Shown one piece after another: positions 1 to 64,000 of a stretch of DNA of 64,000 nt; within the stretch, counting starts at the first letter, position 1; the number at the start of each line of letters is the position of its first letter. This stretch comes from Vicinamibacteria bacterium. Its GTDB lineage: Bacteria > Acidobacteriota > Vicinamibacteria > Marinacidobacterales > Marinacidobacteraceae. Position numbers and translations under genes: made by a program. Where the stretch lies: contig CAXXLQ010000004.1 in NCBI GenBank assembly GCA_963668695.2, positions 2,784,001-2,848,000 on the forward strand, read 5' to 3'. The notes below the pieces were generated by a model. That model made no database searches. It was not told the origin of the DNA and worked only from the letters and a program-made list of their open reading frames with translations.

Positions 1-162
1 ACGAGTCGGCGGAATTCCTGGTCGCACAGTCGGCGAATTCTCTGGACGTGTACGCGACGCAGGGACTGCCACAAACCAGACCGGTGTGCCGTATCCTAGT
101 AACCTCACGAGAGAGCTAAGAGGGGCACATGGGCTCGTAACCGCCGAGCGCGCCGACCCGCG

Positions 163-576
163 TCAGGCGGGCAGGAAACCCTGCTCCCCGAAATGCGCGT
201 CAAACGTGAACGCGTGCCGGATCCGCCGGTCCCGCATCACCTCGAAGGAGAGCCAGTCCACCAGGGAGACATTGCGCCGGGCAGCGGCGAGCATCGCCGC
301 CGTGGCGCGCCGGTGGAGCTTTTCGTCGATCCAGACGATTTCAGCGACCGGAAGCAGCCCGTCGTGGAGCTGGCGAACCGCCCGCATGCCCAATCGCCGC
401 GCGATGAGCGCGCTCGATTCCACGAGGATGGCGTGGTGGGTGACGAGGAGCTTCTGCCCCGTCCGAACGCCGGCCAGCAGGCGATCCCAGGTGTGCTTGG
501 CGTCGTCATGGAACCGGTCCTCGGCGTTAAGGAGAGCGATCAACGCCGACGTATCGAGGAAAACGGAAACCGTCAC
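163..576 (-). CDS. vapC: PIN-domain (VapC-type) toxin
   Basis: N-terminal VFLDTSALIAL, central ILVES, SLVDWLSF and AFTFDAHF give the acidic PIN motifs. Its GTG start overlaps the upstream antitoxin stop (GTGA, 573-576). Confidence 0.9.
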   Translation of the reverse strand: MTVSVFLDTSALIALLNAEDRFHDDAKHTWDRLLAGVRTGQKLLVTHHAILVESSALIARRLGMRAVRQLHDGLLPVAEIVWIDEKLHRRATAAMLAAARRNVSLVDWLSFEVMRDRRIRHAFTFDAHFGEQGFLPA

Positions 577-1037
577 TCCGGCGGCTGCCGCCTCCCCATC
601 TCCTCAACCAGGATCTCCGCGAACGCCTCGTCGTGTTTCTCGGCGAGGTCGGTACATCCGGAGCGGAAAGCCCCGACCGGCCGCTTGGCGCGCTCGATGA
701 GGTCGGCGAGCGCGTTGTCTCCGACGTAGGCGTCGAGCGCCTGGCGCAGCAGACCGTCCGGCGACACGCCGAGTTCCGCCGCCAGACGGTGTAACCGCTG
801 CTTCGCATTCTCGTCCACATCTCCGGCGGTGTCCGAGCCGTAGGGTTGGACCGCCTCCTCTACCCCCGCGGCGCCCGGGGCCGTCGTTGCCTCCGCCTGG
901 CTCGAGGCGATGACCGGTAACAGGCGCGCGACGGGGCGGCCCCATTTGGTGATGGTTACCGGAGTGCGGGACGCGGCGACTTCGTCGAGGATCCTCAGGC
1001 AGGTGTCCTTGAACTTCCCGGCGGAGATGGAACGCAT
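573..1037 (-). CDS. Antitoxin: Phd/YefM domain fused to a CopG/RHH-like VapB domain
   Basis: From ATG 1037, MRSISAGKFKDTCLRILDEVAASRTPVTITKWGRPVARLLP (Phd/YefM). A linker follows, then KQRLHRLAAELGVSPDGLLRQALDAYV (RHH-like) and GAFRSGCTDLAEKHDEAF. The ORF-track start at 1571 overlaps the opposite-strand gene and is rejected. Confidence 0.8.
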   Translation of the reverse strand: MRSISAGKFKDTCLRILDEVAASRTPVTITKWGRPVARLLPVIASSQAEATTAPGAAGVEEAVQPYGSDTAGDVDENAKQRLHRLAAELGVSPDGLLRQALDAYVGDNALADLIERAKRPVGAFRSGCTDLAEKHDEAFAEILVEEMGRRQPPE

Positions 1038-1181
1038 GAGCAAAGTATAGCCATGGCCATATTCCCGTCCCGTGGACAACTGGGGCCAGCCCTGGACGTG
1101 TTCCTTAGAATCGGACGCGGGGCGCACTGCGCGAAGGACGGGCTTTTTGCGGGGGTTGCGCCTCCCCTTCAGGCCGGTGCC

Positions 1182-1688
1182 ATGACACAACGCGAATGGG
1201 TCGCAAGGATCCGGCCTCGGCTTGCGGAGGTGTTGCCGGACTTCACGGTGGAGGCCGACCGGAAGCTGCGCTACGCCCGGGAGATCCGAGACTTCGAACT
1301 GCCGGAGCCGGGGACCCCGCTTTCGCTGAAAGGCGACGAGAGCGTCGGGCCCTTCGCCATTGATCTGCTGGTGGGCGAAGAGGTGAGCGCTTCGGTCTGG
1401 CGCCCCCGAGTGGCGCTTGAAGTCAAGATCGGAATCACCCTGCAGGACGCGGTCAGCGACGCTCAGAAAGCGTTTCTTCACAAAACCGTCTCGCCGTATC
1501 TGCGCTACGGCGTCCTTCTCCTGGGCTCCGCCGGCGACTCCCGCGAGCTGCTCATTCCCAAAAACGGCCATCTTGACTTCGTGATGTCATTGCCCGGGAT
1601 GGAACTGACGCCGGCGGACATCGAGACGCTGGCAAGACTCATTTGTCAGGAGGCGGGGGCGTCCCGACGACTGGAAGAGCTCGGGTGA
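1182..1688 (+). CDS. Hypothetical protein, possible PD-(D/E)XK nuclease fold
   Basis: Protein-like ORF from ATG 1182 with FAIDLLVGE...RVALEVKIG (D...ExK pattern). Confidence 0.55.
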   Translation: MTQREWVARIRPRLAEVLPDFTVEADRKLRYAREIRDFELPEPGTPLSLKGDESVGPFAIDLLVGEEVSASVWRPRVALEVKIGITLQDAVSDAQKAFLHKTVSPYLRYGVLLLGSAGDSRELLIPKNGHLDFVMSLPGMELTPADIETLARLICQEAGASRRLEELG

Positions 1689-1751
1689 TCGAAGGCTCAC
1701 CCGCGGCAGATCACACGCTTTGCCGGGCCGGGCGCCATTTGCGCGGCTGGT

Positions 1752-1823
1752 GACGGGAGTTTCGCGTCCTTCGGCCGCGATGCCGGTCTGAAGGCCCCCA
1801 CCGGGAGGACTGGCCGGCGCTCC
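1752..1823. repeat. REP-like repeat family B copy carrying the 15-bp cassette
   Basis: GACGGGAGTTTCGC...GCGATGCCGGTCTGAAGG...CCGGCGCTCC matches the copies at 47949-48004 and 48037-48111. Confidence 0.75.
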
Positions 1824-1859
1824 GAGCCCGGCTTCCGTAGAATCGGCTCCCCGAGAGGA

Positions 1860-4460
1860 ATGTCCATGTACCTGCGTCTCAGCTTCGCCCTCCTCCTGCT
1901 GGCGGCCACTCCGCTTTTCGCTCAGCCCCAGCGCTGGCCGCCGCCACCAATCATCCAGGGGGTTGCGGAGGCGTATCCGCCGGCGCGCCACGGTGGGAAC
2001 TACATGCACAACTACTACTTCCCGCCGGCGCCGAGCAGCACTCCCTGGGCTCCCGCCTGGTCACCGGACGGGAAGTCGATCGCGGTGGCGATGTCCGGCT
2101 CCATCTGGCGCGTGGATCCTGAAACGGGGATTGCCGACGAACTGACGTCCGGCCCCGGATACCACTCGCTCCCCACCTGGTCTCCCGACGGGAGACACAT
2201 CGTCTTCACGGTGGACCGAAACGGCGAGACCATCGGCCTCGCGATCACGGACCTGGCCACCGGGGAAATCCGTTCTCTCACGAACGATGAGTTCCTTTAC
2301 ACCGATCCGGCGTTCTCGCCGGACGGGACGCGGCTCGCCTACGTGTCCACGAAGCCATCGGGCTACTTCAACGTCTATGTCCGTGAGTTCGCGAACGGCG
2401 AACTCGGTTCCGAAGAGATGGCGCTTACCAGGGACGAGAACTACGGCAAGGAGCGGCTCTACTTCGGCTCCTGGGACATGCACATCACACCGGCCTGGAT
2501 GCCCGACTCCCGGGAACTGCTGATGGTCTCCAATCACGAGGTGCCGCTCGGCTCGGGGAACGTCATCCGGACTCCGATGGCGGTAGACGGCTTCGAAGAG
2601 GGCGTGACGGTGCTCGCGGAACAGTCGCTCTACCGGAGTCGTCCGGATGTCTCCATCGACGGGAAGCGGTTCATCTATTCCTCGACCGCCGGTGCGGCGG
2701 ATCAGTTCTCGAACCTCTACGTCCAGCCGACCGACGGCGGGTCGCCCTACAAGCTGACCTTCTTCGAGCACGACGCCTTCCATCCCCGCTGGTCGCCGAA
2801 CGGCGAGTGGATCGCCTATGTGGACAACTCCGGGGGACTCCCGCAGCTCGCGCTGCTCGAGACCTACGGCGGCAAGCGGCGCGTCGTCGAGATCACCCGG
2901 CGCAACTGGAGCCGACCGATGGGGGTGCTCTCGGTGCGTACGGTGGATGACGCGACCGGCGAGGAGGTCGCTGCCCGGATTCACCTGCGGGCCTCCGACA
3001 CCCGGTTCTACGCCCCGCCGGACGCCTACGCCCGGATCGGGGGCGCCGATGAGCACTCCTTCCACCAGCCAGGCAGTTTCCGGATGGAAGTCCCGGTGGG
3101 ACCCCTCGAGATCGAGGCGGTGCGCGGCTTCGAGCACGAACCCCTGAGCGCCAGTGTGGAGATCGCGGCCGGCGACGTCACCGAGCTGACGCTGCGGCTC
3201 GTTCGGATCACCGACATGGCGGCCAAGGGATGGTGGAGCGGCTCCACTCACGTCCACATGAACTACGCCGGCAACCTGCACAACACGCTGGAGAACCTGA
3301 TGTTCATGTCGGACGCCGAGGACCAGGACGTAGTGCTGGAACAGGTCGCCAACAAGGACAACCGCATTCTGGACTACCAGCACTTCATCCCCGGCGGCGA
3401 GGAGCATCCGCTTTCCACCGAAGATCGGGTGCTGGTGGTGGGACAGGAATACCGGCCACCCTTCTACGGCCACGTCTTTCTCTTCGGGATGAAGGAGCAC
3501 CTCCTCTCGCCCTACACCACCGGCTACGAGGGAACCGGAATCGAGAGCCTCTATCCGTCGAACACCGACATGTTCCGGAAGGCGAGAGCCCAGGGCGCGA
3601 CCGTCGGCTATGTGCACGCGTTCTTCGGGGAGAACGATCCGCTCGTCGGCCCGGGCGGAAGTCCCGGGAACCTGGGTGGCGCCAAGGGATACATGGTGGA
3701 TGCCGCGCTCGGCACCACGGATGCGGTCGAGTGGTCCTCCGCGTCACGGGCCGGGTTCTTTCCCTGGTACGCCACGCTGAACAACGGCCTCCGGGTCACT
3801 GCGGTGGGCGGCGAGGACTCGATCAGCAACATGCAGCGGTCCAAGCTGGTCGGCTCGGTCCGCACCTACGTGCACACCGGAGAACGGGGACTGGATCTCG
3901 ACGCTTTCCTCGAAGGGATCCGGGAGGGCAGGGCCTTCGTGAGTTGCGGGCCCGTGCTCGACTTCCGCGTAGAGGGCCGGATCCCGGGGGACGACGTGCA
4001 GCTTCCCGAATCGGGAGGCGAAGTGGAGTGGAGCGCGTGGGTGCGCTCCTCGACGCCGCTCCAGCGGGCCTGGGTGGTCTCGGGGGGCGTGGACGTGGCC
4101 GAGGTGCCGCTGTCGGAGGATCGGCGCTCCGCCCGGGCCACCGGCCAGGTCACCATGGACCGGAGCGGCTGGCTGATCCTCCGGGCGGAAGGTTCCCCGG
4201 AGGAGGCGCGCCCGCTCGACTGCAGCTACGCGCAGGCGTTCACCAATCCGGTCTGGGTCAGGGCAGGGGAGCAGCCGGTCCGGAGCGCCGCCGCCGCCGA
4301 ATACTCCATCCGCTGGATCGACCGGCTCCGCCAGTTGGCTGAAGAATGGGAGTACTGGCGCTCGGACGCCGAGAAGGCGCATGTCTATGCCCAGTTCGAC
4401 GAGGCCCGCGCGATCTACCAGGGGTTCCTGGCCGAGGCCCGCGCGCTGGGCCGGGAATGA
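1860..4460 (+). CDS. Secreted TolB-like (PD40) beta-propeller plus CehA/McbA-type PHP metallohydrolase
   Basis: Signal peptide and repeated PAWSPDG/PTWSPDG/PRWSPNG motifs. C-terminal GWWSGSTHVHM, GQEYR..GH, GYVH and VGGEDS metal-site motifs. Confidence 0.85.
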   Translation: MSMYLRLSFALLLLAATPLFAQPQRWPPPPIIQGVAEAYPPARHGGNYMHNYYFPPAPSSTPWAPAWSPDGKSIAVAMSGSIWRVDPETGIADELTSGPGYHSLPTWSPDGRHIVFTVDRNGETIGLAITDLATGEIRSLTNDEFLYTDPAFSPDGTRLAYVSTKPSGYFNVYVREFANGELGSEEMALTRDENYGKERLYFGSWDMHITPAWMPDSRELLMVSNHEVPLGSGNVIRTPMAVDGFEEGVTVLAEQSLYRSRPDVSIDGKRFIYSSTAGAADQFSNLYVQPTDGGSPYKLTFFEHDAFHPRWSPNGEWIAYVDNSGGLPQLALLETYGGKRRVVEITRRNWSRPMGVLSVRTVDDATGEEVAARIHLRASDTRFYAPPDAYARIGGADEHSFHQPGSFRMEVPVGPLEIEAVRGFEHEPLSASVEIAAGDVTELTLRLVRITDMAAKGWWSGSTHVHMNYAGNLHNTLENLMFMSDAEDQDVVLEQVANKDNRILDYQHFIPGGEEHPLSTEDRVLVVGQEYRPPFYGHVFLFGMKEHLLSPYTTGYEGTGIESLYPSNTDMFRKARAQGATVGYVHAFFGENDPLVGPGGSPGNLGGAKGYMVDAALGTTDAVEWSSASRAGFFPWYATLNNGLRVTAVGGEDSISNMQRSKLVGSVRTYVHTGERGLDLDAFLEGIREGRAFVSCGPVLDFRVEGRIPGDDVQLPESGGEVEWSAWVRSSTPLQRAWVVSGGVDVAEVPLSEDRRSARATGQVTMDRSGWLILRAEGSPEEARPLDCSYAQAFTNPVWVRAGEQPVRSAAAAEYSIRWIDRLRQLAEEWEYWRSDAEKAHVYAQFDEARAIYQGFLAEARALGRE

Positions 4461-4530
4461 CGGAGCGGACTGCCGGGAATCGTCCCGGCGACGCTTCGGG
4501 GTTTTCGTTATCGCCTGATACGCTCGCGAT

Positions 4531-4872
4531 ATGAGTCTGGTGGGGCGCGCCTTCGGCACGAAAGCGCCGTTTGTCGCGGCCAGCCAGATCGACGAAGTTC
4601 TGAGCGGCGGGCGCGTCCTGCTGCTCGACGTACGGACGGCTCTGGAACTCGCGGAGTCGGGGACCATTCCCGGCGCGGTCCATATTCACCTCGGAGAACT
4701 CGCGGAGCGGGTGGAAGAACTGCCCCGCGACCGTCCGGTGCTCACTACTTGAATGGTGGGACCACGCGCCGCGCGGGCCGCGGCCATTTTGGAAAACGCA
4801 GGATTCGAGGTCGTTGGTTTCAGCGGCCTCAAGCAATACACGGGCGTCCGGGAATACCGGCCGCTCGATTGA
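4531..4872 (+). CDS. Rhodanese-like selenoprotein (Sec at TGA 4750-4752)
   Basis: LLLDVRT..E...GTIPGAVHIHLGEL..RVEELPRDRPVLTT-TGA-MVGPRAARAAAILENAGFEVVGFSGLKQY. The rhodanese domain continues in frame past the TGA, which sits at the catalytic CxxGxR position. Stop is TGA 4870-4872. Confidence 0.85.
4753..4787 (+). promoter_or_regulatory. Putative bacterial SECIS hairpin
   Basis: Stem GCCGCG(4768-73)/CGCGGC(4779-84) with loop CGGGC starting 22 nt after the UGA. Possible basal ATGG/CCAT pairing. Confidence 0.6.
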
Positions 4873-4878
4873 TTCCTG

Positions 4879-5051
4879 AACAGCCTGTGAACAAAGTCAC
4901 GCGGCATTCGACCGGCGATGCATCCCGGCTGAACCGCGTTGCTCGTCGTTGCACTTCGGTCGAAATACAGCCAGTACTCCTCCCTCGTGCGCCTTGTCAG
5001 CCGGGCGCCTCACCGGTCTCGGTGCTCACGTCACTTTGTCCACAGGCTGTT
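4879..5051 (+). mobile_element. MITE-like element, family A
   Basis: Terminal inverted repeats AACAGCCTGTGAACAAAGT / ACTTTGTCCACAGGCTGTT. Core GGCGATGCATCCCGGCTGAAC...CGAAATACA...GCGCCTTGTCAGCCGGGCGCCTC is shared with the copies at 6847, 55775 and 58450. No ORF. Confidence 0.8.
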
Positions 5052-5065
5052 AAAGGAGGTCCATT

Positions 5066-5506
5066 GTGAAACGGACTCTTTCCCTTGCCGGTGTCGCCTT
5101 GGCGGCAGCGGTTCTCGGATGGGGCTGCGGAGGCGGTGAGCCTCCGGCCGAGGAAAGTGCGGCGCCCGAGCCCGCGGCGCCGGAACCGGCCCCGGCCCCG
5201 CGGGTCGAAGCTGAGGAAATCGACGCGGCTCTTGCGGCCGGCGCCGTCCTCCTCGACGTTCGCACCGATGAGGAGCTCGCCGAGCACGGCACGATCGACG
5301 GCTTCATCCACATTCCGATTGACGAACTGGAGGCGAGGATCGGTGAACTCCCGACCGGAGTTCCCGTCCTCACTGCTTGACAGGGTGGCGGAAGAGCCGC
5401 GCGTGCCGCGGAGCTGCTACAAGCAAACGGATACGAAGTCGTCGGTTTCTGTGGCCTGAGAGGCTACGAGGGAGAGCGGGTCTTTCCCGGAGCCTCGGGT
5501 AACTGA
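5066..5506 (+). CDS. Lipoprotein rhodanese-like selenoprotein (Sec at TGA 5378-5380)
   Basis: SD AAGGAGGT then GTG. Lipobox-like VLGWGC and a Pro/Ala/Glu linker precede LLDVRTDEE...GTIDGFIHIPIDEL..RIGELPTGVPVLTA-TGA-QGGGRAARAAELLQANGYEVVGFCGLRGY. Stop is TGA 5504-5506. Confidence 0.85.
5381..5416 (+). promoter_or_regulatory. Putative bacterial SECIS hairpin
   Basis: Stem CCGCG(5397-5401)/CGCGG(5407-11) with loop CGTGC starting 22 nt after the UGA, the same spacing as in the paralogue. Possible basal CAG/CTG pairing. Confidence 0.6.
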
Positions 5507-5521
5507 TCCAGGCGAAACGGG

Positions 5522-6823
5522 TCAGATCTGAACGGTCCGGAATCCCGCCATCACGTCGCGGCGGTCCGGGCTGAAGAAGTTGCGGTAGCGGCCGGTCAGC
5601 AGCCGGCCGCGAGTTGCCCAGGCGCCGCCGCGCAGTACCTTCGTCTCGTGGAATCCGGCCTCGGAATAGTCCCGGTAGGCGTCGGGACGAAAACCGGGAT
5701 AGGGCCGCAAGGTGTCCTCCGTCCACTCCCAGACGTTGCCGAGCATCTGCCGGCAGCCGAAGGCGCTGTCCCCGGCGGGCAGTGCTCCGACGTCGGAACA
5801 TCCGAGCGACCAGCCGTTGAGGTTCGCGCGCCGCGGGTCTGGAGGCGCCTCGCCCCAGGGGTACGTCCTTTTGGTTGCCGCCAGGCTGTTTCCGTCGGGT
5901 TCGCCGAGGGCGGCGGTCTCCCACTCCACCTCGGTGGGGAGCCGCCGTCCGGCCCAGGCGCAATAGGCACTGGCCTCGAACCAATTGACGTGGATGACAG
6001 GTTCGTTCAGGGGCAGCGGCTCGATGAGGTCGAACCGCCGCACCTGGAATCCTTGCCGACCGTCGGGAATCCAGTAAACGGGATGGGTTGCCGCGGCCTC
6101 TACCCTCCAATCCCAGCCCGGTTCGCTCCAGAACTCCCGCCGCTGGTAGCCGCCGGCATCCACGAATTCGGCGAACTCCGCTTGGCTGACCGGCGCCTTC
6201 GCGATCGAAAACGGCTGAACCCGGACCGGGTGCGCCCATTTTTCGTTGTCGAAGAAGAACGGCGCCTCCCTCTCCGCGCCGAGCCGGAACGTGCCGCCGG
6301 GGACGCTGGCGTCTCCCGGGTGGCTGCCGCCGCCCGCCGCTTCCGGCGTCCGACCCGGGCCGATTCGCGGCGCGGGGTAGCCGAGGGTCTGCCGGGAATA
6401 GATGTACGCCTCGGTGTGCATGTCCTCATGGAAGGTGGCGAACTGGTACATGAAACTGTTCCTGGTGCTCGCCAACCCTGGATCCAGTCTTTCCAGGCAG
6501 CGGTCCTTGACCGTTTCGGCGTAGCGGATCGTTTCGGCCATGCCCGGGAGGGGCAGATCCCAGCGAACCTCCTGGTGGACGGCCGCCGAGTCGTAGAGGT
6601 CGTCTCCCTCGGGCAAGATCGGCGCGTATCCGTAGAGGTCCCGCAGGATGAATCTCTCGTGGAACCAGGCAACGTGCCCGATCTCCCACCGCAGCGGGTT
6701 GACGATGGTCAACCGTGTTCCCATCAGTTGGTCCTCGTCGAGGCCGGCGGTCAGCGCCAGGCTTCGCCGGTGGGCGTCGTCCATGATGGCTGCGAGGTGA
6801 TCGGCCGGGACGCGCTTTGTCAT
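5522..6823 (-). CDS. senA: Selenoneine synthase SenA (EgtB-like DinB + FGE-sulfatase domains)
   Basis: NPLRWEIGHVAWFHE, iron-binding HEDMHTE, FFFDNEKWAH, RRLPTEVEWE and QMLGNVWEWT; adjacent to senB. Confidence 0.85.
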   Translation of the reverse strand: MTKRVPADHLAAIMDDAHRRSLALTAGLDEDQLMGTRLTIVNPLRWEIGHVAWFHERFILRDLYGYAPILPEGDDLYDSAAVHQEVRWDLPLPGMAETIRYAETVKDRCLERLDPGLASTRNSFMYQFATFHEDMHTEAYIYSRQTLGYPAPRIGPGRTPEAAGGGSHPGDASVPGGTFRLGAEREAPFFFDNEKWAHPVRVQPFSIAKAPVSQAEFAEFVDAGGYQRREFWSEPGWDWRVEAAATHPVYWIPDGRQGFQVRRFDLIEPLPLNEPVIHVNWFEASAYCAWAGRRLPTEVEWETAALGEPDGNSLAATKRTYPWGEAPPDPRRANLNGWSLGCSDVGALPAGDSAFGCRQMLGNVWEWTEDTLRPYPGFRPDAYRDYSEAGFHETKVLRGGAWATRGRLLTGRYRNFFSPDRRDVMAGFRTVQI

Positions 6824-6846
6824 GGTTTCCGTCCGGGCGCGGAGTG

Positions 6847-7029
6847 AGCAGCCGGTGGTGAAACCCAGGCGGCGTTCGAGCGGCGATGCATCCCGGCTGA
6901 ACCGCGCCGCTATGCGGCGCTCGGCGTTGCGTTTGGGTCGAAATACACTTGGTATTCCTCCCTCACGCGCCTTGTCAGCCGGGCGCCTCGCCGCTCTCGG
7001 CGCTCACCCGGGTTCCAGCACAGGCTGCT
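6847..7029 (+). mobile_element. MITE-like element, family A
   Basis: TIRs AGCAGCCGGTGGTGAAACCC / GGGTTCCAGCACAGGCTGCT and the same internal core as 4879-5051. Confidence 0.8.
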
Positions 7030-7041
7030 AAAGGGTCGCCC

Positions 7042-7995
7042 GTGCGGATCATTCTAGTAACCCCGGCGGGGGCGGGTTCGCGCAGCGGGAACCGCGTCAC
7101 GGCGGTCCGCTGGGCACGGATCCTTCGGTCGCTCGGCCACGGCGTCACAGTCGAGACCGCGTGGGACGGCGCTCCCGCGGACCTGCTGATCGCCCTCCAT
7201 GCCTGGCGGAGCGCCGCATCGGTCACCCGCTACCGATCGCGTTTTCCGGCCCGTCCGCTGATCGTGGCGCTCACCGGAACGGACGTGTACCGCTTTTTGC
7301 ACTCCGATGAAGCGACGACCCGGCGGTCGCTCCAAGACGCCGATGTCCTGATCGCGCTCCACGATCTGGTCCAGGACGCACTGCCGACGGAGTTCCTTTC
7401 GAAGGTGCGGGTCGTTCACCAATCGGTAGCGAACCCGGGTCTGCCGCGCCGTCCTTCCCGGCGTTTTTTCGATGTTTGCGTGGTCGGGCACCTGCGCTTC
7501 GAAAAGGACCCGATGAGAGCGGCCTACGCGGCGCGGGCCATGCCCGAGGCCTCCCGGTTGCGCGTTCTCCACGCCGGCGGAGCCCGCGACCCGAGCTGGG
7601 CGGAACCGGCGCGCCGGGAGATGGCCTGCAACCGGCGTTACCGGTGGCTTGGTGAGGTGCCCGGCTGGCGCGTGGGCCGGCTCTACGCCAGGACGCACGC
7701 CATGGTGATCTCATCGGTGATGGAAGGAGGGCCCAACGTGGTCTCGGAAGCGGTCGTGGCAGGGCTCCCGGTGATCGCTTCCCGGATTCCGGGGAACGTC
7801 GGCCTCCTCGGCCCGGACTACCCGGGCTACTACGCGCCGCAGGACACCGACGCGCTTCGCGAGGCGCTCTGGCGCGCCGAGAGCGCCCCTGGATTCCTCG
7901 ACGAGCTGGCCCGGCACGGCGCGCAGCGAGCGCCGCTCTTCGCGCCCGAGCGCGAACGGGAGACCTGGCGCCAACTGCTCAGCGCCGTGGGGTGA
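7042..7995 (+). CDS. senB: Selenosugar synthase SenB (GT-B glycosyltransferase)
   Basis: From GTG 7042: RIILVTPA..SRSGNRVTAVRWARIL, LIALHAWRS, ALTGTDVY, VGHLRFEKDP and SSVMEGGPNVVSEA, which match SenB. The ORF-track start at 6949 lies inside the MITE. Confidence 0.88.
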   Translation: MRIILVTPAGAGSRSGNRVTAVRWARILRSLGHGVTVETAWDGAPADLLIALHAWRSAASVTRYRSRFPARPLIVALTGTDVYRFLHSDEATTRRSLQDADVLIALHDLVQDALPTEFLSKVRVVHQSVANPGLPRRPSRRFFDVCVVGHLRFEKDPMRAAYAARAMPEASRLRVLHAGGARDPSWAEPARREMACNRRYRWLGEVPGWRVGRLYARTHAMVISSVMEGGPNVVSEAVVAGLPVIASRIPGNVGLLGPDYPGYYAPQDTDALREALWRAESAPGFLDELARHGAQRAPLFAPERERETWRQLLSAVG

Positions 7996-8055
7996 TACCC
8001 CGGCTCGGAGATCGGCAGGAGTGTCGGCAGCTCGAGGCCGGCGTGCATCACGCCG

Positions 8056-10605
8056 TCAGCGTTGCGGTTCGCGCAAGCGATCCTGACGGAGCCGCTCCAG
8101 ATTCTGCTGCGCCGTTTCGTTCCCGGGATCCAGCGCCAGCGCCCGCTCGAAGCTTTGGAGCGCCTCCTCGCGCCGGTTCAGGTAGTAGAGGGCGGCGCCG
8201 ACGTTGGAGTGGATCTGGGCACTGTCGGGGTCGGTCTCGAGATGTGTGCGGTAGAGATCAAGGGCGTCCCGGTAGCGGCCCTGCCCGAAACGCAGCAGCG
8301 CCAGGCGGTCCAGGGCGTCCGGGTGGCCGGGATCCAGTTCCAGCGCCCGCAGGTACCGCCGGGCCGCCTCCTCGTCCGGGCGCCCCATTGCGATGAGCGC
8401 GCGCCCGATCAGGACCTCGCGGGCGGGCCGCACGCTTACCTCGGGCTCCAGCGCGATCGAACGTTCCAGAGCTTCGATGGCGGCCTCGTATCGTCCCAGT
8501 TCGAAGAGGGTGGCCGCTCTTCCGGCGTGCGCCGAACCGAACGCGGGATCCAGCTCCAGCACCCGCCGGTATTCGTCGAGGGCCTTCTCGTAGAGCCCCT
8601 GATCGCGAAGCGCCTCGGCCACGTTCTGGAGGACGGCGACGCTTTCGGGGCCGGTCTCGCGGGCGCGACGGATGTGGACGTCGGCCTCTTCCGTCCGGCC
8701 CTGACGCCGCAGCACGCCGGCAAGCCGCAGCAGGGGGTCTCGGCTCGCGGGCTGCAGGCGCACCAACACGCGGTATTCCTCCGCGGCTTCCTCGAGACGG
8801 CCCAGTTCGCTCAGCGACTGCGCCCGCATGCTGCGCAGGTTCGCGGCGACGTCCGAGTCGGGCCGCATGACGAGGGCCCGGCCCAGCGCCTCCGCCGCTT
8901 CTTCGTGCCGGCCGAGTTGGAACAGCGCGTCGCCGAGTCCGGCGGCGGCGAGGCCGTAGTCGCCGTCCATCTCGAGCGCCTGCCGGTAGAAGCCGACTGC
9001 GGTCTCGTGTTGTCCCTGCCGCCGGAAGAGTTCCCCGAGGTTGTGGGTCGCATTCCGGTGATCGGGATCCAATTCCAGCACCCGGCGAAGGTGCTTCTCG
9101 CCTTCCTCGAAGCGCTCCAGATTGAGAAGTGCCGCCCCCAGGTTGGCATGGGCGTTTGCCGGATTCGCTGAGGTCTTCATGGCGCGCTCCGCCGCGTCGA
9201 GCGCCTCTTCGTGCCGACCCTCCTCGATGAGTGCATCGGTGAGATTGAGATAGGCGTCGCGGGCGTCCGGATTGAGGGAGACGATGTGACCGAAGAAGGC
9301 CGTCGGGGCCCGGTAGATTCCCGACTGGCGAAAAGTACTTTCCGAAAAGACGGCGAGCACCAGGACGAAGGAGGCTGCCACTGCGACCCTGCCGCCGCGC
9401 GGCAGGGCGTTCGCCCCCCGGGCGGCGCCGGCGATGACGAGAGCGATGATGCCGAGACCGGCAAGATACTGAAAGCGGTCCGCCACGAACGCGTACTGCA
9501 TGTAGCCGTAGTTCACGAACCCGAGCACCGGAGACAGGGTCACCCCGAAGAAGAGGAGCGCCGTGAGCGGCCCCCTCCCCACGTGGCGGCGTCCGAACCA
9601 AGCCGCCGCGCCGAGTGCTATCGCGGCGAGAAGATAGGCCCAGGCCACGGGGTCCGACGACCGGATGTCCCAGAGCGGATAGATCACCGGGAGCTCACCC
9701 GGCCAGATCAGCTTCCCGGCATAGAACCAGAGGGCGCGGGCCGCGATGAGCACCCGCTCCAGCAGGGAGTAGTCGAGTTCCACGACTTCACGGGTCCGGT
9801 AGTACGCGACATCCGCCACCGTAATCGCGAGCCCCACCGCAAAGAACGGAGCGGTCCGCAGGACATCACGACGCTCGACCCGGCCGGCCTTCCAGAAGCG
9901 TTCGAGGAGGAAAGAGGCAGGCAGGGTGACCGCGATCGACTTGCTGAGCAGTGCGGCCACGAACGCCAACAGGGAACCCAGGTAGCTGAGCGGTCGGGGG
10001 TTTCGGACGAACCGGAGCCACAGCAGAAATGCGCCCAGGAAGAAGGCCCCCGAGAGGAGATCCTTCCGTTCGATGACCCACGCCACCGACTCCACATGCA
10101 GCGGATGGACGGCGAAGGCGGCCGCCGCGAAGAATGCTCCCGGCACCTCGAGTCGCAGTAGCAGTCGCCAGATCAGCAACGTGCAGAGCAAGTGAAGCAG
10201 GAGATTGAGCAGGTGGTAGGGGAACGGCTCGAGCCCCCACAGTTGGCGTTCCAGCCAAAAGCTCGTGTACACGATGGGCCAGTAGTGGCCCTCGTGGCGG
10301 ATGGCGCCGGGCGAGGACCAGATCTTCGCGAGGCCCGAAACCCCCTCCCGCATCACCGGTTCCTCGACGAAAATGGTGTCGTCCCACACGAAGCCGGCGG
10401 AGAGCGTCGGGAAATAGCTGAGCAGGATCAGCAGCCCGAGGGCGAATCCCAGGAGCACAGTCCTCCGGAACCCGCCCCGCTTCGTGAGCGCGCTTGCGGG
10501 CTCCAACCGGTCCGGCGCGGCGTCCCGGCCACCCGGAACGGCCGTCCGTTCCAGCGCGCGCCGTTGACGCCCGGTCGGCCTGGTCGTGCGACGAGACGGC
10601 GTCAC
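8056..10605 (-). CDS. TMTC-like GT-C membrane glycosyltransferase (putative protein O-mannosyltransferase) with C-terminal TPR array
   Basis: GFVWDD, YWPIVYTSF, YHLLNLLLH, FAVHPLHVESVAWVIERKDLL, ALLSKS and VADRFQYL parallel the TMTC motifs. Multiple TM segments are followed by roughly 10 TPRs. Confidence 0.85.
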   Translation of the reverse strand: MTPSRRTTRPTGRQRRALERTAVPGGRDAAPDRLEPASALTKRGGFRRTVLLGFALGLLILLSYFPTLSAGFVWDDTIFVEEPVMREGVSGLAKIWSSPGAIRHEGHYWPIVYTSFWLERQLWGLEPFPYHLLNLLLHLLCTLLIWRLLLRLEVPGAFFAAAAFAVHPLHVESVAWVIERKDLLSGAFFLGAFLLWLRFVRNPRPLSYLGSLLAFVAALLSKSIAVTLPASFLLERFWKAGRVERRDVLRTAPFFAVGLAITVADVAYYRTREVVELDYSLLERVLIAARALWFYAGKLIWPGELPVIYPLWDIRSSDPVAWAYLLAAIALGAAAWFGRRHVGRGPLTALLFFGVTLSPVLGFVNYGYMQYAFVADRFQYLAGLGIIALVIAGAARGANALPRGGRVAVAASFVLVLAVFSESTFRQSGIYRAPTAFFGHIVSLNPDARDAYLNLTDALIEEGRHEEALDAAERAMKTSANPANAHANLGAALLNLERFEEGEKHLRRVLELDPDHRNATHNLGELFRRQGQHETAVGFYRQALEMDGDYGLAAAGLGDALFQLGRHEEAAEALGRALVMRPDSDVAANLRSMRAQSLSELGRLEEAAEEYRVLVRLQPASRDPLLRLAGVLRRQGRTEEADVHIRRARETGPESVAVLQNVAEALRDQGLYEKALDEYRRVLELDPAFGSAHAGRAATLFELGRYEAAIEALERSIALEPEVSVRPAREVLIGRALIAMGRPDEEAARRYLRALELDPGHPDALDRLALLRFGQGRYRDALDLYRTHLETDPDSAQIHSNVGAALYYLNRREEALQSFERALALDPGNETAQQNLERLRQDRLREPQR

Positions 10606-11717
10606 CGGGTCCGGGCCCCCTTTGCCCCGTACACGTACCGATTGGCGGCGCCGAAATTCAGCAGACTGCCGATGAGCACCCCCGTAATCAGAGCCAGCAA
10701 GCGCTCTTCGGCGAAGAAGCCAACGAACCCGGTCAAGAACCAGTAGCTACCGAAATTCACGAGCAGTCCGGCGATGCTGGAGGCAGCAAAACGGATCCAC
10801 TGCCCACCGGGAGGCGCGGCGGGCCGGTCCCGGAAAGTAGCGATCCGGTTCCACCACCAGTTCCAGCTCACCGCCGGCCAGAAGGAGAGGAAGCGGGCCA
10901 CGAGGTGGGAAAGCCCCAGCCGTTGCAGACCGTAATAGAACGAGGTGTCCACCGCCAGCCCGCTGGCGCCGACCAGGCCGAACGAGAGGACGCGGAGTAG
11001 TGCGGGAAAACGGAACGCGTAGAGCCGCCCCAGGTGCACCAGAAATCGGAGTTGCTCCCGCCGGTTCAGCTTGCTGGCTCCGAGACTCCGATCGCGGAAA
11101 AGGAAGGGCACTTCCCGGACCCGCAGCGCGCCCCGGACCATGAGTTCGAGTCCAATCTTGTATCCGATCGGGCGAAGGTGTTCGCGAGATGGCAGGGCCC
11201 GGCGGTCCACCGCGAAAAAACCCGAGAGCGGATCGGAGCAGCAAACGAGAGGGCGCGCCAGTAGCGTGGCGACGCGGGAGTTCAGCCGGCGATATCTGCT
11301 CCAATGGCCCTCGATTCCGCCACCCGGGGCGTAGCGGCTGCCGACCACCAGGTCGCAGGCGCCGTCGAGCTTGGCCAACAGGTCGGGAATCCGCTCCGGC
11401 GGATGCGACAGATCGGCGTCCATGACGCAGATCCGGTCGAAGCGCGCGAGGCCGATTCCGTCGAGTACGGCAAGCGAGAGATCGCGCGGTTGGCCACGGC
11501 GGATTTCGAGGCGGATCGGGAGCCGGCGCGACAAGTCGGCTACCAATTCCTCACTCCCGTCCTGCGAATCGTCATCGGAAAGGAGCAGTTCCCATTCGAA
11601 GCCGCTGCCGGAGAGCGCCGCGCGGACAGCCTCGGCGAGTCGGCGAAGATTTGCCGATTCGCGAAGGGTTGGTACGACGACCGAGACCCCGTTTCGTGCA
11701 ACTGGCCTTTCGATCAT
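10602..11717 (-). CDS. Polyprenol-phosphate mannose synthase-like GT2 fused to a GtrA flippase-like domain
   Basis: VSVVVPTLRE, DDDSQDGS, VMDADLSHPPE, VVGSRY..GG and DPLSGFFA, then a GtrA-like 4-TM domain (FGLVGASGLAVD...WNWWWNRIATF). Start placed at ATG 11717. The stop overlaps the next gene's start (GTGA). Confidence 0.85.
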   Translation of the reverse strand: MIERPVARNGVSVVVPTLRESANLRRLAEAVRAALSGSGFEWELLLSDDDSQDGSEELVADLSRRLPIRLEIRRGQPRDLSLAVLDGIGLARFDRICVMDADLSHPPERIPDLLAKLDGACDLVVGSRYAPGGGIEGHWSRYRRLNSRVATLLARPLVCCSDPLSGFFAVDRRALPSREHLRPIGYKIGLELMVRGALRVREVPFLFRDRSLGASKLNRREQLRFLVHLGRLYAFRFPALLRVLSFGLVGASGLAVDTSFYYGLQRLGLSHLVARFLSFWPAVSWNWWWNRIATFRDRPAAPPGGQWIRFAASSIAGLLVNFGSYWFLTGFVGFFAEERLLALITGVLIGSLLNFGAANRYVYGAKGARTR

Positions 11718-12256
11718 CCCGTCCCTTAGGGCCCAAGCAGGCCCTTCCACCGTAGCGCAAGCGTGGGCTCCCGGGCGCCGGGGTTGCAAATGCGGGCTGC
11801 TTGGGCGCCATCGCGTCCGTACCTTTGGGTCGCGGACACGACGAGGCATTTTCGCTTCTTTGGTCGCGCCAATTGCCGAGGGGATCTGCGGAGCGGATTG
11901 TGGTGAATTCGATGCGCGAAATGAAGGGTCGCGCTTCGCGCCCCAAGCTGCGGTTTGCTGTCTCAGTTTGCCGGCCGGGAAGACTTCCGTCGAGCGACCC
12001 GTGTCCTGATACCCGGCGTTGAACAACTGTCCATCGGCCGCGAAAGAGGGCAGCTTCGAGAGGGTGTTCATCGAGACTCCGCGAGTCTGGTGACCGCCCC
12101 CCCGGAAACCCCCTCGGGGGCAGGCCGAGAATCTGCGCCCGGCTCGCCGTCGCCAGGGTTTTCGGTGCGGCTTCCGCCACCGCCGCGAGGTTCTCCAGCT
12201 GTTTTCCCGAAGGAATCGAGTGGGGTTGCGGTAACACCCAATAGGGAGACGTTCGA

Positions 12257-12283
12257 TTGACAATAGGAAATGGCGAATACAAT
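12257..12283 (+). promoter_or_regulatory. Candidate sigma70 promoter for the giant adhesin
   Basis: TTGACA (12257-62) and TACAAT (12278-83) in an AT-rich patch. The spacer is only 15 nt, which is short. Confidence 0.35.
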
Positions 12284-12305
12284 CAATGGCGCGAGTCGGA
12301 AGTGA

Positions 12306-15300
12306 TTGAGAACAATCAGGACATTTCCCAAATGTCATGGGGTTGTGAAGACGTACCCAAAAGAATCCGGCGGATCAGAGCGTCGGGGAAGCGGATCCGG
12401 GGAAACTGAGCGGACCCCGCGGGCGCGCGGGGGTGCCGGAGGGACGCGTCGCGGGACGATCCTCCTGTTAGCGGGTCTGGCCGTGCTCCGGTCGGTCGCG
12501 GCCCCGGCGCAGACCGAAGTGGACCTTCTGACGACCACGCTGACACCGGCCGCAATCGGGACCTCGGGTGTGGGATACGCCCCACCAGGAACCGGGTCCC
12601 TCGGCGCCGACTCCTTCTACTACCGGGGATTCACGTACCAGATCAGAGGTCTCAGGGCTCGTTCGGTGGCCGGATTGGGCGCCAACCGGAGCCATTTCTG
12701 TCTGGCCTTCCAGTCGCCGTTCGTGAACGGCCTCCGGCACCGAGGCAGTCTTGCCAATGTCACGCTTTGGGTCGGAGACGATGCTTACGCATTGCGAGAT
12801 GCGCTCCAGGAAGGCGGCGCAAATCTTTGCTGGTACCCACGCGTGGCCTTCGGCCAGGTATTGGAGGCGGGGGTCGCGACGACGCTGCGGATCACGACGA
12901 CGGAGATGCGCCCGGTGCTCTCCATCGAAACCCAGCCGCGGAACGGCGACACCTATTTCAAAGGGGAAACGCTCCGATTCCGGCTCTCGACCGGGGATCG
13001 GATGAGGGTCAGGGGACAGCCGACGCTTGCGTTGAACATCGGAGGCGAGATCGTCGCCGCTACCGCCATGAGGGCGTGGGTGCGGCCTTATGTGGATTTC
13101 ACATACACCGTGGCCGATGGCGATGTGGACACCAACGGTGTGAGCGTGGCGGCGAACTTGTCGGAGACCGGCGGGACGCTTCAGCTCAATGGGGGCAGCC
13201 TCCTGACCGCGAACGATTCAATTGCCTTTCTCGAGTTCTCGGGTCTGCCCGACCAGGCGGGGCACAAGGTGAATGGTGACCTCGCGGACACGACGCCGCC
13301 GGCGCTTGCGAGCGCCACCGTTCAGTACCGCGAAGTATGGCTCGACTACGACGAGCCGCTCGACCGGAGCAGGAGGCCCGGCACCGGCCAATTCACGGTG
13401 ACGGTGGATGGGGCAGCGGCCAACATCGAGTCGGTCGGCTTTGGCTCTGACCGGCGGCTCGTGCTCACTCTCCAGACGGCGGTCGACACCGGCGACACGG
13501 TGCTTTTGTCCTCGACGGCGACGATCCGGGATCTGAGCAGGAACACCGAGGCGTCCCCGCCGGCCGACTACGCCCTCGTCAATAGGACTCTCGCCATGGC
13601 GCCCACCCTTGTCCTGTCCGTCAACAAGGAAGAAGTCGTTGAGGGGGAAGAATTTGAGCTGACAGCCACGCTATCCCAAAGCGTCGGGTACGCAGTCTCG
13701 GTGCCGCTGTCAGTGTCGCCACTTTTTGCGCTGAGGGACTTGCCATCCAGAATCGGGATTCCGGCCGGGGAGACGGAGGTGACGATACCGGTGACTACGA
13801 ATCACTTGGCTACTCGCGCCTACGACATCGAAGTCACCATAGGGGCGGGCGAAACCGATTTCTATTCCGGTCGTCCGGAAGTCACCTTCACCGCTCTGGA
13901 CCGGGATGCATCCTACCGATACAAGGTCCTACCCTTCTCCAATCTGGGAGAGGTCGTCGAGGGTGCCTCGAACACGAGCATCGGCGTCAACTTCAAGGTC
14001 TCCGCCGTCGGCCCCGCCGCCGCCGCCCCTGGATCCGTTGCCTTTCAGGTCCACACCCAGGGCCAGACGGCCAGGTACCCGGGCGACTATGCCGCGGTCG
14101 GACGATTAGTTGAGATCCTGCCTGAAGGTTTCACTTTCGTCGAGGCGGCCCAGCGGTGGGAGGCTTTGATCTCGGTTGAGGTCCAGATTCTCGCGGACGA
14201 CGAACCAGAAGGCGACGAAACCTTCGATCTCACGTTGAGCTCGGCGCCCGGGCGGAGGCAGAATGTGGACTTTTGCGGCTCGGGCCAAGCGCAGATTTGC
14301 CGGATCTCGATCCTGATCACCGATGACGACGTCGGAGTCCGCGTCGGTCTTGAAGCACGGGACGGATCCCAGCGGATTTCGACAGCGGAGAGCAGCGGCG
14401 AGGTCGAGGTGGACTTCGTGGGTTTTATTACCCCGGGTCTTGAGAGGGGTCCAGCGATGGAGTTCCGGATTGCGGCGGAGGACGGTTCTGCCAACCTGCC
14501 GGCCGACTACGGATTCTCGGGGGCGACCGGCGCCTCCACCACCGTACGGATTGGCGCTGCGGACTGGGTAACGGGGGAGGAGAACGGCGAGGTTCTCCTC
14601 ACCGTCAGAAAGCCGATCCGGTTCGACCTCACCGACGACCAGCTCGATGAGAATCAGGAGGAGTTCGGGGTGCGCCTGGGGGAACCCGTCGATCCCATCA
14701 AATACCTTGAGTCGATCGCCGGCAAGCAGTTCGTCACGGTAGCCATCGAGGACGACGACGAGCGCGGGGTGATCGTCTCGCCGACGCTTCTCGAACTCCT
14801 TCCCGGAGAGACGGGGAGCTACCAGGTCAACCTGGGCTCCCAGCCGACGGGGACCGTCACCGTCACCCTGGCCGGTCCCGATCATGGAGATCTGGAGGCC
14901 TCTCCGCCAACCCTCACCTTCACTGCCGATAGCTGGCGTACGGCCCAAGCGGTGAGCGTCGAGGCGACCGACGGCTTCCTCATCCCCGACGAGGCCACGA
15001 TCGACCACGAGGTGACTGGCGCCGACTACGCGGGCTTCGCGGCCGATTCGGTGTCCGTCCGGGCCACGAACGCGGACGATACCGACCCCCTGCCGCAGCT
15101 CGGAATCGCCGACGCTTCCGCTGGCGAAGATGACGGCACGATGTCGTTCGAAGTGACCCTGAGTGCCGCGAGCAGCGACGAGGTGACGGTCCGGTATGCG
15201 ACGGAGGAAGGAACCGCCGAAGCGGACGCGGATTTCACCGCGGCGTCCGGAACCGTGACGTTTGCCGCTGGCGTCCGAACCGCCACCATCGAGGTGACGC

Positions 15301-18300
15301 TGCTGGATGACAGTTCCGACGAAATGACGGAGCAATTCCAGGTGACGCTCAGCAATGCTGTCAACGCCGAGATCGACGACGACACCGCTGATGCCGAGAT
15401 CGAGGACGACGACGAGCCGCCCACCGCCTCCGTCAGGGGCGGAGCCGCTTACGAGACCAGCGGAGAACTTGGGTTCACCGTCAGTCTTTCGGCGCCGAGC
15501 AGTTTCGATGTCACCATGCGTTACGAGACGGTTGAGCTACCCGTGGACGATGGTGGGGCCACCGAGGGCACGGACTACGAGGCGACGGCCGGCGCCCTCA
15601 CCATCGCCCCCGGTGTGAGCGCCGTCAGAGTAAACGTCCCGATCCTGAGTGACAGCCTGCACGAACCGGACGAAACCGTGGGTCTGGCGTTGACCAGACC
15701 GACCAACGCCGTATTCGGCACGAACCAGGCAAACGCCATCGGAACGATCCAGGATGACGACGACCCGCCGAGGCTCACCGTGACCGGCGGGACGGCCACC
15801 GAGGCCGACGGAAGCATTCCCTTTACGTTCGAGCTTTCCGAAGTCAGCGGTCTCGCGGTGGTCGTGCCGTACGAAACGCAGGACGACACGGCCACCGCTG
15901 GGGCCGACTACCAGAGTTCTTCGGGTTCTCTGACGGTAGCCGCGGGCCAGACGCAGGAGACGCTCCGAGTGCCCCTCTACCGGGATGTGCTCACCGAACC
16001 GGACGAAACCTTCGGCTTGCTCGTGGACGAAGACACCTTGGTGGGGGCCACCTATCGGGAGGCTGTCTCCGATCCGGTTGCGACTATCCGGGACTCCCCC
16101 GGGCCCGGGCTCACCGTCGGTGACGCCATCGCGACCGAAGTATCCGGAACCATCCGCTTTCCGGTTGGCGTCCTCGGCACAAACGCGTCCGCAGTGACCG
16201 TTTCCTGGACGACCCGGGACGGGACCGCGGTCGCCGGATCGGACTACACGGCGGCGAGCGGAACCCTGACCATCCCCGCCGAAACGCGCGAAGCGGACAT
16301 TACGGTGACGCTGCTCACGGACCAGACAGCGGAGCGCGACGAGACGTTTTCGGTCGTTCTGAGCAATGCGTCCGGCGCTGCCCTCATTGATGCAACGGCC
16401 GTCGGCACCATAACCGAAGGCGCGCTTCCGGTGATGAACGTTGCAGCCGCTCAAGCGTCCGAGGGTGCCCCCTCGCTCACTTTCACGGTTTCCCTGAGCG
16501 AGGCAGGCACGAACGAAATTCGGGCCAACTATCGGACTTCGGAGGTCACGGCGACGGAGGACGAGGACTATACGGAGACCTCCGGGGTCCTGACCTTTGC
16601 ACCGAGCGACCTCAGCAAAGAGGTCATTGTGCCCATCCTCGCGGACTCCTTCGACGAAGCGGACGAGACTCTGCTGCTGACCCTGAGCGGGATCCGGAAC
16701 GCGACGCTGGGCGCGAGCCCGGCAACCGGGACGATCCAGGACGACGATGACGCGCCCACTGTCAGCATCTCGGACGCCGAAGCCACCGAGGGCGGAATTC
16801 TCACCTTCGAGGTGGGCCTGTCGGCGCCCAGCCGGAGGCAAGTCACGGTGGCGTACGAAACCATCGATGGCACCGCCAGCGAGCCGGACGACTACACCGC
16901 GGCGGAAGGAACGCTGACCTTCGCTCCCGGCGACACTGCGCGGCAGATTCGCGTGTCGCTCCAACAGGACTCAACGTACGAGCCGTCGGAAACCCTCTCG
17001 GTCGGTCTCAAGAGTCCGGTCAACGCGCCGGTACCCGGGGAAGAAGACGGGAGCGCCAAGGGGACCATCCTGGACGACGACGTACGCGCGGTGGTGGTCA
17101 ATCCCTCCGAACTCACCGTACCGGAGGGAGGCGAGCGCAGCTACACGGTCGTTTTGTCCACCCAACCCGCGGGGTCCGTGACGGTGGCGATCGCAGTGGA
17201 AGGCAACACCGATGTTTCCACCCACTCCTCCACCCTGACGTTCACGACACAGAACTGGAACACCGCGCAGGAGGTGATGGTTTCCGCAGCCGAAGATGGG
17301 GACCGCGAGTCGGAGACGGCGACGATCAGGCACATGGTCAGCGGCGCCGACTACGCAGCCGTCCAGGCGGATTCGGTAGCCGTCGAAGTCACGGACGGGG
17401 ACACCGCCTCTACCGTGATCGCGCTCAGCGTGGAACCGAAAACGGTCACCGAGAGCGGTGGCGCCCAGGCAGTGGTGGTGAAGGCTGCGCTGAACGGTGC
17501 GACCCTTCTCGCCTCGACGGTGGTGACGGTGACCGTTCAGGGGGATACCGCGACCGTTACCGACGACTTCGCCCCGGTGAGCGCCTTCAACCTGACGATT
17601 CCGGCGGAAGCGGCGGAAGCGACCCGGACCTTCACGCTCACCCCGGTGGACGATGACATTGACGAGGGAGAGAGCGAGACGGTATCGCTTACCGGCGCTA
17701 CTGCCACCCCAGGACTGACCGTGAGGGCGACGAAAGTGACGATCACCGACGACGACGAGCGCGGGGTGACGGTGCGGCCCAGGAGCCTCACGGTGGCCGA
17801 GAACTCGACCGGCCAGTACACCGTCGTGCTGGAGAGCGAGCCGACGGGCAACGTGACGGTCACCCTCGCGAAGTCCGGGAGCGACGCCGTCACCGTTCCC
17901 GCCACGCCGCTGACCTTCACGAGCTTGAATTGGGCGACGGCCCAGACGGTGACAGTGACGGCGGCGAGCGATGTCGACGCCGACAACGAGGAGGCAACGG
18001 TTGCGCACGCCGTGACCGGGGCGGACTACGCCGGGGAGCCGGCGGATTCGGTGCAGGTCACGGTTGCGGACGAGGGACGGCTCGCGACGACGATCGCGCT
18101 GTCGGCGGCTCCGAGCGTGTTGGACGAGGACGGCGGAGCGACGCCGGTGGTGATTACGGCGGCGCTTGACGGCGCGACGCGGACCGCGCCGATCGTGGTG
18201 ACGGTCGAGGTGGGCGCGGCCGCTGACAGAGCCACGGAGGGGACGGACTACGGGCCGGTGAGCGACTTCACGATGACGATCGCCAGCGGCGCGGTGTCCG

Positions 18301-21300
18301 GGGCAGGGACTTTCACCCTGACGCCAATGAACGATCTGGTAGCGGAAGGCGACGAAGTGATATCGGTCATCGGGACAACCACCGCGGTGGACCTGACGGT
18401 GACGGGGACGGCGGTAACGCTGGCGGATGACGACGAGTCATCGGGGCGGATCACCCTCTCGGCAAATCCGGATTCGGTATCCGAAGGCGGCTCCGCTACC
18501 GCGATCACCGTGATCGCGGCGCTCGACGGCGCGACACGGACGGAAGCTACGGCGGTGACCGTGTCGGTGGGCGTCGGGACGGACAGCGCGACCGAAGGTA
18601 TCGACTACCAGGTGGTTTCGGATTTCACCGTGACGATTCCCGCGACGATGAGCAGCGGTACGGCGACGTTCACGCTCACGCCCAATCAAGACCTGGTGGG
18701 AGAGGGCGACGAACGGATTTCGGTGGTTGGCGCTGCCGTCAGCTTCGCGGTAACCGGAGCGAGAGTGACGCTAACCGATGACGAGACGCTTGCTACCGGG
18801 GTCACGCTGTCAGCCTCGCACACGTCGGTGGGTGAGGATGACCAGCCGACGGTGGTGTCGGTGACGGCGACCCTGAACGACGCGACCCGGTCGACGGCGA
18901 CTGCGGTGACCGTTTCGGTAGGCGACCGGGGAGATGGCGCGACGGAGGGTTCGGACTACGCCCTGGTAGCCGACTTCACGGTAACGATCCCCCCGGCTAC
19001 GGCGAGCGGGACGGGGACGTTCACACTGGAACCCACTCAGGACACGCTGGGTGAGGGTGACGAGTCGATCTCGGTGGGGGGCAGGGCGACGGACCTGACC
19101 GTAACCGGGACGGCGATGATCCTGACGGACGCCGAGACGGTGTCGACGAGGGTAACGCTCTCGGTGGAGCCGGCGAGCGTGGGAGAGGAGGATTCGGCGA
19201 CGGACGTGGTGGTGACGGCAGAGCTGGACGAGGATTCACGGGGTTCGGCGACGGCAGTGACCGTCGCGGTGGGGAACGCGGGAGACGGTGCCACTGAGGG
19301 GACGGACTACCAGGTGGTGGGAGACCTGACGGTCATGATCCCAGCGGGGATGACCAGCGGGACGAGAACCTTCACGCTGACGCCCAGGGACGACGACCTG
19401 AATGAGGGGGACGAGGATATTTCCCTCGTCGGGACGACTACCGCGGCGGGCCTGAGCGTTACCGGCGCTCGGGTGACGATCACCGACGACGAATCGGCCC
19501 CGATGACAATCGCCCTGAGCGTGCAACCGCAGTCGGTCCCCGAGAACGGGGGCGCGCAGACCGTCACCGTGGTCGCGACATTATTGGACGGGGGCGCATT
19601 CGTGGCCGCGACCGTGGTGACGGTCGAGGTTGGCGACACCGGCGACGGCGCCACCGAAGGAACGGACTACGGCGCGGTGGGCAGCTTCTCATTGACCATC
19701 GCCGGGGGCGCGCGCCGCGGGACGGGAACATTCCGGCTAACACCTGTCGACGATCTGATCTACGAAGGGACGGAGAGCGTCTCGGTGAAGGGAACGACCA
19801 CGGTTCCCGGCATCACGGTCAATGGGACGGAACTGATGCTGGCCGACAGCGAGATCGAGAGCATGAAAGTCCTGCTCTCGGCCGATCCCGTGCGGGTGGG
19901 TGAGGAGGATTCGGCGACCGCGGTGATGGTGACAGCCGCGCTCGACGGGGGAGTGCTTTCGTCGCCGACCGCCGTCACGGTCCAGGTCGGGGCGGGGGGA
20001 GGTAGCGCGACGGAGGGGACGGACTACGCCACGGTTTCGGACTTCACGGTGACGATCGGGGCGGGTGCGACGAGCGGGACGGGGACGTTCACGCTGACGC
20101 CGACGCAGGACTCCCTGGGCGAGGGTGACGAAACGATATCGGTAGGCGGGAGTACCACGGTGGCGGAGCTGACCGTCAGGGGCACGGAACTTACCCTGGT
20201 CGACGACGAGACCTCCTCGACGGTGATCACCCTGTCGGCGAATCCCGCCGCTGTCGGAGAAGGGGATTCGGCCACCGCCGTCGCGGTGACGGCGGTGCTG
20301 AATGCCACCCCGCGCCAGCTGGCCACGGCGGTGACGGTCGCGGTGGGGGATACGGGGGACAGTGCGACGGAGGGGACGGACTACGCCACGGTGTCGGACT
20401 TCACGGTGACGATCGGGGCGGGCGCGACGAGCGGGACGGGGACGTTCACCTTGACGCCGACGCAGGACGCCCTGGGCGAGGGTGACGAGGCGATCTCCGT
20501 GGAGGGCTCGGCGACGGGACTGACGGTGACGGGGACATCGTTGACGCTGGAAGACGACGAGACGGTTTCCACGGAGGTGACGCTGTCGGTGAACCCGGCG
20601 AGCGTGGGAGAGGCGGACGGGGCGACGGCGGTGGTGGTGACGGCGGCGCTGGACGGGGGCGCTCTGGGCTCGGCGACGGAGGTGACGGTCGCGGTGGGGG
20701 CCGGAACGGACAGTGCGACGGAGGGGACGGACTACCAGGCGGTGTCGGACTTCACGGTGACGATCGGGGCGAACGCGCCGAGCGGGACCGGGACGTTCAC
20801 GCTGACGCCGACGCAGGACGCTTTGGGCGAGGGTGACGAGAGCATCACGGTGGGAGGGACGGCGACGGACCTGACGGTGACCGGTACGGCGTTGACGCTG
20901 ACGGACGACGAGACGGTTTCGACGGGGTTGACGCTGTCGGTGAACCCGGCGAGCGTGGGAGAAGCGGACGGTGCGACGGCGGTGGTGGTGACGGCGGCGC
21001 TGGACGGCGGCGCTCTGGGCTCGGCGACGGCGGTGACGGTCGCGGTCGCGGTGGGGGCCGGAACGGACAGTGCGACGGAGGGGACGGACTACCAGGCGGT
21101 GTCGGACTTCACGGTGACGATCGGGGCGGGTGCGACGAGCGGGACGGGGACGTTCACGCTGACGCCGACGCAGGACTCCCTGGGCGAGGGTGACGAGAGC
21201 ATCACGGTGGGAGGAACGGCGACGGACCTGACGGTGATGGGAACGTCGTTGACGCTGACGGACGACGAGACGGCTTCCACGGCGGTGACGCTGTCGGTGA

Positions 21301-24300
21301 ACCCGGCGAGCGTGGGAGAGGCGGACGGTGCGACGGCGGTGGTGGTGACGGCGGCGCTGAATGCCACCCCGCGCCAGCTGGCCACGGCGGTGACGGTCGC
21401 GGTGGGTGCCGCGGGGGACAGTGCGACGGAGGGGACGGACTACGCCACGGTGTCGGACTTCACGGTGACGATCGGGGCGGGCGCGACGAGCGGGACGGGG
21501 ACGTTCACGCTGACGCCGACGCAGGACTCCCTGGGCGAGGGTGACGAGAGCATCACGGTGGGAGGAACGGCGACGGGGTTGACGGTGACGGGGTTGACGG
21601 TGACGGGGACATCGTTGACGCTGACGGACGACGAGACGGCTTCCACGGCGGTGACGCTGTCGGTGAACCCGGCGAGCGTGGGAGAGGCGGACGGGGCGAC
21701 GGCGGTGGTGGTGACGGCGGCGCTGAATGCCACCCCGCGCCAGCTGGCCACGGCGGTGACGGTCGCGGTGGGGGCCGAAACGGACAGTGCGACGGAGGGG
21801 ACGGACTACCAGGCGGTGTCGGACTTCACGGTGACGATCGGGGCGGGTGCGACGAGCGGGACGGGGACGTTCACGCTGACGCCGACGCAGGACTCCCTGG
21901 GCGAGGGTGACGAGAGCATCACGGTGGGAGGAACGGCGACGGACCTGACGGTGATGGGAACGTCGTTGACGCTGACGGACGACGAGACGGCTTCCACGGC
22001 GGTGACGCTGTCGGTGAACCCGGCGAGCGTGGGAGAGGCGGACGGTGCGACGGCGGTGGTGGTGACGGCGGCGCTGAATGCCACCCCGCGCCAGCTGGCC
22101 ACGGCGGTGACGGTCGCGGTGGGGGCCGGAGGGGACGGCGCGACGGAGGGGACGGACTACCAGGCGGTGTCGGACTTCACGGTGACGATCGGGGCGGGCG
22201 CGACGAGCGGGACGGGGACGTTCACGCTGACGCCGACGCAGGACTCCCTGGGCGAGGGTGACGAGAGCATCACGGTGGGAGGAACGGCGACGGACCTGAC
22301 GGTGAGGGGAACGTCGTTGACGCTGACGGACGACGAGACGGCTTCCACGGCGGTGACGCTGTCGGTGAACCCGGCGAGCGTGGGAGAGGCGGACGGGCGA
22401 CGGCGGTGGTGGTGACGGCGGCGCTGAATGCCACCCCGCGCCAGCTGGCCACGGCGGTGACGGTCGCGGTGGGGGACGGAGGGGACAGTGCGACGGAGGG
22501 GACGGACTACGCCACGGTGTCGGACTTCACGGTGACGATCGGGGCGGGTGCGACGAGCGGGACGGGGACGTTCACGCTGACGCCGACGCAGGACTCCCTG
22601 GGCGAGGGTGACGAGAGCATCACGGTGGGAGGAACGGCGACGGGGTTGACCTGACGGTGACGGGGACGTCGTTGACGCTGACGGACGACGAGACGGCTTC
22701 CACGGCGGTGACGCTGTCGGTGAACCCGGCGAGCGTGGGAGAGGCGGACGGGGCGACGGCGGTGGTGGTGACGGCGGCGCTGAATGCCACCCCGCGCCAG
22801 CTGGCCACGGCGGTGACGGTCGCGGTGGGGGCCGAAACGGACAGTGCGACGGAGGGGACGGACTACCAGGCGGTGTCGGACTTCACGGTGACGATCGGGG
22901 CGGGTGCGACGAGCGGGACGGGGACGTTCACGCTGACGCCGACGCAGGACTCCCTGGGCGAGGGTGACGAGAGCATCACGGTGGGAGGAACGGCGACGGA
23001 CCTGACGGTGATGGGAACGTCGTTGACGCTGACGGACGACGAGACGGCTTCCACGGCGGTGACGCTGTCGGTGAACCCGGCGAGCGTGGGAGAGGCGGAC
23101 GGTGCGACGGCGGTGGTGGTGACGGCGGCGCTGAATGCCACCCCGCGCCAGCTGGCCACGGCGGTGACGGTCGCGGTGGGGGCCGGAGGGGACGGCGCGA
23201 CGGAGGGGACGGACTACCAGGCGGTGTCGGACTTCACGGTGACGATCGGGGCGGGCGCGACGAGCGGGACGGGGACGTTCACGCTGACGCCGACGCAGGA
23301 CTCCCTGGGCGAGGGTGACGAGAGCATCACGGTGGGAGGAACGGCGACGGACCTGACGGTGATGGGAACGTCGTTGACGCTGACGGACGACGAGACGGCT
23401 TCCACGGCGGTGACGCTGTCGGTGAACCCGGCGAGCGTGGGAGAGGCGGACGGTGCGACGGCGGTGGTGGTGACGGCGGCGCTGAATGCCACCCCGCGCC
23501 AGCTGGCCACGGCGGTGACGGTCGCGGTGGGGGCCGAAACGGACAGTGCGACGGAGGGGACGGACTACGCCACGGTGTCGGACTTCACGGTGACGATTGG
23601 GGCGGGTGCGACGAGCGGGACGGGGACGTTCACGCTGACGCCGACGCAGGACTCCCTGGGCGAGGGTGACGAGAGCATCACGGTGGGAGGAACGGCGACG
23701 GGGTTGACGGTGACGGGGTTGACGGTGACGGGGACATCGTTGACGCTGACGGACGACGAGACGGCTTCCACGGCGGTGACGCTGTCGGTGAACCCGGCGA
23801 GCGTGGGAGAGGCGGACGGGGCGACGGCGGTGGTGGTGACGGCGGCGCTGAATGCCACCCCGCGCCAGCTGGCCACGGCGGTGACGGTCGCGGTGGGGGA
23901 CGCGGGGGACGGCGCGATGGAGGGGACGGACTACGCCACGGTGTCGGACTTCACGGTGACGATCGGGGCGGGTGCGACGAGCGGGACGGGGACGTTCACG
24001 CTGACGCCGACGCAGGACTCCCTGGGCGAGGGTGACGAAACGATATCGGTAGGCGGGAGTACCACGGTGGCGGAGCTGACCGTCAGGGGCACGGAACTTA
24101 CCCTGGTCGACGACGAGACCTCCTCGACGGTGATCACCCTGTCGGCGAATCCCGCCGCTGTCGGAGAAGGGGATTCGGCCACCGCCGTCGCGGTGACGGC
24201 GGTGCTGAATGCCACCCCGCGCCAGCTGGCCACGGCGGTGACGGTCGCGGTGGGGGCCGAAACGGACAGTGCGACGGAGGGGACGGACTACGCCACGGTG

Positions 24301-27300
24301 TCGGACTTCACGGTGACGATCGGTGCGGGTGCGACGAGCGGGACGGGGACGTTCACGCTGACGCCGACGCAGGACTCCCTGGGCGAGGGTGACGAGAGCA
24401 TCACGGTGGGAGGAACGGCGACGGGGTTGACGGTGACGGGGTTGACGGTGACGGGGACATCGTTGACGCTGACGGACGACGAGACGGCTTCCACGGCGGT
24501 GACGCTGTCGGTGAACCCGGCGAGCGTGGGAGAGGCGGACGGGGCGACGGCGGTGGTGGTGACGGCGGCGCTGAATGCCACCCCGCGCCAGCTGGCCACG
24601 GCGGTGACGGTCGCGGTGGGGGCCGAAACGGACAGTGCGACGGAGGGGACGGACTACCAGGCGGTGTCGGACTTCACGGTGACGATCGGGGCGGGCGCGA
24701 CGAGCGGGACGGGGACGTTCACGCTGACGCCGACGCAGGACTTACTGGTCGAGGGTGACGAGACGATCTCGGTGAAGGGGACGGCGACGGGGCTGACGGT
24801 GACGGGTGCGTCGTTGACGCTGGAAGACGAGGAGACGGCCTCCACGGAGGTGACGCTGTCGGTGAACCCGGCGAGCGTGGGAGAGGCGGACGGTGCGACG
24901 GCGGTGGTGGTGACGGCGGCGCTGGACGGTGCGGCGCTGGGCTCGGCGACGGCGGTGACGGTCGCGGTGGGGGCCGGAACGGACAGTGCGACGGAGGGAA
25001 CGGACTACCAGGCGGTGTCGGACTTCACGGTGACGATCGGTGCGGATGCGACGAGCGGGACGGGGACGTTCACGTTGACGCCGACGCAGGACTTAGTGAG
25101 CGAGGGTGACGAGGCGATTTCGGTCGAGGGGACGACGACGATCCCGGGCCTGGTGGTGACCGGTACGGCGTTGACGCTGACGGACAACGAGACGATTTCG
25201 ACGGGGTTGACGCTGTCGGTGAACCCGACGAGCGTGGGAGAGGCGGACGGGGCGACGGCGGTGGTGGTGACGGCGGCGCTGCACGGGGGCGCCCGGGGGG
25301 AGGCGACGGCGGTGACAGTCGCGGTGGGAGACACGGGGGACAGTGCGACGGAGGGGACGGACTACGCCACGGTGTCGAACTTCACGGTGACGATCGGGGC
25401 GAACGCGACGAGCGGGACCGGGACGTTCACCTTGACGCCGACGCAGGACTTACTGGTCGAGGGTGACGAGACGATCTCGGTGAAGGGGACGGCGACGGGG
25501 CTGACGGTGACGGGTGCGTCGTTGACGCTGACGGACGACGAGACGGTTTCGACGGGGTTGACGCTGTCGGTGAACCCGGCGAGCGTGGGAGAGGCGGACG
25601 GGGCGACGGCGGTGGTGGTGACGGCGGCGCTGCACGGCGCGGCGCGGGGATCGGCGACGGCGGTGACAGTCGCGGTGGGAGACACGGGGGACAGTGCGAC
25701 GGAGGGGACGGACTACGCGACGGTTTCGGACTTCACGGTGACGATCGGGGCGAACGCGACGAGCGGGACCGGGACGTTCACCTTGACGCCGACGCAGGAC
25801 TTACTGGTCGAGGGCGACGAGACGATCTCGGTGAAGGGGACGGCGACGGGGCTGACGGTGACGGGTGCGTCGTTGACGCTGACGGACGACGAGACGGTTT
25901 CGACGGGGTTGACGCTGTCGGTGAACCCGGCGAGCGTGGGAGAGGCGGACGGGGCGACGGCGGTGGTGGTGACGGCGGCGCTGCACGGGGGCGCCCGGGG
26001 GGAGGCGACGGCGGTGACAGTCGCGGTGGGAGACACGGGGGACAGTGCGACGGAGGGGACGGACTACGCCACGGTGTCGAACTTCACGGTGACGATCGGG
26101 GCGAACGCGACGAGCGGGACCGGGACGTTCACCTTGACGCCGACGCAGGACTTACTGGTCGAGGGTGACGAGACGATCTCGGTGAAGGGGACGGCGACGG
26201 GGCTGACGGTGACGGGTGCGTCGTTGACGCTGACGGACGACGAGACGGTTTCGACGGGGTTGACGCTGTCGGTGAACCCGGCGAGCGTGGGAGAGGCGGA
26301 CGGGGCGACGGCGGTGGTGGTGACGGCGGCGCTGCACGGCGCGGCGCGGGGATCGGCGACGGCGGTGACAGTCGCGGTGGGAGACACGGGGGACAGTGCG
26401 ACGGAGGGGACGGACTACGCGACGGTGTCGGACTTCACGGTGACGATCGGGGCGAACGCGACGAGCGGGACCGGGACGTTCACCTTGACGCCGACGCAGG
26501 ACTTACTGGTCGAGGGCGACGAGACGATCTCGGTGAAGGGGACGGCGACGGGGCTGACGGTGACGGGTGCGTCGTTGACGCTGACGGACGACGAGACGGT
26601 TTCGACGGGGTTGACGCTGTCGGTGAACCCGGCGAGCGTGGGAGAGGCGGACGGGGCGACGGCGGTGGTGGTGACGGCGGCGCTGCACGGCGCGGCGCGG
26701 GGATCGGCGACGGCGGTGACAGTCGCGGTGGGAGACACGGGGGACAGTGCGACGGAGGGGACGGACTACGCCACGGTGTCGGACTTCACGGTGACGATCG
26801 GGGCGAACGCGACGAGCGGGACCGGGACGTTCACCTTGACGCCGACGCAGGACTTACTGGTCGAGGGCGACGAGACGATCTCGGTGAAGGGGACGGCGAC
26901 GGGGCTGACGGTGACGGGTGCGTCGTTGACGCTGACGGACGACGAGACGGCCTCGACGGGGGTGACGCTGTCGGTGAACCCGGCGAGCGTGGGAGAGGCG
27001 GACGGGGCGACGGCGGTGGTGGTGACGGCGGCGCTGGACGGGGGCGCCCGGGGCTCGGCGACGGCGGTGACGGTCGCGGTGGGGGACGGGGGGGACAGTG
27101 CGACGGAGGGGACGGACTACGCCACGGTGTCGGACTTCACGGTGACGATCGGGGCGAACGCGACGAGCGGGACCGGGACGTTCACCTTGACGCCGACGCA
27201 GGACTTACTGGTCGAGGGCGACGAGACGATCTCGGTGAAGGGGACGGCGACGGGGCTGACGGTGACGGGTGCGTCGTTGACGCTGGAAGACGACGAGACG

Positions 27301-30300
27301 GCCTCCACGGGGGTGACGCTGTCGGTGAACCCGGCGAGCGTGGGAGAGGCGGACGGGGCGACGGCGGTGGTGGTGACGGCGGCGCTGGACGGGGGCGCCC
27401 GGGAGGAGGCGACGGCGGTGACGGTCGCGGTGGGCGACGGGGGGACAGTGCGACGGAGGGGACGGACTACGCCACGGTGTCGGACTTCACGGTGACGATC
27501 GGGGCGAACGCGACGAGCGGGACGGGGACGTTCACCTTGACGCCGACGCAGGACTTACTGGTCGAGGGTGACGAGACGATCTCGGTGAAGGGGACGGCGA
27601 CGGGGCTGACGGTGACGGGTGCGTCGTTGACGCTGACGGACGACGAGACGGTTTCGACGGGGTGACGCTGTCGGTGAACCCGGCGAGCGTGGGAGAGGCG
27701 GACGGGGCGACGGCGGTGGTGGTGACGGCGGCGCTGCACGGGGGCGCCCGGGGCTCGGCGACGGCGGTGACGGTCGCGGTGGGGGACGGGGGGGACAGTG
27801 CGACGGAGGGGACGGACTACGCCACGGTGTCGGACTTCACGGTGACGATCGGGGCGAACGCGACGAGCGGGACCGGGACGTTCACCTTGACGCCGACGCA
27901 GGACTTACTGGTCGAGGGTGACGAGACGATCTCGGTGAAGGGGACGGCGACGGGGCTGACGGTGACGGGTGCGTCGTTGACGCTGACGGACGACGAGACG
28001 GTTTCGACGGGGTGACGCTGTCGGTGAACCCGGCGAGCGTGGGAGAGGCGGACGGGGCGACGGCGGTGGTGGTGACGGCGGCGCTGCACGGGGGCGCCCG
28101 GGGCTCGGCGACGGCGGTGACGGTCGCGGTGGGGGACGGGGGGGACAGTGCGACGGAGGGGACGGACTACGCCACGGTGTCGGACTTCACGGTGACGATC
28201 GGGGCGAACGCGACGAGCGGGACCGGGACGTTCACCTTGACGCCGACGCAGGACTTACTGGTCGAGGGTGACGAGACGATCTCGGTGAAGGGGACGGCGA
28301 CGGGGCTGACGGTGACGGGTGCGTCGTTGACGCTGACGGACGACGAGACGGTTTCGACGGGGTTGACGCTGTCGGTGAACCCGGCGAGCGTGGGAGAGGC
28401 GGACGGGGCGACGGCGGTGGTGGTGACGGCGGCGCTGCACGGCGCGGCGCGGGGCTCGGCGACGGCGGTGACGGTCGCGGTGGGGGACGGGGGGGACAGT
28501 GCGACGGAGGGGACGGACTACGCCACGGTGTCGGACTTCACGGTGACGATCGGGGCGAACGCGACGAGCGGGACCGGGACGTTCACCTTGACGCCGACGC
28601 AGGACTTACTGGTCGAGGGAGACGAGACGATCTCGGTGAAGGGGACGGCGACGGGGCTGACGGTGACGGGGCGTCGTTGACGCTGACGGACGACGAGACG
28701 GCTTCGACGGCGGTGACGCTGTCGGTGAACCCGGCGAGCGTGGGAGAGGCGGACGGGGCGACGGCGGTGGTGGTGACGGCGGCGCTGGACGGGCGGCGCC
28801 CGGGGCTCGGCGACGGCGGTGACGGTCGCGGTGGGGGACGGGGGGGACAGTGCGACGGAGGGGACGGACTACGCGACGGTGTCGGACTTCACGGTGACGA
28901 TCGGTGCGAACGCGACGAGCGGGACGGGGACGTTCACCTTGACGCCGACGCAGGACGTGCTGGTCGAGGGAGACGAGACGATCTCGGTGGGAGGGACGGC
29001 GACGGGGCTGACGGTGACGGGGGCGTCGTTGACGCTGACGGACGACGAGACGGCTTCGACGGCGGTGACGCTGTCGGTGAACCCGGCGAGCGTGGGAGAG
29101 GCGGACGGGGCGACGGCGGTGGTGGTGACGGCGGCGCTGGACGGCGGCGCCCGGGGCTCGGCGACGGCGGTGACGGTCGCGGTGGGGGACGGGGGGGACA
29201 GTGCGACGGAGGGGACGGACTACGCCACGGTGTCGGACTTCACGGTGACGATCGGTGCGAACGCGACGAGCGGGACCGGGACGTTCACCTTGACGCCGAC
29301 GCAGGACTTACTGGTCGAGGGTGACGAGACGATCTCGGTGAAGGGGACGGCGACGGGGCTGACGGTGACGGGTGCGTCGTTGACGCTGACGGACGACGAG
29401 ACGGCTTCGACGGGGTGACGCTGTCGGTGAACCCGGCGAGCGTGGGAGAGGCGGACGGGGCGACGGCGGTGGTGGTGACGGCGGCGCTGACGGCGCGGCG
29501 CGGGGCTCGGCGACGGCGGTGACAGTCGCGGTGGGAGACACGGGGGACAGTGCGACGGAGGGGACGGACTACGCGACGGTGTCGGACTTCACGGTGACGA
29601 TCGGGGCGAACGCGACGAGCGGGACCGGGACGTTCACCTTGACGCCGACGCAGGACTTACTGGTCGAGGGCGACGAGACGATCTCGGTGAAGGGGACGGC
29701 GACGGGGCTGACGGTGACGGGTGCGTCGTTGACGCTGACGGACGACGAGACGGCCTCGACGGGGTGACGCTGTCGGTGAACCCGGCGAGCGTGGGAGAGG
29801 CGGACGGGGCGACGGCGGTGGTGGTGACGGCGGCGCTGCACGGGCGGCGCCCGGGGCTCGGCGACGGCGGTGACGGTCGCGGTGGGGACACGGGGGACAG
29901 TGCGACGGAGGGGACGGACTACGCCACGGTGTCGGACTTCACGGTGACGATCGGGGCGAACGCGACGAGCGGGACCGGGACGTTCACCTTGACGCCGACG
30001 CAGGACTTACTGGTCGAGGGTGACGAGACGATCTCGGTGAAGGGGACGGCGACGGGGCTGACGGTGACGGGTGCGTCGTTGACGCTGACGGACGACGAGA
30101 CGGTTTCGACGGGGTGACGCTGTCGGTGAACCCGGCGAGCGTGGGAGAGGCGGACGGGGCGACGGCGGTGGTGGTGACGGCGGCGCTGCACGGGCGGCGC
30201 CCGGGGCTCGGCGACGGCGGTGACAGTCGCGGTGGGAGACACGGGGGACAGTGCGACGGAGGGGACGGACTACGCCACGGTGTCGGACTTCACGGTGACG

Positions 30301-33300
30301 ATCGGGGCGAACGCGACGAGCGGGACCGGGACGTTCACCTTGACGCCGACGCAGGACTTACTGGTCGAGGGTGACGAGACGATCTCGGTGAAGGGGACGG
30401 CGACGGGGCTGACGGTGACGGGTGCGTCGTTGACGCTGACGGACGACGAGACGGTTTCGACGGGGTTGACGCTGTCGGTGAACCCGGCGAGCGTGGGAGA
30501 GGCGGACGGGGCGACGGCGGTGGTGGTGACGGCGGCGCTGCACGGCGCGGCGCGGGGATCGGCGACGGCGGTGACAGTCGCGGTGGGAGACACGGGGGAC
30601 AGTGCGACGGAGGGGACGGACTACGCGACGGTGTCGGACTTCACGGTGACGATCGGGGCGAACGCGACGAGCGGGACCGGGACGTTCACCTTGACGCCGA
30701 CGCAGGACTTACTGGTCGAGGGAGACGAGACGATCTCGGTGAAGGGGACGGCGACGGGGCTGACGGTGACGGGTGCGTCGTTGACGCTGACGGACGACGA
30801 GACGGTTTCGACGGGGGTGACGCTGTCGGTGAACCCGGCGAGCGTGGGAGAGGCGGACGGGGCGACGGCGGTGGTGGTGACGGCGGCGCTGCACGGGGCG
30901 CCCGGGGGGCTCGGCGACGGCGGTGACGGTCGCGGTGGGGGACGGGGGACAGTGCGACGGAGGGGACGGACTACGCCACGGTGTCGGAACTTCACGGTGA
31001 CGATCGGGGCGAACGCGACGAGCGGGACCGGGACGTTCACCTTGACGCCGACGCAGGACTTACTGGTCGAGGGTGACGAGACGATCTCGGTGAAGGGGAC
31101 GGCGACGGGGCTGACGGTGACGGGTGCGTCGTTGACGCTGACGGACGACGAGACGGTTTCGACGGGGTGACGCTGTCGGTGAACCCGGCGAGCGTGGGAG
31201 AGGCGGACGGGGCGACGGCGGTGGTGGTGACGGCGGCGCTGCACGGCGCGGCGCGGGGATCGGCGACGGCGGTGACAGTCGCGGTGGGAGACACGGGGGA
31301 CAGTGCGACGGAGGGGACGGACTACGCGACGGTGTCGGACTTCACGGTGACGATCGGGGCGAACGCGACGAGCGGGACCGGGACGTTCACCTTGACGCCG
31401 ACGCAGGACTTACTGGTCGAGGGAGACGAGACGATCTCGGTGAAGGGGACGGCGACGGGGCTGACGGTGACGGGTGCGTCGTTGACGCTGACGGACGACG
31501 AGACGGTTTCGACGGGGGTGACGCTGTCGGTGAACCCGGCGAGCGTGGGAGAGGCGGACGGGGCGACGGCGGTGGTGGTGACGGCGGCGCTGACGGCGCG
31601 GCGCGGGGCTCGGCGACGGCGGTGACAGTCGCGGTGGGAGACGGGGGGGACAGTGCGACGGAGGGGACGGACTACGCCACGGTGTCGGACTTCACGGTGA
31701 CGATCGGGGCGAACGCGACGAGCGGGACCGGGACGTTCACCTTGACGCCGACGCAGGACTTACTGGTCGAGGGAGACGAGACGATCTCGGTGGAGGGGAC
31801 GGCGACGGGGCTGACGGTGACGGGGCGTCGTTGACGCTGACGGACGACGAGACGGCTTCGACGGCGGTGACGCTGTCGGTGAACCCGGCGAGCGTGGGAG
31901 AGGCGGACGGGGCGACGGCGGTGGTGGTGACGGCGGCGCTGACGGGCGGCGCCCGGGGCTCGGCGACGGCGGTGACGGTCGCGGTGGGGGACCGGGGGAC
32001 AGTGCGACGGAGGGGACGGACTACGCCACGGTGTCGGACTTCACGGTGACGATCGGTGCGAACGCGACGAGCGGGACGGGGACGTTCACCTTGACGCCGA
32101 CGCAGGACGTGCTGGGTGAGGGAGACGAGAGCATCACGGTGGGAGGGACGGCGACGGGGCTGACGGTGACGGCGGCGTCGTTGACGCTGACGGACGACGA
32201 GACGGCTTCGACGGCGGTGACGCTGTCGGTGAACCCGGCGAGCGTGGGAGAGGCGGACGGGGCGACGGCGGTGGTGGTGACGGCGGCGCTGACGGCGCGG
32301 CGCGGGGATCGGCGACGGCGGTGACAGTCGCGGTGGGGGACGGGGGGGACAGTGCGACGGAGGGGACGGACTACGCGACGGTGTCGGACTTCACGGTGAC
32401 GATCGGGGCGAACGCGACGAGCGGGACCGGGACGTTCACCTTGACGCCGACGCAGGACTTACTGGTCGAGGGTGACGAGACGATCTCGGTGAAGGGGACG
32501 GCGACGGGGCTGACGGTGACGGGTGCGTCGTTGACGCTGACGGACGACGAGACGGTTTCGACGGGGTGACGCTGTCGGTGAACCCGGCGAGCGTGGGAGA
32601 GGCGGACGGGGCGACGGCGGTGGTGGTGACGGCGGCGCTGCACGGCGCGGCGCGGGGATCGGCGACGGCGGTGACAGTCGCGGTGGGAGACACGGGGGAC
32701 AGTGCGACGGAGGGGACGGACTACGCGACGGTGTCGGACTTCACGGTGACGATCGGGGCGAACGCGACGAGCGGGACCGGGACGTTCACCTTGACGCCGA
32801 CGCAGGACTTACTGGTCGAGGGTGACGAGACGATCTCGGTGAAGGGGACGGCGACGGGGCTGACGGTGACGGGTGCGTCGTTGACGCTGACGGACGACGA
32901 GACGGTTTCGACGGGGTGACGCTGTCGGTGAACCCGGCGAGCGTGGGAGAGGCGGACGGGGCGACGGCGGTGGTGGTGACGGCGGCGCTGACGGGCGGCG
33001 CCCGGGGCTCGGCGACGGCGGTGACGGTCGCGGTGGGGGACGGGGGACAGTGCGACGGAGGGGACGGACTACGCCACGGTGTCGGACTTCACGGTGACGA
33101 TCGGGGCGAACGCGACGAGCGGGACCGGGACGTTCACCTTGACGCCGACGCAGGACTTACTGGTCGAGGGTGACGAGACGATCTCGGTGAAGGGGACGGC
33201 GACGGGGCTGACGGTGACGGGTGCGTCGTTGACGCTGACGGACGACGAGACGGTTTCGACGGGGTGACGCTGTCGGTGAACCCGGCGAGCGTGGGAGAGG

Positions 33301-36300
33301 CGGACGGGGCGACGGCGGTGGTGGTGACGGCGGCGCTGCACGGCGCGGCGCGGGGCTCGGCGACGGCGGTGACAGTCGCGGTGGGAGACACGGGGGACAG
33401 TGCGACGGAGGGGACGGACTACGCCACGGTGTCGGACTTCACGGTGACGATCGGGGCGAACGCGACGAGCGGGACCGGGACGTTCACCTTGACGCCGACG
33501 CAGGACTTACTGGTCGAGGGTGACGAGACGATCTCGGTGAAGGGGACGGCGACGGGGCTGACGGTGACGGGTGCGTCGTTGACGCTGACGGACGACGAGA
33601 CGGTTTCGACGGGGTGACGCTGTCGGTGAACCCGGCGAGCGTGGGAGAGGCGGACGGGGCGACGGCGGTGGTGGTGACGGCGGCGCTGCACGGCGCGGCG
33701 CGGGGATCGGCGACGGCGGTGACAGTCGCGGTGGGAGACACGGGGGACAGTGCGACGGAGGGGACGGACTACGCGACGGTGTCGGACTTCACGGTGACGA
33801 TCGGGGCGAACGCGACGAGCGGGACCGGGACGTTCACCTTGACGCCGACGCAGGACTTACTGGTCGAGGGTGACGAGACGATCTCGGTGAAGGGGACGGC
33901 GACGGGGCTGACGGTGACGGGTGCGTCGTTGACGCTGACGGACGACGAGACGGTTTCGACGGGGTTGACGCTGTCGGTGAACCCGGCGAGCGTGGGAGAG
34001 GCGGACGGGGCGACGGCGGTGGTGGTGACGGCGGCGCTGCACGGCGCGGCGCGGGGATCGGCGACGGCGGTGACAGTCGCGGTGGGAGACACGGGGGACA
34101 GTGCGACGGAGGGGACGGACTACGCCACGGTGTCGGACTTCACGGTGACGATCGGGGCGAACGCGACGAGCGGGACCGGGACGTTCACCTTGACGCCGAC
34201 GCAGGACTTACTGGTCGAGGGTGACGAGACGATCTCGGTGAAGGGGACGGCGACGGGGCTGACGGTGACGGGTGCGTCGTTGACGCTGGAAGACGATGAG
34301 ACGGCCTCCACGGAGGTGACGCTGTCGGTGAACCCGACGAGCGTGGGAGAGGCGGACGGGGCGACGGCGGTGGTGGTGACGGCGGCGCTGGACGGTGCGG
34401 CGCGGGGCTCGGCGACGGCGGTGACAGTCGCGGTGGGAGACACGGGGGACAGTGCGACGGAGGGGACGGACTACGCCACGGTGTCGAACTTCACGGTGAC
34501 GATCGGGGCGAACGCGACGAGCGGGACCGGGACGTTCACCTTGACGCCGACGCAGGACTTACTGGTCGAGGGTGACGAGACGATCTCGGTGAAGGGGACG
34601 GCGACGGGGCTGACGGTGACGGGTGCGTCGTTGACGCTGGAAGACGATGAGACGGCCTCCACGGAGGTGACGCTGTCGGTGAACCCGACGAGCGTGGGAG
34701 AGGCGGACGGGGCGACGGCGGTGGTGGTGACGGCGGCGCTGGACGGTGCGGCGCGGGGCTCGGCGACGGCGGTGACAGTCGCGGTGGGAGACACGGGGGA
34801 CAGTGCGACGGAGGGGACGGACTACGCCACGGTGTCGAACTTCACGGTGACGATCGGGGCGAACGCGACGAGCGGGACCGGGACGTTCACCTTGACGCCG
34901 ACGCAGGACTTACTGGTCGAGGGTGACGAGACGATCTCGGTGAAGGGGACGGCGACGGGGCTGACGGTGACGGGTGCGTCGTTGACGCTGGAAGACGATG
35001 AGACGGCCTCGACGGAGGTGACGCTGTCGGTGAACCCGACGAGCGTGGGAGAGGCGGACGGGGCGACGGCGGTGGTGGTGACGGCGGCGCTGCACGGCGC
35101 GGCGCGGGGCTCGGCGACGGCGGTGACAGTCGCGGTGGGAGACACGGGGGACAGTGCGACGGAGGGGACGGACTACGCCACGGTGTCGAACTTCACGGTG
35201 ACGATCGGGGCGAACGCGACGAGCGGGACCGGGACGTTCACCTTGACGCCGACGCAGGACTTACTGGTCGAGGGTGACGAGACGATCTCGGTGAAGGGGA
35301 CGGCGACGGGGCTGACGGTGACGGGTGCGTCGTTGACGCTGGAAGACGATGAGACGGCCTCCACGGGGTTGACGCTGTCGGTGAACCCGACGAGCGTGGG
35401 AGAGGCGGACGGGGCGACGGCGGTGGTGGTGACGGCGGCGCTGCACGGTGCGGCGCGGGGCTCGGCGACGGCGGTGACAGTCGCGGTGGGAGACACGGGG
35501 GACAGTGCGACGGAGGGGACGGACTACGCCACGGTGTCGAACTTCACGGTGACGATCGGGGCGAACGCGACGAGCGGGACCGGGACGTTCACCTTGACGC
35601 CGACGCAGGACTTACTGGTCGAGGGTGACGAGACGATCTCGGTGAAGGGGACGGCGACGGGGCTGACGGTGACGGGTGCGTCGTTGACGCTGGAAGACGA
35701 CGAGACGGCCTCCACGGGGGTGACGCTGTCGGTGAACCCGACGAGCGTGGGAGAGGCGGACGGGGCGACGGCGGTGGTGGTGACGGCGGCGCTGCACGGG
35801 GGCGCCCGGGGGGAGGCGACGGCGGTGACGGTCGCGGTGGGAGACACGGGGGACAGTGCGACGGAGGGGACGGACTACGCCACGGTGTCGGACTTCACGG
35901 TGACGATCGGGGCGAACGCGACGAGCGGGACCGGGACGTTCACCTTGACGCCGACGCAGGACTTACTGGTCGAGGGTGACGAGACGATCTCGGTGAAGGG
36001 GACGGCGACGGGGCTGACGGTGACGGGTGCGTCGTTGACGCTGACGGACGACGAGACGGTTTCGACGGGGTTGACGCTGTCGGTGAACCCGACGAGCGTG
36101 GGAGAGGCGGACGGGGCGACGGCGGTGGTGGTGACGGCGGCGCTGCACGGGGGCGCCCGGGGGGAGGCGACGGCGGTGACGGTCGCGGTGGGAGACACGG
36201 GGGACAGTGCGACGGAGGGGACGGACTACGCCACGGTGTCGAACTTCACGGTGACGATCGGGGCGAACGCGCCGAGCGGGACCGGGACGTTCACCTTGAC

Positions 36301-39300
36301 GCCGACGCAGGACTTACTGGTCGAGGGTGACGAGACGATCTCGGTGAAGGGGACGGCGACGGGGCTGACGGTGACGGGTGCGTCGTTGACGCTGGAAGAC
36401 GATGAGACGGCCTCGACGGAGGTGACGCTATCGGTGAACCCGGCGAGCGTGGGAGAGGCGGACGGGCGACGGCGGTGGTGGTGACGGCAACGCTCCACGG
36501 CGCGGCGCGGGGATCGGCGACGGCGGTGACCGTCGCGGTGGGTTACACGGGGGACAGCGCGACGGAGGGGACGGACTACGCAGACGGTTTCGGACTTCAC
36601 GGTGACGATCGGTGCGGGTGCGACGAGCGGGACGGGGACGTTCACGTTGACGCCGACGCAGGACACGGTGGGCGAGGGTGACGAGGCGATTTCGGTCGAG
36701 GGGACGACGACGATCCCGGGCCTGGTGGTGACCGGTACGGCGTTGACGCTGACGGACGACGAGACGATTTCGACGGGGGTGACGCTGTCGGTGAACCCGA
36801 CGAGCGTGGGAGAGAGCGCGTCGGCGACGGCGGTGACGGTGACGGCAACGCTCCACGGCGCGGCGCGGGGATCGGCGACGGCGGTGACCGTCGCGGTGGG
36901 TTACACGGGGGACAGCGCGACGGAGGGGACGGACTACCAGACGGTTTCGGACTTCACGGTGACGATCGGTGCGGGTGCGCCGAGCGGGACGGGGACGTTC
37001 ACCTTGACGCCGACGCAGGACACGGTGGGCGAGGGTGACGAGGCGATTTCGGTCGAGGGGACGACGACGATCCCGGGCCTGGTGGTGACCGGTACGGCGT
37101 TGACGCTGACGGACGACGAGACGGTTTCGACGGCGGTGACGCTGTCGGTGAACCCGACGAGCGTGGGAGAGGCGGACGCGGCGACGGCGGTGGTGGTGAC
37201 GGCGGCGCTCCACGGCGCGGCGCGGGGATCGGCGACGGCGGTGACAGTCGCGGTGGGAGACACGGGGGACAGCGCGACGGAGGGGACGGACTACGCAGAC
37301 GGTGTCGGACTTCACGGTGACGATCGGGGCGGGCGCGACGAGCGGGACGGGGACGTTCACCTTGACGCCGACGCAGGACACGGTGGGCGAGGGTGACGAG
37401 ACGATCTCGGTCGAGGGGACGACGACGATCCCGGGCCTGGTGGTGACCGGTACGGCGTTGACGCTGACGGACAACGAGACGATTTCGACGGGGGTGACGC
37501 TGTCGGTGAACCCGACGAGCGTGGGAGAGGCGGACGGGGCGACGGCGGTGGTGGTGACGGCGGCGCTGGACGGTGCGGCGCGGGGATCGGCGACGGCGGT
37601 GACAGTCGCGGTGGGGGCCGGAACGGACAGTGCGACGGAGGGGACGGACTACGCCACGGTGTCGGACTTCACGGTGACGATCGGGGCGAACGCGACGAGC
37701 GGGACCGGGACGTTCACCTTGACGCCGACGCAGGACTTACTGGTCGAGGGTGACGAGACGATCTCGGTGAAGGGGACGGCGACGGGGCTGACGGTGACGG
37801 GTGCGTCGTTGACGCTGGAAGACGATGAGACGGCCTCCACGGGGTGACGCTGTCGGTGAACCCGACGAGCGTGGGAGAGGCGGACGGTGCGACGGCGGTG
37901 GTGGTGACGGCGGCGCTGGACGGCGCGGCGCTGGGCTCGGCGACGGCGGTGACAGTCGCGGTGGGAGACACGGGGGACAGTGCGACGGAGGGGACGGACT
38001 ACGCCACGGTGTCGAACTTCACGGTGACGATCGGGGCGAACGCGACGAGCGGGACCGGGACGTTCACCTTGACGCCGACGCAGGACTTACTGGTCGAGGG
38101 TGACGAGACGATCTCGGTGAAGGGGACGGCGACGGGGCTGACGGTGACGGGTGCGTCGTTGACGCTGGAAGACGATGAGACGGCCTCCACGGAGGTGACG
38201 CTGTCGGTGAACCCGACGAGCGTGGGAGAGGCGGACGGGGCGACGGCGGTGGTGGTGACGGCGGCGCTGGACGGTGCGGCGCGGGGCTCGGCGACGGCGG
38301 TGACAGTCGCGGTGGGAGACACGGGGGACAGTGCGACGGAGGGGACGGACTACCAGGCGGTGTCGAACTTCACGGTGACGATCGGGGCGAACGCGACGAG
38401 CGGGACCGGGACGTTCACCTTGACGCCGACGCAGGACTTACTGGTCGAGGGTGACGAGACGATCTCGGTGAAGGGGACGGCGACGGGGCTGACGGTGACG
38501 GGTGCGTCGTTGACGCTGGAAGACGATGAGACGGCCTCCACGGAGGTGACGCTGTCGGTGAACCCGACGAGCGTGGGAGAGGCGGACGGGGCGACGGCGG
38601 TGGTGGTGACGGCGGCGCTCCACGGCGCGGCGCGGGGATCGGCGACGGCGGTGACAGTCGCGGTGGGAGACACGGGGGACAGTGCGACGGAGGGGACGGA
38701 CTACGCCACGGTGTCGAACTTCACGGTGACGATCGGGGCGAACGCGACGAGCGGGACCGGGACGTTCACCTTGACGCCGACGCAGGACTTACTGGTCGAG
38801 GGTGACGAGACGATCTCGGTGAAGGGGACGGCGACGGGGCTGACGGTGACGGGTGCGTCGTTGACGCTGGAAGACGATGAGACGGCCTCCACGGGGGTGA
38901 CGCTGTCGGTGAACCCGACGAGCGTGGGAGAGGCGGACGGGGCGACGGCGGTGGTGGTGACGGCGGCGCTGCACGGCGCGGCGCGGGGATCGGCGACGGC
39001 GGTGACAGTCGCGGTGGGAGACACGGGGGACAGTGCGACGGAGGGGACGGACTACGCCACGGTGTCGAACTTCACGGTGACGATCGGGGCGAACGCGACG
39101 AGCGGGACCGGGACGTTCACCTTGACGCCGACGCAGGACTTACTGGTCGAGGGTGACGAGACGATCTCGGTGAAGGGGACGGCGACGGGGCTGACGGTGA
39201 CGGGTGCGTCGTTGACGCTGGAAGACGATGAGACGGCCTCCACGGGGGTGACGCTGTCGGTGAACCCGACGAGCGTGGGAGAGGCGGACGGGGCGACGGC

Positions 39301-42300
39301 GGTGGTGGTGACGGCGGCGCTCCACGGCGCGGCGCGGGGATCGGCGACGGCGGTGACAGTCGCGGTGGGAGACACGGGGGACAGTGCGACGGAGGGGACG
39401 GACTACGCCACGGTGTCGAACTTCACGGTGACGATCGGGGCGAACGCGACGAGCGGGACCGGGACGTTCACCTTGACGCCGACGCAGGACTTACTGGTCG
39501 AGGGTGACGAGACGATCTCGGTGAAGGGGACGGCGACGGGGCTGACGGTGACGGGTGCGTCGTTGACGCTGGAAGACGATGAGACGGCCTCCACGGGGTG
39601 ACGCTGTCGGTGAACCCGACGAGCGTGGGAGAGGCGGACGGGGCGACGGCGGTGGTGGTGACGGCAACGCTCCACGCCGCGGCGCGGGGCTCGGCGACGG
39701 CGGTGACAGTCGCGGTGGGAGACACGGGGGACAGTGCGACGGAGGGGACGGACTACGCCACGGTTTCGAACTTCACGGTGACGATCGGGGCGAACGCGAC
39801 GAGCGGGACCGGGACGTTCACCTTGACGCCGACGCAGGACTTACTGGTCGAGGGCGACGAGACGATCTCGGTGAAGGGGACGGCGACGGGGCTGACGGTG
39901 ACGGGTGCGTCGTTGACGCTGGAAGACGAGGAGACGGCCTCCACGGGGGTGACGCTGTCGGTGAACCCGACGAGCGTGGGAGAGGCGGACGGGGCGACGG
40001 CGGTGGTGGTGACGGCGGCGCTGCACGGGGGCGCCCGGGGGGAGGCGACGGCGGTGACGGTCGCGGTGGGCGACGGGGGGACAGTGCGACGGAGGGGACG
40101 GACTACGCCACGGTGTCGAACTTCACGGTGACGATCGGGGCGAACGCGACGAGCGGGACCGGGACGTTCACCTTGACGCCGACGCAGGACTTACTGGTCG
40201 AGGGTGACGAGACGATCTCGGTGAAGGGGACGGCGACGGGGCTGACGGTGACGGGTGCGTCGTTGACGCTGACGGACGACGAGACGGTTTCGACGGGGTT
40301 GACGCTGTCGGTGAACCCGGCGAGCGTGGGAGAGGCGGACGGGGCGACGGCGGTGGTGGTGACGGCGGCGCTGCACGGGGGCGCCCGGGGGGAGGCGACG
40401 GCGGTGACAGTCGCGGTGGGAGACACGGGGGACAGTGCGACGGAGGGGACGGACTACGCCACGGTGTCGAACTTCACGGTGACGATCGGGGCGAACGCGA
40501 CGAGCGGGACCGGGACGTTCACCTTGACGCCGACGCAGGACTTACTGGTCGAGGGTGACGAGACGATCTCGGTGAAGGGGACGGCGACGGGGCTGACGGT
40601 GACGGGTGCGTCGTTGACGCTGGAAGACGATGAGACGGCCTCCACGGAGGTGACGCTGTCGGTGAACCCGACGAGCGTGGGAGAGGCGGACGGGGCGACG
40701 GCGGTGGTGGTGACGGCGGCGCTCCACGGCGCGGCGCGGGGATCGGCGACGGCGGTGACAGTCGCGGTGGGAGACACGGGGGACAGTGCGACGGAGGGGA
40801 CGGACTACGCCACGGTGTCGAACTTCACGGTGACGATCGGGGCGAACGCGACGAGCGGGACCGGGACGTTCACCTTGACGCCGACGCAGGACTTACTGGT
40901 CGAGGGTGACGAGACGATCTCGGTGAAGGGGACGGCGACGGGGCTGACGGTGACGGGTGCGTCGTTGACGCTGACGGACGACGAGACGGCCTCCACGGGG
41001 GTGACGCTGTCGGTGAACCCGACGAGCGTGGGAGAGGCGGACGGGGCGACGGCGGTGGTGGTGACGGCGGCGCTGCACGGGGGCGCCCGGGGGGAGGCGA
41101 CGGCGGTGACGGTCGCGGTGGGGGCCGGAACGGACAGTGCGACGGAGGGGACGGACTACGCCACGGTGTCGAACTTCACGGTGACGATCGGGGCGAACGC
41201 GACGAGCGGGACCGGGACGTTCACCTTGACGCCGACGCAGGACTTACTGGTCGAGGGTGACGAGACGATCTCGGTGAAGGGGACGGCGACGGGGCTGACG
41301 GTGACGGGTGCGTCGTTGACGCTGGAAGACGAGGAGACGGCCTCCACGGAGGTGACGCTGTCGGTGAACCCGACGAGCGTGGGAGAGGCGGACGGTGCGA
41401 CGGCGGTGGTGGTGACGGCGGCGCTGAACGGCGCGGCGCTGGGCTCGGCGACGGCGGTGACGGTCGTGGTGGGCGACGCGGCGGACAGCGCGGCGGAGGG
41501 GACGGACTACGCCACGGTGCCGGACTTCACGGTGACGATCGGTGCGAACGCGACGAGCGGGACGGGGACGTTCACGCTGACGCCGACGCAGGACCCGGCG
41601 AGCGAGGGGACGAGACGATCTCGGTGGAGGGAACGGCGACGGGGTTGACGGTGACGGGGGCGTCGTTGACGCTGACGGACGACGACACGGACGCCGCCTC
41701 GACGGGGGTGACGCTGTCGGTGGACCCGACGAGCGTGGGTGAAGAGGACTCGGCGACGGCGGTGGTGGTGACGGCGGCGCTGAACGGCGCGGCGCGGGGC
41801 TCGGCGACGGCGGTGACGGTCGTGGTGGGGGACACGGCGGACAGCGCGGCGGAGGGGACGGACTACGCCACGGTGCCGGACTTCACGGTGACGATCGGGG
41901 CGAACGCGACGAGCGGGACCGGGACATTCACCTTGACGCCGACGCAGGACACGGTGAGCGAGGGTGACGAGACGATCTCGGTGGAGGGAACGGCGACGGG
42001 GCTGACGGTGACGGGTGCGTCGTTGACGCTGGAAGACGATGAGACGGCCTCCACGGGGGTGACGCTGTCGGTGAACCCGACGAGCGTGGGAGAGGCGGAC
42101 TCGGCGACGGCGGTGGTGCTGACGGCGGCGCTGGGCGGGGGCGCCCGGGGGGAGGCGACGGCGGTGACGGTCGCGGTGGGAGAAGCGGGAGACAGTGCGA
42201 CGGAGGGGACGGACTACGCGACGGTTGCGGACTTCACGGTGACGATCGGGGCGAACGCGACGAGCGGGACGGGGACATTCACCTTGACGCCGACGCAGGA

Positions 42301-45300
42301 CACGGTGAGCGAGGGTGACGAGACGATCTCGGTGGAGGGAACGGCGACGGGGCTGACGGTGACGGGTGCGTCGTTGACGCTGGAAGACGATGAGACGGCC
42401 TCCACGGGGGTGACGCTGTCGGTGAACCCGACGAGCGTGGGAGAGGCGGACTCGGCGACGGCGGTGGTGCTGACGGCGGCGCTGGGCGGGGGCGCCCGGG
42501 GGGAGGCGACGGCGGTGACGGTCGCGGTGGGTGACGCGGGGGACAGTGCGACGGAGGGGACGGACTACGCTACGGTTTCGGACTTCACGGTGACGATCGG
42601 TGCGGGTGCGACGAGCGGGACGGGGACGTTCACCTTGACGCCGACGCAGGACTTACTGAGCGAGGGTGACGAGACGATCTCGGTGAAGGGGACGGCGACG
42701 GGGCTGACGGTGACGGGTGCGTCGTTGACGCTGGAAGACGAGGAAACGGCCGCCGCCACGACGGCGGTGACGCTTTCGGTGAACCCACGATCGGTCTCCG
42801 AGGGCGCCGGCCCAACGATGATTGCGGTGACGGGGACGCTGGGCGAGCCCTCGGCGGAGTCGAACATGGTATTAATCATGGTTTCGGGAGGCACGGCGAG
42901 GGCGGGGCCGGACTTCGTTCCGGTGGATCCGTTCCCCCTCATGATCCCCGCGGGTTCCACCAGCGGGATGGCAACATTCACGCTGACGCCGGTAGAAGAG
43001 GCAGCGGTGGAGCCCGACGAGACCGTTGTGATCGACGGGGACGCGGTGGACACTGTCGTGGTGTCCACCGAGATGAGGATCCTGGACAACGACAGCGCGG
43101 ACGCTCCGGCCGAAGTCCTGCCCGAAATTCGGATCTCCGACGCGGCGGCGGACGAGGCTTCGGGTGCGATCAATTTTCGGCTGAGCCTCAGCGCGTCGGT
43201 GCCCCGGACGGTGATCGTCGCCTGGGCGACGGACCCCCGGACCGCGCGGGAAGGACACGACTACATCCGCATCGCCGATACCGTGACCTTCCCTCCCGGA
43301 GTCACTGGCGCCACGATCACTGTCCGGCTGCTGGACGACCGATTGGACGAGATCGACGAGACCTTCCAGGTGCTCCTGTACGGTGCGTCCGGCGCGACGA
43401 TTGCGGACGACATTGCGCTCGGGACCATCCGCGACGACGATGGTCCCGCACTGACGATCGAGGACGCCACCGCGCTCGAAACCGACGGCTTCATTTCCCT
43501 GAGGCTTGTCCTCTCCGATCCGAGTCCGCAGTTGGTAGTCGCCCGTTGGGGTACTTCAGCCCAGACCGCGACACCGGGCGCCGACTACACGGAGACCAGC
43601 GGCATCACGAGGATCAGTCCCGGCGCACTCAGCCAGACGATCGTGGTCGAAGTGCTGGATGACTACATATATGAAGGGGAGGAAAGCTTCGTTGTGAGCC
43701 TCACCGATGTCGACAACGCAATCCCGCAGGGACCCGGGACCGCGGTCATCGTCGACAACGAACTCCCACCCGGAATCCGGATCTTCGACCAGCGCGCCAC
43801 CGAGAGCTCCGGCGTACTGGCATTTCTGGTCGCGCTCGACCGGCCGAGTGAACTGCCGATCACCGTCGAGCGCACTACCGCCAGCCGCACGGCGACTGGT
43901 GACGTCGACTACGTAGAAGCCCTGCAGCTCATTGAGATCGCTCCGGGAGTTACGGAGGTGCGCTCCCGCGTGGAGTTGATCGAAGACCTCTTGAGTGAAG
44001 ACGACGAGACGTTCCTGGCCGTATTGATGTCCCCGACAAACGCCGTCGTCTCCGACGGGGAAGCGGTTGGGACGATCGAAGATGACGATCCCGATCCGGC
44101 GATGTCCGTTCTCGACAGCCGTGCGTCGGAAGAAGCAGGGCAGATCGTTTTCCGGATCGAGTTGGACGCGAGCAGCGGGCGGACCGTTACCGTGGACTGG
44201 AGCACCGCGCCGGGCACCGCCAAGCCCGGTAGCGACTACCGAGACGCCAGCGGCACCGTCGTTCTGCCGCCGGGCAAACGGGTCGGAGAAGTTCGCGTCG
44301 ATGTCATCAACGATCGTCGGGACGAACCGGACGAGACGTTCCAGTTGGTGCTCTCCGGAGCCGGGAACGCGGAGATCGCCAGAGGGACGGCTACCGGGAC
44401 GATCGATGACGACGATGATGCGGCACCGGTCCTCTCGGCATGGCTGTCGCGGTTCGGGAGGACAGTCACGACGCAGGTCGCGGAGGCAGTCGGCGGACGA
44501 TTAAATGCGCCGTTCGGCGGATCGGCCAACATGCATCTCGGGCTGCAGCCGATGTATGGCTCGGGCGTCGCTATCCGGCCCGACCTCCATGGCGTTGGGA
44601 CGCGAAGCCGATCCGCGGCGAGCTATGGGTTCGAGTCCGTCAGCACGTTCGACCTGCTGTCGCGGAGTTCCTTCTTCCTGCCTCTCGCGACAAGGAGCGG
44701 CCAGGAGCCGTTCGGGTGGACGGTGTGGGGACGAGGGTCGCTGATGCGCTTTTCGGGCGCCGACGCCCCGGTTTCGGTCAGCGGGGACGTTCTGACAGGG
44801 CTCCTTGGACTGGACTACCGCCGGGGCCGTACGGTCGCGGGAGTGGCCGTCGCGCACAGTCGGGGGCAGGGCAATTTCGAGCAACTCGGCATGGCACGGT
44901 CCAGTGCGCGCGCCGGAACAATGCGGAGTTCCTTGACGAGTGTGAATCCCTATCTGGGAATCTCGTTGACTGATCGTGTCCGGTTCTGGGGCATGTTCGG
45001 AACCGGGGTCGGCGAGATGCAGGTGGACGGGGACTGGAATACCAGCGACCTCGGCATGCGCGCCGGCGTGTTGGGGATGCGCGGGGTGATTCTGGAGCCA
45101 ACGGATCCTTCCGGCCTTCGGCTCGCTGTCGAAACGGATGCGTTCGTGACGAAAGTGGATTCCACCGACGACCTGCGGCCGCGGCTTATCGAAGCCGACG
45201 CGAGCCGGGCACGCGTGCGACTCGAGGCCGCCCGCCGTTCCGGCTTTTCGGGGGGTGGGGCACTCACGCCGCGGGTGGAGGTGGCAGCGCGCTACGACGG

Positions 45301-45814
45301 TGGTGACGCCGAGACCGGGGCCGGACTCGAAATGGCTTCCGGGGTCGCGTTTGAGCACCCGGGATGGCGGCTGATGGCGGACTGGTCTGGCCGGATGTTG
45401 ATCCTCCACCAGGACGCGGAGTATCGCGAGTGGGGAATGTCCGGCGTGATTCAGATCCAGCCTTCACTTACCGGGGAGGGCTTGCAGGGCAGTGTCCGGA
45501 CCGGCTACGGCGCTCAGGCGAACGGAACGGGCCAATTGTTCTCGCCCTTGGGCAACGTGTTTGACACCCCGCTTCAGGCGCCAATCGGACGCCACTGGGA
45601 TTCCGAAATGGGCTACGGGTTCCTTGTGTTGCGGGACGCGCTGCTCGTTCCCTACGCGGGAGTTGCATCGCGCTCGAAGGAATTCCCATCGTTCCGCTTC
45701 GGGTTCCGGGTGGACGTCGGCACCGCCCTCAATCTCGATCTCGAATTGAACCGCCGGCAGGCCACCGACGAACGCGGGGTGTACGGGTTGTTCCTGCGCG
45801 CCTTGGTTCGCTAG
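12306..45814 (+). CDS. Giant Calx-beta/Ig-like repeat surface protein with autotransporter-like C-terminal beta-domain (~11,100 aa; frameshifted in this assembly)
   Basis: Signal-like RRGTILLLAGLAVLRSVAAPA, a SwmB-like domain, many Calx-beta domains (T.DGTA..G.DY...SGTLTF...D...E.DETF), ~70 tandem 117-aa units and more Calx-beta domains. It ends AWLSRFGRTV...RYDGGDAETGAGLE...LFLRALVR. The ORF fragments from 12306 to 41624 join through single-base indels. The exact start is uncertain (TTG 12306 or GTG 12345). Confidence 0.85.
18070..43095 (+). repeat. Tandem array of ~351-bp coding repeats (about 70 units)
   Basis: Unit VTLSVNPASVGEADGATAVVVTAAL.G.ARGSATAVTVAVGDTGDSATEGTDYATVSDFTVTIGANATSGTGTFTLTPTQDLLVEGDETISVKGTATGLTVTGASLTLTDDET. 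The 351-nt period is visible in the spacing of the antisense ORFs (25362, 25713, 26064...). Boundaries are approximate. Confidence 0.95.
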
Positions 45815-45852
45815 CCAGCCTCGCACTTGGAGGCTGGCGCTTTCTCTCTCTT
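45814..45852 (+). terminator. Rho-independent terminator
   Basis: GCCAGCCTC-GCACTTG-GAGGCTGGC hairpin followed by GCTTTCTCTCTCTT immediately after the stop codon. Confidence 0.65.
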
Positions 45853-46174
45853 GTCCCGCTGACGAATCGGCGAGGCTCCCGGCGATCGGGTTCCGGACCC
45901 CGGGAAACGCGGATCTCCCCATCCCGGCTTTCCCGGCGACGGCTCTCCGGGGGACGCCGATGCGTTCCACACGCGCTGGTGGCGCGACGAAACGCCCCGG
46001 GATTCCTCGGGGAACTCGGCCGGAACGGCGTACGCGGGCGCCGCCGTTCGCCGCCGGGCGCGAACCGGTGGCGTGGCGCCGATTGCTCGCCACGCTGGGG
46101 TGATCTCCGTGTCGAGGAATCCCGGTCCGGCCGCCGGGCAGCGGGCAGGGCTCCGGTCCGGCGGGTTGCCGGAG

Positions 46175-47644
46175 TCAGGGGATGAGAAAGATCTTTTCGT
46201 TCGGCGGCTGGAGCCACTCCACGCCCTTGCTCGTCACGATCTGAGGGTTCGAGAAGTTGATCGCCAGCGGAAACCCCGGTCTTTCCGGGATGTTCATGTG
46301 AAGCATGTATTCGAACGCAAAGATGTGATTCTCCTGGATCACGAGGTGGTGCCGGTCGGCCCGGAAATTGGCCATCGAGGGTCCGAGAGTGCTGGTTCCG
46401 ATGGAGCCGTGCGCGTGGTTGTCGATGGCGAAACCCGGTTGATCGGTGTCGCCGAGCGCCTCCTGGATGATCACGTAGTCGAGATTGCGGGCGCCGTCGG
46501 GCGTCCGCCCCATTCCCTGGATGCCTGAATTCACGAACGGCGTATACAGGTAGCCCGCCTCCTCCATGGCCGCGACCATGGCGTCCAGGGATTCCTTGGC
46601 CGTCATGCCGACCCTCATGTGGGGTCTCATGATCCACTGGCCGGCCACCGCGAAATCGAACAGCTTCTGGATGCTCTCGGGAGGCGCCGTCTCCCCTTCT
46701 CGCAGGATGTAGGCGTGGGTCTTGGTGTCGGTCCCGAATCCCAGGTAGTTGACGCCGACGTTGAAGGCGAAGAAATCCCCGCGCTGGAAGACGTAGTCGC
46801 CGTGCCAGATCCAGTAGCGGGCGTCCGGTGGATACGGCGGATCCTCCGAAACCGCGGTGTAGTAGAGGCGGATGCCACCCCGGCCCCAAGTGCTGAATCC
46901 GGCCAGGTGCCGCTTGTACGCCTCCTCCCGCGCCCAGGTGGTGATCTCCCGGATCGTCGTCCTCCCCGGCTCGATACGAGCGAGGGCCGCCTGGTGAAGC
47001 TGGCGGGCGGCCTCGAGGTTGTTGATCTGCTCGGCCACATCCCGGACCGTTCGTCTCACCGCGAAATCGGTGATGAGGTTCTCGGCGGAGACGATTCTCT
47101 CCGCGTACTTGGGTCCGAGAACCTTGATGAGTTTCAGGTACGAAGTGTGGGACAGCCCGTCGGCCTCGGCGAGCCACTCGGAGGTGTTCACGGCGATGGT
47201 TCCCGGATCCCTTTCGGCGACGAATTCGGTGAACTCGTCGTACACCTCGTCGCCATAGCCGAACGCCAGCTGGTAGCCGCGGCCGTAACTGGAGATGGTC
47301 CGGGCGAAAGCGTCGGAGCCGCGCACGTCGATGTCCTCGACGGCTCCCGCGCTCCCGAACGCGGCCCGCTCGATCCGGTCACCGAGGTCGGTGAAGACGA
47401 GGTAACCGTAGGTGTTTCCGAACCAGTGGGCCAGCGGGTCGGGATCGCCATGGCGCGTGACGTGGATCCACATGTCCACGTTGTTGTCGCGCATGGCGCC
47501 CGGCAGGATCAGGTCGAGCTTCTCTCGCCGGAGGAGGCGGAGAACCTCGCCCCCACTCGCCGAGGTGTGGACTCCGGGTTGGGCGCCTGCGAAGCTGGCC
47601 GCGAGCACCAACGGGATCAAGATGGCTGGGGTTCGAACGATCAT
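46175..47644 (-). CDS. Secreted M24-family (Xaa-Pro aminopeptidase-like) protein
   Basis: Signal peptide from ATG 47644, LRREKLDLILPGAMRDNNVDMWI, IEPGRTT, GDFFAFNVGVNYLGFGTDTKTHAYILREGET and FAFEY. Confidence 0.75.
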   Translation of the reverse strand: MIVRTPAILIPLVLAASFAGAQPGVHTSASGGEVLRLLRREKLDLILPGAMRDNNVDMWIHVTRHGDPDPLAHWFGNTYGYLVFTDLGDRIERAAFGSAGAVEDIDVRGSDAFARTISSYGRGYQLAFGYGDEVYDEFTEFVAERDPGTIAVNTSEWLAEADGLSHTSYLKLIKVLGPKYAERIVSAENLITDFAVRRTVRDVAEQINNLEAARQLHQAALARIEPGRTTIREITTWAREEAYKRHLAGFSTWGRGGIRLYYTAVSEDPPYPPDARYWIWHGDYVFQRGDFFAFNVGVNYLGFGTDTKTHAYILREGETAPPESIQKLFDFAVAGQWIMRPHMRVGMTAKESLDAMVAAMEEAGYLYTPFVNSGIQGMGRTPDGARNLDYVIIQEALGDTDQPGFAIDNHAHGSIGTSTLGPSMANFRADRHHLVIQENHIFAFEYMLHMNIPERPGFPLAINFSNPQIVTSKGVEWLQPPNEKIFLIP

Positions 47645-47916
47645 GGTCTGTCTCCTGCCGGCGGCCCGTGGAAGAGGTCGCGGAAGCACCGAGCCCGAAG
47701 CAAGAACTGGCCGGTGAGAGAACCAGATTACCGAAGTCTCGAACCGGGTAGGGTACCGGAGCGCGGGCTTCCGGGTGTTTGGGAGCAGGGGAGCAGTCCC
47801 CCGACGGGCGGGCGTCGCGCCGAAGAGAGCCGTCGAGTGCCGCTCGGCGGGTGGTCAGCAATGCGCGGTTTCGCCCACCTTCAGCGAGCGACGCCGGCTG
47901 CGGAGACCAGCGATCT

Positions 47917-48111
47917 TGGACGGCTGTGCGCGCTCTACCCGGGCTGACGACGGGAGTTTCGCCCCGCTCTAGCGGAGCGATGCCGGTCTGAAGGCCGGCG
48001 TTCCTGGACGGTTGCGTGCGCTCTACGCGGGGTGGCGACGGGAGTTTCGCCCCGCTCTAGCGGGGCGATGCTGGCCAGTTCTCCCGGTGGGGGCCTGAAG
48101 ACCGGCGCTCC
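47917..48111. repeat. Two tandem copies of REP-like family B (second copy carries the 15-bp cassette)
   Basis: 47917-48004 and 48005-48111 share TGGACGG..GCGCTCTAC..GACGGGAGTTTCGCCCCGCTCTAGCGG.GCGATGC..TGAAG.CCGGCG.TCC and contain internal palindromes. Confidence 0.8.
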
Positions 48112-48118
48112 ACGCTCC

Positions 48119-49294
48119 TTACGCCGCCATCTTCTGGGCGGAGTCGAGGACCGTCGCGATCCTGGTAGCGGCGCGCTGCATCTCGTCCATCGTGCCGAGG
48201 GAGATGCGGCAGCGAGTCCACAACGGCGGGAACGGCCGCCCGACGCGAACGCCCTCGGCGGCGCAGGCCGCCTGGAAATGCTCGATCGGCATCCCGACAT
48301 CCACGAAGATGAAGTTCGTCTGTGCGTCCGTAGAGCTGAGGCCCCGGTCGGCGAAGAACTTGATGATGAAGTCCCGCGCCTCGGCGTTCCGCTTCTTCTC
48401 GTTCGGGAGGTAGTCGGGATCCGCCTTGTCGCGCTGGAGGGCGGCGTTCGCGGCGACCAGCGCCGGCGTGCTGACCGAGTTGCCCATGTGGAACTCGCCC
48501 AGTTCGGCGATGGTGTCTTCGTGGGCGATCGCATAGCCGACCCGGAGACCGGCCATCCCGTAGGCCTTCGAGAAGGTGCGCGCCACGATGAGCCGCGGGT
48601 TCTCGATCGCCGTCGGGATCATGGTCTCATGACCCGGCGTGGTCACGTAGTCGATGTAGGCCTCGTCGGCCAGGATGCGGAGGTTTTTCTCCACGTCGAG
48701 GGCCCGCATCAGGAAGTCCTTGCTCTGGGCTGGATCGACGAGCGTAGCGACCGGATTGTTGGGGTTGCAGTAGAAGAGCATCCCGCTGCCCTTGCAGGCG
48801 TGGAGCGTCTGGTCCAGATCCATCTTGAACTCGGACGTCAGCGGTACCTCCTTCGTCCGGTAGCCCATCAGGTTCGCGTATCCGAAGCACTCTTCGTAGG
48901 TCGGCAGCGACCCGACGAGCGCCTTCTCCTTGCTTGCGTACTGATGAGTGCAGTCCACCAGGATCTGGGTGGAGCCGGCGCCCACGAGGACGTTTTGCGG
49001 CTTCACTCCCCACTTCTCGGCGATGGCCTCCTGCAGGGGGCCGAGGAACCGGAACGGGTAGCGTCCGGCGATCACGCCTTCGGGTCCGATGACCGAATCG
49101 ATGGCGTCCATGACCGCCTCACCGGGGCCGAGTGAGTTCTCGTTGTTGGCGAGGTTGATCGCCTCTTCGGGGGCGATTCCCATCTCGGCGGCGAAGGCGA
49201 GCTGCTCGCGGAGGCGCGAGCGGACGACAGTCGCGGCATAGAGGCCAGCGGCGCCGGCGGAGGCATGACTCAGGAAACTGCGGCGGGAGAGCAT
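48119..49294 (-). CDS. Tat-exported PLP-dependent aminotransferase, HisC-like class I/II
   Basis: MLSRRSFLS twin-arginine signal, LANNENSLGP, CNPNNP, DEAY, RTFSKAYGMAGLRVGY. SD GAGGAGGT upstream. Confidence 0.88.
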   Translation of the reverse strand: MLSRRSFLSHASAGAAGLYAATVVRSRLREQLAFAAEMGIAPEEAINLANNENSLGPGEAVMDAIDSVIGPEGVIAGRYPFRFLGPLQEAIAEKWGVKPQNVLVGAGSTQILVDCTHQYASKEKALVGSLPTYEECFGYANLMGYRTKEVPLTSEFKMDLDQTLHACKGSGMLFYCNPNNPVATLVDPAQSKDFLMRALDVEKNLRILADEAYIDYVTTPGHETMIPTAIENPRLIVARTFSKAYGMAGLRVGYAIAHEDTIAELGEFHMGNSVSTPALVAANAALQRDKADPDYLPNEKKRNAEARDFIIKFFADRGLSSTDAQTNFIFVDVGMPIEHFQAACAAEGVRVGRPFPPLWTRCRISLGTMDEMQRAATRIATVLDSAQKMAA

Positions 49295-49353
49295 GGGGTG
49301 GCTACCTCCTCGTAGCGGGGGGTTCTGCGGTTCTGGACGATGAGTGATTCGGC

Positions 49354-50550
49354 CTACTGCTGCTGGTTGTCGGCGGTGGCGAGCCCGAGCACTTCCGCGA
49401 AGACCGCGGTTGCGCGCTGCATCTCTTCGAGGGTGCCGATCGAGATGCGGGCGTGGGAGTTTTCGTAGGGAGGGAAGTCCCGGCCCACCATGATTCCCTG
49501 CTTTGCGCAGGCCTCGCGGAACTCCTTTGCCGAACGACCGATGTTCACGAAGATGAAGTTCGTCTCGCTGGGCACCGGGTCGAGGCCGTTGCTCGAGAAG
49601 AAGTCGAGGGTGAACTTGCGCGCCGCCTCGTTCCGCTTCACTTCCCTCTTGATGTAGGCCGGGTCTTCCAGCGATCCCATCGCGGCCGCGATGGAAAGGA
49701 TCGAAGTCCCGAAAGTGAGACGCAACGGGGCCAGCTTCGCGATCGTGCCGGCCTGCCCGAAGGAATAGCCAATCCGGAGACCCGCCATTCCGTACGCCTT
49801 CGAGAAGGTCCGGCCCACGAAGACGTCGCGGTACTCCATCGCGAGCGGGGCGCCGGTGTCGAAGGCGGGGTGGGTGACGTAGTCGTAGTAGGCCTCGTCG
49901 AGAAGAATCGCGGTGTAAGGCGATTCCTTCTTGACGAACTTCACGAAGTCCGTGATGTCCGCCAGCGAGTGGACCGTGCCGGTGGGGTTGTTCGGGTTGC
50001 AGAGGAAAACGAGTCCGGCGCCGATTGAGGCTCCGGCCATCTTGTCGAGGTCGAGTCCAAGATCTCCCATCATCGGGATGGACTTGACCGGTGCACCGAC
50101 GTACTTGGCGGTCCGCACCGGGTTCTCGTAGGAGCACTCCCCGGTGACGAGCGCCCGACCCGGGCCGGTGTACACCCGAACGGCGTTCCGGAGGATCTCC
50201 GAGGAACCCGGAGCGAGGACCACATGCTCGGCGCCCCCGCCGTACATCTCTCCGATCCGCTTGCGGAGGTCGCTGCCACTGATCCGCGCGTTCATCGGAT
50301 AGCGCATGATCGAGCCGTACTCGCCCCGGAGCGCCGCCACCGCGGCGGGTCCCGGACCGAGCGGGTTCTCGTTGCTGCTGATCCGGACCTCGTCGGCCTC
50401 GGGTGGCGGCACGAAGACCGGCGCCCCGCGAAAGCCGTTCTCGGCTTCCCAGGCTTCACGGCCGCGGGCGGAGATCGCGTGAAGAGCGGCCGGGCTGGTT
50501 GCGGTTCCACCGCCTGCCAAACTAAGGAAACTGCGACGGTTGGTCTTCAT
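49354..50550 (-). CDS. Tat-exported PLP-dependent aminotransferase, HisC-like class I/II
   Basis: MKTNRRSFLS, ISSNENPLGP, CNPNNPTG, DEAY, RTFSKAYGMAGLRIGY. Confidence 0.88.
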   Translation of the reverse strand: MKTNRRSFLSLAGGGTATSPAALHAISARGREAWEAENGFRGAPVFVPPPEADEVRISSNENPLGPGPAAVAALRGEYGSIMRYPMNARISGSDLRKRIGEMYGGGAEHVVLAPGSSEILRNAVRVYTGPGRALVTGECSYENPVRTAKYVGAPVKSIPMMGDLGLDLDKMAGASIGAGLVFLCNPNNPTGTVHSLADITDFVKFVKKESPYTAILLDEAYYDYVTHPAFDTGAPLAMEYRDVFVGRTFSKAYGMAGLRIGYSFGQAGTIAKLAPLRLTFGTSILSIAAAMGSLEDPAYIKREVKRNEAARKFTLDFFSSNGLDPVPSETNFIFVNIGRSAKEFREACAKQGIMVGRDFPPYENSHARISIGTLEEMQRATAVFAEVLGLATADNQQQ

Positions 50551-50700
50551 CGGATCTCTCCCTGATCGAGTATGTGCTCCGCGGTCGAGAGCTTCTTCTG
50601 AGTCTGATGTCGGATAGGCGAATTCATTCGGGTTGCTATTTTGGGTGGACGGAGCCTACCGGTTGGCCGAGATACGGCGCAACCCCCACGAGGGTTCCGC

Positions 50701-51216
50701 TCAATGCACCATGAGGTCGGCGACGAGCGCGGTTTCTCCCCACTGCATCTTGAGGGTGCCGTTCATTCCGTCGGCCATCAGCGTGATGGTGAACATCTCG
50801 GCGGAACTGTCGGCCTTTTCCACCTTGAGGGGAGCACTGAACAGGTCCTTTTCCGGATTGTGGGCAAGGCCCGACTGCCCGGTCTCGCCGTTCACCAGCA
50901 GGTCCCAACCGTCCTCGGTCTTCTGCGCGAAGAGGCTGTAGGCGCCGGCGGACACCATCTGGCTGCCGATCATCAGGTCACCCTCGGTGGTGATCGTGGT
51001 GGCGTCTTCGGAGCCGAGGCGCCACACCATTCCGGGCATCGCCTGGCCCAGCATGTCGCGGCCGTTCAGGCTGGGACGGCCGTAGTCCACGGTGACCGCC
51101 TTGCCGTCAAAGCTGGCTTCCACCTTGGCGCGCGGGTTGTGCGCCAGAGCGATCGCGGCCAGACCGACGGACAGAGCGACCGCCGAGATCAACATTTTCT
51201 TCGGGAAGTGGATCAT
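50701..51216 (-). CDS. DUF2911-family secreted protein
   Basis: Signal peptide, VTVDYGRPSLNGR, VWRLGSEDATT, AGAYSLF, LKMQWGET. Confidence 0.8.
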   Translation of the reverse strand: MIHFPKKMLISAVALSVGLAAIALAHNPRAKVEASFDGKAVTVDYGRPSLNGRDMLGQAMPGMVWRLGSEDATTITTEGDLMIGSQMVSAGAYSLFAQKTEDGWDLLVNGETGQSGLAHNPEKDLFSAPLKVEKADSSAEMFTITLMADGMNGTLKMQWGETALVADLMVH

Positions 51217-51364
51217 GGGTTGGTCCTCCGGCCGCGATTCTAACGGGCCGCCCGGTGGCCACGGCAATTCCGTTGCGGCGCTTGAGGACGGCGCGGTAGG
51301 CTCACCCAGAAGAGGCCCGGTCGTTTGCGCACGCGCGCGGGCGGGGCTCGAGGATCGATCTCCC

Positions 51365-53536
51365 ATGCAGCCTGCTCCTCATCATCGGCGTCCCTTCCGA
51401 GCCCTGGTGGCCGGTTTGGCCCTGCTGGCACCTTGCCTATTGGCACCTTCCCTGACGGGAGCAGACGAGCGCGTTGACCGCCTGCCCGAGGAACATCGGG
51501 TGTGGCTGGAAGAAGAGGTGGTCTACCTCATCACCGAGGTAGAGCGGGAAGTGTTCCTTGAGCTCCAAGGGTTCGAGGAGCGCGAACACTTCATCGAGGC
51601 GTTCTGGCTGCGGCGGGATCCCGTTCCGGCGACGAAGGAAAACGAGTTCAAGATCGAGCACTACGAGCGTCTCGACTACGCCAACCGCTTCCTGGGCAGG
51701 GACGCCCCCCGGCCGGGATGGCAGACCGACCGGGGCCGCCACTGGATCATCCTCGGCAAGCCGCGCCAGCGCGAGCAGTTCGACGGGCGCAACGAGGTGG
51801 TGAGCATCGATCTCTGGACCTACCAGGGAGACACCAGAATGGGCCTGCCGCCCCGGTTCAATTTGCTGTTCTTCAAGAAGGAAGATATCGGCGAATACGA
51901 GCTGTACCACCCGTGGGGCGATGGCCCGGACGCGCTTCTTCGTCGCGGCGAGCTGCTCCGAAACCGCCAGCATGCGGTCGTCGACATCCTCGAGGTGGTG
52001 TCCATGGATCTGGCCCGCGCGAGTCTGGTGGTGGATCTGACCGACCCGCACGCCGATTTTCTTTCGGCCACCAACACCATCGCCCCTCGGCTCGACACCG
52101 TGCGGCCCTCGATGAGCGTGGACAAGAACTTCGCGGACATCCTCGAATCCCCCTACAAGATCGTGGATCTGGAGGAAATCGAGGGGTATCTCCGATATGG
52201 GGATCGGGTGACCTCCGAATACTCGTTCCGCTTCGTCACGAGCGAGGCCGATTTCCGGGTACTGGTGGGACCCAGGAACACGCCCTTCATCCACTACAGC
52301 GTGAAATTCGCCCCGGAGGATTTCTCGCTTGAGTTCGACGATCGTGAGTACGTCTACCAGACGACACTCGAAGTCGAACTCGAGCTGCGCACGCTCGATG
52401 GACGCCTGGTCGCGGTGCAGCGGAACGAGCCCGAAATCCGGCTCACCGAAAGCCAGCATCGCGAGGCGGCCCCCCGTCCCTTTGCCTACCGCGACAACCT
52501 ACCGGTGATCCCCGGCGAGTACGAGGTGAGCGTCGTCGTGCGCAACCGCGCCAGCCAGCAGTACACGGTGGTGAGCGCTGAGGTTCAGGTTCCCGCGACC
52601 GGTGGTCCGGGCGCTGTTGGCCTCGCCGACCTGGTGCTCGCGTACCGCGCCGATCTGGGAGCGGATTTCGCAAGCGATCTGCGATTCGGAACCTTCCAGT
52701 TCGGTCCCGCGGTGCTCGAGCCGTCGGTGGGCGGAGTGTTCGCGGCCAGCGACACCCTGACCGTTGCGGTCCAGACGTTGAACGCCAAGGCCGACCAGAG
52801 TCTGCGGCTCCGCATCCTGACCGATGAGGGCGGTGGTCCCGACACGCGCGCGGCGGGTGAACTGCTGGTGGAGCGGGTGGTGGCGCCGGGAAGTGTGGCC
52901 GATCCGCCTATCGAGGAGTTTCCGCTGGCGGGGATCGGGGCCGGCCGCTATCTGGTGGTGGCGGAGCTTCTGGACAGCGCCGGGACAACAGTCGCGTCGC
53001 GGGAAGCCCCCATTCTGGTTTCCCCGCGCGCCACGGTGGATCGTCCCGGTTTTATTGTGCGGCGGTCTTTCGCCACCCACGTGCCGGGACTGCTTGCCCT
53101 TGCGCTCGGCGAGCAGTTCATGGCCCACGGCCGCGTTTCGGAAGCTACCGTCGCTTTCCGGGAGGCGGCCGCGAATCCGAACTTGCCGATGGCGCGCTGG
53201 AAGCTGGCGAGCGCGTTGCTGTTTGCGCGGAAAGCGGACGAAGCGCTGGATCTTCTGCTTCCTATCGAGACGGAATACCCGAATGAGATCGACGTGGCTG
53301 AAGGAGTGGGTTTCGCTTACTACATTCGACAGGAGTGCGGAGAAGCAGTCCCGCGTCTGGAACACGCTCTCACCCTGCGCACGGCGGATTCCTCGCTACT
53401 GAACGCGCTTGGGGATTGTCACGAGCAACTCGGTGACGGGGAACGCGCGCGGGAAATGTTCGAACGTTCGCTGGAGTTGAATCCGGGCCAGCAGGGTGTT
53501 CGAGACCGCCTGGCCGGGCTCGGCGACGGTCGCTGA
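51365..53536 (+). CDS. GWxTD-domain protein with C-terminal TPRs
   Basis: WLEEEVVYLIT..E, FIEAFWLRRDP.P.T.ENEFK.EHY.R, PGWQTDRGR..I.LG.P. Signal peptide from ATG 51365. Confidence 0.88.
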   Translation: MQPAPHHRRPFRALVAGLALLAPCLLAPSLTGADERVDRLPEEHRVWLEEEVVYLITEVEREVFLELQGFEEREHFIEAFWLRRDPVPATKENEFKIEHYERLDYANRFLGRDAPRPGWQTDRGRHWIILGKPRQREQFDGRNEVVSIDLWTYQGDTRMGLPPRFNLLFFKKEDIGEYELYHPWGDGPDALLRRGELLRNRQHAVVDILEVVSMDLARASLVVDLTDPHADFLSATNTIAPRLDTVRPSMSVDKNFADILESPYKIVDLEEIEGYLRYGDRVTSEYSFRFVTSEADFRVLVGPRNTPFIHYSVKFAPEDFSLEFDDREYVYQTTLEVELELRTLDGRLVAVQRNEPEIRLTESQHREAAPRPFAYRDNLPVIPGEYEVSVVVRNRASQQYTVVSAEVQVPATGGPGAVGLADLVLAYRADLGADFASDLRFGTFQFGPAVLEPSVGGVFAASDTLTVAVQTLNAKADQSLRLRILTDEGGGPDTRAAGELLVERVVAPGSVADPPIEEFPLAGIGAGRYLVVAELLDSAGTTVASREAPILVSPRATVDRPGFIVRRSFATHVPGLLALALGEQFMAHGRVSEATVAFREAAANPNLPMARWKLASALLFARKADEALDLLLPIETEYPNEIDVAEGVGFAYYIRQECGEAVPRLEHALTLRTADSSLLNALGDCHEQLGDGERAREMFERSLELNPGQQGVRDRLAGLGDGR

Positions 53537-53570
53537 GCCCGCCGCCGCCGTACCTCGGGGTTTTCCTGAG

Positions 53571-54506
53571 GTGATTGGCAGGGCGTTCGCCTTACGCCCC
53601 GAGGGCGCGTGGTTCCAGCGGAATCGTCCACTCGCTCCGTTCACGACGCTCGGGCTCGGGGGACCAGCCGACTGGTTCGTGCAGGTCGGCGGCGAGGAGC
53701 AGCTTCTTGCAGCTCTCTCGGCCGCCAGCAACGCCGGGCTCCCCGTCACCCTTCTTGGCGGCGGATCCAACGTGCTGGTGTCTGACGAGGGAGTCCGTGG
53801 GGTGGTGGTCCGGGTGCGCGGGGGCTCTGCGCACCACCTTGACGGCCGAACCGTCCGGGCATTCGCCGGAATGACAGTGAACGGGCTTGTCCGCTGGAGC
53901 ATCCAGCGAGGCCTCGCGGGTCTCGAGGCGTGGGCGGGCACCCCGGGAACGGTGGGAGGGGCAATCCATGGGAACGCTCACTTCGGCGGCCGGAACGTGA
54001 GCGAGTTGGTGACGGGGCTGCGTGTCGTCGGTGACCAGGGGGATGTGGAGACGCTCCCTGTGGAAGCCGCGGAGTTCGGGCCCGGCGGCGCCGCTCTCGC
54101 CCCGAGGGGGCGCATCGTCTTGTCCGCCGACTTCGGAGTTCAACCCGGGGATCCGGCCGTCCTTCGCCGGCGGGCTCGAGCATCCCTGGCGTTTCGGAAG
54201 CGCACCCAACCCCTCGGGCTCCCGAGCGCCGGCTGCGCCTTCCGGAACCCGGACCCCAGCCGGGTCTCCCTGCCTCCCGATGTCCCCTGCGCCGCCGGCG
54301 CTCTGCTGGACCGGACCGGGATGAAAGGGGTTGCGGTCGGCGGGGCCCGGGTGTCCGAGGTCCACGCCAATTTCCTGACTGCCGGACCCGGCGCGACGGC
54401 GGCGGACGTGCATCATTTGCTCGGGGTGTGCCGGGAGGCGGTGTCGGCGGCCTTCGGGGTCGAGCTGGTGCCCGAGCTCGTTTTCCTGGGAGAGTTTTCG
54501 TCTTGA
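53571..54506 (+). CDS. murB: UDP-N-acetylenolpyruvoylglucosamine reductase
   Basis: LAPFTTLGLGGPAD, LGGGSNVLVSD.G, GLE..AGTPGTVGGA, RKRTQP...PSAGCAFRNP, VSEVHANF, ELVPE. Start uncertain. Confidence 0.9.
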   Translation: MIGRAFALRPEGAWFQRNRPLAPFTTLGLGGPADWFVQVGGEEQLLAALSAASNAGLPVTLLGGGSNVLVSDEGVRGVVVRVRGGSAHHLDGRTVRAFAGMTVNGLVRWSIQRGLAGLEAWAGTPGTVGGAIHGNAHFGGRNVSELVTGLRVVGDQGDVETLPVEAAEFGPGGAALAPRGRIVLSADFGVQPGDPAVLRRRARASLAFRKRTQPLGLPSAGCAFRNPDPSRVSLPPDVPCAAGALLDRTGMKGVAVGGARVSEVHANFLTAGPGATAADVHHLLGVCREAVSAAFGVELVPELVFLGEFSS

Positions 54507-55846
54507 CTCGAGACGCTCCCGCTCCGACCACTTTGATCGTCGAGGGTGGCGCTCGACTGGAAGGCCGGGTGAAGGTCGAGGGCAACAAGAACGCCGCGCT
54601 ACCGCTCCTCGCCGCCTGCCTTCTCACCGACGAGTGGTGTGAACTCCGGAACATGCCGGAGATTCGCGACGCGGCCACGATGGCCGAAGTCCTGCAGGGG
54701 CTCGGCGCCGAAGTGGAGAGAGGGGAAGGGGGTTCCGTGCGGATCCGGGCCGCAGACATCCGGAGCGACGAACCGGACCCCGCGGGGGTGGGCCGGCTGC
54801 GCGGATCGGTGCTGCTTGCGGCGCCGCTGCTCGCGCGTCGCGGGAGGGTGCAGATGGGGGAGCCGGGAGGAGACTTCGCCGGGCGTCGAAGCCTCGACGT
54901 GCACCTGGCGGCCCTTCGGGCCATGGGGGTCAGGGAGGTCGAGGGGCCCGGCCGGGTGCTCGAGGCTCCTGATGGCCTGCAGCCCGCCTCCATCTATCTC
55001 GAGGAGGCGTCGGTCACGGGAACGGAAACGGCGCTGCTGGCCGCGGCGGGAGCCGAGGGCGTCTCGGAAATCCGTCACGCGGCCTGTGAACCGCATGTCG
55101 TCGAGCTGTGCGGGTTCCTGGAGAAGATGGGAATCGGCATCGAAGGGGCCGGTACTCCGACCCTGCGGGTGTTCGGCCGGGAGCGCCCGGCCGGTGCTGC
55201 GTGGACGCTCGCCGGGGACTTCGTGGAGGCCGGAAGTTGGGCGGCGGCCGCCGCCCTGACCGGCGGAACGGTGGAAATCCGGGGAGCGCGCGCCAGGGAT
55301 CTCGAGCCGATCGTGGCGGTGCTCAGCCGTCTCGGAGTAGCGATCGAACTCGAGGAGGATCGGCTGGTTGTCGAGCCCTCCCGGCTGCGCGCCGCGCGGC
55401 GCATCACCACCGCTCCGTGGCCGGGATTCCCGAGCGACATGGTGAGCCTCACGACGGTGTTGGCGACGGCCGCCGAAGGCGCCACCCTGGTTCACGACTG
55501 GATGTATGAACTCCGTCTCTTCTCCCTCGAACAGTTGATCGGGATGGGAGCGGACATGTTCCTCTGCGATCCACATCGGGTGATCGTCACCGGGCCTACC
55601 AAGCTTCGGGGGAGAGACCTCGACGCCCGCGACATCCGATCGGGAATGGCGCTAATCGCGGCGGCGCTTGCCGCGTCCGGCGAGAGCCGCATCACCCCGC
55701 TCGAAACCGTGCAGCGGGGTTATTCCGACCTGCCGGAGAAACTTCGCTCCCTGGGGGCAAGGGTGGACATTCTAGTAGCTGGTGGACAAAGTGGCGTGAG
55801 CGCCGAGGCCGGCCAGTCTCCCGGTGGGGGCGAGGCGCCCGGCTGA
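54503..55846 (+). CDS. murA: UDP-N-acetylglucosamine 1-carboxyvinyltransferase (Asp at the Cys115 position)
   Basis: GNKNAALPLLAA, LRGSVLL, PGGDFAGRRSLDVH, EASVTGTE, AACEPHV, TAPWPGFPSD, DIRSG, RGY. TTG start overlaps the murB stop. Confidence 0.92.
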   Translation: MTRDAPAPTTLIVEGGARLEGRVKVEGNKNAALPLLAACLLTDEWCELRNMPEIRDAATMAEVLQGLGAEVERGEGGSVRIRAADIRSDEPDPAGVGRLRGSVLLAAPLLARRGRVQMGEPGGDFAGRRSLDVHLAALRAMGVREVEGPGRVLEAPDGLQPASIYLEEASVTGTETALLAAAGAEGVSEIRHAACEPHVVELCGFLEKMGIGIEGAGTPTLRVFGRERPAGAAWTLAGDFVEAGSWAAAAALTGGTVEIRGARARDLEPIVAVLSRLGVAIELEEDRLVVEPSRLRAARRITTAPWPGFPSDMVSLTTVLATAAEGATLVHDWMYELRLFSLEQLIGMGADMFLCDPHRVIVTGPTKLRGRDLDARDIRSGMALIAAALAASGESRITPLETVQRGYSDLPEKLRSLGARVDILVAGGQSGVSAEAGQSPGGGEAPG

Positions 55847-56263
55847 CAAGGCGCGTGAGGGAGGAGCCCCCACCGGGAGAACTGGCCCGGGCGTATTCCG
55901 ACCGAAACCCAACGATGAGCGGCGCGAAGCGACGCGGTGAACAGCCGGTGGTGGAACCCACGTGAGCGCCGAGGCCGGCGAGGCACCCGGCTGACAAGGC
56001 GCGTGAGAAAGGAATACCGAGTGTATTTCGACCGAAACGCAACGATGAGCGGCGCGAAGCGACGCGGTTCAGCCGGGATGGATCGCCGGCCGAACGCCGC
56101 GTGGGTTTCATCACCGGTTGTTTGGCCGGGATGGATCGCCGGCCGAGCCCCCACCGGGAGAACTGGGCCGCGTGGGTTTCATCACCGGTTGTTTGGCCGG
56201 GATGGATCGCCGGCCGAGCCCCCACCGGGAGAACTGGGCCGCGTGACTTTGTTCACCGGCTGC
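55775..56263 (-). mobile_element. Nested family-A MITE cluster: outer element, inner element 55940-56122, 71-bp tandem duplication
   Basis: Outer TIRs GTAGCTGGTGGACAAAGT / ACTTTGTTCACCGGCTGC and inner TIRs AACAGCCGGTGGTGGAACCC / GGGTTTCATCACCGGTTGTT. Cores are the reverse complement of 4879-5051. Confidence 0.8.
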
Positions 56264-56271
56264 TTGGCGCC

Positions 56272-58395
56272 TCAGTCTGATCCCGGCAGGTAGCGCTCCC
56301 GGAACTTCTCGATCGCCGGGAGGAGCGGTTGGCGATCGTGCAGGGTGCCGGCGAACAAGTCACCCAGCCGGTCGAGACGTTCGGGCAGGGTGGCGATCGT
56401 GAAGCGGTCGGGGCGGAGATCTCCGTCGAGTTCGTCCCAGTCCAGGGGAGCCGAGACCGATGCGGCCGGCACCGGACGCGCCGCATAGGGAGGAACCACC
56501 GTTTGCCCGCGCCGATTCTGGAGGAAGTCGAGGTACACCCGCCCCCGCCGCCGGGAGGTGGTCCGTTCGACGGTGGCGATGTCCCGGTGTTCGCCGGCAA
56601 CGTGGGTGGAAACCGCCTCGGCGAACTGACGGACCACGTCGTAGGGATAGATCGGTTCCAGCGGGACGTAGATGTGAAGCCCCGTCGCGCCGGACGTCTT
56701 CAGATAGGGGCGCAACCCGATCCCGCGAAGCACCTTGCCGAAGGCCCGGGCGAGGCGGACCACGTCGCTGAACGGTCCTCCCCCCGGGTCGAGATCGAAG
56801 ACCGCCCAGTCCGGTGTTTCGCGGTGCGTTCTCCGGGACAGCCAGGGGTGGATATCGATGCTCCCCAGGTTCGCGGCGAAGAGCAGCGCGGCCGCGTCGT
56901 TCACGATGAGGTAGCGGATCGTTTCACCCCGGTGACCCGAAGGGATCTCCTCGCTCACGATCCACTCCGGCGTGTGATCGGGGAGGTTCTTCTGGTAGAA
57001 GGCCTTGCCCCCGACGCCATCGGGATATCGAAGCAGGTGCGACGGGCGCTCGTGGAGGTAGGGGAGGAGGTGTTCGGCCACCCGGTCGTAGTAGCGGATC
57101 AGGTCTCCCTTCGTGTAGCCATGGTCCGGCCAGAACACCTTGTCCAGATTCGTGAAGCGGAGCGGCCTGGCCGACGCGCGCGCCGCCCGCTGCCGGGAGA
57201 GGCCCGCGAGGAGGTGATCGGACGGATCCCCGGTGCCGACGCTTCCGGCGGGAATGCGCAGGCAGTCGGCAAGGCGGTTCGGGTCGCCCGCAAGCACCGG
57301 CTCGGTCGGATATACGCCGGCGCTTCGCCGCGCGATCGTCCCGGGAAGCCCGGCGGCCTCGCAGGTCGCATGGAACTCTTGTCCGCGGACGGCCACATGG
57401 TCTCCGAAGAGCAGTGCGCCGCCGGGCGGCAGCAGGGTGGAGAGAAGGGTCTTCCGTTCGAGGAGGGGGACGTTCCGCACGTCCCACTCCTCGTAGCGGA
57501 GCAGGTCGTTCAGGTAGAGCGAAACCGGAATTGAGCGATCCCCCGCCAGGTACAACGCCAGGCGTTCACGGGAGGGCCGTTCGGTCTCGTCGGTGCTCAC
57601 GAGCGTCCCATGCGCGAGGAACTCTTCGGCGCGCAGAGATTCGGCGTCCGCCAGGATCTCTGGCAGCGCGAGTCGGATCCGGTCGTCTCCCGTTTCCAGA
57701 AACGCCCGGGCCTCGCGCCGCCCGAGAAAGACAGGGACGCCGTCGAGTTCCGGCTCGAAGATCCAGGCGCCATCCGTGAATGGTTCCCGCTCGCCCTGCG
57801 GGCGGACCGGAGTGGGAGGCGGTTCGCCGGTCCACGGCGCGGCTCCTTGCAGTTCGAAAAATGGCTGGCGATCCGATTCGCTGCGGACGTAGCGGTCACG
57901 CCCCTTGAAGAGGAGCCACTCGTCCTGCCCTCGCTTGGTTTTCACCAGGTGCCAGGAGCCTCGCAGCTTGCGGCCGGACAGGTGCACCACCAGCTTCCCG
58001 GCCTCGATCCCGGCGGCCCCCTGATCCTCGCCTCCCTCAGTGATCCGATAGGTGCCCCGGTCCCATATCGCCATGGTGCCGCCGCCGTACTCCCCCTCGG
58101 GAATCACCCCTTCGAAATGGGTGTACGCGAGCGGGTGGTCCTCGGTCCGCACGGCGAGCTTCTTGACCTCGGGGTCATAGCAAAAGCCCCGGGGCACGGC
58201 CCATGACCGGAGGACTCCGTGCATTTCCAGCCTCAGGTCGTAGTGGAGCCGGCGAGCCTCATGGCGGTGGACCACAAAGCGGCGGCCCGTCGGCAACGCC
58301 GTGCCCGGGGCGCCTTCCGGCGGGGGTTCGGGCGTGCGACCGAAATCCCGCTTCGTCACGTAAGCGGTGATCGTTTTGGATCGCTTGTCGGGCAT
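56272..58395 (-). CDS. ligD: LigD-like protein: 3'-phosphoesterase, degenerate ligase and primase-polymerase domains
   Basis: Y..KRDF..TPEP, FVVHRHEARRLHYDLRLE, SWAVPRG and TEDHPL.Y (PE domain). TNLDKVFWP, RYPDG, FYQKN, FDLDPG, KTSG..GLHIYVP and YLDFLQN (Pol domain). Confidence 0.88.
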   Translation of the reverse strand: MPDKRSKTITAYVTKRDFGRTPEPPPEGAPGTALPTGRRFVVHRHEARRLHYDLRLEMHGVLRSWAVPRGFCYDPEVKKLAVRTEDHPLAYTHFEGVIPEGEYGGGTMAIWDRGTYRITEGGEDQGAAGIEAGKLVVHLSGRKLRGSWHLVKTKRGQDEWLLFKGRDRYVRSESDRQPFFELQGAAPWTGEPPPTPVRPQGEREPFTDGAWIFEPELDGVPVFLGRREARAFLETGDDRIRLALPEILADAESLRAEEFLAHGTLVSTDETERPSRERLALYLAGDRSIPVSLYLNDLLRYEEWDVRNVPLLERKTLLSTLLPPGGALLFGDHVAVRGQEFHATCEAAGLPGTIARRSAGVYPTEPVLAGDPNRLADCLRIPAGSVGTGDPSDHLLAGLSRQRAARASARPLRFTNLDKVFWPDHGYTKGDLIRYYDRVAEHLLPYLHERPSHLLRYPDGVGGKAFYQKNLPDHTPEWIVSEEIPSGHRGETIRYLIVNDAAALLFAANLGSIDIHPWLSRRTHRETPDWAVFDLDPGGGPFSDVVRLARAFGKVLRGIGLRPYLKTSGATGLHIYVPLEPIYPYDVVRQFAEAVSTHVAGEHRDIATVERTTSRRRGRVYLDFLQNRRGQTVVPPYAARPVPAASVSAPLDWDELDGDLRPDRFTIATLPERLDRLGDLFAGTLHDRQPLLPAIEKFRERYLPGSD

Positions 58396-58449
58396 GTCGG
58401 GCAGACCGAAACGCCGGTCTGGGTGCTCCATTCTGGCGGCTCCGGGACT

Positions 58450-58652
58450 AACAGCCTGTCGACAAGGTCACGCGGCCCGGTTCTCCCGGTGGGGGCTCGG
58501 CTGGCGATGCATCCCGGCTGAACGGCGACGCTTTCGCGTCGCTCATCGTTGCGTTTCGCTCGAAATACACCAGGTATTTCCTCCCTCACGCGCCTTGTCA
58601 GCCGGGCGCCTCGCCAGCCTCGGCGCTCACGTCACTTTATCGACAGACTGTT
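58450..58652 (+). mobile_element. MITE-like element, family A (carries the 15-bp cassette)
   Basis: TIRs AACAGCCTGTCGACAAGGT / ACTTTATCGACAGACTGTT and the family core. Confidence 0.8.
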
Positions 58653-59077
58653 GGCGCGAAGGACGGTTTCCAAGCCGGCTTCCCCGGCGAGGTCATTCCT
58701 TGACAGAGGATCGGGGCGCGCTAATCTGCCGTTACCCAGTCGGTTTCCCGCAACCGGCGTTACGGGTGCGCTCGTCCCGTGCGCGGCTCCAAGGGTCCGG
58801 GTTTCCGGGCCCACCTCCATCCGTCTCCTTCCTTCCTCAAAGGAGCCAGAACGGGACACCCCTTGGGGGATGTCCGGGAGCCGCGTCGGGCAGACAACTG
58901 TATCCGGTTGCCGGATCGGCTGCCGCTCGGTCGGTAGTGCGCGCTGGCCGGGGAGTCCCGCCGGAAGAACTAGCCCGGATCGCCTGCCTCGCTCCCGTCT
59001 TTCCAGAGCGTCGAGGCCACCCCGAACCCGCTACCATCGGGACTCCGGGATTTCGCTCTGTGACTACCGTTCCGAAA

Positions 59078-59113
59078 CCATCAGTTTGCCCATCAGTTTG
59101 CCCATCGGTTTGC
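59078..59113. repeat. 3 x 12-bp tandem repeat
   Basis: CCATCAGTTTGC CCATCAGTTTGC CCATCGGTTTGC. Confidence 0.85.
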
Positions 59114-59168
59114 CTGGTTGAGACACGGAGCGGGGCGGTGACGTCCCCGGCAGCCGGAGGCCGCTCAG

Positions 59169-61367
59169 ATGCCGAAACTCCTGACTGATCCGTACCGGCC
59201 GTCATCTCGACCCTCGAGCCGGGGCCCTTGGCGTCCGGCGTTTCTCGCGGGGGCGATCCTCGTGGCCGCGTTCTTCATCGGCTGCGACGAGCCGGCGGAC
59301 GCTCCGAGCATGACGCTCGAGGAGATCCTCGACATCCGTCACCCGACCGAACCGGTCTGGACCCCCGACGGTTCCGAAGTCATCTTCGTCTGGGACCTGA
59401 ACCAGCAGATGGACCTTTACGCGGTAGAGCCCGGGTCCGGGGAGCCGCCGCGGCAATTGACCCGGTGGGGGGATTCCTACGAGGAGATTTCGGGTCTTTT
59501 CTGGGGCGCGGAGGGTGATGTCCTCCACTTCGTGCGCAATGGCCGGCTCTACCAAATGAATCCGGACCTCGCGGGAACCCTCAGAGCGGTGTTCCCTGAA
59601 GAACCGGGTGGAGAATCCGGCTTTGCTCCATCCCCGGACGGCGGGCGGGTGGCCTTCGCCCGGGGTGGCGATCTCCACGTCCGGGACCTTGCCGACGGCG
59701 CCGAGATGCAGTTGACCCGCACTGGCGACCGTTCGGAGGGCGGGGCCGCCTGGTCGCCGGACGCGCGTTTCATCGCCTACACGGTTTCGACCAGTGAGAC
59801 TTTGGACGAGACCCACGAGGTCTCCGGCGACAAGCTGGTGTTTCGGAGCTTTCCGGGGACTCCGCCCGACCTGTGGGCGGTGCCCGTCATCGCGGGCGGG
59901 GTGGCGCGGCGAATCGCCGCCGGCCCCGGTGCCGAATCGAGCCCCCGCTGGCTCGATGCGGCGCGCCTGATCTTCCAGGAGGTGTCCCCGGACCACCGCA
60001 CGCGTTCGGTGGTGCTTGCCGACCTCCGGGACGGCTCGTTGCGCACCCTTCACCGCACGGAGGACGAGAAGTGGTGGAGCCTCGCGTACCTGGGGGCGGA
60101 GCCGCGACCCTCGCCGGACGGAGCGTGGGTGGCTCTGCTCGATGACTCCTCAGGCTGGGATCAACTGGTAGTGGTTTCCGTCGCCGACGGTTCGGCGCAC
60201 GCGCTGACGGGCGAAGGAGAGGAGGCGCGGCGCTACGCCTGGTCGCCCGACGGCCGGTTCCTCGCCTGGGATGCGAACCCGGATCACCCCGGCCAACGCC
60301 AGCTCTTCGCCGTGGATGCCGCGGATCTGCCGGAAGCGACCCCGAGGCGATTGACCTCGGCTCGGGGAACGAACGTCCAGCCCGGCACGAGGAGCGGGTT
60401 CCTCCTGGCCTCGGAGCACGGCGGGTTCTCTCCGGACGGCAACCGCATCGTCTATCAGCACGCCGGTCCGCGCGCCCCGGCGGATCTCTTCGTGGTGGAC
60501 ACCGCCAGCTCCGGCGAACCGGTGCGGCTCACCAACTCATTGCCCGAGACGCTCGACCCGGCGCTCTTCACCGAGGGCGAGTTCGTCCGCTACCCGGCCC
60601 GCGACGGGGGAGAGGTCCCGGGCTATCTCTTCGTGCCTGACGGGCTCGACGGTTCCGTCCGGCATCCCGCCATCGTCTGGGTGCATGGCGACGGGATCGC
60701 GCAGAACTATGACGGCTGGCACGTCCGCCGCGACTACGGGGTGTACCACTCGTTCCACCAGCTCCTCGTTTCCGAGGGGTACGTCGTGTTCATGCCCGAC
60801 TATCGCGGCAGCATCGGATACGGCCGCGACTTCCGGCAGGAGTCGTACCGCGACGTGGGAGGAGGGGACTACCAGGATGTCGCCGCGGCGGGCGAATACC
60901 TGAAGACCCTCGAGTTCGTGGACCCGGATCGCATCGGCGTCTGGGGCCTCAGCTACGGAGGCTTCATGACGATGCAGGCGCTGACGCTCGATCCGACCCT
61001 GTTTGCCGGCGGAGTGAACGTCGCCGGCGTCGGGGACTTCCGCCTCTGGTTCCGTGATCCGGGCGGACGCTGGGTGGAAGGCCGCATGGGAACTCCGGAG
61101 GAGAACCCCGCCGTGTATGAGCTTGGGGCGCCGGCCGACCGGGTGGACCGTATCGAGCGTCCGCTCCTGATGCTCCATGGCACGCCGGACGTGAACGTGC
61201 CTTACTTCGAATCCATCAACCTGGCCGACCGCCTGCTGCGGGCCGGCAAGGACTTCGAGTTCGTCACCTACCCCGGCGAGTTCCACTACTTTCACCGTGA
61301 GCACGTGCTCCGGGACGCCTGGACCCGGGTGCGGCGCTTCTTCGGCCAGCACCTCCGCGGGTCGTAG
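59169..61367 (+). CDS. S9-family (prolyl oligopeptidase/DPP-like) peptidase, probable lipoprotein
   Basis: FFIGC lipobox-like, PD40 propeller, VWVHGDG, DYRGS.GYG, GVWGLSYGG nucleophile, HGTPDVNV, YPGEFH. Confidence 0.9.
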   Translation: MPKLLTDPYRPSSRPSSRGPWRPAFLAGAILVAAFFIGCDEPADAPSMTLEEILDIRHPTEPVWTPDGSEVIFVWDLNQQMDLYAVEPGSGEPPRQLTRWGDSYEEISGLFWGAEGDVLHFVRNGRLYQMNPDLAGTLRAVFPEEPGGESGFAPSPDGGRVAFARGGDLHVRDLADGAEMQLTRTGDRSEGGAAWSPDARFIAYTVSTSETLDETHEVSGDKLVFRSFPGTPPDLWAVPVIAGGVARRIAAGPGAESSPRWLDAARLIFQEVSPDHRTRSVVLADLRDGSLRTLHRTEDEKWWSLAYLGAEPRPSPDGAWVALLDDSSGWDQLVVVSVADGSAHALTGEGEEARRYAWSPDGRFLAWDANPDHPGQRQLFAVDAADLPEATPRRLTSARGTNVQPGTRSGFLLASEHGGFSPDGNRIVYQHAGPRAPADLFVVDTASSGEPVRLTNSLPETLDPALFTEGEFVRYPARDGGEVPGYLFVPDGLDGSVRHPAIVWVHGDGIAQNYDGWHVRRDYGVYHSFHQLLVSEGYVVFMPDYRGSIGYGRDFRQESYRDVGGGDYQDVAAAGEYLKTLEFVDPDRIGVWGLSYGGFMTMQALTLDPTLFAGGVNVAGVGDFRLWFRDPGGRWVEGRMGTPEENPAVYELGAPADRVDRIERPLLMLHGTPDVNVPYFESINLADRLLRAGKDFEFVTYPGEFHYFHREHVLRDAWTRVRRFFGQHLRGS

Positions 61368-61419
61368 CAGCGTGTCGGTGGCAATGCGGGCAAGCGTGAC
61401 GCCCCCGAAGGACGCCCAG

Positions 61420-63615
61420 ATGTCAAAACTCCTCACCGACGTTTCCGGTTCTCCACCATCCGGTCCCATGTCGTTCTTTCGAGGAGCAGCGTTCGTGGCG
61501 GGGTCGGCGTTCCTCGCGGGGGGGCTCTTCGCCGGCTGCGACGAACCCGTGGAGGCGCCGCTCATGACCCTCGAGGACATCCTCGACATCCGCCACCCCA
61601 CCGAACCCGTGTGGAGCCCGGACGGGAGCCAGGTCGTCTTCGTCTGGGATCTGAACCAGCAGATGGATCTCTACGCGGTGGAGCCGGGCTCGGGCGAACC
61701 GCCTCGACAGCTCACCCGCTGGGGCGACTCCTACGATGAAATCTCCGACCTTTTCTGGGGCGCGGACGGTGACCTCCTCTATTTCGTGCGCAACGGGCGG
61801 CTCTATGAGATGAATCCGGACCTCGCGGGGACGCTTGAGACGGTCTTTCCCGACGAACCCGGCGGCGAATCCGGGTTTCAGCCGTCCAGAGACCGCCGGC
61901 GCATCGCCTTCAGCCGGGGCGGCGATCTCTACGTCCGGGAGCTTGCGCGCGGAGCGGAGATGCAGTTGACGCGCACCGGCGACCGCTCGGAGGACGGCGC
62001 CGTCTGGTCTCCGGACGGGCGGTTCCTCGCCTACACGGTTTCACGCCGCGAGACGCTGGACGAGACCCCCGAGATTTCCGGCGCCAGGCTCGTCTTTCGG
62101 CGGTCCCGGGGGTCGCCGCCGGACGTCTGGGCGGTGCCCGTCATCGCTGGCGGGGTGGCGCGGCGGATCGCCGCCGGTCCCGGCTCCCATGCAAGCCCCC
62201 GCTGGCTCGACGCAGCCCGGCTGATCTTCCAGGAAGTTTCCCCCGATTACCGGACCCGCTCGGTGGTGCTCGCGGACCTCCGGGACGGTTCGCTCCGGAC
62301 CCTCCACCGCACGGAGGACGAGAAGTGGTGGAGCCTCGGCTACCTGGGGGCGGAGCCGCGTCCGTCTCCCGACGGCGAGTGGGTGGCTCTTCTGGACGAC
62401 GCCTCGGGTTGGGATCAACTGCTGGTGGTCTCGGTGGCGGACGGCTCGGCGCACGCGCTGACCGGGGAAGGGGAGGAGGTGCGGCGGTACGCGTGGTCCC
62501 CCGACGGCCGGTCCCTGGCCTGGGACGCGAATCCGGATCATCCCGGGCAGCGCCAGCTCTTTGCCGTGGACACCGCGGATTTGCCCGTCGTCACGCCCAG
62601 ACGGTTGACCTCGGCGCGGGGAACGAACGTTCAACCGAAGAGGAGGACGGGGTTCCAACTATCCTCCGAACACGGTGGCTTCTCGCCCGACGGCAGCCGC
62701 ATCGTGTATCAGCACACGGGCCCGCGCGCCCCGCCGGATCTCTTTGTGGTGGACACCAGCGGCTCCGGTGAACCGGTGCGGCTTACGAACTCGCTTCCCG
62801 AGACGCTCGACCCGGCGCTTTTCACCGAAGGCGAATTCGTCCGCTTTCCAGCCCGGGACGGGGGCGAGGTTCCCGGCTATCTCTTCGTCGCCAAGGGGCT
62901 TGACCGTTCCGTCCGGCATCCCGCCGTCGTCTGGGTCCACGGCGACGGGATCGCCCAGAACTACGACGGCTGGCACCTCCGGCGCGACTACGGGGTGTAC
63001 CACTCGTTCCACCAACTCCTCGTTTCGGAGGGGTACGTCGTGCTCATGCCCGACTATCGCGGCAGCGTCGGTTACGGCCGCGATTTCCGGCAGGGGGTCT
63101 ACCGCGACGTCGGGGGGGAGGACTATCAGGACAACGCCGCGGCGGCCGACTACCTGAAGACCCTCGAGTTCGTGGATCCGGACGGCATCGGCATCTGGGG
63201 ACTCAGCTACGGCGGGTTCATGACGATGCAGGCGCTGACGCTCGACCCGACGCTCTTTGCCGCCGGGGTGAACGTCGCCGGCCCCGGGCAATTCCGCGAC
63301 AACCGAGGGCGCTGGGCAGTGGGGCGCATGGGGACTCCCGAGGAGAACCCCGCAGGCCATGACCTGGCGGCCCCCGCCGACCGCGTGGAACGCGTCGAGC
63401 GTCCGCTTCTGATGCTCCACGGGACATCGGACGTCAACGTGCATTACTTCGAGTCCGTCAACCTGGCCGACCGGCTGCTGCGGGCCGGCAAGGATTTCGA
63501 CTTCGTCACCTATCCCGGGGAGTTCCACTACTTTCACCGGGAGCACGTGCTCCGGGACGCCTGGACCCGGGTGCGGCGCTTCTTCGACGAGCATCTCGAG
63601 CCCGGCCCGAGGTAG
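61420..63615 (+). CDS. S9-family peptidase, tandem paralogue, probable lipoprotein
   Basis: LFAGC, GIWGLSYGG, HGTSDVNV, YPGEFH; colinear with the upstream paralogue. Start ATG 61420 (MSKLLTD, compare MPKLLTD). Confidence 0.9.
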   Translation: MSKLLTDVSGSPPSGPMSFFRGAAFVAGSAFLAGGLFAGCDEPVEAPLMTLEDILDIRHPTEPVWSPDGSQVVFVWDLNQQMDLYAVEPGSGEPPRQLTRWGDSYDEISDLFWGADGDLLYFVRNGRLYEMNPDLAGTLETVFPDEPGGESGFQPSRDRRRIAFSRGGDLYVRELARGAEMQLTRTGDRSEDGAVWSPDGRFLAYTVSRRETLDETPEISGARLVFRRSRGSPPDVWAVPVIAGGVARRIAAGPGSHASPRWLDAARLIFQEVSPDYRTRSVVLADLRDGSLRTLHRTEDEKWWSLGYLGAEPRPSPDGEWVALLDDASGWDQLLVVSVADGSAHALTGEGEEVRRYAWSPDGRSLAWDANPDHPGQRQLFAVDTADLPVVTPRRLTSARGTNVQPKRRTGFQLSSEHGGFSPDGSRIVYQHTGPRAPPDLFVVDTSGSGEPVRLTNSLPETLDPALFTEGEFVRFPARDGGEVPGYLFVAKGLDRSVRHPAVVWVHGDGIAQNYDGWHLRRDYGVYHSFHQLLVSEGYVVLMPDYRGSVGYGRDFRQGVYRDVGGEDYQDNAAAADYLKTLEFVDPDGIGIWGLSYGGFMTMQALTLDPTLFAAGVNVAGPGQFRDNRGRWAVGRMGTPEENPAGHDLAAPADRVERVERPLLMLHGTSDVNVHYFESVNLADRLLRAGKDFDFVTYPGEFHYFHREHVLRDAWTRVRRFFDEHLEPGPR

Positions 63616-63657
63616 AGCAGATTCGGGCGGCCCGCACGCGCCGCGGCGCCGGCTCCG

Positions 63658-64000
63658 TCAGCCCAGGGCGGCGCGGAAACGGTGGGCCAGTTCGTCCGGT
63701 CCGGTCCGGTTCCAGGTCTCGTTGACGCCGATCATGAAACCGCCGTCCGACCGGACACCTCCCAGATCCACCTGCTGCTCGCCGAGGCGGCGCCGAAACG
63801 CCTCGGCTTCGGCGCCGGCTACCCACAGCCGGAACAGGTTGGTGCCGCCGGCCATCCGCTCGACGCGGAACGCCTCGTGCCGGTCCACCTCGGAAATGAA
63901 GGACTCGGAGACCGCCACCGCTTTCGCAAATCGCTCGATGAATCCCGGAAGAAAACTGAGCGCGACCGCCGCGAAGGGCCACGCGGCGGGGAGTCCGCTG
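63658..64000 (-). CDS. C-terminal part of a threonine aldolase/beta-eliminating lyase-like protein (runs off the window)
   Basis: Open frame GLPAAWPFAAVALSFLPGFIERFAKAVAVSE...GGTNLFRL...VNETWNR. Family call is from recalled similarity only. Confidence 0.5.
   Translation of the reverse strand, partial: SGLPAAWPFAAVALSFLPGFIERFAKAVAVSESFISEVDRHEAFRVERMAGGTNLFRLWVAGAEAEAFRRRLGEQQVDLGGVRSDGGFMIGVNETWNRTGPDELAHRFRAALG

Follow-up and report, generated by a model that had tools for sequence, protein, structure and literature searches.

Within the 64,000-nucleotide window (the whole stretch of DNA that was analysed) two tandem reading frames on the forward strand each close at a TGA codon in the middle of a rhodanese domain. 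The question raised by this locus is whether the two genes are broken or whether the TGA is translated, and if it is translated, as which residue and for what kind of chemistry.

Two rhodanese genes with an in-frame TGA

The first reading frame (4531-4752) closes at TGA 4750-4752 (...VLTT-U-MVGPRA), and past this codon the frame is open until the terminal stop TGA 4870-4872. Gene 1 (4531..4872, forward strand) is thus a candidate gene for a cytoplasmic-type single-domain Sec-rhodanese of 113 aa with its selenocysteine (Sec) at U74 and the loop U-M-V-G-P-R. The second reading frame (5066-5380) starts with GTG, has GGAGG at 5055-5059, and closes at TGA 5378-5380 (...VLTA-U-QGGGRA); its frame then stays open until the terminal stop TGA 5504-5506. 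Gene 2 (5066..5506, forward strand) would encode a lipoprotein-type single-domain Sec-rhodanese precursor of 146 aa with U105 and the loop U-Q-G-G-G-R. The Pfam Rhodanese domain PF00581 matches both read-through products across the TGA, at 47.1 bits for gene 1 and 42.8 bits for gene 2 (cut-off 22.2), and the two products are 57% identical over 77 aa.

The initial annotation had claimed that both reading frames stop exactly where the catalytic cysteine belongs and that the remainder of the domain follows in frame. The coordinates, the open frames and the domain matches agree with this, and so does the alignment with Cys-containing homologues, in which the U column is the catalytic Cys column of 17 full-length proteins. 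The same residue is aligned with the catalytic Cys of the solved rhodanese domains 3icr and 3nta, and the loops U-M-V-G-P-R and U-Q-G-G-G-R align with C-R-S-G-x-R of the Cys homologues and C-Q-L-G-M-R of 3icr. A six-residue C-X4-R loop is characteristic of sulfurtransferases, whereas C-X5-R is the phosphatase/arsenate-reductase type; in both genes the nucleophile position stands at the start of a six-residue loop (U-X4-R). In the tree the Sec forms make up one clade (support 99/95), with the sole Cys form, P0071, nested inside.

The two products differ at their N-termini, which we read by eye. No signal peptide is seen in any gene 1 orthologue. In gene 2 the aligned N-termini point to a lipoprotein signal (5066..5128, forward strand) with a lipobox-like end, ...LGWG-C21, where the Cys21 codon is 5126-5128 and a Pro/Glu/Ala-rich linker lies behind it. 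In 24 of 24 gene 2 orthologues and in all six order-level homologues the N-terminus is basic and leads into a hydrophobic run, after which come an invariant Cys and Gly/Ala-rich residues. Because gene 2 carries a lipoprotein signal and gene 1 does not, the pair probably spans both sides of the cell membrane, with the gene 2 product outside it and the gene 1 product in the cytoplasm.

We examined the TGA column in relatives of the pair. In 30 fetched loci TGA occupies one shared column in 54 of 54 copies, 48 of them from 24 genomes of the family and six from order-level loci, and the column is identical across the 24 genomes for gene 1 and gene 2 orthologues alike. Across 34 named Acidobacteriota MAG loci the same column is TGA in 59 copies and Cys in none, and all ten metagenome loci carry TGA; P0071 itself is not among these relatives. 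The copies compared are not independent, because many of the genomes are closely related and there is overlap between the G-handle loci and the named ones. Additionally, among 400 other genomes sampled from the phylum, the 35 best matches (down to 72.6 bits) each contain one TGA, a count of TGA presence irrespective of its placement in the catalytic column, and the top stop-free match scores 67.2 bits. Retention of the codon in two diverged paralogues, which had been remarked on from the two genes themselves, thus extends to the same column in every copy examined. The initial annotation had also named TGC or TGT in the raw reads as a finding that would overturn its reading; independent assemblies and contigs from public runs retain TGA. 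At 4750-4752 the DNA contigs X3 and X6 have only TGA, and at 5378-5380 only TGA is found in X3 and X6 and in the RNA-library contigs X9 and X10, although the libraries behind the latter two may contain DNA. Contigs X9 and X10 cover 4991-5520, so nearly all of gene 1 falls outside them.

Purifying selection acts in frame on both regions downstream of the TGA. For gene 1 the dN/dS ratio is 0.107 before the codon and 0.192 after it; for gene 2 the two values are 0.118 and 0.106. Public gene calls nevertheless end at the TGA, at 73 aa for gene 1 and 104 aa for gene 2, as had been expected of standard gene callers. Relatives in about 8% of the sampled Acidobacteriota genomes are deposited as fragments of 70-104 aa that lack the catalytic residue, and because the genes are deposited in this form, the selenoproteomes and the sulfur-transfer capacity of uncultured marine lineages are undercounted.

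Hairpins behind the UGA codons and the selenocysteine machinery

A GC stem with a C-G-x-G-C loop starting 22 nt downstream of each UGA had been described in the initial annotation, and we located both elements there. The gene 1 hairpin (4768..4784, forward strand) has 6 bp, pairing 4768-4773 with 4779-4784 around the loop CGGGC (4774-4778); its stem consists of a 5-bp core, 4769-4773/4779-4783, and an extra G-C pair, 4768/4784. The gene 2 hairpin (5397..5411, forward strand) has 5 bp, pairing 5397-5401 with 5407-5411 around the loop CGUGC (5402-5406). Both loops begin at the 22nd nucleotide after the UGA, which is a spacing of 21 nt.

The bacterial SECIS (bSECIS) model, as given in the Fig. 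2 legend of PMC13188914, comprises a loop of 3-9 nt, a stem of 4-16 bp, a spacing of 16-37 nt, an MFE of at most -7.5 kcal/mol, and a G within the first two loop positions. Both hairpins fall within every one of these limits, with a loop of 5 nt, a stem of 5-6 bp, the 21-nt spacing, a G at loop position 2 with G or U as the next base (C-G-K-G-C), and energies of -7.6 to -11.0 kcal/mol, the 5-bp cores (-7.6/-7.8) lying just at the limit. The gene 1 hairpin reaches -11.0 kcal/mol with 6 bp and -7.6 kcal/mol as the 5-bp core, and the unconstrained MFE structure (-17.2) adopts another pairing; the gene 2 core has -7.8 kcal/mol and is included in the 48-nt MFE structure of -17.8. Folds of single 66-nt sequences are no better than those of shuffles (z 0.91 and 0.05). 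Support for the hairpins is comparative, not thermodynamic.

This comparative support comes from 53 distinct sequences, on which the core is paired in 265 of 265 cells. Covariation is seen at two of the five core pairs (21-33: CG 48, UG 3, UA 2; 24-30: GC 52, AU 1), and the other three pairs are uninformative because they are invariant; the pairing and covariation values of the core were reached by none of 500 shuffles. The outer pairs 17-37 and 18-36 were mostly unpaired and were dropped, and a possible lower stem in gene 2 (5385-5391/5414-5420), with 84.9% of cells paired, is no better than controls. Synonymous variation in gene 2 is low behind the UGA, with a pS of 0.049 over codons +1 to +11 vs 0.39-0.45 in the flanks, and at each of codons +4 to +11 a single codon is used in all 24 genomes; such a run of eight columns occurred in 9 of 100000 shuffles. 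The peptide encoded by the hairpin, RAARAA, is also present in the Cys form P0071, and therefore conservation of the hairpin region acts partly on the protein. Rfam searches yielded nothing meaningful for 4400-5700 with E values up to 10, and for the whole window nothing at the gathering score. The hairpin motif has 32 matches genome-wide, and a TGA lies 20 nt upstream only at the two rhodanese genes. An element whose 16-nt core is kept through gene duplication and across classes, with compensatory changes, is a clean natural example that could be of use in training SECIS detectors.

The genome carries selB (306 bits), selA (499 bits) and selD (252.7 bits), all over their profile cut-offs, and a tRNA-Sec gene (selC; 69.7 bits, over cut-off) with anticodon TCA, which completes the set of genes whose absence would have argued against Sec insertion; selD is fused to an oxidoreductase domain. 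SelB is over cut-off in 30 of 30 genomes with high-scoring TGA homologues. Three further candidate selenoprotein genes, an AhpD-like one (CxxU) and two peroxiredoxins, have U at known Sec positions and hairpins unlike those of the rhodanese pair. In a search for a formate dehydrogenase-type selenoprotein, PF00384 matched nothing in the genome, which is 91.7% complete.

Decoding of the UGA codons and the role of the pair

The claim that these are real selenoproteins is supported by the Cys-column alignment, the hairpins, the sel genes and the persistence of the TGA. From these sequence comparisons we conclude that gene 1 and gene 2 are very probably intact selenoprotein genes, and that the in-frame UGA is almost certainly read as selenocysteine. 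If the TGAs were instead true stops, the genes would be broken or split and only N-terminal fragments of 73 and 104 aa would be made. It is the case that TGA is a normal stop in this genome and that every public gene call terminates there; TGA is the ordinary terminal stop of gene 1, gene 2 and the upstream gene, and therefore the genetic code is not reassigned. Such fragments, though, would end short of the catalytic residue and lose half of the fold, the downstream piece of gene 2 has neither a start codon nor an RBS of its own, the TGA column does not vary among the copies examined, and the downstream frame has accumulated many synonymous changes at a dN/dS of 0.11-0.19, which makes true termination extremely improbable. 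Scarcely more credible is that near-cognate decoding or local suppression lets the UGA be read through with Trp, Cys, Gly or Arg inserted. The shortness of the hairpin and the sequence-based nature of the selenium evidence would leave room for it, but the Sec machinery is complete and co-occurs with the TGA forms, the codon sits precisely at the catalytic Cys as in the classic Sec/Cys pair, the hairpin matches the SECIS model in its spacing and loop G, and lack of a chalcogen nucleophile would leave a rhodanese inactive.

Under Sec decoding, SelB carrying Sec-tRNA(Sec) would bind the short GC hairpin 16 nt downstream when the ribosome meets the UGA; the loop of this hairpin has the form [C/G]-G-[G/U]-G-C and begins 21 nt after the UGA. 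Sec would then be inserted and translation would run on to the next TGA. The predicted products are two single-domain rhodaneses with the active-site loop U-X4-R in place of C-X4-R, one without a signal peptide and the other a lipoprotein composed of a lipidated Cys21, a flexible acidic linker and the domain. The selenolate may bind sulfane sulfur, or selenium, that a donor supplies, forming an Se-S(H) or Se-Se(H) adduct, and hand it to a thiol or a cyanide-type acceptor, as Cys-rhodaneses do via a persulfide; with Sec this transfer could run faster and the adduct could be resolved more easily. As for the origin of the pair, an ancestral Sec-containing lipoprotein rhodanese probably duplicated, with the UGA and hairpin kept by both copies.

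The genes next to the pair bear on its substrate. A gene for selenoneine synthase, senA (5522..6823, reverse strand; NF041186, 474.6 bits vs cut-off 420), and one for selenosugar synthase, senB (6949..7995, forward strand; TIGR04348, 399.8 bits vs cut-off 300, the match beginning at residue 34 of the ORF), are its neighbours. An alternative compatible with Sec decoding is that selenium, not sulfur, is what the pair handles: it would be captured outside the cytoplasmic membrane by the lipoprotein, and the cytoplasmic copy would deliver it to the oxidoreductase-SelD fusion for use in making Sec and selenoneine. Consistent with this, senA and senB are immediate neighbours of the pair here and in 14 of 14 other loci of the same genus, the genome has selABCD, senA/senB and other candidate selenoproteins, and the reference list of PMC5877670 includes a paper whose title presents a selenium-substituted rhodanese as a possible selenium delivery system. 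This adjacency is absent, however, from all 15 loci outside the genus, of which nine belong to other genera of the family and six are order-level, and the nine other-genus genomes all keep the Sec-rhodanese pair and have no SenA over cut-off. Neighbours outside the genus are unrelated and vary (LexA, L28, PIN, aminotransferase, M28 peptidase, GNAT), with no conserved operon partner, and in this genome neither senC nor selD adjoins the pair. Dedicated selenium handling therefore appears unlikely. We also rejected membership of the pair in a selenoneine (sen) gene cluster, since conserved linkage of senA, senB and senC is lacking and the adjacency is limited to the genus.

Equally doubtful is a more specific proposal, in which the pair would serve marine and sponge-associated Acidobacteriota as a dedicated chalcogen relay between two compartments, recruited in this genus beside senA/senB to feed selenium into selenoneine synthesis. 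If true, it would mean that sulfane sulfur or selenium is caught at the cell envelope and handed on inside the cell. The cytoplasmic/lipoprotein pairing and the genus-level selenoneine neighbourhood make it a testable question whether Sec-rhodaneses carry selenium besides sulfur.

Comparison with known rhodaneses and selenoproteins

The novelty implied by the initial annotation was overstated. Sec-rhodaneses are a kind of selenoprotein that has been catalogued since 2005-2008, and the pair belongs to this known kind. The catalogued UxxG Sec-rhodaneses share with it the PF00581 domain, Sec in place of the catalytic Cys, the UxxG motif (here UMVG and UQGG), a marine or metagenomic origin, many Cys homologues, and a bacterial-type SECIS straight after the UGA. 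We likened the pair to forms 2 and 4 by motif, domain and description. A 2026 review of prokaryotic selenoproteomes (PMC13188914) tabulates Sec-containing rhodanese-like proteins with UxxG as 'form 2' and as 'form 4, rhodanese-related sulfurtransferase', and 'Sulfurtransferase COG0607' is listed for the GOS selenoproteome (PMC2398784). That paper's table assigns COG2897 to the Sargasso entry from which form 4 derives. COG2897 generally covers the two-domain SseA type, whereas the proteins here are single-domain. Tandem cytoplasmic and lipoprotein copies, Acidobacteriota hosts and a shared invariant hairpin go unmentioned in the consulted sections of the two papers, and in the open-access literature on Sec-rhodaneses in Acidobacteria or sponges and on rhodaneses with senA/senB we found no description of the pair.

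Two other Sec-containing families were considered and rejected. The 'rhodanese-related (seleno)protein' NF041203 (rhodanese_LYCAU; form 3, CxU) is likewise small, rhodanese-related and able to carry Sec, but the products reach 23.4 and 15.7 bits where the cut-off is 115, and have no Cys at -2 (LTT-U, LTA-U). The TsoB rhodanese/DsbD fusion-like family (form 5, NF045694) gave no match at E up to 0.01, and its UxxxxU motif holds two Sec, whereas each protein here has one U.

The E. coli proteins GlpE and PspE (PDB 1gmx, 2jtq) are likewise single rhodanese domains, about 100 aa long, whose active-site loop is of the C-X4-R type; they use Cys and are distant from the pair, the family profile matching them at E 2.6e-5 and 3.5e-6 and the NCBIfam scores falling well short of the cut-offs. 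PspE is exported to the periplasm in soluble form and is not a lipoprotein; its export resembles the probable export of the gene 2 product. The best solved matches are the C-terminal rhodanese domains of CoA-disulfide/persulfide reductases (PDB 3icr, 3nta, 8a56; E 2.5e-17 and 6.9e-16), in which the loop C-Q-x-G-x-R resembles U-Q-G-G-G-R of gene 2; these domains use Cys and are fused to a flavoprotein reductase, while the proteins here are stand-alone. A rhodanese-family lipoprotein, ExtH of Geobacter sulfurreducens, is discussed in PMC6148476 in the context of sulfur, selenite and tellurite metabolism. ExtH is far larger than the gene 2 product (49 kDa, according to PMC5877670) and is encoded in a cytochrome/porin cluster, but shares with it export as a rhodanese lipoprotein.

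Two rhodanese frames interrupted at the catalytic codon

Gene 1 (4531-4872, plus strand) begins as an ORF at 4531-4752 that ends at TGA 4750-4752, and its frame stays open onward to TGA 4870-4872. Gene 2 (5066-5506, plus strand) begins as an ORF at 5066-5380, ends at TGA 5378-5380 and is open onward to TGA 5504-5506. With the internal TGA read as selenocysteine (Sec, U), the products have 113 amino acids (U74, VLTT-U-MVGPRAARAA) and 146 amino acids (U105, VLTA-U-QGGGRAARAA), respectively, and are 57% identical over 77 amino acids. The Pfam Rhodanese match spans the TGA in both (47.1 and 42.8 bits, cut-off 22.2). The U column holds Cys in 17 of 18 database homologues, all 17 full-length and with loops of the C-x-x-G-x-R type around it; the remaining homologue, P0067, is out of register after the site. 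The best solved matches of the family profile are rhodanese domains of CoA-disulfide and persulfide reductases (3icr, 3nta), the catalytic Cys of which aligns under U. The active-site loop of both products is U-X4-R, which we take to be the sulfurtransferase length and not the C-X5-R of Cdc25/arsenate-reductase-type domains. The initial annotation of two tandem ORFs, each with an in-frame TGA at the rhodanese catalytic residue and a domain continuing beyond it, is borne out by these matches, as is its claim that standard gene calls truncate both proteins: 65 of the 66 best database matches to the gene 1 product are proteins of 70-77 amino acids ending at the TGA, named 'rhodanese-like domain-containing protein' or 'hypothetical protein' and coming from Acidobacteriota MAGs, and the entry for gene 2 is a 104-aa protein.

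Sequencing error as the source of the TGAs is excluded, since DNA contigs from two other studies, one carrying the whole stretch in one piece (X3) and one in two pieces, 4500-4920 and 5025-5520 (X6), have TGA and no alternative letter at either site, TGC and TGT included. Gene 2 is spanned in full, its TGA intact, by two RNA-library contigs (X9, X10); this is weak evidence that gene 2 is transcribed, because RNA libraries can contain DNA. A general reassignment of the codon is not indicated either: TGA terminates gene 1, gene 2 and the upstream gene at 1860-4460, so it is a normal stop codon in this genome, and recoding at the two sites would have to depend on context. By the Nei-Gojobori method, with 24 orthologues of each gene, dN/dS was 0.107 in the 42 codons before the UGA and 0.192 at codons +12 to +34 for gene 1, and 0.118 and 0.106 for gene 2. 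Downstream synonymous divergence is high (pS 0.54 and 0.45), and the low ratios therefore reflect real in-frame purifying selection; judged by codon substitution, translation goes on beyond the UGA in both genes.

A six-frame search of 40 relatives found both genes, with exactly one TGA each, in 23 of 24 other family genomes; the genome without them (G007) is 89% complete, with part of its bases withheld. Across 30 fetched loci (24 family genomes with two genes each and six order-level homologues with a U-NGGGR loop, 46-50% identical), TGA occupies the same column in 54/54 copies, a count that leaves out second copies listed in three order-level genomes. The same holds for 59/59 copies in 34 loci of named GTDB representatives, all MAGs labelled Acidobacteriota, Vicinamibacteria, 'Candidatus Marinacidobacterium', 'Candidatus Spongiisocius' or Thermoanaerobaculia, many of which probably duplicate the relatives already counted. 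An even sample of 400 further phylum genomes yielded 36 matches with one TGA in 34 genomes, the TGA column not being part of this count; the 35 best TGA matches (down to 72.6 bits) outrank the best stop-free match (67.2 bits). One of the 34 TGA-bearing genomes (G089) is unpublished, and the unpublished G033 enters only the denominators of the relatives', SenA and SelB searches. The single close Cys form seen, P0071 (148 amino acids, 51% identical to the gene 1 product), has metagenome relatives with TGA at the site in 10/10 loci. In the tree it falls inside the Sec clade (support 99/95), and Sec therefore looks ancestral in this rhodanese clade.

A conserved hairpin and the selenocysteine machinery

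The 16-nt stretch coding for A-A-R-A-A gives a GC stem of 5 bp capped by a 5-nt loop, C-G-K-G-C (G-G-U-G-C in locus L081). All three paralogue groups share it, differing only in the middle base of the loop and in four synonymous variants of the stem. Within the window, the stems lie at 4769-4773/4779-4783 in gene 1, with an additional G-C pair 4768/4784, and at 5397-5401/5407-5411 in gene 2 (both plus strand). According to a figure legend (PMC13188914, Fig. 2), the bacterial SECIS model has a loop of 3-9 nt, a stem of 4-16 bp, a spacing of 16-37 nt, an energy of at most -7.5 kcal/mol and, within the first two positions of the loop, a G that has G or U after it. The hairpin satisfies every one of these constraints, with 21 nt to the UGA and core energies of -7.6 and -7.8 kcal/mol (-11.0 with the sixth pair).

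Across 24 genomes, each of the gene 2 positions +4 to +11 is written with a single codon, a run reached in only 9 of 100,000 column shuffles, and pS over codons +1 to +11 is 0.049 vs 0.39-0.45 in the flanks; a constraint at the RNA level, beyond that on the protein, is visible in this codon usage. The 112 copies comprise 53 distinct sequences, in which core cells are paired in 265/265 cases. Pair 21-33 is CG in 48, UG in 3 and UA in 2, and pair 24-30 is GC in 52 and AU in 1; all changes are synonymous, three core pairs are invariant, and 0/500 shuffles attained the values observed. Single-sequence folds of either hairpin region had no advantage over shuffles, the free MFE of gene 1 favors another pairing, a possible lower stem in gene 2 pairs no better than controls, and an Rfam search found no family matching the hairpin. 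The GC stem with a C-G-x-G-C loop proposed after each UGA is upheld by its fit to the model, its conservation and its compensatory changes.

Machinery for Sec insertion is present in the genome (4.1 Mb, 91.7% complete): selB (306 bits), selA (499 bits), selD (252.7 bits) and a tRNA-Sec with anticodon TCA (69.7 bits) all score over their cut-offs. A single selD exceeds its cut-off, and it makes up the C-terminal part of a fusion with a pyridine-nucleotide-disulfide oxidoreductase (C4:727000-735000, minus strand; 2726-6625 in the fetched locus L055). This fusion scores 375 bits with TIGR03169 (over cut-off) and 248.5 bits with TIGR00476; the fusion model TIGR04369 reached 420 bits, under its cut-off of 700. 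Of 41 genomes, 38 have a SelB above the cut-off, among them every one of the 30 with high-scoring TGA homologues. Three further candidate selenoprotein genes each carry one in-frame TGA at a known Sec position: an AhpD/CMD-like protein (C-H-Y-U) and two peroxiredoxins (G-W-U-P-F-C and T-G-G-U-T-L), at C4:1305119-1305358 (plus), C4:3082899-3083288 (minus) and C4:3587365-3587811 (plus). In the AhpD-like and first peroxiredoxin candidates, a hairpin whose loop starts with GG lies 17-21 nt past the UGA; the hairpin of the second peroxiredoxin lacks the loop G. No molybdopterin oxidoreductase was found in this genome.

Genomic neighborhood of the pair

Directly downstream of the pair lies senA, the selenoneine synthase gene (5522-6823, minus strand; 474.6 bits, NCBIfam cut-off 420), and divergent to it senB, for selenosugar synthase (6949-7995, plus strand; 399.8 bits, cut-off 300), with no separate senC-type selD beside them. 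This adjacency occurs in 14/14 other loci of the genus, 0/9 from other family genera and 0/6 at order level; outside the genus the neighbors are unrelated genes. None of nine genomes from other family genera has a SenA over cut-off and all nine keep the pair, so the selenoneine link is a genus-level neighborhood and not a conserved partnership. The genome has two more EgtB-like genes at other sites, both scoring under the cut-off for SenA.

Upstream, the gene at 1860-4460 (plus strand) encodes an 866-aa protein with TolB-like beta-propeller repeats and a CehA/McbA-family metallohydrolase domain and is followed by a terminator-like hairpin (4482-4502). Downstream, at 12306-22415 (plus strand), a frame stays open for 3369 amino acids, a very long stretch. 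The spacer between genes 1 and 2 (4879-5051) holds an element of about 175 nt whose ends are inverted repeats of 23 nt (91% complementary), and on this account the UGA-to-UGA distance is 628 nt, vs 449-468 nt in 14 other genomes of the genus. Further copies lie at about 6845-7034 and 55940-56122, one copy being in the senA-senB intergenic region. Blastn returned 780 HSPs in the genome, covering about 97 kb in total, of which 150 are near-full-length (median identity 78%); the element appears to be a MITE-like repeat of very high copy number.

Probable duplication, possible function and known Sec-rhodaneses

A basic residue, a hydrophobic run, an invariant Cys and Gly-rich residues open the products of gene 2, of its 23 orthologues and of the six order-level homologues (LGWG-C21-GGG in gene 2, followed by an acidic Pro/Ala-rich linker), an arrangement read by eye as a putative lipoprotein signal. 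Such an N-terminus is absent from the gene 1 product. Since gene 2 clusters in the tree with the lipoprotein forms from the order level (support 94/87), gene 1 appears to be a duplicate in which the signal was lost and the UGA and hairpin were retained. Besides the pair, the genome encodes a single rhodanese, a Cys protein of two domains. Both proteins could act as carriers or transferases of sulfane sulfur, possibly selenium, via an Se-S or Se-Se adduct, with one copy working in the cytoplasm and the other at the envelope.

On the comparisons made here, genes 1 and 2 are genuine, mis-annotated selenoprotein genes of an already known kind. What makes them of interest is chiefly the conserved pairing of a cytoplasmic with a lipoprotein copy, the unusual clarity with which the SECIS is conserved, and a possible role in handling selenium. 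Sec-containing rhodanese-related sulfurtransferases appear in a Sargasso Sea report of 2005 (PMC1088965), a Sec family 'Sulfurtransferase COG0607' in a GOS report of 2008 (PMC2398784), and five rhodanese forms in a 2026 review (PMC13188914). Our two products fall short of the NF041203 profile (form 3), and the profile of TsoB (form 5) did not match them. Like forms 2 and 4 of that review, they carry the UxxG motif (PMC13188914).
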